Origin: Candidatus Hodarchaeota archaeon
GTDB lineage: Archaea; Asgardarchaeota; Heimdallarchaeia; Hodarchaeales; Hodarchaeaceae
Assembly (NCBI GenBank): GCA_029856365.1
Contig: JAHQWW010000030.1
Location: 1-31,968 of the forward strand
Direction of reading: 5' to 3'
Length of the DNA stretch: 31,968 nucleotides
Shown here: positions 1 through 31,968 of the stretch, in pieces
Numbering within the stretch: position 1 is the first letter of the stretch
Layout of the letters: every line of letters begins with the position of its first letter
Notes under the pieces: generated by a model
What the model saw: only the letters and a program-made list of their open reading frames with translations
Told to the model about the DNA's origin: nothing
Databases searched by the model: none
Translations under genes and position numbers: made by a program

Positions 1-48
1 AAACAGCTGATGGTAAAAAGATTCTTGTTTTAACCAAGATGAAAAAAA

Positions 49-984
49 ATGTCACAATTTGTCACAGAAGAAGTTGAGGATCAAGTTCGTAGTTCGCGAA
101 TCGCTAAACATGTTGTTATGCGATCCATCTTAAAGGAACACATGAAAGATGCAGATGAAGGCAGTTTAAACAATCTTTTAATGAGAATATACCAACTGTT
201 TTATGATTCTTCCATGGTTGATGCTTTATTTTCGGATATCCAAGATAGAGAAAAGCAAAAGCAAGAGCTTCAAGAGATGGATCTCGAAGATATTGCTAGT
301 ATGGCGTTTGGAGAAGTGGCTGGAGAAGCAGGAACTGCAGAATCAGACTTCACTTCATTGTTAGAGGCCGATGATACCACTTTTGAAAGTATGGTGGCCA
401 TATCGGAAACTATATCTTACGAAGAAGTTTATAATGTGATGAAAAAAGCCAATATTGATATAATAATTGATTTTTTTTCAGCACTTCAAGGATCAACATC
501 CAGTCTTTGGGAAACAACGTTTGAATTTACTGAGGTTGATAAAAAGCGTATCATGGATGTTTTTTCACTTTTTGTAGAAAAACAAATTGAAGGCCCATCA
601 TTAAATGAGGAGAATTTGGGTAACAATCTCGGATCTTCTGTGCTTAATATTGATGTGGCAAATAAACCGTTCTCCATTTTCATTTACACTCCTGCCAAAT
701 GGTTAGATAAAGGACAAATGCATCGGTTGTCCCTAGGACTTATGATTCAAGATAAATGGGCAAAATATGTTTCGATTATTTCTACTCACATATCCAAAAA
801 GCTTAATGAGATCACAGAGTCAATCTTGGGAACTGCAGGTGAAGATTTATCTAATATTCCATTTCGCCTTGTTGATTTATCAATTCGTAAAAGGTTAAAA
901 GCTCAGATAAAAGGATTAGCTGAATATGTCGCTCGATGTTCTCTAGCTTTAGATCAAATTCAATCTACAACCCATGATCTTTAA
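49..984 (+). CDS. Hypothetical protein: acidic N-terminal half plus putative longin/uDENN-like domain
   Basis: 311-aa ORF. From about residue 135 the pattern is IIIDFF-x4-G / SSLWET / helix EVDKKRIMDVFSLF / SSVLNI / FSIFIYT / KGQMHRLSLGLMI / long helix. This fits the beta-beta-alpha-beta-beta-beta-alpha longin order. Domain call by eye. Confidence 0.5.
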   Translation: MSQFVTEEVEDQVRSSRIAKHVVMRSILKEHMKDADEGSLNNLLMRIYQLFYDSSMVDALFSDIQDREKQKQELQEMDLEDIASMAFGEVAGEAGTAESDFTSLLEADDTTFESMVAISETISYEEVYNVMKKANIDIIIDFFSALQGSTSSLWETTFEFTEVDKKRIMDVFSLFVEKQIEGPSLNEENLGNNLGSSVLNIDVANKPFSIFIYTPAKWLDKGQMHRLSLGLMIQDKWAKYVSIISTHISKKLNEITESILGTAGEDLSNIPFRLVDLSIRKRLKAQIKGLAEYVARCSLALDQIQSTTHDL

Positions 985-1054
985 TCATATAGAAAATTAA
1001 TTAATATATTTGAAAAGATGTATAAATGTCTGATCAGACGGGAAATGATCATTA

Positions 1055-4000
1055 ATGTCTTCAGATAACTTAAACTTAATTTCGGAAATTCTCACTAAAC
1101 TTAATAAGCTTATCTCAAAACCTGTTTGCGCACCAGAGCTTACCAAGTACTCTAAACTTGTTCAACAATATTCTCAGACGACAAAGGAAATTGATAAGGC
1201 AGGCAGACTTGCAAAAAGGGGATTAAAAAGGCAGCAGGAACAACTTCAATCTGACCTTACAGAATCTGAGGAAGTGTGCTTACAATGTATTTTTAACTCT
1301 TTGGTCAGAGATCTGAAACTAATTCTTGAAAATCAAACCCAAGCACTCTCAGCAGTTGCACCACAAGCTGCAAGCTTACTACGGAATATTAGATTTCCTC
1401 TAACTTCAGAAATTGGAGCAATAATAACCTTCATTGAAGATGTAGAGAAAGCACAAGCCGACACAACAATCCAAACAAGAAATCTATGTAAAATGCTTCT
1501 TAATGATAATCAATCTAAAATTAAAATTTATAAGAATCTCATTTCTCTGGATGAGAGATCATATCAGCAAACAAAAATCTTAACCGAGGATGCACTTGAT
1601 TCTCTTTCAGTTTCAGACCTATTGAAATCATATTCAACTCTTAAAGAGGAGCAAAAACTAATTAATCAGCAACTAGCCACATCCACTGACACTGTTCAAC
1701 AAAAACTTTTACAGTCAGTTCACGAACTCATTTATTCCATACAAGAGGGAGCTAAAAGAGAGATCATACCTGATATCGAGGAGTATCGAGAAGTTAAGGA
1801 ACTCTCGTCACAAGTTGAAGTAGCCAATACAATTGATGAGCTAAATCTACTGAACACTAAAGTCTCGCAGTATATTGTAAAATATAGTACTGCTATAAAA
1901 TCAGAGATAGCAAGGGCAAGAACAACTGGAAATAATCTGATTACACAAATCCGTGGTCTGTTTCCAACGCTTTCAAAAAAATGGATGCCCTCTCCTCCTG
2001 ATGTATTACCTTCAAAGGTTTCCATAACTGACTTGATGAGCTATTTTGATGAGATAAATAAGTGGGAGAAAAATATTCTCGATGTAATAAAGAAAATTTC
2101 TTCTGTTGATGAGTTGAAACAAGTTACTGAGGCTTCTCTTCAAGAGGGGCTCAGTATCCCGAATACACTTATAGCCAATGTGACAGAAACAGCCAATCGA
2201 ATCCAAGAAGAAACAGTTACTATCAAAGAAGCTTTTAAGAGACTGGAGAATTTTCATGTTTATTATACCGAGTTTCTTAGTATTCTACGCGATAACATCA
2301 GCAATAATCTAAATTTAGATGTTACTGACTCTGACTCTAGTGCATTAATATCACTTAAACCTCCTATCATTAATATCCAGTCTGATAGTCCTTCGGAGCT
2401 ATTAAGCTATATTCGAGCTGTTAATATTTGGAAACGCAAGTTGGTTAATGTTTTACAAGAAACTAGACACGATATAAATGATACTATCGCTAATGTCAAT
2501 CAATTAGAAAGAAAAGGGATTAATAATTTTCCTCCTGATTTTCAAGCTGAACTCACGACCCTTTATGAAAAAATGGCATTAGAAACTGAAGTCCATACTC
2601 TTTTACTGTACCGGCGTTCTTATGACCGCTTATATAAACAATTTGTAACATTAACAGCTGCATATATCAAAGACTTTCTGAAAAACGTCACAGTGCTCCA
2701 ATTGCTAGAATCAGAGTCAGATGTTCCTCGTCCTCCTTTTGTTGAGGATGCAGGAGAGCTAGACCTCTCTGAATTACTTAATAGAATTGAATCAGTTGAG
2801 GAATGGAAACGAAAAGTTCTCACTTTCCTCAAGAACAAAATTGAAGGGCTGAGTTTCCCATTGATACCTGGAGAGGTTCCAGTTGATTTGAGGAAAGAAA
2901 AAAACACGCTTCTAGCTCAATTGACAGGCACTGCTGCTGCCCGAAATTTTGTTTCATCAATTAAAAGCTATTTCACTTTCATGAAAACCATGTCTTCTTC
3001 TAAGAATTTGATGATCGAAGAAACATTAAAACAGATTGAAATAACAGAAAAAATCGATCAATCTTCGATGCAATACTTTAAAGAGGTAATTGGCCAAGCT
3101 CCCATCTTTGAGATCCCTAAAGACCTTGAGACACTGGATTACTCTGAGCTTTTAGAATTATGGTTTCGTCTAGATACCTATAATAGAAAAAAAACCGAAC
3201 TTGTCCAACTTAAATGTAGGGAACTCCTATCAAGTTGGTTGAAACAATACAAATCTCTACCAGCACATTATTCAAATATCTTCAATCCCTTGTTTTTAGT
3301 GCTAGATCAAGCCTTATCTGAGCTAAATCAGTCTTTAGATACAGAAGAAACATTAACGAAGTATGAATTCTTTTTGAATGGTGCAACCAGTAAAGCACAA
3401 GAAGGCCTTGAAAAATTAAAAGCTTTTTTCTACAATAAGGTGACAGTTAGTTTACCCCGAATCACAGAGGTAATAGGAGAGGTTTCTCCAGAAATTCTCA
3501 AAGTCTATAGCTTTTTAGAGAGTACAATTTCAACTAAAGATCAGACACTTGAATCAGTGCATCGTCTAATAGTTGAAACTATCCATGATTATGAATATAT
3601 TTTGCTAGCGAAACTTATGGAACTGTTAAGCATCTCAAGTAAAAACTTACTCATGCAGATTGCCGAACTTCAAACCTGTGGAATTAATCTTCAAAGCTTA
3701 GTAGGAGAACAGATCGAAGTCTTCACGCAATTAGTTCAAGCAGATTCCTCTGATATGATGTCTGTAGAAATGATTACTCAATCCTTTGTTGAACTAGATA
3801 AGATATTAAAAAATGAATCACTTCAGAAATCATTATTTGAGATTATTGAAAAAAATAATACCATTGCTGGTAGAATATTGGATTTTGTTCAAGCATTAGG
3901 TTGGAAAAACGCTCAACATATATTAATGCCTTATGTTGTTGCAATAAAGCAAGCTAAAGGAACAATACAATTTTGGTCCTTTGATCTTATCGCAAAGGCT

Positions 4001-4480
4001 ACAATTGAAGTCATAAAAAGATCAAAGGAACTGATTCAAGCTATCCGACAATTAGAACAAGAGAATTATGATGTTTATCTTTCTGAATTAGAATCTGATC
4101 CAGCAATACCCTATTATAAAAGTATTAAGGAAGTATTTAAATTTCAGCTGGATGAATGCTCAAAAAATATTTTTCCACTTAACGAATTATACGCTACAAG
4201 AGAACAAATGAAATTATCGGAAGATCTAAATGAAATCTATGGCTTATTAACTACAATTTCAAAATTAAAAACACAATGGAAGCAAGATTGGTTGCCAGTG
4301 ATTTCAAAATGGCACAGTGTTCTCTTTTTATTTATTAGTGATTATACGCCAACGACGGATCGTGAAGAAAAGATAACTTATCTTGCGAATGCAAAACGAG
4401 AAATTGAAGAAGCATATAATCATCAGCCGATGATGCAGTATTTATCCTCAGCTGTAGAACTTTACATAACAAGTAGATAA
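1055..4480 (+). CDS. Large all-alpha helical repeat protein, unknown function
   Basis: 1141-aa ORF rich in L/E/K/I, with no NTPase motif or TM segment seen. An internal repeat P(P)-x9-11-(S/T)(D/E)L(L/M)...W/Y starts at residues ~314, 436, 560 and 683. It ends 12 bp before the tubulin-like gene. Confidence 0.75.
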   Translation: MSSDNLNLISEILTKLNKLISKPVCAPELTKYSKLVQQYSQTTKEIDKAGRLAKRGLKRQQEQLQSDLTESEEVCLQCIFNSLVRDLKLILENQTQALSAVAPQAASLLRNIRFPLTSEIGAIITFIEDVEKAQADTTIQTRNLCKMLLNDNQSKIKIYKNLISLDERSYQQTKILTEDALDSLSVSDLLKSYSTLKEEQKLINQQLATSTDTVQQKLLQSVHELIYSIQEGAKREIIPDIEEYREVKELSSQVEVANTIDELNLLNTKVSQYIVKYSTAIKSEIARARTTGNNLITQIRGLFPTLSKKWMPSPPDVLPSKVSITDLMSYFDEINKWEKNILDVIKKISSVDELKQVTEASLQEGLSIPNTLIANVTETANRIQEETVTIKEAFKRLENFHVYYTEFLSILRDNISNNLNLDVTDSDSSALISLKPPIINIQSDSPSELLSYIRAVNIWKRKLVNVLQETRHDINDTIANVNQLERKGINNFPPDFQAELTTLYEKMALETEVHTLLLYRRSYDRLYKQFVTLTAAYIKDFLKNVTVLQLLESESDVPRPPFVEDAGELDLSELLNRIESVEEWKRKVLTFLKNKIEGLSFPLIPGEVPVDLRKEKNTLLAQLTGTAAARNFVSSIKSYFTFMKTMSSSKNLMIEETLKQIEITEKIDQSSMQYFKEVIGQAPIFEIPKDLETLDYSELLELWFRLDTYNRKKTELVQLKCRELLSSWLKQYKSLPAHYSNIFNPLFLVLDQALSELNQSLDTEETLTKYEFFLNGATSKAQEGLEKLKAFFYNKVTVSLPRITEVIGEVSPEILKVYSFLESTISTKDQTLESVHRLIVETIHDYEYILLAKLMELLSISSKNLLMQIAELQTCGINLQSLVGEQIEVFTQLVQADSSDMMSVEMITQSFVELDKILKNESLQKSLFEIIEKNNTIAGRILDFVQALGWKNAQHILMPYVVAIKQAKGTIQFWSFDLIAKATIEVIKRSKELIQAIRQLEQENYDVYLSELESDPAIPYYKSIKEVFKFQLDECSKNIFPLNELYATREQMKLSEDLNEIYGLLTTISKLKTQWKQDWLPVISKWHSVLFLFISDYTPTTDREEKITYLANAKREIEEAYNHQPMMQYLSSAVELYITSR

Positions 4481-4492
4481 GGGGTTCTTATT

Positions 4493-5827
4493 ATGGCTAA
4501 AGCAAGTAGAGAAGCAGATGTATTCATAATTGGTATTGGAGAATGTGGGTCAAATCTAGTGGGTTCCTACATTCAACAAAGTAAAAAACAAACAGGAGCA
4601 TCTAGGATCCGTGAATATCTTATAATGAACACCGATAAAACAGACCTTACTAAAACCCGTACTGAGTATTCAATTCCTAATCAAAACACACTGATGTATT
4701 CCGATGAAGAAATAGGTGTGGGGGGTAAGTTTAAAGAGGGTAATGATCTTGTCTTAAAGAATCAGGATCTCATCCTTAACCAATTAAAAGGATTAGGGTA
4801 TGAGGGGGTCTCAGGTTTCATAATTTTGACTAGTCTCGGTGGTGGTACTGGTTGTGGTGGTACTCCAGCACTTGTAGAACTTCTTCATAAGCGATTTTCA
4901 GAAGAAAGACGGATATTCATTTATGTATTTGGTGTTTTACCATTTGAGAATCAATCTTCGGAAGCAATAAACTCTATCTGGTCTTTATCGACCTTATTAA
5001 GAAATCAATTAGAACCAAACAAGGGGCCAAATTTAATATTTTTATTATCGAATAAAACTATGTTAAAAAGAGTAATGGGTTGGAGGGAGGGGCGTGCAAG
5101 TGCTTTATTGGACCAATCCTTAGGAATTGATTCTGCTGACTTAGCATCTAGTGATGAGCAGCAACGAATGGAAACAGAGTTAGAATTTACTCAGTTAGTT
5201 AATCCGTTAGCTTTACAAACTATAGAAGCAATTCTTTCCCCAAGTATTCAGGAACCAGGTAAAAAAGTTATGCCAACAACAGATCTAGCTGATTATTCCA
5301 GAAGATTAGATCCAGTTGTAGTTCCCTGTTATTTTGAGGATATGTACTTTCTACCTGAATATGGTAGAATGGAAAAACAAATGGCCTTAGCAGCAAGATA
5401 TGCTGTTAACCACTGTTCATTAACAGATATTGAAACAAAACCCATGGCAGGCTCTGTTTATTCCATTTTTACTGGATATAAAGATATAGCTAAACTAGAA
5501 TATTCAGCTCACCTAAAAAAGATTCTTGCGCCATATCTCGTAAAAGGTGGATCGATCCAACCGTCATTTGTAGCTTACGACGATCCAACTATAGATAGGT
5601 CTTCTATTCTCTTACTTTTTGGTTTACCTCTTATTCCAGAACTACGTGATGTATACAATGATGCCACTAATTTGATAGCATATCATGATGACTCAAAATC
5701 AACGATTAAACGTGGTTGGTTTGAAAGATCGAAGGGAGTAAATCGGGATCAACTACAAATTGCTATGGATGATATTATGAATCTTTTTGGCAAGTATATG
5801 GCCATTACTGAAGATGATAACAAGTAG
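4493..5827 (+). CDS. Tubulin/FtsZ-superfamily GTPase (divergent, with tubulin-like C-terminal helices)
   Basis: T1 GIGECGSN, T2 MNTDKTDL, T3 GVGGKFKEG, signature SLGGGTGCGG, T5 VLPF...EAINSIWSL, T6 LLSNKTM, T7 TTDLADY. C-terminal WFERSKGVNRDQLQIAMDDIMNLFGKY. Confidence 0.93.
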   Translation: MAKASREADVFIIGIGECGSNLVGSYIQQSKKQTGASRIREYLIMNTDKTDLTKTRTEYSIPNQNTLMYSDEEIGVGGKFKEGNDLVLKNQDLILNQLKGLGYEGVSGFIILTSLGGGTGCGGTPALVELLHKRFSEERRIFIYVFGVLPFENQSSEAINSIWSLSTLLRNQLEPNKGPNLIFLLSNKTMLKRVMGWREGRASALLDQSLGIDSADLASSDEQQRMETELEFTQLVNPLALQTIEAILSPSIQEPGKKVMPTTDLADYSRRLDPVVVPCYFEDMYFLPEYGRMEKQMALAARYAVNHCSLTDIETKPMAGSVYSIFTGYKDIAKLEYSAHLKKILAPYLVKGGSIQPSFVAYDDPTIDRSSILLLFGLPLIPELRDVYNDATNLIAYHDDSKSTIKRGWFERSKGVNRDQLQIAMDDIMNLFGKYMAITEDDNK

Positions 5828-5880
5828 AAATTATACCTATATGATTATTCTCCCCCTAATTATAAGAAATTATTTTGTAA

Positions 5881-8088
5881 TTAATCTCTTTCTAGAAGTT
5901 CTAAGTAACTTCTTAGTTTCTCCGATGTCTCATCTTCCTGTTTTTCTAGAACAGGTTTTAATTCATATTTAGGTTGGATTTCTGCTGATTTTGCTGGGAT
6001 TGCCGTTTCTGTTGATTCAATAAGGTTTCTTATAGATGCATGAATAATGCGACCTGCAAAATCAATGGCTCCCTCTGACTCAACAGGTATTTGCATTGCT
6101 TCTTTTAATAGCTTTCTTATCTGATTGACAGTAATGGAATCTACAACATTTGTCTGGCCTATGGGAAAACCTCGTTGGATGAAACTTAATAAAAACCCTT
6201 TTTTTGCTTTTTCTACTGTAAATGCAACATTTTCACTATCAGGGATTAAAATGTGATTTCCTTCGAGTTTAATTTCCATTGGAATAATAAAATCTATTGT
6301 TTCTGCTAGATATCCCTCCTCTTTTCGTACCTTTCTGGTCGTTACCTCTGATGTAGAGCTTAGATTTTTTTCACGAATTTGCTGGATCGCCTCGTGAATT
6401 ATTCTCGCAGCAAAATTCATAGAGCCGATTCCATCTTCAAAAATACCCAATCCTGTCATATTCATTTCGTAAGCTAAGAGGTAAAGGATTTCTTCATTGG
6501 TGATCTTAACTGGAACAATTGAACTACCTATAAGTTCTCGTTGGCCAGCAGGACCTTGGAGGTGGAAAGTTAGGCGAGCATTTAAACCTTCTGGTTTAAG
6601 AATTTCGACATTAAAGCCCATTCCTCGAGTATCGGGTAAGGTAATAATCCCTTCAACGCTTTCAATTTCAATAGGTATTTCTATTTGCGCAAGTTCAGGG
6701 CGCTTTTCTATGATTTTTTTCTTCTTTTTCTCCTTCTTTTTTGGAGTTAAATAGTCCTTTACAATATCACTGATAATCATTTTGGGTTTTTCAGTAGCTA
6801 ATACAAGGCACTTGACTATATCTGTTTCTTGTAATTGCCCTTTCAAGTAAACATGGAATAATTCTAATAATTGCTTCCTATTTATTATACCATATTTCTT
6901 TGGTCCTTGTGATTTTTTAATGAAGGGTAAATATTTGAGGAGGACATCAGTTACAAGGGGTATTGGAATCCCTGATGTAGCTGCCATTTCAAATACATCG
7001 GCATATCCAGTATTAACAATCTCTGTAGCTTCATTAACGCCTATTCGGAAAAAATCAACCAGATGGCTGATTTGGGGATTAATTTCTATCGTTTCCTGAG
7101 GTTCAGGCACAATTTGGGAGCTTATAGATGGAAGAGGTTCTTCCTCTACTGATGTTGAATAGGGATAGGTTTTTGATTGCGGAGAAGGGGGTATTTGTCC
7201 CATTGTTTTTATTGGAGTTAAGATTGTTTCAGTAGTAGATTCTTCTGTTGCAGCATTTCCAAGAAATACAGAATTCTGAGATAATTGAGTTCTGGTGTGA
7301 TTTGCTCCTGTGGCCTTTGTTTTTATAGCTTGCTGCATCAAGATTTGTAATTTCTCTAATACTACTTGATCACCAGCTATTTTGGGCGTAATAGATTCTT
7401 GTTTTTGACTTATTTCCACTTCAAGTGTTGGTTCGCGTATTGTCATACCTTTTTCATGATATTCTTCAATTTTACCAATTATCCGAAAATCAACAAACTC
7501 ACTTTTTGCCAATTGTGGAATGGTTAATTCAAAAATGCGACCAAAACTGTCTATAACTGTTTCTGGTTTGTAAATTGTTGTTCTGAAAAACCTAAGTTTA
7601 TGGGGATATTCTAACTGAAATTGTTCCTTTAATTGTTCATGAATGCTTTCATAGTTAGGCGAATCTCTCACTAAATCGTTTTTATGTAGAAAAACGAAGA
7701 CTTCGGCTTCAGGAGAAAAAATTGCGAGCTTTTCAAGACAAGCTTTGAAATATTGTATTGCATTATTCCTAGAAGTCTTATTTGCTACATCAATTAGAAA
7801 AATAAAAGTCTTTACGCTACTGAATACAAATGGACTAAACCCACTTAAAAAGCGTTTTAAAAATATTTTCTGTCCACCAAGATCTACTATCGTGATCGGT
7901 GTATCATGGATCGTGAGTGACAACCGTTCGTAATTGATTGTAGCTGAGAGACTGTCAACATCTTCTGTCTGTTGTTTAAGAAAGAAAATACGTTTGACGG
8001 CAGTCTTACCAGCTTCACTTAGACCAGCAATTAAGATTTTATAACCCAGTCGTTCAGTTATTTCTGAGTCAGATACCCATTCAGACAT
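5881..8088 (-). CDS. Rag/Gtr-type small GTPase domain fused to a long C-terminal region with a duplicated domain
   Basis: G1 GLSEAGKT, G2 ATINY, G3 DLGGQ, G4 HKND (His-type G4 as in Rag GTPases), G5 TTIY. These are followed by a P/S/T/Q-rich linker, a helical region, a poly-Lys tract and two ~95-105-aa repeats. Confidence 0.85.
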   Translation of the reverse strand: MSEWVSDSEITERLGYKILIAGLSEAGKTAVKRIFFLKQQTEDVDSLSATINYERLSLTIHDTPITIVDLGGQKIFLKRFLSGFSPFVFSSVKTFIFLIDVANKTSRNNAIQYFKACLEKLAIFSPEAEVFVFLHKNDLVRDSPNYESIHEQLKEQFQLEYPHKLRFFRTTIYKPETVIDSFGRIFELTIPQLAKSEFVDFRIIGKIEEYHEKGMTIREPTLEVEISQKQESITPKIAGDQVVLEKLQILMQQAIKTKATGANHTRTQLSQNSVFLGNAATEESTTETILTPIKTMGQIPPSPQSKTYPYSTSVEEEPLPSISSQIVPEPQETIEINPQISHLVDFFRIGVNEATEIVNTGYADVFEMAATSGIPIPLVTDVLLKYLPFIKKSQGPKKYGIINRKQLLELFHVYLKGQLQETDIVKCLVLATEKPKMIISDIVKDYLTPKKKEKKKKKIIEKRPELAQIEIPIEIESVEGIITLPDTRGMGFNVEILKPEGLNARLTFHLQGPAGQRELIGSSIVPVKITNEEILYLLAYEMNMTGLGIFEDGIGSMNFAARIIHEAIQQIREKNLSSTSEVTTRKVRKEEGYLAETIDFIIPMEIKLEGNHILIPDSENVAFTVEKAKKGFLLSFIQRGFPIGQTNVVDSITVNQIRKLLKEAMQIPVESEGAIDFAGRIIHASIRNLIESTETAIPAKSAEIQPKYELKPVLEKQEDETSEKLRSYLELLERD

Positions 8089-8165
8089 TTGCGATTAAAC
8101 CTAGAGCCTTTGATAAAAGTTATATTACATAAATTTCTAGTGGTCAAGATATCTATTTATCATCG

Positions 8166-8241
8166 TATTATAAATGGTACTGAAAAATCTTTCATGATAT
8201 GTAGCTATTAAAATGGTACTTGGGTTCAATTATTACCATTT
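8166..8241. promoter_or_regulatory. Repeated AAATGGTA motifs in the divergent promoter region of the two Rag-type GTPases (candidate operator)
   Basis: AAATGGTACT at 8172-8181 and 8211-8220, each preceded by TATTA(T). Inverted copy TACCATTT at 8234-8241. Confidence 0.35.
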
Positions 8242-8525
8242 CAACTTTATATTCAAACTTGGAATATATCGTGACTCACTTTATTTAGATCTCATAATCT
8301 GAGAAATTGATTTATGTTTCTTTTAAGTCAAATAAAATAACACATGTGATGAAGATATTAAATGCTTTTAAAATTCTCAAATTAATCCTTTAGTTAAAGC
8401 ATAGAATCCTTATTATACTAAAAAACCTTCTTTATTTAAACTTATTACTTTCATTTCCGATAAATTTAAAAGAAATCTTGTTATAATTCACCTAAAAGCA
8501 CGAAACTAATAAGAGGTTGTATTAA

Positions 8526-9428
8526 TTGGCAATTACAACGCTAGCTCAAAAAGTTCTATTCATGGGACTTGGAGCAAGCGGTAAAAGTAGTATAAGGTCA
8601 GTGGTTTTCGAAGGAAAGTCACCAGAGGATGTTAAAGATTATTCTGCAACAATAAATTATACTCGCTCAACTAAAAATATTATTGATAGTGCATTTCAAA
8701 TTTTTGATTGTGGTGGGCAAGAGAGTTTCATTTCTGTTTTTGTTGGTGAACAAGCGGAATTTATATTCAGTGATGTTACAATTCTGGTCTGGGTGGTTGA
8801 TGTGAGTAATTTTGATCAAGTTTCAACAAGTAAATTTTACTTCGATCACGCTGTCTCAAGGTTAGCTGAATACTCACCTGGCGCAATAATATTCTGCCTC
8901 TTTCATAAACTCGATCTCTTACTACCTGATATGCGTGATCAAGTTGTTGAAACTATGAAACAATATTTTCTTCCAGTTCACGAAATAGAAATTTATTATC
9001 GTGCAACCTCAATCTTTGATCAATCAATATACCTAACTGTAGGTGAAATGATACAAAAATTGATTCTTCAGAGTACAAAAGCAAAAACTGTATCTGAAGC
9101 AATACAGGAATTCATCCAACAACATGCAGAACTATCAGGAATTGCAATATATACTGATGATGGCTTACCTGTTTTTGAAGAAGGGGAAGAAGCCGAAAGA
9201 ATCATCCTTCCAGCTAATTTGTGGTTAACTAATTATGACAGAATTAAAACTGAGTTTGAGACTGTTTCAACCTTTAAAACAACTTTAGAAACAGATGATT
9301 ATGTGCTTGTTTTTCAAAGAATTAAAAGTGAACTTCTTCTTACTGGAATTGCCAAGAAAGTCGCCCCTCTACAATATGTTCTAGTTAAAATGGAGCAAAT
9401 TGCCACAATCGTTAGTGGTCTCTTATAA
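8526..9428 (+). CDS. RagA/Gtr1-like GTPase with C-terminal roadblock domain
   Basis: KVLFMGLGASGKSSIRSVVF, ATINY, FDCGGQ, HKLD and TSIFD match eukaryotic RagA/Gtr1 motifs. C-terminal LSGIAIYTDDGLPV...YVLVFQRIKSELLLTGIA has the roadblock pattern. TTG start preceded by GAGG. Confidence 0.9.
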   Translation: MAITTLAQKVLFMGLGASGKSSIRSVVFEGKSPEDVKDYSATINYTRSTKNIIDSAFQIFDCGGQESFISVFVGEQAEFIFSDVTILVWVVDVSNFDQVSTSKFYFDHAVSRLAEYSPGAIIFCLFHKLDLLLPDMRDQVVETMKQYFLPVHEIEIYYRATSIFDQSIYLTVGEMIQKLILQSTKAKTVSEAIQEFIQQHAELSGIAIYTDDGLPVFEEGEEAERIILPANLWLTNYDRIKTEFETVSTFKTTLETDDYVLVFQRIKSELLLTGIAKKVAPLQYVLVKMEQIATIVSGLL

Positions 9429-9513
9429 TTTTTGTTCTACAGATAATTTAATTTTCTAATACATAAAATTGATTGAAAAATATATACTTATTTTGATCAC
9501 ATAATCAAGAACC

Positions 9514-9541
9514 ATCTCAAGATTTTTTTCTTTCTTGAGAT
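9514..9541. terminator. Inverted repeat between convergent genes, candidate terminator
   Basis: ATCTCAAGA (9514-9522) pairs perfectly with TCTTGAGAT (9533-9541) around a 10-nt T-rich loop. It lies between the stops at 9428 (+) and 9551 (-). Confidence 0.5.
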
Positions 9542-9550
9542 AAAATGAAT

Positions 9551-10603
9551 TCATTTTTCTGTTTCTTTTTGAGAGATAAAGAATCCATTTTCAATTTTTG
9601 AATTCTGAATAAGACCTGAACTTATAGCACTCACAAGGAATTCTTCAATCAATTCTACGGAGATACCAGTTTGTGTGGATAATTCATATAAATTCAAAGG
9701 AAGACCTTCTTCTATGGATTGTAAAATCTGGGTAATTAACTGATGTCTTTTAGTCGTTATGTGAAAATCAAAAAAACTGTCAAGGTCTTCAAATGTTAAC
9801 TGATCGGAGAGATGAATACGATATTGAAATCCTATTTCTGGTTGAAGTACAAAACCTGATTTTGCCAAATGATGCTGAATTGTTATTGAATCTGTAATAA
9901 TTTCTTGTTTATAGATTGCACCTTTTGGAATTTTCCTTTTATAATCGTTTATTAGTTGAAGAAGCTCGATTTTTTTACTCGGAGAGGATTTTTCGCGTAA
10001 TAAAACTCTGATATGCTTATTCGGATTATCTATTAACAAGATAGGAGAATTTGAAGGGATCAAAGGTAAATCTAAAAATGATTTAATTTCATTATTATCA
10101 TTTATATAGTATGCTTCTATACCTGTTTCGATGATTTGAATTTTTTCGCTTATTTTTTGAGGAATGTTTTCTTTTTCGAGGTCATCATCAGTCTTAATAT
10201 GATACATTTGAAGTGTTCTACGTATCATTCGCTTTATGACCCCAATATACTTCATTAATGCAGTAGATCGAGTAATTATCCAAAAAACGACAATTCTTCC
10301 AAAACGAGCTATACGTGTATCAGAAGTAATTTTAGCTTTTAAGGTAAAAATAAAACCTATCGTTAAATATGGTTCCTTATGTGTTGGCATAGGTCCATAG
10401 GAGCGAATTTCACCATGATTCAGGGGAATATCGGAACCTATTGCTGTTAATGTCTTAATTGCTAGGTTAAATGCTTCATCTTCTGATAATGGTGAAGAAT
10501 TATGAATATTGAAAGGCCCGTCATCTTTGAATACTGTAATTATTAAACCATCAATTAACGTACTTCCTCTTGAAGCACTGTTTTCGTGCATAAATAAGAC
10601 CAA
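9551..10603 (-). CDS. Multidomain protein: longin/uDENN-like N-terminus, possible gelsolin-like middle, C-terminal PCI-type winged helix
   Basis: N-terminal GLIITVFKDDGP...YGPMP...IGFIFTL...DTRIARFGRIVVFWII. Middle ILLIDNPNKHIRVLLREKSSPSKKIELLQLINDY. C-terminal LNLYELSTQTGISVELIEEFLVSAISSGLIQNSKIENG. Confidence 0.55.
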   Translation of the reverse strand: MVLFMHENSASRGSTLIDGLIITVFKDDGPFNIHNSSPLSEDEAFNLAIKTLTAIGSDIPLNHGEIRSYGPMPTHKEPYLTIGFIFTLKAKITSDTRIARFGRIVVFWIITRSTALMKYIGVIKRMIRRTLQMYHIKTDDDLEKENIPQKISEKIQIIETGIEAYYINDNNEIKSFLDLPLIPSNSPILLIDNPNKHIRVLLREKSSPSKKIELLQLINDYKRKIPKGAIYKQEIITDSITIQHHLAKSGFVLQPEIGFQYRIHLSDQLTFEDLDSFFDFHITTKRHQLITQILQSIEEGLPLNLYELSTQTGISVELIEEFLVSAISSGLIQNSKIENGFFISQKETEK

Positions 10604-10736
10604 CTATTTTATGAGTTCCATTTCTATTACTACATCACAAATAATAAATTTATCCTAGATAAAAACTAGCCTTCCATATTTCTTTGATATGATAACGATT
10701 TTATTCAATGGCGAGGAATAAAAAAAGAATTTCATT

Positions 10737-11045
10737 CTAGAGCTCATCAAAAGGATTCGTTGTTATATAACCATGGCCTTTAATATATTGCCCACCATCA
10801 AGAAGATGCATTCCAAAAGGAAATAGGCCAATTCGGGCGTTCTTCGGGATAATGGTGTCTTGATAAGCCAGTTTCCCATTTATGAAGCAATCTCCACATT
10901 CTTTAATGCTTAAACCTAAACGTTTAAGTAAATTTTGAAATTGCTCATTTTTCTCATTAGGGAGATTAATTACTGTATCTTCAGCTAAAGAAGCATCTGG
11001 TTTGAATTTTTTCTTAAAGATGCCGTAAAGATAAATCTTTAACAA
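10737..11045 (-). CDS. MoaD/ThiS-like ubiquitin-fold protein with C-terminal extension
   Basis: KIYLYG...LLKRLGL...FING...IGLFP is the beta-grasp pattern. The GG is internal (LLDGG) and is followed by 17 aa. Confidence 0.75.
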   Translation of the reverse strand: MLKIYLYGIFKKKFKPDASLAEDTVINLPNEKNEQFQNLLKRLGLSIKECGDCFINGKLAYQDTIIPKNARIGLFPFGMHLLDGGQYIKGHGYITTNPFDEL

Positions 11046-11212
11046 ATCTAAAACCTCTTTAAGATACCACTAACTCTTATTATCAACTCCTCCAATCAAG
11101 AATGCTCTTTTATAGGGCACTCAATGAAATTCATAATTACTTACTAATATCTTTAACAAGTGTTTGTCGTTACTAATTTAATACTTTATTTTTTCAAAAA
11201 TTGGCTTAATTA

Positions 11213-12049
11213 GTGGTTTTTTCTTTGTTTTTCCCCAAAATTCCTCTTGATCTATCTATAAAACCTTTAATCGGCATGATTCATCTTCCTTCCCTCATAC
11301 AACCCCTAGATATGTCACATACTTTAGAGTATATCTTTGAGATCAGTATGCAAGATGCTATTACATTAGAAAAGGCAGGATTCGATGCTTTATTAATCGA
11401 AAACTATCATGATATGCCATATCCCAAATATCGATTGGATGACATAAAATTCCTACTTATGAGTACATTTGTTAAGAAAATTGTAGAAAAGGTGAACATC
11501 CCTTGTGGGATTAATATTTTAAGAAATGCATGTGTTCAAGCTCTCATTATGGCTACAATTAATCAAGGAAGTTTCATTCGCTGTAATATCTATGAAGGAG
11601 CTTATGTGACCGACCAAGGTATAATTGAATCTGTTGCAGATGAAGTTCATCAAAAATTTAAAGAAATGAGATCTAAAGTGAAAATTTTAGCTGATATTCA
11701 TGTGAAACATGCCACGTCTTTGGGTGATTTTTCATTAGAAGAAGCTGCAACTAATGCTTTAAGTCGAGAGGGTGCAGACGCAATCATTGTGTCTGGTAGA
11801 ACAACTGGAGAACTTATTGAAATCGCAAAATTAAAAAATTTTATGGAAATTACTAGGATTAAACCAATCTTAGGGAGCGGATTGACGATTAGTAACCTAC
11901 CAGACGTTTTTCCTTATATTTCAGGAGCAATTGTTGGTTCCTCAATAAAGATTACTGATCTCTCTTCTCCCATAGATATAAAAAAAGCTGAAATATTAGT
12001 TAGAAACTGGAAAACAGAGAAAAAATCAGAAGAAGGGAGTAAACGGTGA
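11213..12049 (+). CDS. BtpA/SgcQ family TIM-barrel protein
   Basis: KPLIGMIHL, LIENYHDMPY, GINILRN, ADIHVKHA, ADAIIVSGRTTG, GSG, IVGS motifs. Confidence 0.92.
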   Translation: MVFSLFFPKIPLDLSIKPLIGMIHLPSLIQPLDMSHTLEYIFEISMQDAITLEKAGFDALLIENYHDMPYPKYRLDDIKFLLMSTFVKKIVEKVNIPCGINILRNACVQALIMATINQGSFIRCNIYEGAYVTDQGIIESVADEVHQKFKEMRSKVKILADIHVKHATSLGDFSLEEAATNALSREGADAIIVSGRTTGELIEIAKLKNFMEITRIKPILGSGLTISNLPDVFPYISGAIVGSSIKITDLSSPIDIKKAEILVRNWKTEKKSEEGSKR

Positions 12050-12474
12050 TTAAAGAACTAAGATTTGAAGATTACCCAAAAATTCAAGCTTTATGGGAAG
12101 CAGCTGGACTATCCTGGAGACCAGTAGGACGAGACCACCCTGATCAAGTTGAGAAACAAATTGAGAAAAAGAATGTTTTTTTCTTAGGAGAAATGAAAAA
12201 TGATGACCTTCAAGGAGTTATCATGGTTACCCACGACAGCCGAAAGGGCTGGATTAATCGTTTAGCTGTTCATCCCGAACATCGCCAAAAAGGTATTGCA
12301 CAAAAATTACTTGAAGCGGCAGAAAGTCGGTTATTTCAAACTGAAGGTATTGAAGTAATCTCTGCACTAATATTCGAAGATAATAAACCTAGCATATCCC
12401 TTTTTGAGAAAACAGGGTATGAGTTTTGGCCTAATATCAAATATTATTCAAAAAGAAGGAGATCAGACGCCTGA
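12046..12474 (+). CDS. GNAT family N-acetyltransferase
   Basis: HDSRKGWINRLAVHPEHRQKGIA (acetyl-CoA motif A) and N..S..LFEKTGY. Overlaps the upstream stop by GTGA. Confidence 0.92.
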   Translation: MIKELRFEDYPKIQALWEAAGLSWRPVGRDHPDQVEKQIEKKNVFFLGEMKNDDLQGVIMVTHDSRKGWINRLAVHPEHRQKGIAQKLLEAAESRLFQTEGIEVISALIFEDNKPSISLFEKTGYEFWPNIKYYSKRRRSDA

Positions 12475-12508
12475 GACTTTATTACTCTGTTTCTTGAGGA
12501 TTAAAGTA

Positions 12509-13732
12509 TTGAAAGTAATAATTGATAAGGATCTTTGTAAAGATTGTAAATTTTGTGAAGTGGCAATAGCATGTCCAGGTCAGGATGAATGCACAGCTTG
12601 TGGTTCTTGTGTTATTACCTGCCTATTCTCGGCTAGAAAGCTTGTTAAAGATAAAAAAGAATTATTGATTGTAAAATGTACTATTAATGGTCAACAGATG
12701 CAAGTTCCAAGTCATCAAACAGTTTTACAGGTATTAGAGTCACTAGGCTTTCAAATCACATCCTATCCAACCAGAGATGCGATTTTTGCCCCTTGTCGAA
12801 CAGGTGGCTGTTATTCGTGTGCTATTCTCATTAATGGGGAGCTAAAACCATCGTGTATAACACCTGTCAGCGAAAATATGAGTATAAATACTCAAGTTGA
12901 AGATCAAGCTCCCAAACGAGTTGTTTCTGGATTCCAGGGGCACCATGTGGGTGGAGTAGGAACGCCTAAAGATCTTATTGTGCAAAGTCCCCTAGGTTAT
13001 CTTGAAGTTGCCTGTTTTGCGTCAGGATGCCTTTATCGGTGTCCAACATGCCAAAACTGGCAAATTACATATTTATCAAACATTCAACCATTATCCCCTG
13101 ATGAAGCTGCATATAGGCTCACAGCTGAAAGAAAGCAGTACCAAGTTGATCGAATGGCTATAAGTGGGGGAGAATCAACTTTAAATCGGAAATGGCTTAT
13201 TCAGTTTATAGAACAGCTGAAAAAGCTCAATTCTGATAAAGATGCAAGAATTCATATAGATACAAACGCTGCAATTCTTACCCCTGATTATATTGACGAA
13301 TTAATCGAAGTAGGTATGACAGATATTGGACCAGATTTAAAGGGTATTCAATTAAATACTTTTATTAAAATTACTAACCAAAAATCTAAAAATCTTGCCA
13401 AGAAATACTTGAAAACTAGTTGGAATGCTGTGAAATATATATTAGATAAGTATTCTGGCAAGGTTTTCATTGGGGTTGGTATTCCCTTTAATAGAACCTT
13501 CATGAGTCTAGAAGAAGTTTTTGAGATAGGGTCTAAACTTACATCTTGGGATCCTAGAATACAAGTTACGGTGTTAGATTATCGTCCAGAATTTAGGGTA
13601 CAGGCGATTGACCGTCCTTCTTATAAGGAAATGTTGTTGGTAAAAAACACTTTGGAAGAATCTGGATTGAAGAAGATCAAACTTAAGGTGACTAGATTCA
13701 ATGAATCTATAAGAATCATAATAAAAGATTGA
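12509..13732 (+). CDS. Radical SAM protein (PFL-activase-like) with N-terminal 4Fe-4S and 2Fe-2S ferredoxin domains
   Basis: CKDCKFC...CP / CTACGSCVITC; CRTGGCYSC...PSC; radical SAM motif CLYRCPTC; SGGE; DTN; DLKG. Start moved to TTG 12509 (GAGGA upstream, avoids overlapping the GNAT gene). Confidence 0.88.
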   Translation: MKVIIDKDLCKDCKFCEVAIACPGQDECTACGSCVITCLFSARKLVKDKKELLIVKCTINGQQMQVPSHQTVLQVLESLGFQITSYPTRDAIFAPCRTGGCYSCAILINGELKPSCITPVSENMSINTQVEDQAPKRVVSGFQGHHVGGVGTPKDLIVQSPLGYLEVACFASGCLYRCPTCQNWQITYLSNIQPLSPDEAAYRLTAERKQYQVDRMAISGGESTLNRKWLIQFIEQLKKLNSDKDARIHIDTNAAILTPDYIDELIEVGMTDIGPDLKGIQLNTFIKITNQKSKNLAKKYLKTSWNAVKYILDKYSGKVFIGVGIPFNRTFMSLEEVFEIGSKLTSWDPRIQVTVLDYRPEFRVQAIDRPSYKEMLLVKNTLEESGLKKIKLKVTRFNESIRIIIKD

Positions 13733-13749
13733 ATATTTTAAAATAAGGT

Positions 13750-15024
13750 GTGAATTTATTAGTTTTAAAGGACAGGGTAAATAAAATGACTGATCGAAGT
13801 GATTCTAACCTCCGTGAATATTCTTACAAATACTTAATCTTTTTAATCATTTTTCTAATGTTGAATGAGATTTTTGATACTTATACGACTCTATTCTGGC
13901 CTGTGATTGACTCTTTAGTCATAACTGATTTTCAGATCACTGAATCTATATATGCATTTTGTATTACTATTGCTTCTGTTGGGATGTATTTTGTTTTTAT
14001 CAACCAAGCAATTTCAGACAGGATTGGTAGGAAGCCAATGTTGTTTATTGTACTTCTAGGAATGGGAGTCACATCTTTACTCTTAAATTTAGCTCAATCA
14101 ATTTATGATTTTACTCTTTTCTTATTCTTGTTGTATATTTGGTTTAGTTCAGACATTTGGATCATCACAATTTCTGAAGAATGCCCAGAAAAACATAGAG
14201 GAAAAATAGTAAATCTTATTTTAATTGCGGGTGCAGCGCCTACTTTATTTATCCCTATATTACGATCATTATTAGTTCCAAATTTTGGTTGGCAGTCAAT
14301 GACTTGGTTTGCATTATTAGCAATCCCTGTCGCATTCCTGGCTTTACCAATGAAAGAAACAAGAGCTTATCAAGCCTTGAAAGAACTAAAATCAACAGAA
14401 ATTTCAGAAAAAAAACAATTGGTGTCCGAAATATTCAAACCATCACAGGGAAAATATCAAAAATTCTTCTTAGTAATTATACTGTTGAGTTTTTTGACGG
14501 GAGTTAATTATACTTTCCTAAGTTTAGGAGAAGCTTATCTAACAATTGATCGATTATTTGATTTCGATTTTGTATCATTAGTAATTCTTATGATGGGTAT
14601 AGCTGCAATTATAGGTTATTCTATAACAGCATTTCTAGCTGATTGTCTAGGACGAAAGCCTACAGCCATTTTATTTATTTCTTTGATGCCCTTGGGAGTA
14701 ACATTAGTATTAATAGGATCTAATCTCTTGGTCATTATTGGAGCCATGATAGTATCATGTAGTTTTTGGTCGCTAAATGTAACAAGTCGACTTATCTGTT
14801 TGGAGCACTTTCCTACCTCAATAAGAGGTACTGGAAATGGTTGGCGTAGCCTGTTCTATGCAATCGGAGTAACTTCTGGTAGTTTCATCAGTTACCTATT
14901 AATTTCATACATAGGACTGGGTAATGTGTTCTTATTACTCTCTCTCCTCTTATTGCTGAATATTCCAGGGATATATTTTATTCTCAGAGAAACAAAAGGC
15001 ATAAGTTTAATCGAAGAATTTTGA
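13750..15024 (+). CDS. MFS transporter
   Basis: About 12 hydrophobic segments; SDRIGRK and ADCLGRK (motif A); EECPEKHRG, EHFPTSIRG, RETKG. The start may be ATG 13786. Confidence 0.92.
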   Translation: MNLLVLKDRVNKMTDRSDSNLREYSYKYLIFLIIFLMLNEIFDTYTTLFWPVIDSLVITDFQITESIYAFCITIASVGMYFVFINQAISDRIGRKPMLFIVLLGMGVTSLLLNLAQSIYDFTLFLFLLYIWFSSDIWIITISEECPEKHRGKIVNLILIAGAAPTLFIPILRSLLVPNFGWQSMTWFALLAIPVAFLALPMKETRAYQALKELKSTEISEKKQLVSEIFKPSQGKYQKFFLVIILLSFLTGVNYTFLSLGEAYLTIDRLFDFDFVSLVILMMGIAAIIGYSITAFLADCLGRKPTAILFISLMPLGVTLVLIGSNLLVIIGAMIVSCSFWSLNVTSRLICLEHFPTSIRGTGNGWRSLFYAIGVTSGSFISYLLISYIGLGNVFLLLSLLLLLNIPGIYFILRETKGISLIEEF

Positions 15025-15089
15025 TCGTAAAACGTTGCTGAATTGTTAATAATTGGTTGTTTGATTAAAATAATGAGTGGCTGCAAATA

Positions 15090-15691
15090 ATGATCTTTCA
15101 AGAAACAATGATAAATTTTGATGTTATACTTACAGCTCTAATTCTTACCAGTTTTGCAGGTTTTGCAACTACTATTGGGGCAGCATTTGCGTTTCTAACT
15201 GAGAAACCATCTATTCGGCTTCTTGCACTGGGATTGGGTTTTTCTGCTGAAGAATAGGGCTGTTATCGGCATTAGGTATAGCAGTACACAACTTTCCTGA
15301 AGGACTGGTCACACTCACTAGTACTCTACAATCTGTTGAGTTAGGTATCGTCCTAGCAATCGCTGTAGGATTACATAACATCCCAGAAGGGCTTTCAATT
15401 AGCATCCCCATCGTTTCCGCAACTGGTGATAAATGGCAGGCATTTAAGCTGGGTTTACTCTCTGGTCTTGCCGAACCTGCAGGTGCTTTTATTGCAGCCA
15501 TTATACTTTTTCCATTCCTATCACCAGCAGTTATTGGGGCATCCTTAGCATTTGTTGCAGGGATAATGGTGTTTATTTCTTTTGATGAACTATTACCAGC
15601 TGCCAAAAACGCTGACGAGTCTCATTTCATCTCCTTAGGTATTATTGCTGGAATGATAGTCATGGTTCTGACACTCTGGTTATTTACCTAA
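15090..15691 (+). pseudogene. zupT: ZupT/ZIP zinc transporter with internal deletion and frameshift
   Basis: Manual translation: MIFQETMINFDVILTALILTSFAGFATTIGAAFAF...LGLGFSA then EE* (stop 15255-15257). Another frame from 15251 reads RIGLLSALGIAVHNFPEG...LHNIPEG...SGLAEP...FVAGIMVFISFDELLPAA...TLWLFT* (stop 15689-15691). Confidence 0.9.
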
Positions 15692-15805
15692 GCCTTAAGA
15701 TTATGATTAAAAACACTCTTTTTTGAACTCTTAATGACATTTATATTCTCATTACCAATGGTTTGGAATAATTTAATAACACACAATCAATAGGACGAAT
15801 TAAAC

Positions 15806-16744
15806 TTGTCACTCTTAATTGGTAACATCGTTGTCTTATTTATTATGATCATTTACGGATTAATAAGCGGTGGCTCCGCTATCATTCTTAAAATTGGAAT
15901 TTTTAGGGCGGGAGGCATTAAAATAGATAATTTCATTCGTGACATTGGTCCAGCAGCTTGGCATTTAATAACTACTCCCATTTGGTTTTTAGGTGGAATT
16001 GCTGCAATTATTGGATTCATAATATATACTGTAGCCTTAAGTGCTTATGATGTGTCTGTTGTTAAACCCTTAGTTAATACAAATTTGTTTTTCACTTTTA
16101 TTTTTGCCCATCTTATCTTTAAAGAAAAACTAAGACAGGTAGAATGGCTGGGAGTGTGTGTTTTAGTTGCTGGAATCTTTTTGATCGCTTTTTCCCCTTT
16201 CGTTGAGACATCAGAAGCAATGAATGTCTCTCTCCTTCTGGGATTTTTTCCATTAGTTCTCATCTTAATGATCATTTTGGTTTTTATCATGTTTATTTCA
16301 AAATCTGGCCATGCTGAATTCGTCTTTCCCATTTTTGCTGGAGTTTTCTATGGTTTGGGAACATTCTTTACCAAAAGTCTGTTAATTACATTAAGAAGGA
16401 TAAACACTAATGATCCACTAACTTTTCTAATGTTTCTATACTCAATTTTCATGTTTTTAATGACGTATTTGTTCGCAATTGTCGCACAAATGTTTGCTTT
16501 TGAACGTGGTAGATTATCTATTGTTTCACCTATTACTAATGCTTTATCAGTGATTGTTGCTTTCGTTGGAGCATATTTTGTCTTCTATGAGGATCTTATT
16601 AATCCAGTTGGGGGACAACTTCTCCTCCAATCCTTTTTCAAAATATTTGGGTTAATTTGTATTTTAATAGCCCTTTTTATTCTTCGACGGGAGATTCATC
16701 CTCTTAAGAGGAATGGAAAGGACACAACAGATTCCTCAATTTAG
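15806..16744 (+). CDS. EamA/DMT family transporter
   Basis: About 9-10 TM segments; ALSAYDVSVVKPL, IFKEKL, GRLSIVSPI. Confidence 0.8.
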   Translation: MSLLIGNIVVLFIMIIYGLISGGSAIILKIGIFRAGGIKIDNFIRDIGPAAWHLITTPIWFLGGIAAIIGFIIYTVALSAYDVSVVKPLVNTNLFFTFIFAHLIFKEKLRQVEWLGVCVLVAGIFLIAFSPFVETSEAMNVSLLLGFFPLVLILMIILVFIMFISKSGHAEFVFPIFAGVFYGLGTFFTKSLLITLRRINTNDPLTFLMFLYSIFMFLMTYLFAIVAQMFAFERGRLSIVSPITNALSVIVAFVGAYFVFYEDLINPVGGQLLLQSFFKIFGLICILIALFILRREIHPLKRNGKDTTDSSI

Positions 16745-16753
16745 GTTGAAAAT

Positions 16754-17680
16754 TTAATCTTCATTGGAATTTTTTTTAGCTTGACTTAACTGGATTAGAA
16801 ATGTACTGACAACGATCATAAATAACCCAAGCCATTCTTTAAAAATTGGAAATTCCCCTAAAAAGATGATTGATAGAATAACGATCTGGGGAAGCATAGT
16901 ACTATTGATGATCGTCATGTCCATTGCTCTAAGTTTTTGCATAGCGTTGTGCCACAAAGTAAATGCAAGAGCGGTGTTGATGACACCGAGCCAGATGATG
17001 TAGAACACTGAGAGTAATGAGAGAGAGAGAAGGACTTGGATTCCATCAATAACAATTCCACTTGCTAATAATATAATTGATCCGATAATCATGCTTACTC
17101 CAGTTACAACTATTGGGGGAGTAGTTTTTGTTTTATTAATAGACCTTCCTAAAATTGAGGAAAAAGCGTTTGAAAATATCAAAATCAAACCAACTAGTAA
17201 TCCAAGGAACTCAAGTGTAAGGTCAATAGGATAGAAATAGAATAATATTCCAAGAAAAGCAACTAAAAAGAAGAATACTTGTAGTAAAGACGGAACTTCT
17301 TTTAATAATCCGATAGAGAGGATTATGACAATGTATGGCGTAAGATTCAAAATAAAAGATACTGTGATTGCTGGAAGGAGCTTTAAAGCAATGAATTGCC
17401 CTCCCTGTGTGATTGCAATAAATAAGATACCATATATCACAATAATAACCCACCAATGCTTTGATTGAGTGGCAACTAAATTACGCTGATTATTATTTGA
17501 GAAAATAATAACCAATAAAATCACAGCACCAAGTAAATACCTTAATCCTGCAAAGATCAGGGGTGGAATTTCCTCCAGACCAAATTTTATGATTACCCAA
17601 GAGGAGCTCCAAAGGACAGTCACAAAAAACGCTTGAATCACAGCAGAAAGATACTCTTTAGAGAAATATTCTGTTATCAT
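16754..17680 (-). CDS. EamA/DMT family transporter
   Basis: LWSSSWVIIKFGLEEIPPLIFAGLRY, LLKE, NTALAFTLW, FLGE; two EamA repeats. Confidence 0.92.
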   Translation of the reverse strand: MITEYFSKEYLSAVIQAFFVTVLWSSSWVIIKFGLEEIPPLIFAGLRYLLGAVILLVIIFSNNNQRNLVATQSKHWWVIIVIYGILFIAITQGGQFIALKLLPAITVSFILNLTPYIVIILSIGLLKEVPSLLQVFFFLVAFLGILFYFYPIDLTLEFLGLLVGLILIFSNAFSSILGRSINKTKTTPPIVVTGVSMIIGSIILLASGIVIDGIQVLLSLSLLSVFYIIWLGVINTALAFTLWHNAMQKLRAMDMTIINSTMLPQIVILSIIFLGEFPIFKEWLGLFMIVVSTFLIQLSQAKKNSNED

Positions 17681-17730
17681 ATTGATACAAATCTCGTTTA
17701 TTATTTATGAATTATTTATAGGATATTTTA

Positions 17731-17798
17731 GTGATATTATCACATCTGAACACCATTAAACTAAAAAAAAGTTTAACCTTTTTGCCGTCAAATGACGG
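17731..17798. promoter_or_regulatory. Two palindromes (candidate operators) in the eamA / HTH-regulator divergent region
   Basis: GTGATA-T-TATCAC at 17731-17743 and CCGTCA-AA-TGACGG at 17785-17798. Confidence 0.5.
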
Positions 17799-17809
17799 AT
17801 GTTTATTAA

Positions 17810-18475
17810 TTGATTCAAACTAATCTACAAATAAGTTCGAAAGACTATTATTTATGTGAATTGACGAAGAAAATACCTGTGAAGGTAACTATTGTAACAA
17901 TCAGGTTACCAGAGGGGTACGGATTACTAGAGGCTCTCGAGGGGGGTGAAGAAATCATCCAATTATATGTTGATAATGTTAGAACATCTGATAGTGTTCT
18001 TGAGTTTGAAGTAACATATTCCTCGCCAAATGTTTATTGGACACGTTCTGTGCATAATCTTGATTTCCCATCTATTTATGAAACCATTCTAGAAAGCGGT
18101 AGTATGTCACTTCTTCCAATCATCATTAAGAAAGGGATTCAATATCATACCGTGTATTCCCCTTCTCGTAATGCACTTAAAAAACTCTTAGAAATGCTAA
18201 AGTCAAGATTTACCACTGTAAATATAGTTTCATTGAGGTCTACACCTCTCAAATCCGAAGAAAAGCTTCTCACACCAAAGCAACAAGAAGCTTTCAGGCT
18301 TGCATACAATAAAGGTTATTATGAAATCCCCAGGCGATTAAGAATAAATATCGAGACCTTGGCACGACAACTCGGTATCAAGCGAGTTGCAATGCAAGAA
18401 CGATTAAGACGCGCCGAATTCCGAATTTTAACAGATTATGTCAAAAGAAATTCACAATACGAAATCGGAGAATGA
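17810..18475 (+). CDS. Bat-type (HTH-10) archaeal transcriptional regulator
   Basis: C-terminal LTPKQQEAFRLAYNKGYYEIPR...LARQLGI...ERLRRAE. Confidence 0.9.
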   Translation: MIQTNLQISSKDYYLCELTKKIPVKVTIVTIRLPEGYGLLEALEGGEEIIQLYVDNVRTSDSVLEFEVTYSSPNVYWTRSVHNLDFPSIYETILESGSMSLLPIIIKKGIQYHTVYSPSRNALKKLLEMLKSRFTTVNIVSLRSTPLKSEEKLLTPKQQEAFRLAYNKGYYEIPRRLRINIETLARQLGIKRVAMQERLRRAEFRILTDYVKRNSQYEIGE

Positions 18476-18708
18476 ATCATTTGAAACCATATGGTTTTTT
18501 CTAATGAAAAAATAGCTTAAAAATACAGGATACAACCCACAGACAGGATATTAATGAATCCCAGTAACATGTTTGATTATTTTCTTTTTTAAGCTGGAAT
18601 TTAGTCTTTAATCGCTCTAGACTTGAGGAAAGATTCCACTATCCAACGTTATTTATAAACCTAATAGTCTTTTTGAATCAAATCAGATGAATTAGAGGAA
18701 ACCCATAT

Positions 18709-19863
18709 ATGCCAAGATTCTGCTCAAAATGTGGTGGGAGAGTTGTTGAGGATTCGATCTTTTGTGAATACTGTGGAAACAAACTAAGACCCCCACAAAT
18801 TTCCCCAAGAAGCTTCTCTCCTTCCATGGGGGACTCTTCAAGTAGGCCAGTCTTTAGTTCATACAACAAGACCACAGTACCATCAAGCTCACCGAGGTAT
18901 CATAGATCTTATCACAGATCTTCCTCACAAGGGATAAAGTGGTTGTTCATAGGAGTCTTTGTTATAGCAGTAGTAGGTTTTGCGGCAATAGCATTTTTAG
19001 TGTGTATTTTCCCAATTGCTTTTGATAGAATTGTTGATGAACATGATTATATTGGGAATAGAACATTCTCCATTAATGGTTTCACAAACAGATCAAATTT
19101 GGAACTAGAAATTGATAACTCAGTCGGTGCAGTAAATATTGAGATCTTAAATCTCTCTAACTTAATGGAGGCACAAATTTCAGTTTATGCGCAAGAAGGA
19201 CATTCTCTCCAAGATGCAAACACCTTTGAGATTATTCAATATGACGATCTTCATTATGTCTCGTTTGATTCTAGTTCAAGATCATCCTGGGAAAATCCTT
19301 ATTATTATGAGCTTGAAATAACAATATCTAACCTTGTGACAACAGCACTTGATGTAGACGTTTCTACTGGGTCAATCTCTGTAGAAGCTTACGAGAGTAA
19401 TATTTCACGATTGTCACTGGAAACTAGCACAGGAAGCATTACCTCTGAGTTTGATAATGTGTTCTTTGACGCTTCGAATAACCTAACGATGCACACTTCT
19501 ACTGGTTCTATTCAGACGTCGTTCAATAATATAAATTATTCTTCTGACGAAGTAGAATGGATACTTGATACTTCCACTGGATCTATTGATTTTGATATCC
19601 TTCAGGAAATAGTATTCAACAACACACAGGTTAATTATCTTGTAGACACTTCTACAGGGAGTATAAATTTCCGTCACTCTATTCACCTTGCGATAGGTCT
19701 TTTATATCATGCTGATGTATCAACAGGTACAATATACACTTCTGGGCAATCCATCGAAGATTATTATACCTATAAAAGTGAAAATTATGATTCAAGTTCT
19801 ATGAAGTATTACTTATCAATGGGCACTTCTACAGGGAGTATATCGATCAGCTCTTTTCGCTAA
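18709..19863 (+). CDS. Zinc-ribbon + single TM + DUF4097/adhesin-like beta-repeat membrane protein
   Basis: FCSKCG...FCEYCG, S/P/R-rich linker, TM segment WLFIGVFVIAVVGFAAIAFLVCIF, and seven (T/V)STG(S/T)I repeats. Confidence 0.85.
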   Translation: MPRFCSKCGGRVVEDSIFCEYCGNKLRPPQISPRSFSPSMGDSSSRPVFSSYNKTTVPSSSPRYHRSYHRSSSQGIKWLFIGVFVIAVVGFAAIAFLVCIFPIAFDRIVDEHDYIGNRTFSINGFTNRSNLELEIDNSVGAVNIEILNLSNLMEAQISVYAQEGHSLQDANTFEIIQYDDLHYVSFDSSSRSSWENPYYYELEITISNLVTTALDVDVSTGSISVEAYESNISRLSLETSTGSITSEFDNVFFDASNNLTMHTSTGSIQTSFNNINYSSDEVEWILDTSTGSIDFDILQEIVFNNTQVNYLVDTSTGSINFRHSIHLAIGLLYHADVSTGTIYTSGQSIEDYYTYKSENYDSSSMKYYLSMGTSTGSISISSFR

Positions 19864-19872
19864 AGTAGACGA

Positions 19873-19904
19873 TTCCCCTTCCCCTTCTTCCTTTTTCTTC
19901 TTTT
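19873..19904 (+). terminator. Pyrimidine/T-rich tract after gene end, candidate archaeal terminator
   Basis: TTCCCCTTCCCCTTCTTCCTTTTTCTTCTTTT starts 10 nt after the stop at 19863. Confidence 0.4.
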
Positions 19905-20063
19905 ATATATGTATGACTCGATGATGAAGAACTCTAATATAGAAAAGAGTGAGGAAACTCTCTAGATCACTCTCTTTTAGATATGCAAATAATTTTTAGA
20001 GAGATTAAAAGAAGATCTTTTTACAAGTATTTTTGGATAAAAATATGTTAATGGTGATAATTT

Positions 20064-20966
20064 TTGACAATCACTCAAGATTTAATTAATGATTCGTTAA
20101 CAGAGTTTATGACTGATCCTTTAGTCGTGTTCACAATATATGTAATACAAGTCTTCTTCATTGTCTTCTGTCTATGGATTCTTTGGGGATTTATACTAAA
20201 TCGAATAAAATCAAACATCTCCCCAGAGCTTCATAATGCACTAAAGACTTTAGGCCGCGCAACTATTCTTTTGTTGGGATTGTTTTGGATAGCAGGTGAA
20301 GAAATTTTTATTGGGGCTGCAGCTCTCCTCGGGACAGCTATTGGTTTTGCTTCCTCTACTACTCTGGGAAATTTTCTTAGTGGATTGTACCTTCTAGTAA
20401 CTAACCCATTCAGTGTCGGAGATTATATAATGCTCCCAGATTTGAAGATTGAAGGGATCGTTGAAGAAATATCAATAAACTACACTAAAATAATAACACC
20501 TCAAGGGATAAATGTGAGTATTAATAACCAAAAAATGTTAGGTACCACTATTCATAATACTAGCATGAAAGTTCCTGTAGAAGCTGTCAATAAAGGAAAA
20601 ATCACATGGAGGGATAAAGAAGGGGATAAATTTGATAATGTTGGAGATGTGGTTGATATTTTAAGAGGAATTCGTGCAAAATATGCTGATAAAGAGCAAG
20701 AGTATTTTCTTTACCCTCTTATTTACAATATCAATCCTGACAAGTATAGACACTCTTTTGCAAAGAAAATATTAAATGAAGCGGCTCAAAAATTCAGTAA
20801 CAGAACTGCAGAGCAAATTACATGGTTTTTAAGTAATAGGTCCTACAATCAATCAGTGTATCAACTTAATTTGATCGTAGAAAATCCTTATACTATTTTT
20901 GATTTATCAAGTGACATATTGGGATTTTTGGAAGAAAAATTAGAAGAAATTCATGAAGGCCAGTAA
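20064..20966 (+). CDS. mscS: Small-conductance mechanosensitive channel family protein
   Basis: GTAIGFASSTTLGNFLSGLYLLVTNPFSVGDYI...EGIVEEISINYTKI. Confidence 0.9.
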   Translation: MTITQDLINDSLTEFMTDPLVVFTIYVIQVFFIVFCLWILWGFILNRIKSNISPELHNALKTLGRATILLLGLFWIAGEEIFIGAAALLGTAIGFASSTTLGNFLSGLYLLVTNPFSVGDYIMLPDLKIEGIVEEISINYTKIITPQGINVSINNQKMLGTTIHNTSMKVPVEAVNKGKITWRDKEGDKFDNVGDVVDILRGIRAKYADKEQEYFLYPLIYNINPDKYRHSFAKKILNEAAQKFSNRTAEQITWFLSNRSYNQSVYQLNLIVENPYTIFDLSSDILGFLEEKLEEIHEGQ

Positions 20967-20974
20967 TAATAAGG

Positions 20975-21766
20975 ATGTCGACTCAAAATTCCTCCAATGT
21001 GGTAATCATGTATGAAATGGAACTTTTAATTGTCTTCTACGGTGTGCTTGCAGGACTAGCAACTCTTTTTGGTATTTATGTGATTAGAAGAAACCATGAA
21101 TGGGCCCTCAAAAACTCTCACTACGTCAACTCATTTGCAGCTGGATTAATCTTAGCTTTAGTATTTTTTCATCTAATGCCCGAAGCAATTGAGCTCTCTG
21201 AATTAGCATTCTATCCAGCGATTTTCATTGGATTTTTTACTTTTTATCTGTTTGAAAATTTTATTGTGATTCATTCCGGGAGTGAAATTCATTATTGTCT
21301 TGATGAGGGTGAAGATGGAGTACACCATACATCTCGAATTGGAGTAATGGCGTTTTCTGGTCTAGCTTTTCATTCCCTAATTGATGGCATTATTATTGGT
21401 GTAGGATTTGAGCTAAGTACAGAGATAGGATTTCTAGCTGCTATGGCCGTGATTCTTCATGAGATGCCAGAAGGGGTAACTTCTTTTGCTATCATTAATG
21501 AAGTAATGCCAGATAAATCGAAAATCTTATCCGTGGTTGTAGCTATTGCAACACCATTTGGAGCATTATTTTCATTGTTATTTATTAGAGATTTATCAGA
21601 ACTTTTGATCGGAATCCTTTTGGCATTGGCTGCTGGCACGTTTATTTATGTGGCGGCCTCAGATTTAATTCCACAAACTCATGAAAAGAATAATCTTCAG
21701 AATTTAATCGCTTTCATTGTAGGAGCATTCTTTATATATGTGATTTCATTGGTTTTTAATACTTGA
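20975..21766 (+). CDS. ZIP family metal transporter
   Basis: FFHLMPEA, FHSLIDG, ILHEMPEG, ATPFGA, AGTFIYVAASDLIP. Confidence 0.93.
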   Translation: MSTQNSSNVVIMYEMELLIVFYGVLAGLATLFGIYVIRRNHEWALKNSHYVNSFAAGLILALVFFHLMPEAIELSELAFYPAIFIGFFTFYLFENFIVIHSGSEIHYCLDEGEDGVHHTSRIGVMAFSGLAFHSLIDGIIIGVGFELSTEIGFLAAMAVILHEMPEGVTSFAIINEVMPDKSKILSVVVAIATPFGALFSLLFIRDLSELLIGILLALAAGTFIYVAASDLIPQTHEKNNLQNLIAFIVGAFFIYVISLVFNT

Positions 21767-21813
21767 TAGTACAACGATAGAGTATTTGAATTGAAAATAT
21801 GGGGGAACGTAAT

Positions 21814-21930
21814 ATGAAAATCGGTGTGATTTCAAATATACATTCAAATTATTATGCGTTGAAAACCGTTTTGGAATCTTTAAATAGAAAAATTTCTCAA
21901 AAAAACGATCTACTTCTTAAAATGACCTAG
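21814..21930 (+). pseudogene. 5' remnant of a calcineurin-like metallophosphoesterase gene
   Basis: Manual translation MKIGVISNIHSNYYALKTVLESLNRKISQKNDLLLKMT* matches the family start MKIxxISDIHSNxxALxxVL. The metal-ligand Asp is replaced by Asn and the ORF is truncated at 38 aa. GGGGG RBS upstream. Confidence 0.7.
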
Positions 21931-21965
21931 GATTTCTATCTGAAGATTCTAAGGGGTAATAAAGC

Positions 21966-22391
21966 TTAAACTCTGCACCAGGCGGCCGGGTCAGCATCAA
22001 GGTCTTTTTGAGCTACTGCTTCAATGATCAAAGGGATAACTGCCTCTCTTAATTGGTTTACGGGTTGTTTTAATCCTGATAAGTCTTCTTGTTCAAGTTC
22101 AATTCCAAGATTTTTAAGAACTTTGAGGGAGAAAAGGAGTTGGTAGCGAAGAATTTCACACCCCTGACAAGCTTCCTTTTCTAATTTTTCAGAAGCAAAT
22201 CTCACATTTTCAGCTAAAGTACGAACCAATTGACGACGATCCCATTCTCTAGCCTTTTTAAAGTTTACACAATCATTGCAAACTGCCAATGATTGATCAT
22301 AACAATGTAGACAGATAGCTCGCTTGCATCGAAGGCAAAAAAGTGTCGCCAATTCTTTTTCACATTTTTCACATTTCAGGATACTCACCAT
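21966..22391 (-). CDS. B-box-like zinc-finger protein with helical C-terminus
   Basis: CEKC-x8-CLRC-x4-CLHC-x7-CNDC, plus CQGC. GAGG RBS upstream. Confidence 0.7.
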   Translation of the reverse strand: MVSILKCEKCEKELATLFCLRCKRAICLHCYDQSLAVCNDCVNFKKAREWDRRQLVRTLAENVRFASEKLEKEACQGCEILRYQLLFSLKVLKNLGIELEQEDLSGLKQPVNQLREAVIPLIIEAVAQKDLDADPAAWCRV

Positions 22392-22559
22392 TTACCTCGT
22401 TAATCATTCTTAAAAGAGGAATAACAAAAAAGCTTTTCCTATAAACAAAACAAAAAATTAAATATTAGGTTCGTTAAGGCTGAAACAGTTAAATTTTCTC
22501 TTATTAAGAGAAAAAGAACTTAAAAATCGATTCATGAAAGAAAATTACGAGGTAATTCG

Positions 22560-24368
22560 TTGCATGTATTAAAACATTTGTTTAGCTATGTATTGCAACG
22601 AAAAACTTTAGCTATTGCCGTGATAGTTTTCATATTCATTGCACAAATCGCAGAACTGTCTATACCAATATTAGTTGGAGTTACCATTGACCAGATTCTT
22701 CTGGCATTAGCAGAAGAACGATTTGAAGTAATTATAGTAGTAACAGGTGTCATATTAATTATTATTGCTAGTGTTATTCGTGGATTAACCTATTTTCTGG
22801 GTAGATGGATTGGTTATCTCCAAGGGGAGAAAATAATTTATGATATTAGGAAAGATTTATTCATAAAATATGAGACCTCAAGCCTCATTTTTTTTGACGA
22901 ACATCATACAGGAGATCTCATGGCGCGAGCGACAACAGATTTAGAAATAATCTCCGAATTCTTGGTTTGGGGGGAACGTATTCTATTACAGGCTTTATTA
23001 ACTTATACAGGGATCTATTTGGTTTTATTTTTGATTGATATTCGTCTATTCCTTTTGATAGGTATTATCACTCCGACATTATTCATTCTTTCCTATATTG
23101 TTTCCAAAAAACTCGGCCCATTATTTTTCGATATAAGAGAGCAATACGGGCAATTAACAACTGTGATACAAGAAAATATCGCAGGAATACAAATTGTTAA
23201 AGCATTCAATGCGGAAAATAGAGAAAAAACGAAGTTTGATAAGGAGAATTTCACCTACTTTGATTTAAGGGCCTATGCGTTCAAGATTAGGTCAATATTC
23301 TTACCAATGATACTATTTGTAGTTAATCTCTTAATTACGATTCTAATTTTTGCAGGGGGATTTTTAGTAATTCAGGGGGATATTAGTCCTGGTTTATTGA
23401 TTACTCTCTTTACCTATTTTACAATGCTTGCGATGCCCACTCGATTCTTAGCCTTTTCCCTGATAATGTATCAACGAGTGTCAGCAGCAGGAGATAGAGT
23501 TTTCACGTTGTTAGAATCTCCAACTCAACTCCCAGAAGTTCCAAAAGCAAAAAAAATTATTAAAATGACCCCAACTATTTTTTTTGATAATGTATCCTTT
23601 TCATATGATAGAAGTGAGGTATTATCGAATATATCTTTAACAGTCAATCCTGGAGAAAAAGTAGCGATTCTTGGTCCAACAGGATCAGGAAAGAGTACAA
23701 TAATTTCGTTAATTCCACGATTCTACGATCCAACTAAAGGTAGAATATTGATACAAACTGATCAGGAGTCAATTCATGATTTACGCGATATGGATCTAAA
23801 AGATTGGCGACAGAAGGTTGGCTATGTTCATCAAGAACCATTCCTTTTTGGAAGGACTATTGCTGAAAATATTGCATTTGGGGTACCAGAAACTACAATC
23901 GAAGAAATAAATGAAGTTGTTAGAATAACACAGCTTGAGGATTTTCTCAACAATCTTCCTGATGGATTAGAGACGATTATTGGAGAACGAGGGGTCACTC
24001 TCTCTGGTGGGCAGAAACAACGAGTGGCAATTGCGCGAATGTTATTGAGAAAATGTCCTATCATGATTTTAGATGATGCAACGTCAGCATTAGACATATC
24101 TACGGAAGCTAATTTTCAAGAGGCTTTTAAGAAATATTTAGATAAATCCCAAAGTAAACAGACAGTAATATTCATCACTCAAAGGCTTAGTACGTTAAAA
24201 ATGGTTGATCGAATTATAATTTTGAATCGAGGCCAGATTATTGAACAAGGAACCCATGAGGAACTCCTACAGAAAGGTCAAATTTACCCTCTACTATGGA
24301 AAACTCAGGAAGCGGGCTTAGTTGATATTAAACTAGCATTAGAAAAAATAATCCACGAGAGGAGTTGA
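22560..24368 (+). CDS. Type IV ABC exporter, TMD-NBD subunit with degenerate catalytic residues
   Basis: Walker A GPTGSGKS, signature LSGGQ, Walker B ILDD (Asp for catalytic Glu), switch TQR (Gln for His). Confidence 0.93.
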   Translation: MHVLKHLFSYVLQRKTLAIAVIVFIFIAQIAELSIPILVGVTIDQILLALAEERFEVIIVVTGVILIIIASVIRGLTYFLGRWIGYLQGEKIIYDIRKDLFIKYETSSLIFFDEHHTGDLMARATTDLEIISEFLVWGERILLQALLTYTGIYLVLFLIDIRLFLLIGIITPTLFILSYIVSKKLGPLFFDIREQYGQLTTVIQENIAGIQIVKAFNAENREKTKFDKENFTYFDLRAYAFKIRSIFLPMILFVVNLLITILIFAGGFLVIQGDISPGLLITLFTYFTMLAMPTRFLAFSLIMYQRVSAAGDRVFTLLESPTQLPEVPKAKKIIKMTPTIFFDNVSFSYDRSEVLSNISLTVNPGEKVAILGPTGSGKSTIISLIPRFYDPTKGRILIQTDQESIHDLRDMDLKDWRQKVGYVHQEPFLFGRTIAENIAFGVPETTIEEINEVVRITQLEDFLNNLPDGLETIIGERGVTLSGGQKQRVAIARMLLRKCPIMILDDATSALDISTEANFQEAFKKYLDKSQSKQTVIFITQRLSTLKMVDRIIILNRGQIIEQGTHEELLQKGQIYPLLWKTQEAGLVDIKLALEKIIHERS

Positions 24369-24374
24369 GATGAG

Positions 24375-26150
24375 ATGAGTGATATAGAGGATAGACGCGA
24401 TCGTCTTGAACGTGAATATTCAGATTGGGAATTATTCAAGAGATTGATGGGTTACACCAGACCTCATTTGTTTATCTTCTCTACTGCTTTACTCGCAATG
24501 TTTCTGTCAACAGTTCTTACTGTTATTCAGCCATTGATTCTAGCAATAGCAATAGATGATTACATTTTATCTGGAAATGTAAATGGTTTAGGTTTTGTTA
24601 CAACGATTTACTTTGTTGTTACAGTTATATCATTCCTATTGAATGTTATTGCTAGCTATTTCACAACTATTACTGGAATACGTATTATCACACAAATCAG
24701 ACAAGAAGCTTTCTATCAGCTCCAGGATCTAAGCATGGATTTTTACGATAGAGAAGCTACAGGAAGAATTGTTTCAAGGGTCACAAATGATGTCGAAAGA
24801 TTGCTTAATCTGCTATCAACAGGGATTATTGATGCTATTGTTAATATTATGTTCATAGGTTTGTTGTTTTTTATTCTAATATATCTAGATTTGCGATTGA
24901 CGGTTGCGGTTCTTATTATTTTCCCAATTTTAGCTATTTTCACTGTATATTTTAGAGTCAAGGCACGGGAAGCTTGGCAGCAAACAAGAAGAACAATCGC
25001 AAAAGTAACTGGATATTACCAAGAAGCTATCTCTGGCATTGAAGTATCAAAAGCTTTTGCTGCAGAAGATTTTATGACGAATGAATTTGATCTATTAAAT
25101 CTAGAAAATTATCAGGCGCGGATTAAGGCTCTTATCTTATTTGCAGTTATGTTTCCAGTTATGGATATGATTCTAGCATTAGGAACAGCATTGGTGTTAA
25201 CCATTGGAGGGATTTCAATTGGAACTGAAACAATGACGGTGGGTGTGCTTGTTGCATTTCTTTCTTATTTAGGAAGAATATCTCAACCGATAATGACTCT
25301 TTCAAACTTTTACAACAATCTATTATCTTCAATGGCTGCTACTGAACGTATATTTGATATCTTAGATAGAACTCCAAGTGTTATTCCCAGAGATAACAAG
25401 AAATTAAGGAATGTAAAAGGTGCTATTGAATTCAAAGATTTAATATTTGCTTATGATCATAAAACTGGACCAATTATTTCAAACTTTTCATTACACATCC
25501 CCTCAAATTCATCAATAGCCTTAGTAGGACATACTGGTGCGGGAAAAACTACTATTACTAACCTTTTATGTCGTTTCTATGATTTTCAAGAGGGTAAAAT
25601 CCTCCTCGATGGAATTGACATTAGGGAAGTTTATTTAGATAATTACCGTCAATGGCTTTCAATTATTCCTCAAGACTCTTTTCTTTTTTCAGGAACCATC
25701 CGTGAAAACCTTCTCTATGGTAAACCTGAAGCAACTGACGAAGAGCTAGAACAAATTCTCCTGAAAGTAGGCGCATTTGATTTTGTAATGGCGAAAGGAT
25801 TAGATACTGATGTGGGAGAACGAGGAGCACGATTATCCATGGGTGAACGGCAATTAATTTGTTTTGCTCGTGCTATCTTGTCTGATCCAAAAATTCTTTT
25901 ATTAGATGAAGCTACATCATCTGTGGACGCTCATACAGAATTGGTCATTCAGCAAAGTATGCATCATATTATTGAAAATCGGACTGCAATAATCATTGCT
26001 CATCGTTTAAGCACTATTCGGTCAGCAGATAGAATTATTGTCTTGGAAAATGGAGAAATCAAAGAAACGGGGACATTTCAAGAACTCATTAATATGAAAG
26101 GAATTTTTACTGATTTATACAAAAAGCAATTTGCTGGTCAAGCAATTTGA
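24375..26150 (+). CDS. Type IV ABC exporter, TMD-NBD partner subunit
   Basis: GHTGAGKT, non-canonical signature LSMGE, Walker B LLDE, switch AHR. The pair has a TM287/288-type asymmetric heterodimer arrangement. Confidence 0.93.
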   Translation: MSDIEDRRDRLEREYSDWELFKRLMGYTRPHLFIFSTALLAMFLSTVLTVIQPLILAIAIDDYILSGNVNGLGFVTTIYFVVTVISFLLNVIASYFTTITGIRIITQIRQEAFYQLQDLSMDFYDREATGRIVSRVTNDVERLLNLLSTGIIDAIVNIMFIGLLFFILIYLDLRLTVAVLIIFPILAIFTVYFRVKAREAWQQTRRTIAKVTGYYQEAISGIEVSKAFAAEDFMTNEFDLLNLENYQARIKALILFAVMFPVMDMILALGTALVLTIGGISIGTETMTVGVLVAFLSYLGRISQPIMTLSNFYNNLLSSMAATERIFDILDRTPSVIPRDNKKLRNVKGAIEFKDLIFAYDHKTGPIISNFSLHIPSNSSIALVGHTGAGKTTITNLLCRFYDFQEGKILLDGIDIREVYLDNYRQWLSIIPQDSFLFSGTIRENLLYGKPEATDEELEQILLKVGAFDFVMAKGLDTDVGERGARLSMGERQLICFARAILSDPKILLLDEATSSVDAHTELVIQQSMHHIIENRTAIIIAHRLSTIRSADRIIVLENGEIKETGTFQELINMKGIFTDLYKKQFAGQAI

Positions 26151-26326
26151 GTATAATAGTGAATTAAAGCTAGTTGATGAACTCCTGTGAATAAAATTGA
26201 TATATCTTCTATTAATTTTAATAAACTACATATAAACAATCTGAAAATTCTCCAATCGTACTTTAAATGACTCTATTTCTAATCTATATTTAATAGGGGA
26301 TGATATTGCAATGAGGTACTATTAGA

Positions 26327-27691
26327 ATGACTGAAGATTCGTTGTGTACAGAAGAGATGTCCCCTATAAATCCAAATGAGTCTACTTCAACCTCCTCCAG
26401 TGATTTGCGTGAGAAATTTCCCATTTGGGGGACAAGTATTGGTTATGCTACAGGTAGATCATCCATTTTTGTGTATTTATCTTACCTTGGCGTTATTCTA
26501 GGAGCTACTCCTTTAGAACAATCTATCCTAACATCAGTTAGGAATTTGGGCTCCAATGTTTTCCAAGGAGTTTGGGGATGGCTATCCGACCTTCGAGGAA
26601 GGAAGCTTGTCATCGTTATTGGACTTTCAACACTTGCACTTACCTGTGTATTGACACCATTTGTACGAAATCCAATAGACCTTGTAATAATATCATTGAT
26701 TATGACAAGTATTGGATTTAGCATCATTCCTGCATGGAATGCCTTCCTTGGGGATTACAGTTCTGAACAAGATAGAGCCTCGTTTATTGGGAAAATCAAC
26801 TCAATAGGGACTATGAGCTCAATCTTTTTGATCTTAACTATGGGTATATTGATGGAATTGAGTCCATTTCCTTTTCCCAGCATCCCTAAAGACTATGAGT
26901 TAAGTAAACCAGTCTTTTTTATCCCATTTTTCTCTGCCGCATTAATTTTTGGATTTACAATCGTAATTTCCCATTTTCTGATAGAAAAGTATGATGTTCG
27001 GAAAAGAATAGTCATTGATGAGGAATTTCATCCGTCATGGAGAACTTTAATCAATCGAAATCAACCTTTTCGTCGTCTTTTACCTATTAGTACATTCTTC
27101 TCTTTTGCTATGAGCACTGCTTGGCCTATTTTTCCCTTTGTTACCTTAAGGGTTGCAGACTCATGGCTTAGTGTTTCAATACTATGGGTTCTGTTTAACA
27201 TACCTCGGGGATTAGGTCAGAATATCGGTGGCCGTTTGGCTGATGAAGTTTTTAATAAAAAAATTGTTATCTTGTTTTCTAGGTTAGGCTATACTACTGT
27301 TCCTATAGGTTATGCAATTGGGCTTGTTACTGGAAATGTCTGGTTTCTAGTGTTAGCGAATATTCTTGGCGGTCTAGCGTTTGGTGCTGAAGATACCAGT
27401 GTTGCTACGTATTCTTTGGATTGTTCAACCGAGGAGACCAAAGGTAGATATTATTCCATATTATTGACTGCAGGAGGAATTAGTGCTTTTGTGGGGTCAT
27501 TATTTGCTGGGTTCATCATGGATATATGGTTACGAATTGCTGGTATCAATTACAATAGCGCAGATTTTAACGTTGTTCTCTTTTTTATGCTAATAATGAT
27601 CACTATCTTAAGATTTGTGTCAGCTAGTTTACATAAATTTATATATTCAAATCCTTTAGATTTTGAATTAAATCAATTAGCCTCCCCATAG
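26327..27691 (+). CDS. MFS transporter
   Basis: WGWLSDLRGRK, GGRLADEVFNKK, about 12 TM segments. Confidence 0.9.
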   Translation: MTEDSLCTEEMSPINPNESTSTSSSDLREKFPIWGTSIGYATGRSSIFVYLSYLGVILGATPLEQSILTSVRNLGSNVFQGVWGWLSDLRGRKLVIVIGLSTLALTCVLTPFVRNPIDLVIISLIMTSIGFSIIPAWNAFLGDYSSEQDRASFIGKINSIGTMSSIFLILTMGILMELSPFPFPSIPKDYELSKPVFFIPFFSAALIFGFTIVISHFLIEKYDVRKRIVIDEEFHPSWRTLINRNQPFRRLLPISTFFSFAMSTAWPIFPFVTLRVADSWLSVSILWVLFNIPRGLGQNIGGRLADEVFNKKIVILFSRLGYTTVPIGYAIGLVTGNVWFLVLANILGGLAFGAEDTSVATYSLDCSTEETKGRYYSILLTAGGISAFVGSLFAGFIMDIWLRIAGINYNSADFNVVLFFMLIMITILRFVSASLHKFIYSNPLDFELNQLASP

Positions 27692-27858
27692 TGATTTCAC
27701 AGAATCATTTGACTTCTTGTTATTATGAGTAGTTTCGAAGCTATTTCTGGGTGAGAGTGCTGTTACTTGCATAATATGGTGCCATATCAATCTGGAGTAG
27801 AAAGAAGAGGTAACCAACCTATTCAACATTGAGATGTTTGATTGGAGGATATATAAGT

Positions 27859-28473
27859 ATGAGTATCCTTTCGAGGATCTTTGCGCGAAGTCGTAAATCA
27901 AAATTAACCATTGGGATTTTAGGAGCCCCAAACGCTGGAAAAACAACATTAGCAAACAGAATTTCAAATGAATGTGGGAATGGAACCCCTCTTGGAGAAG
28001 TTAGTCCAATCCCTCATGAAACACGAGATGTGGTAGCACTAGAACATTGTACGGTTTCAGATCAGAGCGGATCACTTGATCTAACTGTTGTTGATACCCC
28101 TGGCATTGCTACATCAGTTGATTATCGGGAGTTTCAGACATATGGTTTGTCACGACAGGAGAGTATAGAGCGAGCCAAAGAAGCTACTAGGGGAGTGATT
28201 AAAGCCATTCAATCTCTTGACAGGTTGGATGCCGCTATAGTAGTTGTTGACGCTGCAAGAGCACCATTTGACCAGATCAATTGGACTGTACTTGGTAATT
28301 TAGAAGCAAGGAAAATTCCACTAATTGTTGCTGCTAACAAAACGGATCTCCCTGAAGCTAATACTACGCTGGTGGCAGAAACTTTCCAAAGTGAAATCAT
28401 TCCCATTTCAGCTAAGGAAGGCAGTGGAATGAATGAACTCTATGGAAGCATTCTATCTATAGCCAGTATGTAG
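27859..28473 (+). CDS. oapA: Archaeal Era-like GTP-binding protein (OapA family)
   Basis: GAPNAGKTTLANRI, IPHETR, DTPG, ERAKEATRGVIKAI, ANKTD, ISAKEG. ATG 27859 with GGAGG upstream. Confidence 0.85.
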   Translation: MSILSRIFARSRKSKLTIGILGAPNAGKTTLANRISNECGNGTPLGEVSPIPHETRDVVALEHCTVSDQSGSLDLTVVDTPGIATSVDYREFQTYGLSRQESIERAKEATRGVIKAIQSLDRLDAAIVVVDAARAPFDQINWTVLGNLEARKIPLIVAANKTDLPEANTTLVAETFQSEIIPISAKEGSGMNELYGSILSIASM

Positions 28474-28485
28474 GTGAGATCAAGC

Positions 28486-28803
28486 ATGGAACTGAAAATA
28501 GATTTTGTAACCGAGAATACAACCCGAAAAATGAATTCTACTCAGAAATGTGATTTCATTATCTCAAAAATTAGACGAGATAGAGTTGTTGTATTTGAAG
28601 GGGGCCTCGCCCCTAATGAAGAAGCTATTTTGATTGAAGAAGCTATGAGTCAAATTGATCATGAAAATTTCTTAGGTTATAAAATTATAACTCCTGCTCC
28701 TATCCGTAGTCCTAGTTCTGGTCTATTTTCAAGACATAAAGATATTAAAATGACTATTATCGCTCCTCATGACTATGATAATCTTTCAGTGGCTCTTGTT
28801 TAG
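28486..28803 (+). CDS. oapB: DUF2073 / OapB family protein
   Basis: IDFV...KCDFII...VVVFEGGLAPNEEAILIEEAMSQIDHENFLG...MTIIAP. Located directly after oapA. Confidence 0.82.
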   Translation: MELKIDFVTENTTRKMNSTQKCDFIISKIRRDRVVVFEGGLAPNEEAILIEEAMSQIDHENFLGYKIITPAPIRSPSSGLFSRHKDIKMTIIAPHDYDNLSVALV

Positions 28804-28817
28804 GTTTGGGTAATACA

Positions 28818-29171
28818 ATGAGCTTCTCTGACAGTGAGATCAATTTAAACCGATATAAATGCGCTCAATGTGATAGAACTCCCTCGAACGCTCAAGCACT
28901 CTTTCAAGGATGTATTTGTGGTCATCGTCTATTTCGAATCGTACGACAACATGAAGGGACTTATTCCTCAATAAACAAGAGGGAGAAGACGTATCCAGTT
29001 GGAAAGAAAAAAGACATGAATTTTCTTACTGTTCATGAACTAGAAGTTGGTATTTATGATATCAATGTGGAAAAGTTGCTTGCTGATAAAACTGGTAAGA
29101 TATCTTCTTCTCCAGTCGTCGTCGGTAACGAGGGTGTTTTTTCAATACGTTTACAACATCAAAAAAAATAA
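28818..29171 (+). CDS. oapC: Zn-ribbon protein, DUF2072 / OapC family
   Basis: CAQC...GCICGHRLF and C-terminal GIYDINVEKLL...EGVFSIRL. Third gene of the operon. Confidence 0.8.
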   Translation: MSFSDSEINLNRYKCAQCDRTPSNAQALFQGCICGHRLFRIVRQHEGTYSSINKREKTYPVGKKKDMNFLTVHELEVGIYDINVEKLLADKTGKISSSPVVVGNEGVFSIRLQHQKK

Positions 29172-29199
29172 ATTTTATTCTTTAATAAAAACTCCAAGA

Positions 29200-30087
29200 T
29201 TATTTTGTCCTTCTAATGAGTTTAATTTCCCGTGAGACTTCATTGAATTCACAAACCGCTAATTCATGGAGATGTCGGATATGAGTGCGGCATATTATGG
29301 GCGGGATCCCCACTTCGGTTGACAATGTTCCCAAGGCGAGTGATTTCTTCTTGGTATTTTCGAAATAATCTACTAGAAAGAGTAAGATTCTCCCTAATTC
29401 TGATTGTTGCAAAACAACTCGTATATGTCTATCCCTCGCTAGTGTTCCTCTTGTTTCACGTTTTAAGGTCTCCGTCATCTGTCCTGCTCGTTCTTCTGTT
29501 CGTTTAATTTCTAATTTCAGCTGATCCTGGACTTCTAGGTGACTTGCTTCGATTTCTTTGATTTCCTCTTCAGTTTGGTGGATTACATCTTGCAATTTTG
29601 CGATTTGATCCAAGTATGATTCTCTTTCTGTTTGGAGACCTTCAATTGTTGTTTGAGTATTTTGTAATTTTGTTTGAAATTTTTGTTCAATTGTTGCAAG
29701 TATGTTCTTTGTTTCTTTCAGTTCCACCTCTAAGGCTATCATTTGTTCCGTTTTCTCTTGAAGAACTTTCTGAGACTCGAATTTGATAAATTCGAGCTCT
29801 TTCTCAAGATTAGAATACTCCTTACTTTTAGATTCAAAACTAGTTTTTATTGCAATTAAAGTTTGCGTTTTCTCCGATAGTTCTGCCTTAGTTGCTTCAA
29901 GAGCTTGTGTTTTTGCTTTTAAAGATGCCTTTGTTTCAGCTAACTCCCTTTCAATTACTTGAAAAGTTGCTAGTTGTGTTTCTAACTGTTCTATCCTTTG
30001 TGATGACTCTGATCGGGAGGATTCTGATGGATCCAATTGCTTCTGGTGATCTGAACCTTGATTTTGTCTAAATTCTTCATTTACCAT
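29200..30087 (-). CDS. Long coiled-coil protein with C-terminal winged-helix domain
   Basis: Heptad-rich E/K/Q/L region over residues ~28-215, then LALGTLSTEVGIPPIICRTHIRHLHELAVCEFNEVSREIKL. Confidence 0.7.
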   Translation of the reverse strand: MVNEEFRQNQGSDHQKQLDPSESSRSESSQRIEQLETQLATFQVIERELAETKASLKAKTQALEATKAELSEKTQTLIAIKTSFESKSKEYSNLEKELEFIKFESQKVLQEKTEQMIALEVELKETKNILATIEQKFQTKLQNTQTTIEGLQTERESYLDQIAKLQDVIHQTEEEIKEIEASHLEVQDQLKLEIKRTEERAGQMTETLKRETRGTLARDRHIRVVLQQSELGRILLFLVDYFENTKKKSLALGTLSTEVGIPPIICRTHIRHLHELAVCEFNEVSREIKLIRRTK

Positions 30088-30311
30088 ACATTACGCCAAC
30101 GATGGAGTTTGTACTATCTTATCATTCTAACTCTTTAAAACTGTTTTTTAACTTAAAAATATGATTTGACATCAGAAAATCTTAAAACCAGAAAAAAAGA
30201 TCCCCAATAATGAAAGTAAAGAGAAATAGAACAACATGGGGGAAGTTTTGTCACATTTCCATGAATTATCTGTTTTCTTTTATTTCTTAAATTTAGATAA
30301 AGTGAGATACT

Positions 30312-30509
30312 ATGATAACTCCAAATAAAGCACGATCTAGTGTTTACTCATTAATCGAGGAAGAAAAAATATGCCGCTTATGTAATACTTCTGCTATATG
30401 CAATAAATTTACCTGTTATAAACAAAAACAAGGAAAAGCAGATTGTAATAATTGCGATGAACGTTTATGTCAACATCATTGGCGTATTTTTTTCAGAAAT
30501 AACATATAA
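30312..30509 (+). CDS. Small Cys/His-rich putative zinc-binding protein
   Basis: 65 aa with CRLC-x5-C-x4-C-x9-CNNC-x4-CQHH. Confidence 0.5.
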   Translation: MITPNKARSSVYSLIEEEKICRLCNTSAICNKFTCYKQKQGKADCNNCDERLCQHHWRIFFRNNI

Positions 30510-30758
30510 TTATAATTTTGATATAAAGATTTGGTTTTCCAACAAAGTTTAAGGTGGAATTTATGCATATTCCATGTTCGAACAACAAACAGTAATCCTT
30601 TTTTATTGGTAACAAAGTGATCCTCCAGATTTGAGAAAAATAATTTAAGATTAATATGTTGTTACCAAAATAGAGTAGTTAAAGTAGATTATGACTCATA
30701 ATGAAGGTTTCTCCTATCGTAATAGACTACGAGAAGACTGGACGGAGTCTTAAAGAAG

Positions 30759-31916
30759 ATGGATGAATGGAGTGCGATCGTTTTAGCGGGAGGGGTGGGC
30801 TCTAGACTCCAACCTCTCACTGCTTATCGTCCTAAACCAATGGTGCCAGTAGCCAATAAACCAATGATTGATTACAATTTGGAACTTCTCAGGAACGCAG
30901 GAATTAAGGGGAAAATCGTAATCATAACAAAGTATCTGCAAAAGCAAATTCGAGATTATTTTGCTAAAACCGAGTATTTTAATGATCTGGAGATCGTTCT
31001 TCCAAAAATTGATCCCTTGGATACTGCTGATGCAGTGAGAAAAGCTTCAAATTACATAGATACAGATCAATTCATTGTTTCAATGGCAGATATTGTAACT
31101 AATCTATCTATAAGCGACTTTATGGAATTTCATTGTAAAAAGAAAGGCATGGCTAGCATTACACTGAAGGATATCCCTTACCCCCGAGCTTTTGGTGTTA
31201 TCATGCTAAATCAGGACTCAAGAATTTTACTTTTCCTAGAGAAACCCCATCCTGAAGAACTAGGATTAGCAGTTCTTACTTTTTCAAAAAAAGAAACAAT
31301 TCATCTTCAATCCAACTTGGTAAACACTGGTATTTATGCTTTTAATCGTGGAATCCTCAATATCTTGGATACGGTACATGACCTAATGGATTTTGGAAAA
31401 CATGTATTTCCCTATCTTACACGTGAATACGGGATCTTTGGGTATGTAAAGGACTATTATTGGATGGATGCAGGAAATCCACAAACCTATTTATATACAA
31501 ATTGGGATGTATTGAGACGTTGGGCTTTCCCCTATTTTCCCAAAGCAACTTGGGAAGAGAAAAGCATCTGGTGGAGTGATCAGAAGACGGAAATCGCATC
31601 AGGAGTCCAAATCGAACCACCATCAGCTATCGGATCAGCTGTTAAATTAGGTACGGGTACTGTAATTGGTCCACAGACTGTTCTTGGTAATGAGGTAATT
31701 ATAGGTGAGAACACTGTAATTCATTCTTCCGTTATTTGGGATAATGTGGAAATTGGCAATAACGTCAATGTAAAGGAAGCAATCATTTGTAATAATGTGA
31801 TTATTCCTGATAATTCAAATTTGGCTCCAGGGACAGTTATTGGGCCTAATACCAAGATTAAAGGACCTCTCAGAACTGCAAAAGACCAAATCATAAAAGA
31901 GAATTCTGTTATTTAG
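30759..31916 (+). CDS. NDP-sugar pyrophosphorylase (mannose-1-phosphate guanylyltransferase-like)
   Basis: LAGGVGSRLQPLT...PKPMVPV, FLEKP, YWMDAG, C-terminal hexapeptide left-handed beta-helix. Confidence 0.92.
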   Translation: MDEWSAIVLAGGVGSRLQPLTAYRPKPMVPVANKPMIDYNLELLRNAGIKGKIVIITKYLQKQIRDYFAKTEYFNDLEIVLPKIDPLDTADAVRKASNYIDTDQFIVSMADIVTNLSISDFMEFHCKKKGMASITLKDIPYPRAFGVIMLNQDSRILLFLEKPHPEELGLAVLTFSKKETIHLQSNLVNTGIYAFNRGILNILDTVHDLMDFGKHVFPYLTREYGIFGYVKDYYWMDAGNPQTYLYTNWDVLRRWAFPYFPKATWEEKSIWWSDQKTEIASGVQIEPPSAIGSAVKLGTGTVIGPQTVLGNEVIIGENTVIHSSVIWDNVEIGNNVNVKEAIICNNVIIPDNSNLAPGTVIGPNTKIKGPLRTAKDQIIKENSVI

Positions 31917-31968
31917 GTTGGAGACTTTAAATTACTTATAAATTAATTTTAGAGAGTTAAAATGAATG

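What the first reader, a model, noticed from the sequence alone, without database searches (positions are those of the whole stretch)
49..5827. Candidate undescribed Asgard cytoskeletal module: tubulin-like GTPase co-encoded with a giant helical-repeat protein and a longin-like protein
Seen: three co-oriented genes with 70-bp and 12-bp gaps, ending in a tubulin-superfamily gene. None of the usual archaeal ftsZ neighbours (sepF, secE/spt5) and no second tubulin paralog are adjacent. Known: eukaryotic tubulins work with helical-bundle repeat partners (gamma-tubulin complex proteins, PRC1/MAP65), and longin domains link GTPases to membranes. Inference: the 1141-aa protein is a dedicated scaffold, nucleator or cross-linker for this filament, and the 311-aa protein is an adaptor.
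Basis: partly seen in the sequence, partly recalled or inferred. Interest (0 to 1): 0.88.

Follow-up and report, generated by a model that had tools for sequence, protein, structure and literature searches.

The report
Asgard tubulin-like operon with giant partner

Summary
Three co-oriented ORFs lie at 49-984, 1055-4480 and 4493-5827, with gaps of 70 and 12 bp. The third is a tubulin/FtsZ-superfamily GTPase.

It belongs to the "Asg.Tub" CetZ-like group, named in 2023 from four sequences. No partners were defined for it then.

New here: in a sample of 300 Asgard genomes the tubulin-like gene (115), the giant protein (114) and a third ~350-aa protein (112) occur in the same nine families. They form a fixed operon, giant then tubulin-like then third gene.

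The window carries a Hodarchaeales-specific duplicate, cassette A. It lacks the third gene. A longin-fold protein found only in Hodarchaeales sits upstream, and Rag-like GTPase genes always sit downstream.

The giant protein is all-helical with at least four tandem ~125-aa repeats. It has no detectable relative outside Asgard.

A controlled complex prediction supports binding of the giant's C-terminal end, its most conserved part, to a lateral face of the tubulin-like protein (0.66 against 0.00 for controls).

Polymerisation, function and co-transcription are untested. The longin fold is confirmed, but its adaptor role is not shown.

The scan's first readers had already noted the ancestral cassette on another contig of this genome.

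The parts
49..984 (+). P0001, 311 aa: disordered or helical N-terminal part, then a longin-fold domain at about residues 125-302 (nt 421-954). The family is found only in Hodarchaeales and always lies directly upstream of giant A.
   Evidence: ORF. No Pfam or NCBIfam hit. AF2 model pLDDT 63, with the domain at about 75-85. VIA Z 10.7 to the Lst4 longin domain (141 of 144 aligned, rmsd 3.5), and nearly all of the top 45 hits are longin domains. Foldseek prob 1.0. Distribution.
985..1054 (+). 61-70 bp spacer. It has a conserved AT-rich block (ATTT[G/T]AAAA) about 35-40 bp before the giant's ATG and a GG-rich stretch near -10. This could be an internal archaeal promoter plus a ribosome-binding site.
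   Evidence: Sequence. Alignment of four orthologous spacers. The promoter reading is inference only.
1055..4480 (+). P0002, 1141 aa: giant all-alpha protein ('giant A'), an Asgard-only family. It has an N-terminal helical domain, at least 4-5 tandem ~125-aa helical repeats and a conserved C-terminal domain.
   Evidence: ORF. AF2 pLDDT 82, all helices. Only 26 representatives among 1.84 billion proteins. No Pfam hit.
1592..3499 (+). Tandem repeat region of P0002, residues about 180-815. The unit is about 125 aa. The last four repeats begin with the motif [DE]L[LM]x(8-9)[WY]x[RK][KN], at residues 326, 448, 573 and 698.
   Evidence: hhalign between alignment segments: 180-310 vs 310-430 96.5%, 310-430 vs 430-560 98%, 430-560 vs 560-685 90.5%, with weaker matches to 685-815.
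4112..4465 (+). C-terminal region of P0002, residues about 1020-1137, predicted to contact the tubulin-like protein. It contains the family's near-invariant W1086, H1087, I1117 and Y1121.
   Evidence: complex prediction interface. Invariant columns. Interface residues are more conserved than the rest of residues 600-1141 (0.53 vs 0.37), and the last ~60 residues are the most conserved window.
4493..5827 (+). P0003, 444 aa: tubulin/FtsZ-superfamily GTPase of the CetZ-like 'Asg.Tub' group, the divergent A paralog. The GTPase domain covers residues 10-170 (nt 4520-5002). G-box is GGGTGCGG. The T7-like loop is PTTDLADY at residues 260-267 (nt 5270-5293).
   Evidence: Pfam PF00091 72.6 bits. Closest solved sequences are CetZ. 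Invariant motifs in a 21-sequence alignment. Family identity with published Asg.Tub. Tree.
4481..4492 (+). 12-bp junction between giant A and the tubulin-like gene, with GGGG 8-9 nt before the ATG. The spacing is 11-12 bp in the orthologues. This is consistent with one transcript and coupled translation.
   Evidence: Sequence. ORF spacing in orthologous loci. Co-transcription is inferred, not shown.
5881..8088 (-). P0004, 735 aa: Gtr1/RagA-like small GTPase with a long C-terminal extension, convergent on the cassette. It is a conserved neighbour, not shown to be part of the module.
   Evidence: Pfam PF04670 102 bits. A Rag-like GTPase gene flanks cassette A in all 7 other loci inspected: the P0004 orthologue in 5 and the 300-aa Rag orthologue in 2.

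Best explanation
**What it is**
- Window 1055-5827 encodes a Hodarchaeales-specific duplicate ('cassette A') of an Asgard gene module.
- The ancestral module has three genes in fixed order:
  1. a giant all-helical repeat protein;
  2. a CetZ-like tubulin-superfamily GTPase (Asg.Tub);
  3. a ~350-aa helical protein.

**Proposed mechanism**
- The GTPase keeps its nucleotide-binding loops and an acidic T7-type loop. It most likely forms GTP-dependent protofilaments, as CetZ and FtsZ do.
- The giant protein docks through its conserved C-terminal helical domain. It is predicted to bind a lateral surface of the GTPase's C-terminal domain: the loop and helix after strand S7, where tubulin has its M-loop, plus residues 202-210.
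- That surface lies away from the nucleotide pocket and the T7 loop. The partner could therefore decorate a polymer rather than cap it.
- The rod of ~125-aa helical repeats and the N-terminal domain would then act as a spacer, tether or cross-linker to another structure.

**What is different in cassette A**
- The third subunit is missing.
- A longin-fold protein (P0001) is encoded just upstream, and Rag-like GTPase genes always lie just downstream.
- This may mean the duplicated filament system has been coupled to small-GTPase regulation.

**Shown and inferred**
- Shown: gene order, co-occurrence, family membership, internal repeats, the longin fold, and a passing in-silico binding test.
- Inferred: polymerisation, decoration of the filament, the tether or cross-linker role, and any link to the Rag-like GTPases.
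For: **Family and catalytic motifs**
- P0003 matches PF00091 at 72.6 bits.
- Its nearest solved sequences are CetZ (E 1e-10 for the single sequence, 2.7e-12 for the profile). OdinTubulin, BtubA/B and tubulins follow at 1e-4 to 1e-5.
- G-box GGGTGCGGTPA and T7-like PTTDLADY are kept, with D264 and D267 invariant in 21 sequences.
- The LC-3 member of my alignment begins with the same residues as a published Asg.Tub sequence.

**Co-occurrence in the same 300 Asgard genomes**
- Tubulin-like 115, giant 114, third gene 112.
- All three occur in the same nine families. None was found in 0 of 68, 0 of 29, 0 of 11 and 0 of 11 genomes of four other families.

**Gene order outside the window's genus**
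- The giant lies directly upstream on the same strand in 76 of 77 genomes, median 87 bp between matches. The 77th has the two matches on different contigs.
- The third gene lies directly downstream in 85 of 85, median 42 bp; in one genome (G073) it lies 8.2 kb away.
- The same order was seen in 14 loci read in full.

**Cassette A**
- Found in 8 genomes of the genus. Spacing is 11-12 bp between giant and tubulin-like gene and 61-70 bp between P0001 and the giant.
- The A clade (100/100 support) nests inside the Hodarchaeales clade (100/98) on a long stem.

**Predicted binding**
- P0003 with giant residues 600-1141: ipSAE 0.63, 0.66 and 0.67. The best of 3 controls scored 0.00.
- This mark was reached by 58 of 80 solved complexes and 2 of 110 mismatched pairs in the tool's calibration. 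My own alignments were used, so those counts hold only roughly.
- The runs share at least 66% of their contacts, and the partner's pLDDT is at least 79.
- The interface includes the giant's near-invariant W1086, H1087 and Y1121. It falls in the giant's most conserved stretch.
- No nucleotide-loop or T7 residue appears among the confident contacts.

**The giant protein**
- All-helical, mean pLDDT 82.
- Tandem ~125-aa repeats.
- Asgard-only: 26 representatives among 1.84 billion proteins.

**P0001 and its surroundings**
- Longin fold.
- Rag-like GTPase genes flank cassette A in all 7 other loci.
Against: - No experiment or transcript data exist. No RNA run holds the stretch, so co-transcription is untested.
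- Polymerisation is assumed from motifs alone. The C-terminal domain of P0003 has no significant sequence match to any solved tubulin, FtsZ or CetZ C-domain.
- On the tubulin-like side the predicted interface is less conserved than the rest of the protein (0.51 vs 0.69). Only L206, G291, Q296 and Y303 are conserved there.
- The lateral-face assignment comes from the order of secondary-structure elements that I read from the sequence, not from a model.
- Only the C-terminal half of the giant was tested for binding.
- The spacer before the giant has a conserved AT-rich, promoter-like block. P0001 may therefore be transcribed separately.
- P0001's closest structural matches are the longin domains of Rag, Rab and Arf regulators. 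That fits the neighbouring Rag-like GTPases at least as well as it fits the tubulin-like protein.
Confidence: 0.6

Rival explanations
1. The giant protein is not a filament scaffold. It is an assembly or sequestering factor for the tubulin-like GTPase, holding unpolymerised subunits or controlling their folding and turnover. Tubulin cofactors, stathmin and MciZ-type inhibitors work this way for tubulin and FtsZ.
For: The strict one-to-one gene pairing and 12-bp junction suggest a stoichiometric complex. The predicted contact is with a single subunit. The contact sits where tubulin makes lateral contacts, so binding could block bundling or sheet formation.
Against: A protein of 900-1170 aa with 4-5 tandem rod-like repeats and a separate conserved N-terminal domain is more than a sequestering factor needs. 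The predicted interface leaves both longitudinal surfaces free, the nucleotide loops and T7.
Confidence: 0.15
2. P0001 does not belong to the tubulin-like module. It is a longin-domain regulator (GAP or GEF platform) of the neighbouring Rag-like GTPases, and cassette A merely sits inside a Rag/longin gene island.
For: Its best structural matches are the Lst4/FLCN, SMCR8, Mon1-Ccz1 and TRAPP longin domains and an Asgard Roadblock-Longin protein. Two Gtr1/RagA-like GTPase genes lie within 3.6 kb. A Rag-like GTPase gene flanks cassette A in all 7 other loci. P0001 is absent from the ancestral cassette B and from every other lineage that has the module. A promoter-like block separates it from the giant gene.
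Against: P0001 is found only where cassette A is found. It is always directly upstream on the same strand at 61-70 bp. The cassette separates it from the Rag genes, which are on the opposite strand.
Confidence: 0.35
3. The module is a DNA-segregation or mobile-element system of the TubZ/PhuZ type, not a cellular cytoskeleton.
For: Divergent tubulin-family GTPases in small operons with helical partner proteins are typical of plasmid and phage partition systems. A few genomes have kilobase insertions inside the operon: G002, G020 and G073.
Against: The ancestral cassette is single-copy and chromosomal. Its flanks are housekeeping genes that are conserved within the genus, namely CDC48, a MoCF-domain protein and a nucleotidyl transferase. 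The tubulin-like tree groups by host family. About 50% identity is kept across classes. No DNA-binding, integrase or replication domain is present in or next to the three genes.
Confidence: 0.05
4. Asg.Tub is a cell-division protein that stands in for the missing second FtsZ, with the giant protein and the third protein as its ring anchors.
For: Genomes of the window's genus show only one strong FtsZ-type PF00091 match besides Asg.Tub. This holds in a 99%-complete and a closed genome. The Hermodarchaeota-type family shows the same. The third protein has a conserved N-terminal hydrophobic helix.
Against: The Thorarchaeota-type family has two FtsZ-type matches as well as Asg.Tub. Other Heimdallarchaeia families have one or two FtsZ matches and no Asg.Tub. 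So there is no complementary pattern. The hydrophobic helix scores only 1.2-2.1 on a 19-residue Kyte-Doolittle scan, so it is not a consistent membrane anchor.
Confidence: 0.1

Closest known systems
Asg.Tub, the CetZ-like non-canonical tubulin-superfamily group of Asgard archaea (Santana-Molina et al. 2023, PMC9871819)
   Same: It is the same protein family. The LC-3 sequence OLS26264.1 used to define Asg.Tub matches, over its printed start, the LC-3 protein in my alignment. The paper also noted unknown neighbouring genes with coiled-coil regions.
   Different: The paper had four sequences. It called the distribution sparse, defined no partner and considered lateral transfer. Here the family is in 115 of 300 sampled Asgard genomes, in a fixed three-gene operon. 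The window's copy is a divergent, Hodarchaeales-specific paralog.
CetZ of Euryarchaeota (Haloferax CetZ1/2, PDB 4b45 and 4b46; Methanosaeta 3zid)
   Same: CetZ proteins are the nearest solved sequences (E 1e-10 to 3e-12). They share the GTPase domain and nucleotide loops. CetZ is a non-division cytoskeletal GTPase that controls cell shape (established knowledge; PMC9856176).
   Different: Only the N-terminal domain aligns. The published analyses place the Asgard proteins outside canonical CetZ. CetZ genes are not known to pair with a giant repeat protein; the paper reports that the genome contexts are unrelated.
BtubA/B with BtubC of Prosthecobacter
   Same: A tubulin homologue is encoded in one operon with a helical-repeat partner that binds and stabilises the polymer. 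This rests on my own knowledge, with Deng et al. 2017 as cited in PMC9871819.
   Different: BtubC is a small TPR protein and BtubA/B are close relatives of eukaryotic tubulin. Here the partner is 900-1170 aa, has its own ~125-aa repeat and has no TPR or other Pfam match. The GTPase is CetZ-like.
FtsZ with EzrA (spectrin-like repeat regulator of the Z ring in Firmicutes)
   Same: A tubulin-superfamily filament works with a long all-helical protein built of tandem helical-bundle repeats about 100-125 aa long. An EzrA cluster appeared among weak shape matches (TM 0.34 by the target).
   Different: The match is far below significance and there is no PF06160 hit. EzrA has an N-terminal membrane anchor, whereas the giant has no hydrophobic segment. 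This is an analogy only.
Eukaryotic MAP65/PRC1 and gamma-tubulin complex proteins (GCPs)
   Different: No Pfam match at E<=1. PRC1 and a GCP-containing entry appear only as insignificant Foldseek rows (E 0.3-0.5, TM at most 0.22). Similarity is not shown.
Longin domains of small-GTPase regulators (Lst4/FLCN, SMCR8-C9orf72, Mon1-Ccz1, TRAPP) and the Lokiarchaeota Roadblock-Longin protein (PDB 8yqg)
   Same: P0001 residues about 125-302 have the same fold. VIA gives Z 9.4-10.7 with 133-153 residues aligned. Foldseek gives prob 1.0.
   Different: There is no sequence-level match to any longin, roadblock or DENN family. The model confidence is moderate (pLDDT 63). The protein sits next to a tubulin-like cassette, and no GTPase partner has been shown.

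Membership tests
Tubulin/FtsZ superfamily | N-terminal GTPase domain (Pfam PF00091) above the curated cut-off | tested here: met
   72.6 bits against a cut-off of 33, residues 10-170. The paralog on contig 9 scores 64.5 bits.
Tubulin/FtsZ superfamily | Glycine-rich signature loop GGGTG(S/T)G | tested here: met
   GGGTGCGG at residues 116-123, with Cys in place of Ser/Thr. G116-G118, G120, C121, G122 and G123 are invariant in 21 sequences.
Tubulin/FtsZ superfamily | T7 loop with acidic residue(s) that complete the GTPase site of the next subunit | tested here: inconclusive
   PTTDLADY, with D264 and D267 invariant, resembles the tubulin T7 pattern as I recall it. The assignment rests on position and motif, not on a structural alignment. 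No solved C-domain aligned significantly.
Tubulin/FtsZ superfamily | C-terminal domain recognisable as Tubulin_C or FtsZ_C | tested here: not met
   No Pfam C-domain match at E<=1. The published Asg.Tub C-terminal HMM also matched no other family. The fold was not modelled here.
Asg.Tub group (PMC9871819) | Clusters with the four defining sequences (LC-3, B3-JM-08, Thor SMTZ1-83, Thor AB-25) | tested here: met
   The LC-3 protein is a hit at 53% identity and 486 bits. Its sequence matches the excerpts of the published Asg.Tub sequence printed. The tree places the window's clade inside the Hodarchaeales clade together with it.
Canonical CetZ | Membership of the CetZ clade as bounded by the Thermococcales CetZs | tested here: inconclusive
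   CetZ proteins are the best solved matches, but over the N-domain only. The literature places the Asgard proteins among non-canonical or CetZ-like proteins. I built no tree with CetZ references.
Eukaryote-type tubulin (Atub/OdinTubulin/BtubAB/alpha-beta) | Full-length sequence similarity to tubulins | tested here: not met
   E values are only 1e-4 to 2e-5 over about 70-130 residues of the N-domain.
Longin domain (P0001) | beta-beta-alpha-beta-beta-beta-alpha fold that superposes on solved longin domains | tested here: met
   DSSP order is E137-144, E148-154, H162-181, E198-203, E206-213, E225-234, H235-260. VIA Z 10.7, rmsd 3.5, 141 of 144 residues of Lst4 aligned, and nearly all of the top 45 hits are longin domains. 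Caveat: model pLDDT is 63.
Longin domain (P0001) | Sequence-family match (Pfam or NCBIfam longin, roadblock or DENN models) | tested here: not met
   No such hit at E<=1.
Spectrin repeat / EzrA / MAP65-PRC1 / GCP (giant protein) | Sequence-profile match to PF00435, PF06160, PF03999 or the GCP domains | tested here: not met
   hmmscan of P0002 at E<=1 returned only two chance-level unrelated hits.
Spectrin repeat / EzrA / MAP65-PRC1 / GCP (giant protein) | Structural superposition on the family's fold | tested here: inconclusive
   Whole-model searches gave no Foldseek hit at E<=0.001. VIA Z was at most 10.4, on short helical hairpins only, below the noise level for helical proteins. EzrA gave TM 0.34. 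Single domains were not folded separately.

The most novel reading that the evidence does not exclude
Asg.Tub, the giant repeat protein and the third protein together form a previously unrecognised, Asgard-specific cytoskeletal system. It would be a tubulin-superfamily filament with its own dedicated 'MAP-like' rod protein. It has been inherited across Thor-, Hermod-, Sif- and Borrarchaeia-type lineages and Hodarchaeales. In Hodarchaeales a duplicate has been rewired to a longin protein and Rag-like GTPases. That would be a prokaryotic precedent for small-GTPase control of a tubulin-family cytoskeleton.
Probability: 0.3. Interest if true: 0.85.

Novelty: new variant of a known kind. Interest (0 to 1): 0.7.

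Why it matters
Hodarchaeales are currently placed as the closest known archaeal relatives of eukaryotes. How a tubulin cytoskeleton acquired its accessory proteins and its GTPase-based regulation is an open question in eukaryogenesis.

Work so far has focused on the rare eukaryote-like Asgard tubulins, OdinTubulin and AtubAB. The module described here is far more widespread, in about 38% of the sampled Asgard genomes. It comes with two dedicated partner proteins of unknown families, and nobody has characterised it.

It gives a concrete set of two to three proteins to test by co-expression, polymerisation assays and EM, and by cryo-ET in the Asgard strains now in culture. The Hodarchaeales duplicate sits next to a longin protein and Rag-like GTPases, which offers a specific hypothesis about coupling filaments to small GTPases.

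If the proteins do not polymerise or bind, the result is still a well-defined conserved operon of unknown function.

Tried and rejected
- **RNA evidence.** No RNA holder was listed for window 1-6000. DNA holders are marine-sediment, seawater and mangrove metagenomes.
- **Fold of the giant protein.** All results below are leads at most. The domains were not folded alone, so a known fold is not excluded.
  - Foldseek against PDB gave no hit at E<=0.001. The top rows were dynein tail, WAVE/Nap1, vinculin, PRC1 and Exo70, at E 0.02-0.6 and TM 0.22 or less.
  - VIA wide and VIA second look found only short helical hairpins or bundles, Z at most 10.4.
  - The Atlas shape search found only the family's own Thorarchaeota cluster, plus weak rows including EzrA.
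  - The Atlas feature search returned only its own family.
- **P0001 in the Atlas.** No usable hit.
- **Is P0001 a displaced, diverged copy of the ancestral third gene?** BLASTP found nothing and hhalign gave probability 0.1%. Rejected at this sensitivity.
- **Is the third protein a membrane anchor?** It has a conserved N-terminal hydrophobic helix, but the Kyte-Doolittle 19-residue maxima are only 1.2-2.1. Inconclusive.
- **Does Asg.Tub replace FtsZ2?** PF00091 counts per genome show no complementary pattern. Rejected as a general rule.
- **A fourth conserved gene?** The genes beyond the third differ between lineages: a coiled-coil protein in Hodarchaeales, CoA-ligase-type or FMN-dehydrogenase genes elsewhere. 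Rejected.
- **Literature.** Searches for any description of the operon found only the 2023 Asg.Tub paper.

Full report
**1. The observation**

The window has three co-oriented ORFs:
- 49-984, 311 aa, P0001
- 1055-4480, 1141 aa, P0002
- 4493-5827, 444 aa, P0003

The gaps are 70 and 12 bp. The window starts at the end of its contig, so only 48 bp lie upstream of P0001.

P0003 matches the Pfam Tubulin/FtsZ GTPase domain at 72.6 bits, cut-off 33. P0001 and P0002 match nothing.

The next gene, 5881-8088 on the minus strand, is a Gtr1/RagA-like GTPase. A second Rag-like GTPase lies at 8526-9428. Beyond these are BtpA, a radical SAM enzyme and transporters. No sepF, secE or spt5 and no second tubulin gene is adjacent.

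**2. Organism and family of the GTPase**

Near-identical proteins in public data carry the labels Candidatus Hodarchaeales or Hodarchaeota, including Ca. Hodarchaeum mangrovi.

The closest solved sequences to P0003 are the CetZ proteins 4b45, 4b46 and 3zid:
- E 1e-10 with the single sequence
- E 2.7e-12 with a 21-sequence profile

OdinTubulin, BtubA/B and eukaryotic tubulins follow at 1e-4 to 2e-5. In every case only the N-terminal domain aligns.

The family alignment keeps the following:
- a T1-type loop, GxGECGSN
- the signature loop, GGGTGCGGTPA
- a T7-like PTTDLADY with two invariant aspartates, D264 and D267

Santana-Molina et al. 2023 (PMC9871819) defined a CetZ-like group 'Asg.Tub' from four sequences: Heimdall LC-3, B3-JM-08 and two Thorarchaeales. 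They noted that its position between CetZ and tubulin is unstable. They also noted that the neighbouring genes are unknown proteins with coiled-coil regions. The LC-3 sequence printed in their supplement matches the LC-3 protein among my hits over the stretches shown. So P0003 belongs to Asg.Tub. No other paper in the library uses the name or describes the operon.

**3. A conserved three-gene module**

*In the window's own order.* Among 41 related genomes, both P0003 and P0002 have matches in 21 of 21 other genomes of the genus and in 2 of 2 of the sister family. Neither has a match in 17 genomes of three other families of the class.

Two paralogous cassettes exist:

| Cassette | Where found | Tubulin-like identity to P0003 | Giant identity to P0002 |
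|---|---|---|---|
| A (the window's) | 8 genomes of the genus | 82-95% | 60-86% |
| B | essentially all genomes of the genus, including contig 9 of this genome | 55-57% | 24% |

*Across the phylum.* The same even sample of 300 Asgard genomes was searched three times:
- tubulin-like gene: 115 genomes
- giant, queried with the B copy: 114 genomes
- third gene, a ~350-aa protein directly downstream in cassette B: 112 genomes

All three occur in the same nine families. None was found in four other well-sampled families (0 of 68, 0 of 29, 0 of 11, 0 of 11).

*Gene order.* From the listed coordinates outside the genus:
- The giant lies immediately upstream on the same strand in 76 of 77 genomes, with a median of 87 bp between matches. 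The exception has the two matches on different contigs.
- The third gene lies immediately downstream in 85 of 85, with a median of 42 bp. In one genome (G073) it lies 8.2 kb away.

Fourteen loci from nine families that I read in full show the same order:

| Position | Protein | Size |
|---|---|---|
| 1 | giant | 870-1030 aa (about 1170 aa in Hodarchaeales cassette B) |
| 2 | tubulin-like | 440-500 aa |
| 3 | third protein | 290-380 aa |

*Named lineages.* Record titles name Hodarchaeota, Thorarchaeota, Hermodarchaeota, Sifarchaeum and Borrarchaeum.

*Limits of the module.* Genes beyond the three differ between lineages. The giant family has only 26 representatives among 1.84 billion clustered proteins.

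**4. Cassette A is a derived duplicate**

In a maximum-likelihood tree the A clade has 100/100 support. It nests inside the Hodarchaeales clade (100/98) on a long stem of 0.85.

Cassette A differs from cassette B in three ways:
- It has no third gene. The third gene is single-copy in every genome of the genus where it was found and lies with cassette B.
- P0001 lies 61-70 bp upstream in every case that can be assessed. The P0001 family has 44 clusters, all labelled Hodarchaeales-type or unnamed. It shows no detectable homology to the third gene: hhalign probability 0.1%.
- A Rag-like GTPase gene converges on the cassette in all 7 other loci inspected.

**5. The giant protein**

AlphaFold2 with a 15-sequence alignment gives an all-helical model with mean pLDDT 82. 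It is confident for residues 1-420 and 570-1141.

Profile comparison of alignment segments shows true tandem repeats of about 125 aa:

| Segment pair | hhalign probability |
|---|---|
| 180-310 vs 310-430 | 96.5% |
| 310-430 vs 430-560 | 98% |
| 180-310 vs 430-560 | 94.8% |
| 430-560 vs 560-685 | 90.5% |
| 310-430 vs 685-815 | about 70% |

- The last four repeats start with the motif [DE]L[LM]x8-9[WY]x[RK][KN].
- The ~900-aa versions in other classes are shorter by about two repeats.
- The most conserved part of the whole protein is the last ~60 residues. Near-invariant residues there are W1086, H1087, I1117, Y1121 and Y1129.
- No solved or predicted structure outside the family matched significantly. 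The weak EzrA row is an analogy worth remembering, not a finding.

**6. Predicted binding**

I used the one complex job on P0003 (21-row alignment) with P0002 residues 600-1141 (15-row alignment). Results:
- ipSAE was 0.63, 0.66 and 0.67 in three runs. The three controls all scored 0.00.
- The tool's mark was reached by 58 of 80 solved complexes and 2 of 110 mismatched pairs. Those counts hold only roughly because my own alignments were used.
- The runs share at least 66% of their contacts, and the partner's pLDDT is at least 79.
- No similar complex is known to have been solved, so a pass from memory is unlikely.

The confident contacts are:
- giant: 1020-1027, 1085-1096, 1116-1137
- GTPase: 202-210, 285-307, 368

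On the giant's side these residues are more conserved than the rest of the C-terminal half (0.53 vs 0.37), and they include W1086, H1087 and Y1121. On the GTPase side they are less conserved than the rest (0.51 vs 0.69), with L206, G291, Q296 and Y303 as conserved anchors.

I read the order of elements after the T7 loop as H8, S7, loop, H9. On that reading, residues 285-307 correspond to the S7-H9 loop and H9, where tubulin has its M-loop. This mapping is inference from the sequence, not from a model. No signature-loop or T7 residue is among the confident contacts. That would be compatible with binding to a polymer.

**7. P0001**

The AlphaFold2 model is moderate, mean pLDDT 63. Residues about 109-310 are better, at about 75-85. 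They show beta-beta-alpha-beta-beta-beta-alpha, with helices before and after.

VIA-align against 48,161 chains gives these top matches, and longin domains fill nearly all of the top 45 rows:

| Match | Z | Detail |
|---|---|---|
| Lst4 longin domain | 10.7 | 141 of 144 residues aligned, rmsd 3.5 |
| TRAPP subunit | 10.4 | |
| SMCR8 | 10.1 | |
| FLCN | 9.7 | |
| Lokiarchaeota Roadblock-Longin protein | 9.4 | |

Foldseek agrees, with prob 1.0 and E about 1e-3.

Whether P0001 serves the tubulin-like cassette or the adjacent Rag-like GTPases cannot be decided. Strict adjacency to giant A favours the first. The type of longin, the conserved Rag neighbours and a conserved promoter-like AT-rich block in the spacer favour the second.

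**8. Rivals considered**

- *Sequestering or assembly factor.* This remains possible for the giant.
- *Plasmid- or phage-type segregation system.* This is unlikely. The locus is chromosomal, it is single-copy for cassette B, it has conserved housekeeping flanks within the genus, and its tree follows host families.
- *Replacement of FtsZ2.* This is not supported as a rule. Thorarchaeota-type genomes have two FtsZ-type matches plus Asg.Tub. Hodarchaeales have one plus Asg.Tub. Lokiarchaeia-type genomes have two and no Asg.Tub.

**9. Verdict**

The sequence feature is real, and the module idea is supported for the giant-plus-GTPase pair. The GTPase family was already named in the literature.

New here are:
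- the fixed three-gene operon and its breadth across Asgard lineages
- the repeat architecture of the giant partner
- the predicted docking through its conserved C-terminus
- the Hodarchaeales duplicate with a longin protein next to Rag-like GTPases

Function remains inferred. First readers of this scan had already noted cassette B on another contig of this genome, the longin-like pattern in ORF1 and the Rag-type GTPases. I reached cassette B independently through genome searches.

Noticed in passing
G000 contig 9, about 37187-43218 (locus L024:3162-10219, minus strand): This is the ancestral cassette B of the same genome: giant (1172 aa), tubulin-like (454 aa), third gene (361 aa), then a 284-aa helical protein with a weak apolipoprotein-like match. 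It is flanked by CDC48, a MoCF-domain gene and a nucleotidyl transferase.
   Followed up: yes
window 8526-9428 (+) and 9551-10603 (-): A second Gtr1/RagA-like GTPase (137 bits) lies head-to-head with the 735-aa one. A convergent 350-aa protein next to it has no Pfam match. Together with P0001 this makes a Rag-like/longin-rich neighbourhood.
   Followed up: partly
window 5881-8088 (-), P0004 residues 336-462: The long C-terminal extension of the Rag-like GTPase has a weak NCBIfam match to the tail region of GatE (E 1.5e-5) and a poly-lysine tract. Its meaning is unknown.
   Followed up: no
G170:C52:9085-9705 and 10421-11038: Two adjacent, very strong PF00091 matches (197 and 191 bits, ORFs of 440 and 436 aa) lie in a genome of another Heimdallarchaeia family. 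This looks like an AtubA/AtubB-type eukaryote-like tubulin pair.
   Followed up: no
G002:C96 (89784-98870), G020:C230 (11440-26102), G073:C69 (11292-21918): In three genomes the otherwise tight operon is interrupted. About 4.3 kb and 9.9 kb lie between giant B and the tubulin-like gene, and about 8.2 kb lies between the tubulin-like gene and the third gene. These may be insertions.
   Followed up: no
Genus of the window (e.g. G007, 99% complete; G009, closed chromosome): These genomes show only one strong FtsZ-type PF00091 match besides Asg.Tub. Thorarchaeota-type genomes show two.
   Followed up: partly
Third-gene family (alignment A4), N-terminal residues about 10-35 (53-75 in Hodarchaeales): A conserved hydrophobic helix of the type LLLIxTLNSTLIHFLL is present. 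Its Kyte-Doolittle 19-residue maximum is 1.2-2.1. It could be a membrane-interacting or a buried helix.
   Followed up: partly
P0003 residues about 194-235 (window about 5072-5197): A variable, acidic insertion of 30-55 residues follows the conserved LLSN(K/R)TML motif and differs in length between lineages. Residues 202-210 at its start are part of the predicted partner interface.
   Followed up: partly

Follow-up and report, generated by a model that had tools for sequence, protein, structure and literature searches.

The window analysed here, a 31,968-nucleotide stretch of a Candidatus Hodarchaeota archaeon genome, contains a gene for a 1141-aa protein, P0001, and a tubulin-like gene that starts 12 nt after the P0001 stop codon with a GGGG tract in front of it. 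A sequence-only reading had proposed that P0001 is a rod of four tandem units of ~123 aa. Are these units true repeats, and what might such a protein do beside a tubulin-like gene? We found that P0001 belongs to a family of large all-helical proteins that is restricted to Asgard archaea and had not been described. Its full-length orthologues (n=23, 52-86% identity) come from Hodarchaeales MAGs. Pfam gave nothing for P0001 at E <= 0.1 and no consistent family on 37 homologues, and the family profile, searched against PDB sequences (E <= 1), gave no match. Since no Pfam family matches, the repeat family is undescribed, as had been suspected. No transmembrane segment was detected in P0001: its highest Kyte-Doolittle mean over 19 residues, found at aa 849, is 1.26, and the N-terminus is polar. 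The protein is acidic overall (pI 5.2) and basic only in its N-terminal 178 residues. The features of the locus are collected in Table 1.

Table 1 Features of the P0001 locus, with coordinates in the window
Feature	Coordinates	Strand	Basis
311-aa gene, directly before the repeat gene	49..984	+	conserved in this paralogue's loci only
P0001 gene, 1141-aa all-alpha repeat protein	1055..4480	+	ORF, translation, orthologues, AF2
N-terminal conserved helical region, aa 1-178	1055..1588	+	pI 8.6, paralogue conservation
U0, aa ~179-313, degenerate upstream copy without Trp	1589..1993	+	profile comparison
U1, aa 314-435, PP linker, W337 motif helix and helical bundle	1994..2359	+	
U2, aa 436-559, W459	2360..2731	+	
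U3, aa 560-682, W584, conserved FP.IPGEVP.DLR.EK loop	2732..3100	+	
Putative U4, aa 683-805, start motif and helix pattern in register	3101..3469	+	sequence alone not significant
C-terminal conserved helical region, aa 806-1141	3470..4477	+	no repeat signal
CetZ-like tubulin/FtsZ-family GTPase gene (Asg.Tub type)	4493..5827	+	PF00091, E 6.7e-20

The tandem repeat and its copy number

The four proposed unit starts (nt 1994, 2360, 2732 and 3101) are in frame with the ORF at 1055-4480, where they give unit starts at aa 314, 436, 560 and 683. The peptides quoted for the units were all found where they had been placed. Smith-Waterman comparisons, judged against 300 composition-preserving shuffles, gave z values of 6.5 for U1-U2, 8.1 for U2-U3 and 3.8 for U1-U3; z was at most 1.5 for U4 against every other unit and for hypothetical units marked off at the same spacing before and after these. 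With profiles of the 23-member family, hhalign aligned U1 with U2 (probability 92.6%, E 4.5e-7, 98 columns in register), U1 with U3 (E 2e-4) and U2 with U3 (E 4e-4, down to 1e-6 in other comparisons). A significant self-alignment, the check that had been called for, was obtained in an unbiased comparison of the profile of family 1, that of P0001, in which the best off-diagonal match paired 314-576 with 436-701 at a shift of 122 (E 2.2e-7). The same self-comparison paired 360-701 with 227-576, reaching into the segment before U1.

Family 1 and a paralogous family, family 2, align one to one. In the merged two-paralogue alignment, a 504-column path (E 1.4e-12) chained aa ~186 > 314 > 436 > 560 > 683, that is, the starts of U0 > U1 > U2 > U3 > U4 in register. 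Off-diagonal matches were also found between proteins: U2 and U3 of family 1 match U1 of family 2 at 51-63%, and in a ~900-aa short form residues 180-364 match P0001 311-481 at 86% and residues 230-357 match P0001 474-599 at 79%. An alignment artefact is ruled out, because the matches occur between different families. Taken alone, family 2, the slower-evolving of the two, gave no internal repeat signal and no unit pair above 5% probability, its alignment being 63-94% identical and poor in information. A blastp self-comparison of P0001 returned the identity diagonal only. TRF found no DNA-level tandem repeat, in keeping with the sequence-only reading, whose view of the duplication as old also holds.

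The support is graded along the array. U1-U3 are robust, whereas U0 is supported but degenerate, and is better supported than U4. For the pair U0-U1, the clean alignment gave a probability of 77% (E 2e-5) and the wide one 96%. Against a profile of units U1-3, U4 scored P 0.12 and a reversed-sequence control 0.034, so it is no better than the control, and it falls into register only as the tail of the chained self-alignments. Degenerate units after U4 (aa 806-1051, cut on the 123-aa period) found no support in shuffles, hhalign or the unit profile. Thus, of the four units proposed at first, three stand above chance and the fourth is not significant by these measures, and of the degenerate units expected on both sides, the upstream one is borne out and those from aa 806 onward are not. 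Only its register and predicted structure make U4 a plausible unit.

The landmarks of the units recur with a spacing of 122-125 residues. PP dipeptides lie at aa 314/436/560 and tryptophans at aa 337/459/584; the tryptophan that had been noted as conserved is indeed invariant in U1-U3 across the family (W337, W459 and W584) and nearly so in distant homologues, is absent from U0 and is displaced in U4. S-x-E/D-L-L start motifs align throughout the U0-U4 chain of the merged alignment, and a second landmark, hydrophobic-P-x-D/N/T-L/F, occurs in the middle of the units, near aa 238, 368, 492, 608 and 744. The U3 loop listed in Table 1 is strongly conserved, with invariant residues. Between the paralogue families, U3 and U4 form the best conserved segment (E 1.9e-17) and U2 is the least conserved unit.

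The regions on both sides of the array are also shared. The two paralogue families match each other over aa 1-178 (hhalign E 8e-10 and 2e-7), where weak repeat-like similarity is hinted at only in the chained alignment of the merged profile, and several Trp and Tyr residues are nearly invariant in aa 806-1141. An exhaustive HMMER search collected distant homologues of 863-1405 aa with 16-25% identity, which match the full length or large N- or C-terminal parts (E 1.6e-68 to 1e-9); the paralogue in the same genome, P0057, matches P0001 at E 4e-65. A unit HMM found 3 units in forms of 1140-1170 aa, 4 in forms of 1244-1311 aa and about 1 strong unit in the ~900-aa forms. The ~900-aa forms match only positions 2-392 and 626-1132 of the model, keeping aa 1-178 in the first part and aa 806-1141, which all homologues retain, in the second, and the ~234 missing positions correspond to two units. 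Their breakpoints lie inside units, as unequal recombination would produce. The ~1280-1310-aa forms carry one extra unit, and the N- and C-terminal domains are constant across lineages. U1-U3, the units most alike, are probably the youngest copies, and their gain probably preceded the split of the two Hodarchaeales paralogues; the older copies are U0 and probably U4. Here we infer the direction of change in unit number, the comparison being unrooted.

That there is no true repeat, and that a helical or coiled-coil composition alone generates the periodicity, is very improbable: P0001 is helix-rich, the better-conserved paralogue family lacks a self-match and U4 is indistinguishable from a reversed control, but the z values of 6.5-8.1 against shuffles that preserve composition, the alignments that stay exactly in register over 100-120 columns and keep the Pro and Trp landmarks at the same place within units, the off-diagonal matches across families and the homologues that differ by whole units all argue against it.

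Predicted fold and comparison with known helical scaffolds

AlphaFold2 (AF2), given a 37-sequence alignment, predicted full-length P0001 as entirely helical (pLDDT 83, pTM 0.36), and aa 305-695 alone also gave an all-helical model (pLDDT 82, pTM 0.60), consistent with the helical protein that had been anticipated. The pTM of 0.60 for three units would fit a straight rod or a compact body alike. In the models, each of U0-U4 runs in the order Pro-rich linker, helix A, short helix C and long helix D. The linkers are non-helical and 10-25 residues long; helix A, sometimes fused with a short helix B, carries the start motif and the Trp; helix C begins at the Pro landmark; and helix D has 30-48 residues. 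Non-helical Pro-rich segments appear in both models at aa 311-323, 420-445, 554-570 and 676-695, and the predicted U4 helices (696-733, 737-757 and 763-807) fit the unit pattern.

The Foldseek search that had been suggested as a check yielded nothing in the PDB at E <= 0.001, with either the full model or aa 305-695 (best E 0.009-0.26). The top rows were dynein tails and designed proteins with TM of about 0.1, which are not meaningful. One 75-residue three-helix bundle, 7uhb_K, fits both U2 (aa 465-536 of the sub-model) and U0 (aa 213-283 of the full model) with an rmsd of 2.0-2.3 A, and the offset between the two fits is 252 residues, equal to two units. At the level of the models, this double fit serves as an indirect superposition test of U0 and U2, and supports the prediction that at least these two units contain an antiparallel three-helix bundle. 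VIA scores of the P0001 models are within the background range for helical proteins.

The description as spectrin-like applies only loosely, to the predicted bundles, and does not extend to the Pro-rich linkers or to a spectrin match. Like the spectrin repeat (PF00435), the P0001 unit is repeated in tandem, is predicted to contain a three-helix bundle and has a Trp in its first helix, a feature conserved here in U1-U3; P0001 would also, like spectrin, be associated with a cytoskeleton. However, spectrin repeats are of ~106 aa and their helix C runs into the next helix A, whereas the P0001 units are of 122-135 aa, are separated by linkers of 10-25 residues and have an extra helix. PF00435 is absent for P0001 at E <= 0.1 and from the 25 families listed, of 55 with weak matches, for its 37 homologues. 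Membership in the spectrin family was rejected on sequence, repeat length and linker type.

EzrA (PDB 4UXV), from Bacillus and Staphylococcus, partners a polymer of the tubulin superfamily, and the gene pairing described below suggests the same for P0001. Five triple-helical bundles of ~100 aa make up this FtsZ regulator (Cleverley et al. 2014, PMC4243239), and its repeats are serial, antiparallel and of little mutual sequence similarity, followed by a distinct C-terminal helical domain (PMC4243239). Few multi-repeat chains could be aligned over the whole three-unit sub-model; 4uxv_A was one of them (255 residues), without being a significant structural match to the P0001 models, and the EzrA family PF06160 matched neither P0001 nor, among the Pfam matches listed, its homologues. 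EzrA has an N-terminal transmembrane anchor, unlike P0001. Membership in the EzrA family was rejected on sequence, repeat length, linker type and membrane anchor.

PRC1/MAP65/Ase1 proteins (PDB 4L3I), which combine a helical rod with a spectrin-fold domain that binds a tubulin polymer, are likewise helical, and a PRC1-like protein has been reported upstream of OdinTubulin (PMC9871819). No sequence relationship to P0001 was found: PF03999 did not match P0001 and is not among the 25 families listed, of 55 with weak matches, for the homologues, and the Foldseek comparison of 4l3i_A with the P0001 model was non-significant (E 0.47, prob 0.35, TM 0.11-0.23). BtubC (Bklc), from the Prosthecobacter btubAB operon, is a TPR protein with a length of about 250 aa and, like P0001, an all-helical repeat protein encoded with a prokaryotic tubulin; P0001 differs from it in having no TPR signal, in being 4-5 times larger and in its repeat. 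BtubC reportedly stabilises the filament (cited in PMC9871819). As a kind of object, P0001 would be a variant of the known helical-bundle cytoskeletal scaffolds.

Pairing with a CetZ-like tubulin gene

The protein encoded downstream of P0001 has CetZ structures (4b45, 4b46 and 3zid) as its best PDB sequence matches, and the gene belongs to 'Asg.Tub', the CetZ-like group that Santana-Molina et al. described in 2023 (PMC9871819). In the genome context of Asg.Tub, that study mentions only unknown genes with coiled-coil regions (PMC9871819), and these unnamed neighbours are almost certainly the same gene family as P0001. The study neither defines the family nor describes its repeat architecture, its distribution or how often the two genes pair (PMC9871819). 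In the literature searched, we found no functional study of Asg.Tub, and no description of the repeat family or of the gene pairing defined here.

Across the Asgard phylum, the two genes occur together. Asg.Tub is an Asgard-only branch of the tubulin superfamily, and its profile (E <= 1e-80) was positive in 112 of 300 Asgard genomes; the profile of the large protein was positive in 117 of the 300 (~39%). The same GTDB families were positive for both genes (f1, f2, f10, f11, f13, f17, f19, f20 and f28), and the families negative for both, including others of the same class, were also identical. Among the ~103 pairs present in both outputs, whose coordinates were compared by eye, the tubulin gene followed immediately on the same strand, less than 140 nt away, in about 100; the exceptions to direct adjacency were one pair separated by 0.6 kb (G016), one by 4.3 kb (G118) and one by 9.9 kb (G183:C230). 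A PF00091 gene was next downstream in every locus fetched with enough flank (including L001, L002 and L004), and at one further locus, where the contig end cuts the next gene, it was still tubulin-like by tblastn. Between the same two loci, the tubulin-like partner is 54% identical, versus 21% for the large protein.

The genome of the window carries two such pairs, the second being P0057 and P0058 on contig C9, indicating that both genes were duplicated together. Pairs of the window's type were scored as such only in its own genus (at least 8 of 21 genomes), whereas the other type was present in all 21.

Possible roles of the repeat protein

We give about an even chance to the reading that P0001 is a structural partner of Asg.Tub filaments and that its array is a rod or spacer built from modules, with a length that can be adjusted. 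What leads to it is the combination of constant termini, an array that changes by whole units, and inheritance and duplication together with the tubulin-like gene. The central 500-630 residues are a tandem array of ~122-135-residue units derived from an old internal duplication, each composed of a Pro-rich linker, an S-x-E-L-L...W-K/R helix and a predicted antiparallel bundle that starts from the hydrophobic-P-x-D/N-L/F landmark. Such an array might act as a rod or spacer whose length varies in steps of one unit, and P0001 in its entirety might be a scaffold, bundler or tether that binds Asg.Tub filaments, with the spectrin-like FtsZ regulator EzrA offering the closest logic. A complex prediction for aa 560-1100 with the tubulin-like protein, both supplied as alignments, returned a score of 0.00, which is no verdict and counts neither way. 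The charges of the two proteins count against a filament partner, as P0001 (pI 5.2) and the tubulin-like protein (pI 5.25) are both acidic; classical MAPs are basic, unlike P0001.

It is a long shot that this family represents the first structural MAP dedicated to a tubulin-like cytoskeleton of archaea, with units that bind along or bridge Asg.Tub protofilaments and a unit number that sets filament spacing or tether length. If this were true, length-tunable filament organisers in the style of spectrin or PRC1 would predate eukaryotes, and would do so in the closest Asgard lineage.

The repeat itself is an ordinary duplicated helical bundle, and its interest lies in its partner and lineage: the one universal genetic partner of Asg.Tub is now defined as a large modular helical protein with a new repeat family. 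The pair offers a concrete two-protein system for experiments, now that cultures of Hodarchaeales and Lokiarchaeia exist, and the natural 3-, 5- and 6-unit variants could show whether repeat number sets filament geometry.

There is a small chance that P0001 is instead a molecular ruler or multivalent MAP, in which each ~123-aa unit docks on one Asg.Tub subunit or longitudinal repeat and the array decorates the filament in fixed register, as the comparison with tubulin spacing in the sequence-only reading had implied. The S-E-L-L...W-K/R helix and P-x-D-L turn recur in every unit, as repeated binding sites would, and the tight pairing with the tubulin gene fits as well. However, lineages differ in their number of units, yet their tubulin partners remain 50-55% identical, and helices of 30-48 residues, at 1.5 A per residue, would make bundles of ~4.5-7 nm, no obvious match to the subunit repeat of ~4-4.4 nm. 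The position of U2 as the unit least conserved between paralogues also speaks against a ruler.

It is also improbable that P0001 is a signalling or membrane adaptor, linking Asg.Tub to products such as the Rag-type GTPase or longin-like proteins, with repeats that dock these rather than the filament. Conserved neighbours at this paralogue's loci are what recommends it: the 311-aa gene lies directly upstream in L008, L009, L010, L012 and L013 (tblastn, 61-92% identity), a gene for a 735-aa Rag/Gtr1-type GTPase (PF04670, E 3.6e-29) is likewise conserved, and longin-like genes also flank the operon. The Rag and longin neighbours are nevertheless confined to this genus-level paralogue, whereas the pair of family 2 and the short forms, which is older and much more widely distributed, has MoCF, CDC48 and an unknown gene of ~340-360 aa as neighbours, as at the P0057/P0058 locus. 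Because the neighbours of the other pairs differ, the tubulin-like gene is the only universal partner. The 311-aa protein has no Pfam match. At the other paralogue's locus, a 361-aa gene comes after the tubulin gene, and the 311-aa protein has no similarity to it; a relocated copy of the ~350-aa gene that comes after the tubulin gene elsewhere was considered and rejected.

A slim chance is left for P0001 as a neighbour only, whose function has nothing to do with the tubulin-like protein and whose adjacency stems from co-regulation or history. The pairing does rest on genomic data, and three pairs are 0.6-9.9 kb apart. Against this, presence and absence of the two genes agree over about 30 GTDB families, the same-strand adjacency persists at class-level distances, where the large protein is down to about 20% identity, and both genes were duplicated together in this genome.

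A second helical-protein/Asg.Tub module on contig C9

The genome that carries the 1141-aa helical repeat protein P0001 also encodes a second copy of the module, consisting of a helical protein and an Asg.Tub-type GTPase, on another contig (locus L007), and this copy is more conserved than the P0001 copy. Its helical protein (P0057, 1172 aa) shares 25% identity with P0001, and its Asg.Tub paralogue (P0058) shares 54% identity with P0003, the CetZ-like GTPase encoded next to P0001. Two further proteins belong to the L007 module, one unknown (361 aa) and one helical and apolipoprotein-like (284 aa). The module lies downstream of MoCF-biosynthesis and CDC48 genes, an arrangement also found at locus L002. 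In two genomes of one genus, the large gene of family 2 (the P0057 type) is separated from its tubulin-like gene by 4.3 kb (G118:C96) or 9.9 kb (G183:C230), as compared with the usual ~70 nt, suggesting operon insertions.

A conserved loop in repeat unit U3

The loop F-P-x-I-P-G-E-V-P-x-D-L-R-x-E-K in U3 is nearly invariant in both Hodarchaeales paralogue families, family 1 (the P0001 type) and family 2, and is a candidate interaction motif. It was not seen in the single stretch of the ~900-aa short forms checked by eye (P0046, aa 301-480).

Neighbouring genes and in-frame stops

The gene for the 311-aa protein always directly precedes the P0001-type repeat gene (61-92% identity in five species), and a Pfam search with its product returned no match. 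The 735-aa protein, encoded convergently with the tubulin-like gene, has an N-terminal GTPase domain followed by a long tail with a poly-Lys tract, and its gene is retained as a neighbour across the P0001-paralogue loci (L008, L009, L011, and L014).

Separately, at least eight genomes of one GTDB family (f17) contain one in-frame TAA or TAG within the Asg.Tub profile match. Such stops may simply reflect a match extending beyond the gene end; their recurrence in one family is nevertheless odd.

Coordinates of the features described
Feature	Location	Strand	Remark
311-aa protein gene	window 49-984	+	
U3 loop	window 2855-2902		aa 601-616
Gtr1/RagA-type GTPase-domain protein gene (735 aa)	window 5881-8088	-	PF04670, E 3.6e-29
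Second module copy	G000 contig C9, L007:3162-10219	-	
In-frame-stop Asg.Tub match, f17	G113:C52:2842-4179		example
In-frame-stop Asg.Tub match, f17	G066:C3:122113-123444		example
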